This document shows, piece after piece, positions 1 through 13,864 of a stretch of 13,864 nt of DNA (positions within the stretch are counted from its first letter, which is position 1; every line of letters starts with the position of its first letter). The stretch covers positions 1 to 13,864 of the forward strand of contig JAEOTS010000155.1 of assembly GCA_016839745.1 (NCBI GenBank), given 5' to 3'. This DNA is from Promethearchaeota archaeon (GTDB taxonomy: Archaea; Asgardarchaeota; Lokiarchaeia; Sigyniarchaeales; SOKP01). Below the pieces are notes generated by a model that saw nothing but the letters and a program-made list of their open reading frames with translations, was not told the origin of the DNA and ran no database searches. The position numbers and the translations under genes are program-made.

Positions 1-2
1 AA

Positions 3-209
3 ATGGCTGCATTTGCATGGAGTCCTTTACGGGCTTTAATGAAAAAGGCTGGAGCAGAAATCGTAAGTAGAGCCGCAGTAGATAAGTTAATGGACTATTT
101 AGAAGAATATGCCAAAACTTTAACTGGTTGTGCTTTAGATATCGCTAAACACTCTGGTCGTAAGAAAGTAACTCAAGCAGATATGAAAATCGCTATTAAC
201 TTAATTTAA
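3..209 (+). CDS. Archaeal histone (HMf/HMt-type histone fold)
   Basis: 68 aa that align without gaps to the HMfB pattern: PLRALMKKAGAEIVS ... LEEYA ... AKHSGRKKVTQADM (AGA loop, H49, R52, K53, D59 equivalents). The start is at the window edge, so an upstream extension cannot be excluded. Confidence 0.95.
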   Translation: MAAFAWSPLRALMKKAGAEIVSRAAVDKLMDYLEEYAKTLTGCALDIAKHSGRKKVTQADMKIAINLI

Positions 210-242
210 AGCGATTTCCTGAAAGCATAATATATTTATAAA

Positions 243-266
243 TTTTTTTTCTTTTTTTTAGTTTTT
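243..266 (+). terminator. Oligo-T archaeal terminator of the histone gene
   Basis: T8-C-T8-AG-T5 tract starting 34 nt after the histone stop, within a convergent intergenic region. Confidence 0.65.
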
Positions 267-350
267 AATCCTACAATCCTAAATTATGATGTTGTAGTAT
301 TTCTTTATTCCAACTTATTGTTCATGATATTTAGAGGTGATTATTCTAAA

Positions 351-1166
351 TTAATCATCGATCATCCTACGATGCCCAGCAGGGCATTCACCCATAGTAC
401 AATCGTAAAAACCGTCGTCATATTCTTCTCTTGCGTTATAATGTTCCCAACAGTATATTTTATCACATTTAGGACAGTACGCATCTAATCCTTCGATAGA
501 GTGATACTTTTGCATGAAATGATAAACACCTAAAAGATCTTCATTTTTCAGAATTTCGAATAGCTCATTTGCGAGATCCCTTCTTAGCGATCTGCTGTGC
601 GTAATACCACTATATACAAGCGATTCTTGTTCATCGAACCGACCATACCCTATTTTGTATTCGACAGAAATTTTACTACAGACTGAACAAGGTAAGTGAT
701 ATTCTGAATCAGAAACTTTAATAATTCTGGCGATAGGCTCTATAATTTTCTTACTTGGGGTTAAAAAATCAAATTCAAAATAAAAAGCGTTCCAGCATTT
801 TTCAAAACTAATTTCAACTTCTTTTATATGATTAGATACTAGTTCTTCTTTATAAAATTTTAATTCGCTTAGGGATTTCGCTAATCGACTTCTTGCGGCA
901 TGTAAAAAGCTTTTAGAATTATCTAAATATTTTAAATTTCCTTTTGAAGTGCTATTTAGCATTTCCCAGGCAGAAACAGTATTATAGTAGAATTCTTTTA
1001 CATCTGAAATCCACAAGTTTTTTGTTACATCGTCCAATTTCTTACGAGAAAGTAGAAAATGTATAATGCCTTCTTTTATATCCTCGAGTTCCTGAATATA
1101 ATCTCTAATCTTCCAAATTCTTCCCGCTAATTTGTCGTTTTCTTTTAACTTTTCATCATCATTCAT
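351..1166 (-). CDS. Hypothetical protein: helical N-terminal half plus Cys/His-rich, probably Zn-binding C-terminal domain
   Basis: 271-aa ORF with motifs CSVC, CPKC-x4-CWEH and CPAGH. The N-terminal half reads as amphipathic helices. Confidence 0.8.
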   Translation of the reverse strand: MNDDEKLKENDKLAGRIWKIRDYIQELEDIKEGIIHFLLSRKKLDDVTKNLWISDVKEFYYNTVSAWEMLNSTSKGNLKYLDNSKSFLHAARSRLAKSLSELKFYKEELVSNHIKEVEISFEKCWNAFYFEFDFLTPSKKIIEPIARIIKVSDSEYHLPCSVCSKISVEYKIGYGRFDEQESLVYSGITHSRSLRRDLANELFEILKNEDLLGVYHFMQKYHSIEGLDAYCPKCDKIYCWEHYNAREEYDDGFYDCTMGECPAGHRRMIDD

Positions 1167-1201
1167 AAGTTAACTCTGGCTCCGGAATCCTTTCCAATGT
1201 C

Positions 1202-1663
1202 TTACAATTCAATTATCGTTTCCTTAGGAGCTTTTTCGGCATAAAAAAAGCGCCCAGATCCCATTACATCGACATGTCTGAAAGACATTTCAAAAAAGTG
1301 GATTTGTTGAGACTTAATCTTAAATCTTAATTTTAAAGTCTTTAATTGTTGTTTGGAATATGATTCCATTATTTCCATGATCATTTTTCCTAATTCCGAA
1401 ACTATTAATTCCTCTTCTGAAGGAAAATATTGGTATTCATCGGCACCAATTGCAACATTGCCTTTATCATACTGGCCCACATGTTCCTTTGCCTTTTTTT
1501 CGTATTTGTTGAATAGGGCTAATATATTTTTTAACTTACTTATGTGAGGGTCTCCTATTTCTCCTAGGATTTCATATACTTGGCTCGGTTTTTTTAAATA
1601 ATCTTCAATAGTATCTGGTGTGATTTTTGGTTCGTAATCAGGAAATATATTTTTTTCATCCAT
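1202..1663 (-). CDS. Hypothetical protein
   Basis: 153-aa ORF with ATG start, AGGA 5-8 nt upstream on the minus strand, and a 35-nt gap to the next co-directional gene. No family recognised. Confidence 0.75.
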   Translation of the reverse strand: MDEKNIFPDYEPKITPDTIEDYLKKPSQVYEILGEIGDPHISKLKNILALFNKYEKKAKEHVGQYDKGNVAIGADEYQYFPSEEELIVSELGKMIMEIMESYSKQQLKTLKLRFKIKSQQIHFFEMSFRHVDVMGSGRFFYAEKAPKETIIEL

Positions 1664-1703
1664 AATTCCTTAAATTTCATATCAAAAATATAAATTTCTC
1701 TTA

Positions 1704-1714
1704 TTGATATAAAG
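1704..1714 (-). promoter_or_regulatory. Putative TATA box (CTTTATATCAA) for the 1663-351 gene pair
   Basis: TTTATA-type box about 41-51 nt upstream of the ATG at 1663. The same 11-mer occurs at 6586-6596 upstream of another minus-strand gene. Confidence 0.45.
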
Positions 1715-1742
1715 ATTTAAAACCGATTGTAATGATTATTTC

Positions 1743-1764
1743 TAGAAAGTAATAATTATTAAAG
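1743..1764 (+). promoter_or_regulatory. Putative BRE/TATA promoter of the GTPase gene (probably leaderless or short leader)
   Basis: Purine-rich AGAAAG followed by TAATTATTAAAG, ending about 26 nt upstream of ATG 1790. Confidence 0.4.
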
Positions 1765-1789
1765 CATTTCACATAGTTGTTGAAATTTA

Positions 1790-2368
1790 ATGTCATTTGA
1801 GCGTGAGGATCAACCCTACTATATTTTTAAAATTTGTCTGCTTGGTCAAGGAGGAGTAGGAAAGACTTGCATTGCTAGAAGACTGTGTTTTGACACTTTT
1901 GACGCCAATACACGTTTAACAATTGGGATTGACTTCTATACATATGATCTTCCTATTCTTGTTGATGGAGATGAAACATTCATAAGACTCTCTATTTGGG
2001 ATTTTGGTGGTCAAGAACAATTCAAACAAATGTTTAGCTACTACATCCATGGAGCAAATGGAATTTTTATGGTTTTTAGCTTGTTCAACCTCAATAACAC
2101 TCTGCTTGGATTGGAATGGTGGTATGAGCACCTTTTTAAACAAAAACAAAATAAAACTCCAAAGTTATTAATCGGGTGCAAAAGCGATCTAGTAAAAAAT
2201 CGAAAGAAAGTAAATGAATTAGTCATAGAAAATTTTAGAAAAAAACATGACAATGTAGAGTTTTTTAAGTCATCTGCCAAGGAAAACCATAATGTAAGAG
2301 AAATCTTTGTAGAAATGACAAGGAATATTTTAGACACTCATAGTTTTCAATACGATAAGATTCTCTAA
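1790..2368 (+). CDS. Rab-like small GTPase (Ras superfamily; eukaryotic signature protein)
   Basis: G1 GQGGVGKT, G2/RabF1 TIGIDF, RabF2/G3 RLSIWDFGGQEQF, RabF4-like YYIHGA, G4 CKSD, G5 SSAK. No C-terminal Cys prenylation motif. Confidence 0.93.
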   Translation: MSFEREDQPYYIFKICLLGQGGVGKTCIARRLCFDTFDANTRLTIGIDFYTYDLPILVDGDETFIRLSIWDFGGQEQFKQMFSYYIHGANGIFMVFSLFNLNNTLLGLEWWYEHLFKQKQNKTPKLLIGCKSDLVKNRKKVNELVIENFRKKHDNVEFFKSSAKENHNVREIFVEMTRNILDTHSFQYDKIL

Positions 2369-2447
2369 GGATTATTTGCAATGTAAACTCATTTCTAAAG
2401 TAAGTAAAATTTATGTTATTAATTCAAAAAATAAGGGGATTAGTAAA

Positions 2448-3527
2448 ATGGTGGAAGTATTTCATGAATCAGATGGTAATATAAGTCTCTTAAAATCTAA
2501 GATAATTTCCATTATCGGATACGGTAACCAAGGGCGAGCTCAGGCTCTAAATTTACGAGATACTGGTCTTAACGTGATAATAGGCAACATTGACGATAGA
2601 TATAAGAAAATAGCCGAAGAAGACGGTTTTCCCGTTTATCCAATAATAGAAGCAGTTTTAAAATCTGATATCGTTTTTCTTTTAATTCCAGACGAAATTA
2701 TGAAACCTATATTTGAAGAAGAGATTAGCAACAATCTTAAAGTCAATTCTTCCTTAGTATTTGCTAGTGGATATAACATAGGATTTAATTTGATTTCACC
2801 CCCAAATAACATAGATGTTATGCTAATAGCCCCAAGAATGATTGGAGTAGGTGTTAGAGAGAATTTCTTAAATGGTAATAGTTTTTTTAGTTTCATCGGT
2901 ATCGAACAAAATTATACTGGAAATGCTCGAGAAATCTTACTGGCGTTAGCTAAAGGGATAGGGACTTTAAAAAAAGGTGCTATTATGCTTTCATTCAAAC
3001 AAGAAGCGGAATTAGATTTATTTAACGAACAGGGATTTGGTCCTGCCTTTGGTAGGGTGTTACTTTCTGCAATTTATACTCTTATTGAAGCGGGATATCC
3101 TCCAGAAGCAGTTCTAGTGGAAATGTACATAAGTAATGAAATGTCTTACACATACAAAAAAATGGCTGATATTGGTTTAATTAAACAAGTAGATTTTCAC
3201 TCCAAGACTAGTCAATATGGAGCGATGAGTAAGGGCATTCGCTATAGAAAACTACCTCTAAAGCCTACGATGAAAGAGATATTGAAAGAAATCCAAGATG
3301 GAGAATTCACCAAAGAATGGTCAAAAAAATTAACGAAATTAAAATTTAAAGCTATCAAGTTCTTTGCTACTAAACAAAAGATTAATAAAATAGAAAGAGA
3401 AGTTAGAAAAAACCTTAATTTGAATCTTTATGATATTTACGACGCGGATTCTCCCACAAATGAGGAATTAGCTAAATTGAAAAACATAACAGATGAATTA
3501 AAACTATTTGAGCAATATTACGAGTGA
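2448..3527 (+). CDS. ilvC: Ketol-acid reductoisomerase family protein (class I, Saccharolobus IlvC2-like subgroup)
   Basis: IIGYGNQGRAQALNLRD Rossmann motif, LLIPDE, DLFNEQ metal-binding motif, GYPPE, SQYG, GEFTKEW. The likely start is ATG 2448 (AAGGGGA 9 nt upstream) rather than TTG 2376 from the ORF track. Confidence 0.9.
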   Translation: MVEVFHESDGNISLLKSKIISIIGYGNQGRAQALNLRDTGLNVIIGNIDDRYKKIAEEDGFPVYPIIEAVLKSDIVFLLIPDEIMKPIFEEEISNNLKVNSSLVFASGYNIGFNLISPPNNIDVMLIAPRMIGVGVRENFLNGNSFFSFIGIEQNYTGNAREILLALAKGIGTLKKGAIMLSFKQEAELDLFNEQGFGPAFGRVLLSAIYTLIEAGYPPEAVLVEMYISNEMSYTYKKMADIGLIKQVDFHSKTSQYGAMSKGIRYRKLPLKPTMKEILKEIQDGEFTKEWSKKLTKLKFKAIKFFATKQKINKIEREVRKNLNLNLYDIYDADSPTNEELAKLKNITDELKLFEQYYE

Positions 3528-3531
3528 GTTA

Positions 3532-4494
3532 TTATATAAGAATTACGATTACTCCTAATATCGTAGAAATTACTCCCAAAAATCCAAATTTAGTTATTCT
3601 CTCTTTATTAAACCAATATGTTAGTGGGAGTGAAAATAAAGGGCTCGCACTAGCTAATAACGACATTACAATGGCTCCGGCTGTACGGGCAGCTTCAGTA
3701 TATAGATACGCTCCTAAGGAAGTACCAATAATAGAAGCGATAAGCAAGATTAACCAAGTTTGAGAGGGTTTTCTAAATGAGCGTAGGTATTGGGAACTAT
3801 CCGCAATTCTATTTTCTCTCCAAACGATTATTACCAAAACTAATAAAGCAAATGGAAAGCGTATTACATTGCTAATAATGGAACTGATTCCATCCGTAAT
3901 TAAAATTTGATCGATTTGGTTTGTTGCGTAATCGATAATAACAAGACCAATAGCCCATCCAAGCGATGCGATTAATGCGTATCCAATGGATTTAAAAGAG
4001 GCATGAGAAGATAATTTATGAAATTGAATATTCGAATCTAGTGAATTGATACTTTCTTTTACTGCACTTTTCTTAGTTTTTCCTATTACTATAATACCTA
4101 CTCCAATAAGGACAATTGAAAGTATTATTTTATAATCAAAAGCTCGGTTGAGAAAAATCAATGAAAGAATAAATGTAAATAGGGGAAATGTCATGGAAAT
4201 TGCTAGGGCTATAGTAGTACCAAGCTCCTTTTGTGCTTGAAAATATGCTGTATCTCCAATTACTTGTCCAAAAAGAAAGCTAAGGAATAACATTATCCAT
4301 AAAGTCCATGGCAATAAGAATATTTGTGTAAAAATGCCTAAAACAACAGCTACTAATATAAAAGTTATAGTTCCAATCCCCGTACGAAAAAAATTAATGA
4401 AGGCTGGGCTTGTGTGGCTCTCAGTTCTTCGAAAGAGGACATTTGACACTACAAAAGTTAAAACTGCTAAAACTGCGATTATTTCTCCGGTCAT
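3532..4494 (-). CDS. EamA/DMT-family transporter
   Basis: 320 aa, about 10 hydrophobic segments in two repeated halves (INFFR...GDTAYF...G...FPLFT and ISNVIR...GAYLY...G...SPLFS...KERI). ATGA overlap with the upstream gene's stop at 4491-4494. Confidence 0.9.
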   Translation of the reverse strand: MTGEIIAVLAVLTFVVSNVLFRRTESHTSPAFINFFRTGIGTITFILVAVVLGIFTQIFLLPWTLWIMLFLSFLFGQVIGDTAYFQAQKELGTTIALAISMTFPLFTFILSLIFLNRAFDYKIILSIVLIGVGIIVIGKTKKSAVKESINSLDSNIQFHKLSSHASFKSIGYALIASLGWAIGLVIIDYATNQIDQILITDGISSIISNVIRFPFALLVLVIIVWRENRIADSSQYLRSFRKPSQTWLILLIASIIGTSLGAYLYTEAARTAGAIVMSLLASASPLFSLPLTYWFNKERITKFGFLGVISTILGVIVILI

Positions 4495-5927
4495 ACAGTT
4501 AAATTCCTCTTTTTTCCATATTCGGTTAGTTTTAAAAAGGATTTAGCAGCACGTTTTATGGATGGAAACAAAGTAAATCCATCACTAATCAATTTATCGT
4601 AGAATATTTGTCGAGATTTGCTAGGATAGTCTGGTAAAATAATAACAAATGTTTTGTCTAAAGATTCAACATGTGCTTTAACACCAAGTAAGTTCTTGTA
4701 ATAGTTCTTGAACCTATCTCCTTCTAGATCACTCCAAGCATCGGTTACTATCATAACAAAGTCAATATTATCATCTATCGCTGCTATACATATTTTTAAA
4801 TAAACATCATTAGATGTTAACCAAGGTAAATCTAAAGGATTGGTTAAACTTCCGATTTTAATAGGATATATATCCTTCAATTTTTCTAACTTTTCCCCTT
4901 CAAAAAGTGGTAGGCAAAAACCTAGCTCCGTCAATACATCTGTTGCTAATATTCCAAAACCTCCAGACCATAAAATGACTAAAGCATTTTTGCGTATGGG
5001 GTATTTGACTTTTTTATTTAAACCCTTAAACCTTTGGATGTGTTTTGAGAAAAGATAAACATAATCAATTAATTCGTCTATTGAAGACGGAACATCAATT
5101 ACAGGCGTTTGGTTGAAAATGGCTTTCCAAATAACATCTTTGGTTGCCAATGAACCTGTATGTGTCAAAACTGCTGATTGTCCCCTCTTGGTTCGACCCC
5201 CTCGCATAATAAGCACCGGTTTCCTCATAGATTTTAGTACTTTTAAGAACTTCTTACCTTCATTTCGATGTAAAGCCGGTAAACCTTCGAAATATACACA
5301 CACAATTTCAGTTTCGATATCATTGTTAAGATATTCTAGTAGTTCAGAAATTTGAATATCGACGCAGTTACCAATACTAACGCCTTTCGAAAATCTTAAA
5401 TTATGTCGTCGAGAACTTAGTTTGACCATTTTCGAGTGTAAATCTCCCGATTGGAAAATTAGCGCGATATCACCGCTTTCAACAGGAAAAGAAGAATAAT
5501 AAGCTATCTTTCCTTGAGGACAATATAATCCCATACAATTTGGCCCAATACCCCTAGTACCCGGTGTTTGGTCAAGGATTTCTTTGAGTTTTCTTTCAAT
5601 TATTACGCCCTCATCGTCAAATTCTCCAGTACCAGCTGTAAAGATATGGATAAATCCAATCTTCTTTTTAGATAATATCTCGGTTAAGCTATTAATCAGA
5701 TTGTCTCTCCTAACACTTAAAATTAGAAGGTCGATTTTATCAATAGGTACATCATCAATTGTTCTATAACATTTTATTCCTAAGAATTCTTCTTCTTTTG
5801 TGGAAACTATATAGAGATTTTCTAAATTGTATCCTTGTCTAAGAAACCCTTCCACAAAAAATGCTATTTTGGGTGATATCTTATAAATTAAGACTTTTTT
5901 AGGTTTAAACAGTCGTTCAAAGGACAT
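4491..5927 (-). CDS. NDP-forming acyl-CoA synthetase alpha-like subunit (CoA-binding and succinyl-CoA-ligase-like domains)
   Basis: RLFKPK N-terminus, IGPNCMG, FQSG, VSIGN, YFEG, phospho-His motif HTGSLA, SGGFG, NPLDL. The likely start is ATG 5927 (4 nt after the upstream stop) rather than GTG 5948. Confidence 0.88.
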   Translation of the reverse strand: MSFERLFKPKKVLIYKISPKIAFFVEGFLRQGYNLENLYIVSTKEEEFLGIKCYRTIDDVPIDKIDLLILSVRRDNLINSLTEILSKKKIGFIHIFTAGTGEFDDEGVIIERKLKEILDQTPGTRGIGPNCMGLYCPQGKIAYYSSFPVESGDIALIFQSGDLHSKMVKLSSRRHNLRFSKGVSIGNCVDIQISELLEYLNNDIETEIVCVYFEGLPALHRNEGKKFLKVLKSMRKPVLIMRGGRTKRGQSAVLTHTGSLATKDVIWKAIFNQTPVIDVPSSIDELIDYVYLFSKHIQRFKGLNKKVKYPIRKNALVILWSGGFGILATDVLTELGFCLPLFEGEKLEKLKDIYPIKIGSLTNPLDLPWLTSNDVYLKICIAAIDDNIDFVMIVTDAWSDLEGDRFKNYYKNLLGVKAHVESLDKTFVIILPDYPSKSRQIFYDKLISDGFTLFPSIKRAAKSFLKLTEYGKKRNLTV

Positions 5928-5931
5928 AATT

Positions 5932-6552
5932 TCATTTCGTTTTTCCACTATTTTCCCCTAATTCGTTAGTTATTAAGTTATTACAGTTAAAACAGTATTT
6001 AGGAATTGAATCGAATTGAGTTCCGCATATCGGACATTCTATTCTATTTAGAGCTTCGATTTGTTTTAAATTATCTGTTTCTGTATTATTTCTAAAACTT
6101 TTAATGAATTTTAAAATTAATGATAACGCAATAGACTCAATAACTAAAATTAGACCTAATATAATGGTATTAATAATAAAGGTCGGGAAAAGAGCATTAA
6201 AATTCATTTCTGAATATCGCCAATAGAATACATAAAAGAAAAAGTTAGGAAAAAAAAAAGTGGTTAAATTCATAGAATAAGCTTTTTTAAAATCGTTAAA
6301 AATGAAAATGGGTATCAAAGATACAATAATCCAAGTAAGATTGATATATACAAAACCAAAACTATTGTTATACATGATAAAGCTTGCGAGAAATTGAATA
6401 ACAAATTGTTGTTCACCCGCTCTAGGGTCTGTGCTTAAATCGAATTCAATTTGAAACTCATATTTAAATATAACAACAAAACTAATTAGCATGAATATTT
6501 GAATGCAAAAAAGCACTAATTTGCTTTTAAACAAGTTTCTTTTCTTCATCAT
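5932..6552 (-). CDS. Membrane protein (about 4 TM helices) with C-terminal zinc ribbon
   Basis: Four hydrophobic stretches followed by CPICG-x9-CFNC. Confidence 0.8.
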   Translation of the reverse strand: MMKKRNLFKSKLVLFCIQIFMLISFVVIFKYEFQIEFDLSTDPRAGEQQFVIQFLASFIMYNNSFGFVYINLTWIIVSLIPIFIFNDFKKAYSMNLTTFFFPNFFFYVFYWRYSEMNFNALFPTFIINTIILGLILVIESIALSLILKFIKSFRNNTETDNLKQIEALNRIECPICGTQFDSIPKYCFNCNNLITNELGENSGKTK

Positions 6553-6585
6553 TAAATTATTAAATACATCAATAAAATATACTAT

Positions 6586-6596
6586 TTGATATAAAG
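6586..6596 (-). promoter_or_regulatory. Putative TATA box (CTTTATATCAA) for the minus-strand three-gene unit
   Basis: 34-44 nt upstream of the start at 6552; identical to the 11-mer at 1704-1714. Confidence 0.45.
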
Positions 6597-6627
6597 TAAT
6601 AAAAGAAAGGATAAAAAAATGCCTAAT

Positions 6628-6645
6628 CCGAAAAATTTTTAATAT
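6628..6645 (+). promoter_or_regulatory. BRE-TATA promoter of rpoA1
   Basis: CCGAAAAA followed by TTTTTAATA matches the archaeal BRE plus TATA layout. An SD-like GAGGGTG lies at 6722-6728. Confidence 0.6.
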
Positions 6646-6738
6646 TTGCTTGCCTTTTTTCTTTATAGTGCAGAACTTGTTATCTTATTCTATATCGCTT
6701 TATTCTATTAGTTTATTAATTGAGGGTGTTTTGGGTTT

Positions 6739-9711
6739 ATGAGTTATTCTTTTAGTCGAACTAAATTAATTGAAAAAATAAAATTCGGACTACTTAGTCC
6801 CGATGAAATTAGAAAGATGTCTGCTGCTAGAATTATAACAGCGGATACTTATGACGAAGATGGTCTACCAATCCCAAGTGGGCTTATGGATCAACGTTTA
6901 GGAACTATTGAGCCTGGTCAGAGATGTCAGACATGTGGAAATCTTGTTAGTAACTGCATGGGGCATTTTGGTCACATTGAACTCGCCCGTCCTGTTATTC
7001 ATGTTGGTTACGCCAAAAAAGTCTTAAAGGTTTTAAGAAGTATATGCCCCGAATGCTCAAGATTGATGCTAACGGAAGAAGAAATGGATAATTTTAGGGA
7101 TGAACAATTAAAACACCGAAGGATTTTCCTCGAAGGGGATGAAGATGCGACCAAAATTGTTTTTAAACAAGCAAGAAAAAGTAAAATTTGTCCATATTGC
7201 GGGGCGAAAAAGAAGAAAATTGTTATCGAAAAACCTACTACTTTTTATGAGGAAGAGGAAGCTAAAGGTTCTAGGAGAATTACTCCAATAGAGATTTTAG
7301 AGCGCCTTATAAAAATGACTGATAATGATCTAAGAATTCTTGGAGTATCTCCTGAAAATGCAAGACTTGAATGGGTTATTTTTACAGTATTGCCGATTCC
7401 ACCTGTATGTGCTAGACCATCTATTACATTAGATAGTGGAATTAGATCCGAAGATGATTTAACTCACAAATTAGTAGATGTTATCCGCATTAATCAAAGA
7501 TTAAGAGAAAATATCGACGCTGGTGCTCCTCACTTAATTGTTGAAGATTTATGGGAATTACTTCAATATCACATAACTACTTATTTTGATAACCAAGTGT
7601 CTGGAATTCCTCCAGCACGACATCGCTCTGGAAGAGCGTTGAGAACGCTAACGCAAAGATTAAAAGGGAAAGAGGGGAGGTTTAGAAGTAATTTAAGCGG
7701 GAAAAGGGTTGATTTTTCGGCGCGTTCAGTAATTTCACCAAATCCTTTTATTAGTATTAATGATGTTGGTGTGCCTATTGAAATCGCAAAAATCCTAACT
7801 ATTCCTACAAATATTAATGATTGGAATATTGAAGAGATGAAACAGCTAGTTTTAAACGGACCATTTAATCATCCTGGAGCTAATTACATTATTAGAACCG
7901 ATCGACGAAGAATAGACTTGCGTTATGTTAAAAATCGCCAAATAATATCTGAAATGCTTGCTCCTGGATATACTGTTGAACGACATTTAGCTAATGGTGA
8001 TTTAGTTTTGTTTAATCGACAACCATCCCTTCATAGAATGTCAATTATGGCTCACGAAGTTAAAATCATGGATGGTAGGACCTTCAGATTGAATTTAACG
8101 GTTTGTCCTCCTTATAACGCTGATTTCGATGGTGATGAAATGAATTTGCATGTCCCACAAAGTGAAGAAGCTCGAACTGAGGCCGAGTTACTTCTTAAAG
8201 TTCAAAATCATATATTATCTCCGAGATTTGGAGGTCCAATTCTAGGAGGAATTCAAGATTTTATTTCTTCTGTTTTTCAATTTACAAGTTTGGATTCATT
8301 ATATAATAGAAAAGACGCTTTAAAGCTATTATACTTAGGGGATGTTTTTAATTCTAAACCCAACTTTAGTTTAGATGATATAATTCCCGTAAAAACCGAT
8401 CCTGAACCCTATTATTCAGGAAAACAAATTTTTAGTACTCTTTTTCCAGATGATTTGAATATTAAGGTAAAATCAAAATTTTGTAAGAAATGCGAAGTAT
8501 GTAAGGAAGAGGGTTGTGAATATGATGCATATGTTGTCATTAAAAACGGTATATTAATAACTGGAACAATAGACGAAAACTCATTTGGAGCTATGCAATC
8601 TAATAGTATTTTACAAAGAATAATAAAAGATCATGGCAACGCACTGGGAAGACAATTTTTAGATAATTCAACAAGAATGTTATTGTATGTTATTCGGCAA
8701 AATGGAATGACAATGGGTTTAGATGAAGTTTATGTTCATGGAGAAGCTTATGATAAAATCCAGCAAATATTGAAAGACGCCGACGATGAAGCTGATAAAT
8801 TAATCAAAGCGTTTAACGAAAACGACATCACAATCTTGAGACGAGCCCCCGGACGTTCAATGCGCGAAACACTTGAATTAAGGATTCGACAAGTGCTCGC
8901 AGAAGCTCGTAAAATGGCTGAGGAAACTGCTGCGCACCATATAGGAGACGAAGCTCATTCTGTAATAATGACTAAGTCTGGAGCAAGAGGTAATATTTTA
9001 AATCTGGGACAGATGTCAGCTGTTGTTGGTCAACAGGCGATAAGAGGTGAAAGAATCAACAGAGGTTATAGTTCAAGAACACTTCCACATTTCAAAGTAA
9101 ATGATTTAACTCCTCAAGCTCGTGGATTTGTTGAGAGTTCTTATCGAAAGGGCTTAAATCCCGAGGAATTCTTTTTCCATGCCATGGGCGGAAGAGAAGG
9201 ACTCGTAGATACTGCTGTTCGTACATCTACTAGTGGATACATGCAGAGACGGTTAGTAAACGCTTTACAAGATATGATAATAGAAAATGATGGAACCGTC
9301 AGAAATAGCGATAAAAATATCATTCAATTTCGCTATGGCGATGATGGTATAGACCCAATGCATACAGATCATTCTGATGCCGTAAATCTTGAAGTGTTAC
9401 TACTTAAGGCTAAAGCACTTGATTTAAATGAAATTCGGGAAGAAATTAAAAAAACTCCTAAACCAAAACCCACAGCAAAAAAACCCGTAGCAAAAAAACC
9501 CGAAGTAAAAAAACCCGAAGTAAAAAAACCTGCAACAAAAAAAACAGTAAAAAAAGACCCTACAAAAAAACCTAAACAAGAAGAAAGAGATCAAGCTCTA
9601 AGTGAAGAAGACTTGAGAGAATTATACAACAAAGAGACCGGAAAGAACGCGGAATGGAGAGGAAAACTCACAAAAGGGTATCTTGAATGGAAAGAAGAAA
9701 AATTGGGATGA
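6739..9711 (+). CDS. rpoA1: DNA-directed RNA polymerase subunit A' (Rpo1N) with C-terminal extension
   Basis: CQTC...CMGHFGHIELA Zn site, RLKGKEGRFRSNLSGKRVDFSARSVISP, FNRQPSLHRMS, catalytic NADFDGD (8116-8136), bridge helix GREGLVDTAVRTSTSGYMQRRL, YGDDGIDP. Confidence 0.99.
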   Translation: MSYSFSRTKLIEKIKFGLLSPDEIRKMSAARIITADTYDEDGLPIPSGLMDQRLGTIEPGQRCQTCGNLVSNCMGHFGHIELARPVIHVGYAKKVLKVLRSICPECSRLMLTEEEMDNFRDEQLKHRRIFLEGDEDATKIVFKQARKSKICPYCGAKKKKIVIEKPTTFYEEEEAKGSRRITPIEILERLIKMTDNDLRILGVSPENARLEWVIFTVLPIPPVCARPSITLDSGIRSEDDLTHKLVDVIRINQRLRENIDAGAPHLIVEDLWELLQYHITTYFDNQVSGIPPARHRSGRALRTLTQRLKGKEGRFRSNLSGKRVDFSARSVISPNPFISINDVGVPIEIAKILTIPTNINDWNIEEMKQLVLNGPFNHPGANYIIRTDRRRIDLRYVKNRQIISEMLAPGYTVERHLANGDLVLFNRQPSLHRMSIMAHEVKIMDGRTFRLNLTVCPPYNADFDGDEMNLHVPQSEEARTEAELLLKVQNHILSPRFGGPILGGIQDFISSVFQFTSLDSLYNRKDALKLLYLGDVFNSKPNFSLDDIIPVKTDPEPYYSGKQIFSTLFPDDLNIKVKSKFCKKCEVCKEEGCEYDAYVVIKNGILITGTIDENSFGAMQSNSILQRIIKDHGNALGRQFLDNSTRMLLYVIRQNGMTMGLDEVYVHGEAYDKIQQILKDADDEADKLIKAFNENDITILRRAPGRSMRETLELRIRQVLAEARKMAEETAAHHIGDEAHSVIMTKSGARGNILNLGQMSAVVGQQAIRGERINRGYSSRTLPHFKVNDLTPQARGFVESSYRKGLNPEEFFFHAMGGREGLVDTAVRTSTSGYMQRRLVNALQDMIIENDGTVRNSDKNIIQFRYGDDGIDPMHTDHSDAVNLEVLLLKAKALDLNEIREEIKKTPKPKPTAKKPVAKKPEVKKPEVKKPATKKTVKKDPTKKPKQEERDQALSEEDLRELYNKETGKNAEWRGKLTKGYLEWKEEKLG
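9463..9537 (+). repeat. Five tandem 15-bp units encoding (K/P)KPxx pentapeptides
   Basis: ccaaaacccacagca / aaaaaacccgtagca / aaaaaacccgaagta / aaaaaacccgaagta / aaaaaacctgcaaca. Degenerate units continue to about 9576. Confidence 0.9.
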
Positions 9712-9740
9712 ATTCTCAAAAAATTTTAAGGTCATAGAAA

Positions 9741-10937
9741 ATGGGAAAAATAACTCAAACAATATTGGAAAGAAACTTAAAGGAATTAGAAGAAGATGGT
9801 ATTCCTGAAGATCTTATCAAGAAAATAAGAAATCGCGTTAAAGATGAAGAATTAGAAGAAGAACAATTAGAATACCTCTTAAATAAGATTTATGTTAATT
9901 ATAATAATGCCGTTGTTGAAACGAACGAACCTGTAGGGACCGTTGCCGCTCAAAGTATTGGAGAGCCCGGAACTCAAATGACTCTGAGAACATTTCACTA
10001 TGCGGGAGTTGAAGAATTCTCCGTAACTCAAGGTCTTCCTAGACTCATAGAGATTGTCGATGCTCGAAGGTTCCCTAGCACACCTCAACAAACGATATAT
10101 TTAGAAGAACCTTACAATCAGAGTGAAGAAAAAGCAATTGAAGTTCATAAAAGAATTGAACAAATTCGTATTGAGCAAATTACCCACGATGTAGACTTGG
10201 ATTTTGTTAATTGGAACATCATAATCAATTTAATTCCCGATATTTGCGAAAAAAAGGGAATCGATATCGAAACAATTCCTGAAATTTTAAAAAGATACAA
10301 GAAAAAGGGAACGATCAAACGAGAAGGAAACTCTATAATTATTGATCCTCAAATTGAAGATCTTCAAAACCTTCAGAAGTTAAGAGAAAAGATCCTTAAA
10401 AAGGTTGTAAAAGGCGTACGAGGGATTAAAAGAGGTTTATTAACCCCAACTGATAATAAAAAGGAATGGGTTATTAAGACTGAAGGAACAAATATGCATG
10501 GAGTTGTTCAAATTGAAGGAGTTGATACTACTCGAACGGTTTCAAACCATATACACGAAATTGAAAAACTTTACGGTATCGAAGCTGCGAGAAATATGAT
10601 AATAAAGGAGTCCCAAAAAGTGTTAGAACAACAAGGATTAGATGTTGATCAAAGACACTTAATAATCTTGTCTGATTTGATGTGCGTGGAAGGCTCAATT
10701 CAATCAATCGGTAGACATGGAATATCAGGATCAAAGTCAAGTGTATTTGCCAGAGCAGCTTTTGAAGTAACTGTAAATCAATTATTAGACGCTGGTTTGT
10801 ATGGCGAGGAAGAGCGCTTGTTAGGAATTCCCGAGAATGTTATAATTGGGCAAGTAGTACCAATGGGGACAGGTCGTGTGAAAATTCAGTTCGATTTAGA
10901 TGCTAACCTCAAAATATTAAACCAATTAAAAAAATAA
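9741..10937 (+). CDS. rpoA2: DNA-directed RNA polymerase subunit A'' (Rpo1C)
   Basis: [28 protein letters not shown] (trigger loop), [40 protein letters not shown]...GTG. Confidence 0.99.
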
Positions 10938-11075
10938 AAATTACATATAAAGCAGCTATATAACACGAAGTATAACCCTAACCAACGGTTTTAACGCTTC
11001 GTTAAGATAAAGAAAAAAAAATTAAATATAAAAGAAAAGCTTTTTTTAGTAATTAGCAAGAAATAGGAGATCAAG

Positions 11076-11092
11076 CGATAAAATTTTATATT
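11076..11092 (+). promoter_or_regulatory. Putative internal BRE-TATA promoter for rpl30e-nusA-rps12-rps7
   Basis: CGATAAAA-TTTTATATT about 63 nt upstream of ATG 11155, preceded by a T7 tract at 11041-11047 that could end the rpoA transcript. Confidence 0.55.
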
Positions 11093-11154
11093 ATTGTGTA
11101 TTTTAATAATCACGACATTTTTGAAATTTAAATCAGATATTGTAAGTTGAGACG

Positions 11155-11529
11155 ATGGCAAGGAAAAGTAAAAAGATAAGCGAATCAATCGATTTATCTC
11201 GAAAAAAAGTAAAGGAATTCGATGTTGACATTAATATTAAGGTTGCCTATAAAACAGGTAAAATGATATATGGTAAAACACAAGTCCTAAGACAAATTAG
11301 ACAAGACCCGTTTAAGATGGTTATTATCGCTAATAACTGCCCGGACGAATTAGAAACCCAATTGAAGTATTATAACTCTCTTATTAACAACAACATATTT
11401 ATACACAGATACAAGGGTTCCTCGTGGGAATTAGGATTAGCATTGGGCAAGCCATATATGATCTCTGTCATTGGAATAAATGATTTTGGAGATTCTGACT
11501 TAATGACTTTAAAAACTAAAAATAATTAA
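11155..11529 (+). CDS. rpl30e: Ribosomal protein eL30 (L30e)
   Basis: KTGKMIYG, VIIANNCP, YKGSSWELGLALGKPY, DFGDSDL; canonical position after rpoA2. Confidence 0.97.
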   Translation: MARKSKKISESIDLSRKKVKEFDVDINIKVAYKTGKMIYGKTQVLRQIRQDPFKMVIIANNCPDELETQLKYYNSLINNNIFIHRYKGSSWELGLALGKPYMISVIGINDFGDSDLMTLKTKNN

Positions 11530-11536
11530 TAACTAA

Positions 11537-12025
11537 GTGAAACCCAAATTGATGTTACGAAAAAATATCAGACTTGATAGGCAATCGATGGAACTAATGT
11601 CGCTTTTCAATAATATTTCTGGTGCGATTATAAAAGATTGCTTTATTTTTCAATCTCCAGAAAATAATTCTGATATAATTATATTCTTAGTGAAAAAAGA
11701 AGACGTAGGAAAGGCTATCGGTAAAGCAGGTGAACATGTAAAGGATCTTATGAATAAACTTCAAAAGAAAATAGATGTAATCCCTTGGTCTGAAAACCTT
11801 GGACAATTCATCCAGTTTATCTTAAACACCACAAAGAATTCGATTCAACTTCAAAACATAGAAATCAAAGAAAGTAGAAACGAAAAGAAAACGGTCATTA
11901 TTTCCGTAAGACCTCAAGATCGTGGAAAAGCTATTGGTAAAGAGGGTTCCATGATAAGAAAGATAAAAGAACTTGTTTTACGTCATTTTGAGGTTGATAA
12001 TGTTATAATCAACACTAAAAATTAA
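11537..12025 (+). CDS. nusA: Archaeal NusA (two KH domains)
   Basis: LFNNISGAIIKDC and two GKAIGKxG KH motifs; canonical position. The start is either GTG 11537 or ATG 11552. Confidence 0.96.
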   Translation: MKPKLMLRKNIRLDRQSMELMSLFNNISGAIIKDCFIFQSPENNSDIIIFLVKKEDVGKAIGKAGEHVKDLMNKLQKKIDVIPWSENLGQFIQFILNTTKNSIQLQNIEIKESRNEKKTVIISVRPQDRGKAIGKEGSMIRKIKELVLRHFEVDNVIINTKN

Positions 12026-12123
12026 GAATCTAATTTTCTAAATTCAAAAATTTTAAGTTCTAAGGAAGATAATAAGGTATATCTCAATAAGAGATATTCA
12101 AAAAATAAAAAAATTGAATTTTC

Positions 12124-12558
12124 ATGGCCAAACCTAAAGGACTCTACGCTGCAAGACAACTAAGAAATAACAGAAAGAAGCTTAGATGGAGCAAAACCAA
12201 ATATAAAAGAAAGAAGCTTAAATTAAAACAAAAAGTAGATCCAATGGAAGGTGCTCCTCAAGCTTTAGGGATCGTACTTCAAAAAGTAGGAAGAGAAAGT
12301 AAACAACCTAACTCTGCTATTCGAAAATGTGTCAGGGTTCAGTTAAAAAAGAATGGAAAAAGTATAACTGCTTTTCTTCCGGGAGACGGTGCTCTTAACT
12401 TCATTGAAGAACACGATAGAGTACTTGTGGAAGGGATCGGGGGAGCCAAAGGTCGTGCGGTAGGAGATCTTCCTGGTGTGCGATGGCGTGTAGTAATGGT
12501 AAACGGTGTAAGTTTACAAGCACTAATTGCAGGCAAGAAAGAGAAGCCAATGAGGTAG
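12124..12558 (+). CDS. rps12: Ribosomal protein uS12
   Basis: [38 protein letters not shown]. Confidence 0.99.
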
Positions 12559-12568
12559 GTGTTGTAAT

Positions 12569-13186
12569 ATGAGTAAAGCAAAGAAAGATATTAAACTTTT
12601 TAATAAATGGTCATATCAAGATATTGAAGTTAAGGATTGGACCATAGAAAACTATATAAACTTAAAACCGGTTATAATTCCTCATACTGCAGGAAGGCAT
12701 GAGCACAAACGATTTTGGAAAACTTCTAAAATATCCATCATCGAGCGTTTTGTAAATAGATTACTAGCACCTGGATTTATTGGTAGTAAAATCAAAGGAC
12801 ATAAAAGCTCATATAGTTCAGGAAAGAAAAGTAAACTTTTAAGAAATATAGAGAATGCTTTTACGCTGCTAGAGTTAAATACAGGAGAGAATCCCATTCA
12901 AGTTTTAATAGACGCAATTTGTAATTCCGCGCCTAGAGAAGAAGTAACAAAAATTGCGATGGGGGGCATCAGTTACAGCTCTGCTGTAGACGTATCACCC
13001 CAACGTCGAATAGATTTAGCGATTAAGTATTTAGTTCAAGCTATTGGTTCAAGTTCTCACTCAGGCGAAAGAGCGTTTGCCGAGAACATTTCCAGAGAGC
13101 TAGCATTAGCAGCTCAAGACAACCTTGAATCTAAGGCTGTGAAAAGAAAAGACGAGATTGAAAGGATCGCTGTATCTGCACGTTAA
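12569..13186 (+). CDS. rps7: Ribosomal protein uS7
   Basis: LFNKWS, PHTAGRH, NPIQVL, APREE, VDVSPQRRID, terminal ERIAVSAR. An AGGTG SD overlaps the rps12 stop. Confidence 0.99.
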   Translation: MSKAKKDIKLFNKWSYQDIEVKDWTIENYINLKPVIIPHTAGRHEHKRFWKTSKISIIERFVNRLLAPGFIGSKIKGHKSSYSSGKKSKLLRNIENAFTLLELNTGENPIQVLIDAICNSAPREEVTKIAMGGISYSSAVDVSPQRRIDLAIKYLVQAIGSSSHSGERAFAENISRELALAAQDNLESKAVKRKDEIERIAVSAR

Positions 13187-13484
13187 AACTAATTTGTATT
13201 AACAACTAATTCACACTTAATTTATACTATTTTTCTCTATTTGTAATACAATAATAATTTTTTTTAAGTATTTAGCCAGAATAAAACTTAAAATGTAATT
13301 TTGGCATTAAAATAACGATAAAATACGCTAGAAAACACAAAAATTAGAAAATTTTGATTGTTATATCACCTACATATTATCTAATCTAATTTAGATATTG
13401 GAAAATTCCTAATTCTTATATATTTCTAAAATATAATATTAATTTAAGTAGAATTAATGATATTGAAGATTTCTTAAACAAAAA

Positions 13485-13864
13485 TTGAGTTCCGACAAAA
13501 ATCAAGATGTTTTAGAGAAACAACTTAAAACATTAGGTCAAAAAATAAGGATCGATATTTTAAAGAAACTAAACCTAAGTAGTAATCCCTTACCTTATTC
13601 ATCGCTACAAAAGGAAGTATTAGGAAATAATCCAAATGCTATTAATTTTTCATTTCATTTAAAAGCGTTAAAAAATAGCGTTTTAATAGAATCTTCAGAG
13701 GATGGATATATCCTAAGTACCATAGGGAAGCAAATTTTAAAAAATATTGTGTCAATCGAGCAAATCCTCAACGAAAAGAATAAAACAATAATGATCAGGA
13801 CTTCTAAATATTCGAAAGAGCCATTTGATACAACTAAAATTGAAGATTATTTGGTTAAAGAGGG
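13485..13864 (+). CDS. 5' part of a winged-HTH (ArsR-like) plus ATP-cone protein, probably NrdD (class III ribonucleotide reductase)-related; runs off the window
   Basis: Not in the ORF track. Hand translation from TTG 13485 (in-frame TGA at 13464) is open to the window end: MSSDKNQDVLEKQLKTLGQKIRIDILKKL...PLPYSSLQKEV...NFSFHLKALKNSVLIESSEDGYILSTIGKQIL...IMIRTSKYSKEPFDTTKIEDYLVKE. Confidence 0.75.
   Translation, partial: MSSDKNQDVLEKQLKTLGQKIRIDILKKLNLSSNPLPYSSLQKEVLGNNPNAINFSFHLKALKNSVLIESSEDGYILSTIGKQILKNIVSIEQILNEKNKTIMIRTSKYSKEPFDTTKIEDYLVKE

Follow-up and report, generated by a model that had tools for sequence, protein, structure and literature searches.

What is the C-terminal extension on RNA polymerase subunit A′ (Rpo1N) of a lokiarchaeial genome, and what might it do? 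The window analysed here is the whole 13,864-nt stretch of contig JAEOTS010000155.1 (GenBank assembly GCA_016839745.1), in which a first-pass annotation had noted that the rpoA′ frame continues past its conserved core to residue 990, and had proposed a polymerase-tethered tail reminiscent of the RNA polymerase II (Pol II) CTD. Cellular RNA polymerases are to our knowledge rarely extended on their catalytic subunits in a manner confined to one lineage, and such additions usually point to a novel coupling of the polymerase to its surroundings; no paper was found describing the RpoA′ tail or its terminal domain. The relevant features are as follows.

6739..9711, + strand: rpoA′ (Rpo1N) coding sequence, 990 aa, stop codon included (open reading frame list and translation)
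6739..9447, + strand: conserved polymerase core, residues 1-903, closed by the last conserved helix and the usual C-terminal residues
9448..9576, + strand: Lys/Pro-rich low-complexity spacer, residues 904-946 (43 aa; 19 Lys, 9 Pro)
9465..9543, + strand: 15-nt tandem repeat coding for KKPxx units, 5.3 copies, 87% match (Tandem Repeats Finder)
9577..9597, + strand: short acidic junction QEERDQA, residues 947-953 (translation)
9598..9708, + strand: terminal mini-domain, residues 954-990 (37-aa segment; domain 36 aa)
9741..10937, + strand: rpoA″ (Rpo1C), the next gene, 398 aa (translation and Pfam Rpb1 domain 5)

Extent and position of the extension

The open reading frame and its translation confirm the continuation of rpoA′ to residue 990, and the product is the archaeal RNA polymerase subunit A′, with Pfam Rpb1 domains 1-5 (PF04997, PF00623, PF04983, PF05000 and PF04998) lying in order over residues 9-870 at E-values of 1e-27 to 1e-95. 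Residues 801-889 can be aligned to solved archaeal Rpo1N chains, which stop 11-17 residues later and which, at 880-910 aa, agree with the length that had been quoted as typical of this subunit. Since residues 895-903 (DLNEIREEI) match the ordinary last residues of Rpo1N, and are the equivalent of its normal end, the true extra segment amounts to ~87 aa (904-990): the extension is real, whilst the ~96 aa originally assigned to it was too long. On recount the 43-aa linker with its 19 Lys and 9 Pro, and the 37-aa segment that follows, proved to have been described exactly.

Downstream, rpoA″ is alignable to solved Rpo1C chains and is followed by an L7Ae/L30e-family gene, a NusA-type KH gene and S12, that is, an rpoA′-rpoA″-L30e-NusA-S12 cluster with split rpoA. 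Residues 801-878 of A′ align with residues 803-880 of yeast Rpb1, and residues 33-120 of A″ with Rpb1 1032-1119, alignments which agree with the earlier placing of the A′/A″ split near the Rpb1 foot and which put it at that position. The attachment point of the tail on A′ is equivalent to Rpb1 ~residue 895; the tail lies at the site at which the foot domain arose in eukaryotic Rpb1. The description of the organism as histone-bearing also holds, with four histone-fold genes in the genome, one of them within the window at 30-197.

The spacer differs from genome to genome. In 36 relatives it measures 26-56 aa (residue ~903 up to where the domain begins), with an overall composition of 37% Lys, 12% Pro and 11.5% Glu and a net charge of 0 to +24; Thr, Ser and Lys are frequent in many linkers, and in genus g10 the spacer is acidic or Ser/Thr-rich. 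The commonest lengths of the closest homologues of RpoA′ fall in 5-aa steps (975, 980, 985, 990, 995, 1000, 1005, 1015, 1020 and 1025 aa). Proline-rich and highly charged, the spacer would be unstructured and may evolve fast through slippage of the 15-nt repeat. Its match to the histone H1-like/HC2 family (PF07382) reached 20-24 bits against a cut-off of 40, which falls short of membership and is compositional.

Distribution of the tail

Two Asgard genome samples (~270-300 genomes) were used to establish the distribution of the tail, a profile scan of contigs being run with a 12-row alignment. Two sister families have the mini-domain in all of their sampled genomes (68/68 and 7/7), and at a significant level it was detected in no genome of the two samples outside them. 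All 39 distinct RpoA′ C-termini inspected from these families carry the tail, and the appendage is universal in the families sampled; the RpoA′ open reading frames of other Asgard archaea are 877-918 aa long, or are fused to A″. The tail is therefore lineage-restricted, occurring in two sister families only, and an Asgard-wide tail is not what was found. A wider spread is suggested by some NCBI labels (Thor-, Hod-, Hermod- and Odinarchaeota, and one ‘Nanopelagicaceae’) and was rejected, these labels being unreliable: the loci checked under them belong to genomes placed by GTDB in the window's own family or genus. The same RpoA′ architecture recurs in >100 independent assemblies, among them single-contig genomes of 3.3, 4.3, 4.4 and 6.0 Mb, so that neither a misassembly at this locus nor an overlooked stop codon can account for it.

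The terminal mini-domain

Alignment of C-termini, as the first-pass annotation had suggested, separates a conserved terminal domain from a linker that varies in both length and sequence. The mini-domain has the consensus L-x-EE-x-L-x3-Y-x2-ETGKNAIWRGK-x-TK-x-Y-x2-WK; across 47 copies an Ala, a Gly and a Trp are invariant and a Thr, a Gly, a Lys and a second Thr nearly so, and these most conserved residues look structural, not like a basic binding site. It is under purifying selection, with a dN/dS of 0.186 in relatives, whilst the spacer is free to vary; for comparison, the 61 core residues between the SGYMQRRL motif (residue ~832) and the last conserved helix (~892) have a dN/dS of 0.064 in relatives. 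The tail is a real tethered module on the polymerase, consisting of a spacer and a conserved terminal domain.

AlphaFold2 predicts a helix, a beta-hairpin and a second helix (mean pLDDT 85.5; domain 93-94, junction ~63). Charge is unevenly spread over the 47 copies, with a mean of -3.0 for the first helix and +4.5 for the hairpin and second helix, and the mini-domain as a whole is near neutral (mean net charge +1.4); roughly one copy in four has Cys, Lys, Gln, Gly or His in place of the hairpin Arg. RpoA′ proteins have 1-3 copies of the mini-domain, in most cases one, and an orthologue of 1203 aa has a three-copy tail.

The mini-domain on other proteins

The terminal segment had been taken for a polymerase-specific domain, a view overturned by a profile search in which the mini-domain was recovered in at least 500 protein clusters at E<=1e-3, mostly at a protein terminus (extreme N- or C-) and frequently behind a long charged spacer. 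Among its carriers are ribosomal protein eL13, surface proteins anchored in the membrane, on their cytoplasmic tails (in the order transmembrane helix, Lys/Pro spacer, mini-domain), ABC ATPases, Ras-type GTPases, RHH-HisKA-REC regulators, a beta-propeller protein, a PD-(D/E)XK nuclease, a reverse transcriptase with a Cap4 nuclease, SWIM, HTH and RHH proteins, small viral proteins encoded immediately upstream of a family-B DNA polymerase, and Lys-rich proteins with up to 8 mini-domain units. The linker-plus-domain cassette of RpoA′ is likewise found on membrane proteins and eL13, and in one of the families (f2) eL13 and RpoA′ both bear the mini-domain. In genomes G213 and G094 all three mini-domain matches fall within RpoA′, and the module thus needs no other carrier. 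The mini-domain is a promiscuous mobile module of this lineage with RNA polymerase as its one constant carrier, and because of this promiscuity its function has to be inferred differently from that of a polymerase-specific domain. A stand-alone 44-aa mini-domain gene was considered for conserved context and this was rejected, a Rad51/RadB-like gene lying upstream of it in this genome and not in another. As a previously unnamed family the mini-domain offers a handle on many ‘hypothetical’ proteins and on host-virus interplay in Asgard archaea.

Similarity of the mini-domain to known folds

Searches with the mini-domain returned no Pfam or PDB match. Foldseek against the PDB, with a re-check of its rows, gave nothing, a sequence-profile search of the PDB gave chance 12-residue matches only, and the ESM Atlas returned uninformative, unnamed 58-aa clusters (0.80-0.82). 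In a fold search of 48,161 chains Z was at most 3.5 throughout. The sole similarity above control level was to the RNase H1 hybrid-binding domain, ten of which were compared with the mini-domain using hhalign (67% probability, score 22.5, 22 columns); 300 column-shuffled profiles served as the control (mean 8.9, SD 2.0, maximum 16.1), placing the alignment 6.6 SD above them. The aligned part comprises the hairpin and the following helix (A-I-W-x-G ... G-Y-x-x-W) against positions 1-22 of the hybrid-binding domain, and the full beta-beta-alpha-beta-alpha domain was not recovered, these being the only profile positions to align.

Like the mini-domain, the hybrid-binding domain (PF01693, RNase H1/viroplasmin), whose fold is that of the ribosomal L9 N-domain, is ~40 aa long and joined to its enzyme by a long flexible linker. 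The mini-domain differs in lacking the second half, in having an N-terminal helix instead, and in the prediction for its second strand. Direct comparison with PF01693 gave weak matches in 4/47 copies (E>=0.015), and the best relative, an eL13-fused copy, reached 20.5 bits against a gathering cut-off of 21; the window copy gave no match, and across 268 Asgard genomes there was no bona fide PF01693 domain. Together these alignments support a local resemblance to the hybrid-binding domain, not membership of PF01693. A circular permutation of that domain was also considered and rejected, as the permuted version gave no gain in score.

Homology to Lsr2, whose C-terminal DNA-binding domain resembles the mini-domain in being ~40 aa of helix, basic loop and helix, was prompted by a motif resemblance and was likewise rejected: hhalign against 10 phage Lsr2 domains found no sequence-profile similarity, RGR loop included (<=3%, score 12, which is noise). 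In the fold search Lsr2 (6qkp) ranked 2/48,161 (Z 3.2, rmsd 3.2 A, 42 residues), tied with unrelated chains.

Possible function of the tail

Our tentative preference, to which we give a probability of about 0.45, is that the tail is a flexibly tethered nucleic-acid- or nucleoid-binding module, with a logic closer to that of the bacterial alpha-CTD, or of the hybrid-binding domain that RNase H1 carries on its tether, than to that of the Pol II CTD. RpoA′ has gained an appendage that reaches outward from the site of the split in the largest subunit, the eukaryotic Rpb1 foot position. In established structures of Pol II-type enzymes the foot/shelf region sits below the downstream DNA channel, and Sulfolobales Rpo13 puts a basic tail on DNA in the foot/shelf area. 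Thanks to the spacer, the domain could explore a radius of several nanometres around the shelf/foot side of the polymerase, where this autonomous 36-aa unit, with its acidic first helix, could use the predicted basic face formed by the hairpin and second helix to bind duplex nucleic acid, either DNA or chromatin near the polymerase, as proposed in the first-pass annotation, or an RNA-containing duplex. The polymerase would in this way be held on, or brought to, the nucleoid, which is the effect on transcription that we infer, and the module would direct its remaining carriers to this target as well.

This reading is favoured by the universality of the tail, by purifying selection on the domain, by the charge split between its helices, by the duplex-binding nature of the one domain that scored above control, and by the many carriers that act on nucleic acids. 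It is disfavoured by the near-neutral charge of the domain, by the replaceable hairpin Arg and the acidic g10 spacers, and by structure searches no better than Z 3.5. The half of the hybrid-binding domain left unmatched is moreover the half with the Lys-Lys/Phe contact residues, AlphaFold places a helix at TKGY..W where that domain has a strand, and the ABC ATPases, Ras-type GTPases, beta-propeller protein and surface-protein tails have no obvious nucleic-acid role.

The bacterial alpha-CTD is similarly a small, independently folded domain on a flexible linker to the core that reaches DNA and factors. It differs in being carried on alpha (the Rpo3/Rpb3 equivalent), in its other fold and its size of ~85 aa, and it is not homologous; its binding of DNA and activators is demonstrated, whilst binding by the mini-domain is inferred, and we know of no instance of the alpha-CTD as a promiscuous module on other proteins. 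It appeared neither among the PDB sequence matches nor in the best 50 structural rows, and serves as a functional analogy only. A second comparison is with Sulfolobales Rpo13, in which a small helical core bears a Lys-rich tail believed to contact DNA (PMC13257274). Rpo13, in the jaw/shelf area, is like the tail a lineage-specific addition to an archaeal RNA polymerase, but is a separate subunit and not a fusion, and comes from a different phylum; no sequence similarity to it emerged from the profile search of the PDB, where polymerases containing Rpo13 are represented.

Rather less probably, the mini-domain serves in protein-protein docking, as an ‘address’ by which all of its carriers are recruited to a single abundant protein or structure of the cell; a cytoskeletal filament, a scaffold close to the membrane and a site on the polymerase itself are examples. 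Its position at the extreme termini of proteins with unrelated functions, from many of which a long flexible spacer separates it, agrees with this, as do its near-neutral charge and structural-looking conserved residues and the domain order of the surface proteins, which makes the mini-domain cytoplasmic, as the tail of a receptor is; viral free or small versions could compete for the same site. However, RpoA′ is the sole carrier in some genomes, which means that the partner must be a general component, and the only above-control similarity points to a nucleic-acid binder.

A broader proposal, which we regard as doubtful, makes the mini-domain a lineage-wide address tag with one shared target (nucleoid/chromatin or a cytoskeletal scaffold), which would physically link RNA polymerase, the large ribosomal subunit via eL13, the cytoplasmic tails of surface proteins, signalling proteins and small GTPases. 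If this were true, Lokiarchaeial viruses would encode their own copies in order to enter or compete for the site, and the cultured relatives of eukaryotes would possess a simple protein-localisation system organising transcription, translation and membrane.

It is improbable that the mini-domains self-associate, so that multivalent carriers draw polymerase, ribosomes and membrane proteins together in assemblies or condensates. Their variable and sometimes high copy number (up to 8 outside RpoA′), their long, charged, disordered spacers, which are typical of multivalent scaffolds, and the shared occurrence on eL13 and RpoA′ in family f2 would fit such clustering, but most RpoA′ proteins have a single copy and the sequence gives no sign of an exposed hydrophobic interface.

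Slighter still are the prospects of the CTD-like platform of the first-pass annotation, in which factors would read modifications of the Lys/Thr/Pro repeats, leaving the terminal domain a secondary role. The tail and the Pol II CTD are both low-complexity extensions on the largest subunit, the tail is repetitive, and many linkers are rich in Thr, Ser and Lys. The Pol II CTD, however, is built of conserved heptads whose phosphorylation sites are defined, and it forms the C-terminal end of the A″-equivalent part, whereas the tail is attached to the end of A′, has no conserved repeat and ends in a folded domain. Among 36 orthologues there was no conserved repeat unit with modifiable residues, and the linker varies in length, sequence and charge, becoming acidic in g10; it is the terminal domain that is conserved, and the linker-plus-domain cassette is not peculiar to the polymerase. 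The resemblance to the Pol II CTD is therefore weak.

Finally, an artefact or neutral accretion (a missed stop, frameshift, chimeric assembly or functionless extension), which the proneness of low-complexity repeats to assembly error might suggest, is effectively refuted by the identical architecture in so many independent assemblies, by purifying selection on the domain and by its confident predicted fold.

Organisation of the rpoA' gene and its appendage

The features of the window are listed below; rpoB does not lie upstream of rpoA'.

1-6552, partly on the other strand: Ras-family GTPase, ketol-acid reductoisomerase, EamA transporter and CoA-ligase-like gene, upstream of rpoA'
30-197: histone-fold gene
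6739-9711, + strand: rpoA' ORF, 990 aa
9465-9543: 15-nt tandem repeat in the spacer DNA, 5.3 copies, 87% match
9741-10937: rpoA'', the next gene after rpoA' (Pfam)
11155-13186: the usual L30e-family gene, NusA-type KH gene and S12, downstream of rpoA''
13485-13864: ORF that continues past the window end

Residues 9-870 of RpoA' are covered by Rpb1 domains 1 to 5 in Pfam. The first-pass annotation had counted 19 Lys and 9 Pro in a 43-aa spacer (residues 904-946), which proved exact, and the 37-aa non-repetitive end it quoted corresponds to residues 954-990, termed here the mini-domain. Its appendage of ~96 aa is real as an extra tail but measures about 87 aa: solved archaeal Rpo1N (RpoA') chains, which are 880-910 aa long as had been stated, end 11-17 residues beyond the stretch aligning to window residues 801-889, so that residues 895-903 are the ordinary end of the subunit. 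The statement that the A'/A'' split lies near the position of the Rpb1 foot domain was borne out by alignment of A' residues 801-878 with yeast Rpb1 803-880 and of A'' residues 33-120 with Rpb1 1032-1119, and the tail thus exits the enzyme where eukaryotic Rpb1 has its foot domain. The host was also rightly described as histone-bearing, the gene at 30-197 being one of four histone-fold genes in the genome. Literature searches turned up no account of either the tail or the mini-domain. RNA polymerases with a tethered accessory domain are known as a general kind; the mini-domain family, its place on A' and its occurrence across other cellular and viral proteins are not.

Conservation and range of the RpoA' tail

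A search with residues 850-990 matched 305 proteins whose C-termini consist of a variable Lys/Pro/Ala/Thr/Glu spacer and then the strongly conserved end ETGKNAxWRGKxTKGYxxWK, the pattern of conserved terminal domain and varying linker that the first-pass annotation had suggested looking for across RpoA' homologues. Amongst 301 Asgard genomes, searched with a single-sequence query and then with a 47-sequence profile, the terminal domain was found in 68/68 genomes of one Lokiarchaeial family (f1) and 7/7 of its sister family (f2), and outside these two the sample gave only marginal matches (E 0.004-0.009). The tail is conserved, but in one clade only. In a scan with the conserved RpoA' core, most f1 and f2 ORFs measured about 975-1060 aa or else about 1190-1217 aa, and some were shorter but still held the mini-domain. 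ORFs of other Asgard families were 877-918 aa, or 1300-1420 aa when A' and A'' were fused; in f31, a third family in this order, RpoA' ends without the tail, and in a family of the same class (f32) it has a different short extension.

A pattern scan of one genome per species (185,579 species) yielded 111 relatives, and the best 80 of these 111 were all Asgard MAGs, several of them labelled Hod-, Thor-, Hermod- or Odinarchaeota by their submitters. Public record titles for the loci L113, L138, L139, L141 and similar ones name a Nanopelagicaceae bacterium, Hodarchaeota, Thorarchaeota or Odinarchaeota; since the L138 and L141 contigs belong to genomes classed in the same family or genus as the window, we do not count submitter labels as evidence of a wider range. 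That the tail is an artefact is one of the less likely explanations, and an artefact of assembly is excluded because it is also present in single-contig genomes (3.3, 4.3, 4.4 and 6.0 Mb).

Spacer variation and selection

Across 36 distinct single-copy orthologues the spacer was 26-56 aa long, with a composition of 37% K, 12% P and 11.5% E and a net charge of 0 to +24. The commonest RpoA' lengths among the closest homologues step by five residues, the increment that slippage of the 15-nt unit would give. Two mini-domain copies were present in one homologue, and the tail of about 300 aa in one genus (g10) has three, with acidic or Ser/Thr-rich spacers between them. Pairwise dN/dS values, which are rough given dS >1, were 0.186 for the mini-domain versus 0.064 for the adjacent core. 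The mini-domain is the conserved, selected element, and the spacer is kept solely as a long, charged, proline-rich connector.

At one locus (L056:2793-3075, G156:C4) a second mini-domain copy, with one TAG within the match, lies in a 64-aa ORF overlapping the rpoA' end in a different frame; duplication, a frameshift and a sequencing error are possible causes.

Predicted fold and relatives of the mini-domain

AlphaFold2, run with a 47-row alignment, predicted a helix (10-21), a short hairpin (25-30) and a second helix (33-43), with a mean pLDDT of 85.5 and values of 93-94 for the mini-domain itself. Seven positions that are invariant or nearly so (T, G, K, A, G, T and W) look structural. Charge averages -3.0 over the acidic first helix and +4.5 over the basic hairpin plus second helix. 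A Pfam scan of the mini-domain found no family at cut-off; one copy fused to ribosomal protein eL13 scored 20.5 bits against PF01693 (cut-off 21), and weak matches to this family occurred in 4/47 copies. A sequence-profile search of the PDB gave chance matches only, Foldseek returned no match for the mini-domain model, and the best Z in a wide structural search was 3.5, with the Lsr2 DNA-binding domain second (Z 3.2); homology with Lsr2 was rejected, hhalign against ten Lsr2 domains being at noise level.

The one signal above controls is that to the RNase H1 hybrid-binding domain. When the mini-domain profile was compared by hhalign with ten bacterial and phage examples, its last 22 columns aligned with hybrid-binding domain positions 1-22 (probability 67%, score 22.5), whilst 300 column-shuffled controls had a mean of 8.9, an SD of 2.0 and a maximum of 16.1. 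We take this likeness to be a local one, to a duplex-binding motif, and not a case of membership, because the second half of the hybrid-binding domain is without counterpart in the mini-domain, a permutation test against it brought no added score, and the predicted secondary structures differ at one strand.

Cellular and viral carriers

As a module, the terminal segment is promiscuous. Five further clear copies occur in the genome that contains the window: at the C-terminal end of a 261-aa protein predicted to have four transmembrane segments, in a stand-alone 44-aa protein, and at the N-termini of two RHH-HisKA-receiver proteins and an ABC ATPase. A weaker sixth lies in a 417-aa ORF. The stand-alone gene (L003:1495-2471, G000:C82) follows immediately after a Rad51/RadB-like gene of the same orientation, a pairing absent from genome G171. 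Genomes of f1 and f2 carry 1-25 copies each, and RNA polymerase is the constant carrier, since the copies in genomes G213 and G094 are confined to RpoA'.

In an exhaustive profile search covering 1.84 billion representative proteins, at least 500 clusters reached E<=1e-3 and 75 reached E<=1e-10, the mini-domain lying mostly at one protein end in 1-8 copies. Pfam scans identified the carriers as RpoA', eL13 (which carries 1-2 copies and a Lys/Pro/Ala spacer), large surface proteins of the NosD/beta-helix type, a beta-propeller protein, Ras/Roc-type GTPases, a reverse transcriptase with Cap4 nuclease and LRR, a PD-(D/E)XK nuclease, SWIM, HTH and HD-CE proteins, and zinc ribbons. The surface proteins have a transmembrane helix, then a Lys/Pro spacer closely resembling that of RpoA', then the mini-domain at the extreme end, an order that places the mini-domain in the cytoplasm. 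Four Lys-rich proteins (P0125, P0129, P0131 and P0160) consist of up to 8 back-to-back, half-overlapping units separated by KKPAAKKK-type spacers, with no further recognisable domain.

Two IMG/VR contigs (L104:3800-6271 and L105:3845-8101), both low-GC (32%) and one of them 99 kb long, code for a protein of about 90 aa with the mini-domain at its end, directly upstream of a family-B DNA polymerase, which on one contig has a LAGLIDADG insertion. These contigs are probably from Lokiarchaeial viruses.

Possible function of the tail

We tentatively read the tail as a tethered nucleic-acid or nucleoid-binding module (probability about 0.45), as the mini-domain has a basic face and resembles a duplex binder, many carriers are nucleic-acid enzymes and regulators, and the viral copies sit in a replication module. 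The small domain on its long flexible connector is placed at the enzyme periphery on the shelf/foot side, which in Pol II-type polymerases lies beneath the downstream DNA channel; the closest working analogues would be the bacterial alpha-CTD and the tethered RNase H1 hybrid-binding domain. The main rival, that the mini-domain is an address module for protein docking, is favoured by the ABC ATPases, GTPases and surface-protein tails among the carriers as well as by the near-neutral net charge, and we consider it less probable than the first reading. Self-association of mini-domains and a CTD-like modification platform are less likely.

Other polymerase genes

In one f32 genome (L087, G305:C10) the A' extension is 45 aa long and helical, and in A'' the conserved core is preceded by an initial Lys-rich stretch and a pair of zinc-ribbon-like CxxC...CxxC motifs. 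At another locus (L093, G240:C111) one open frame of 2317 aa encodes a fusion of A' and A'', and the long insertion that follows the GEPGTQM motif resembles an intein.
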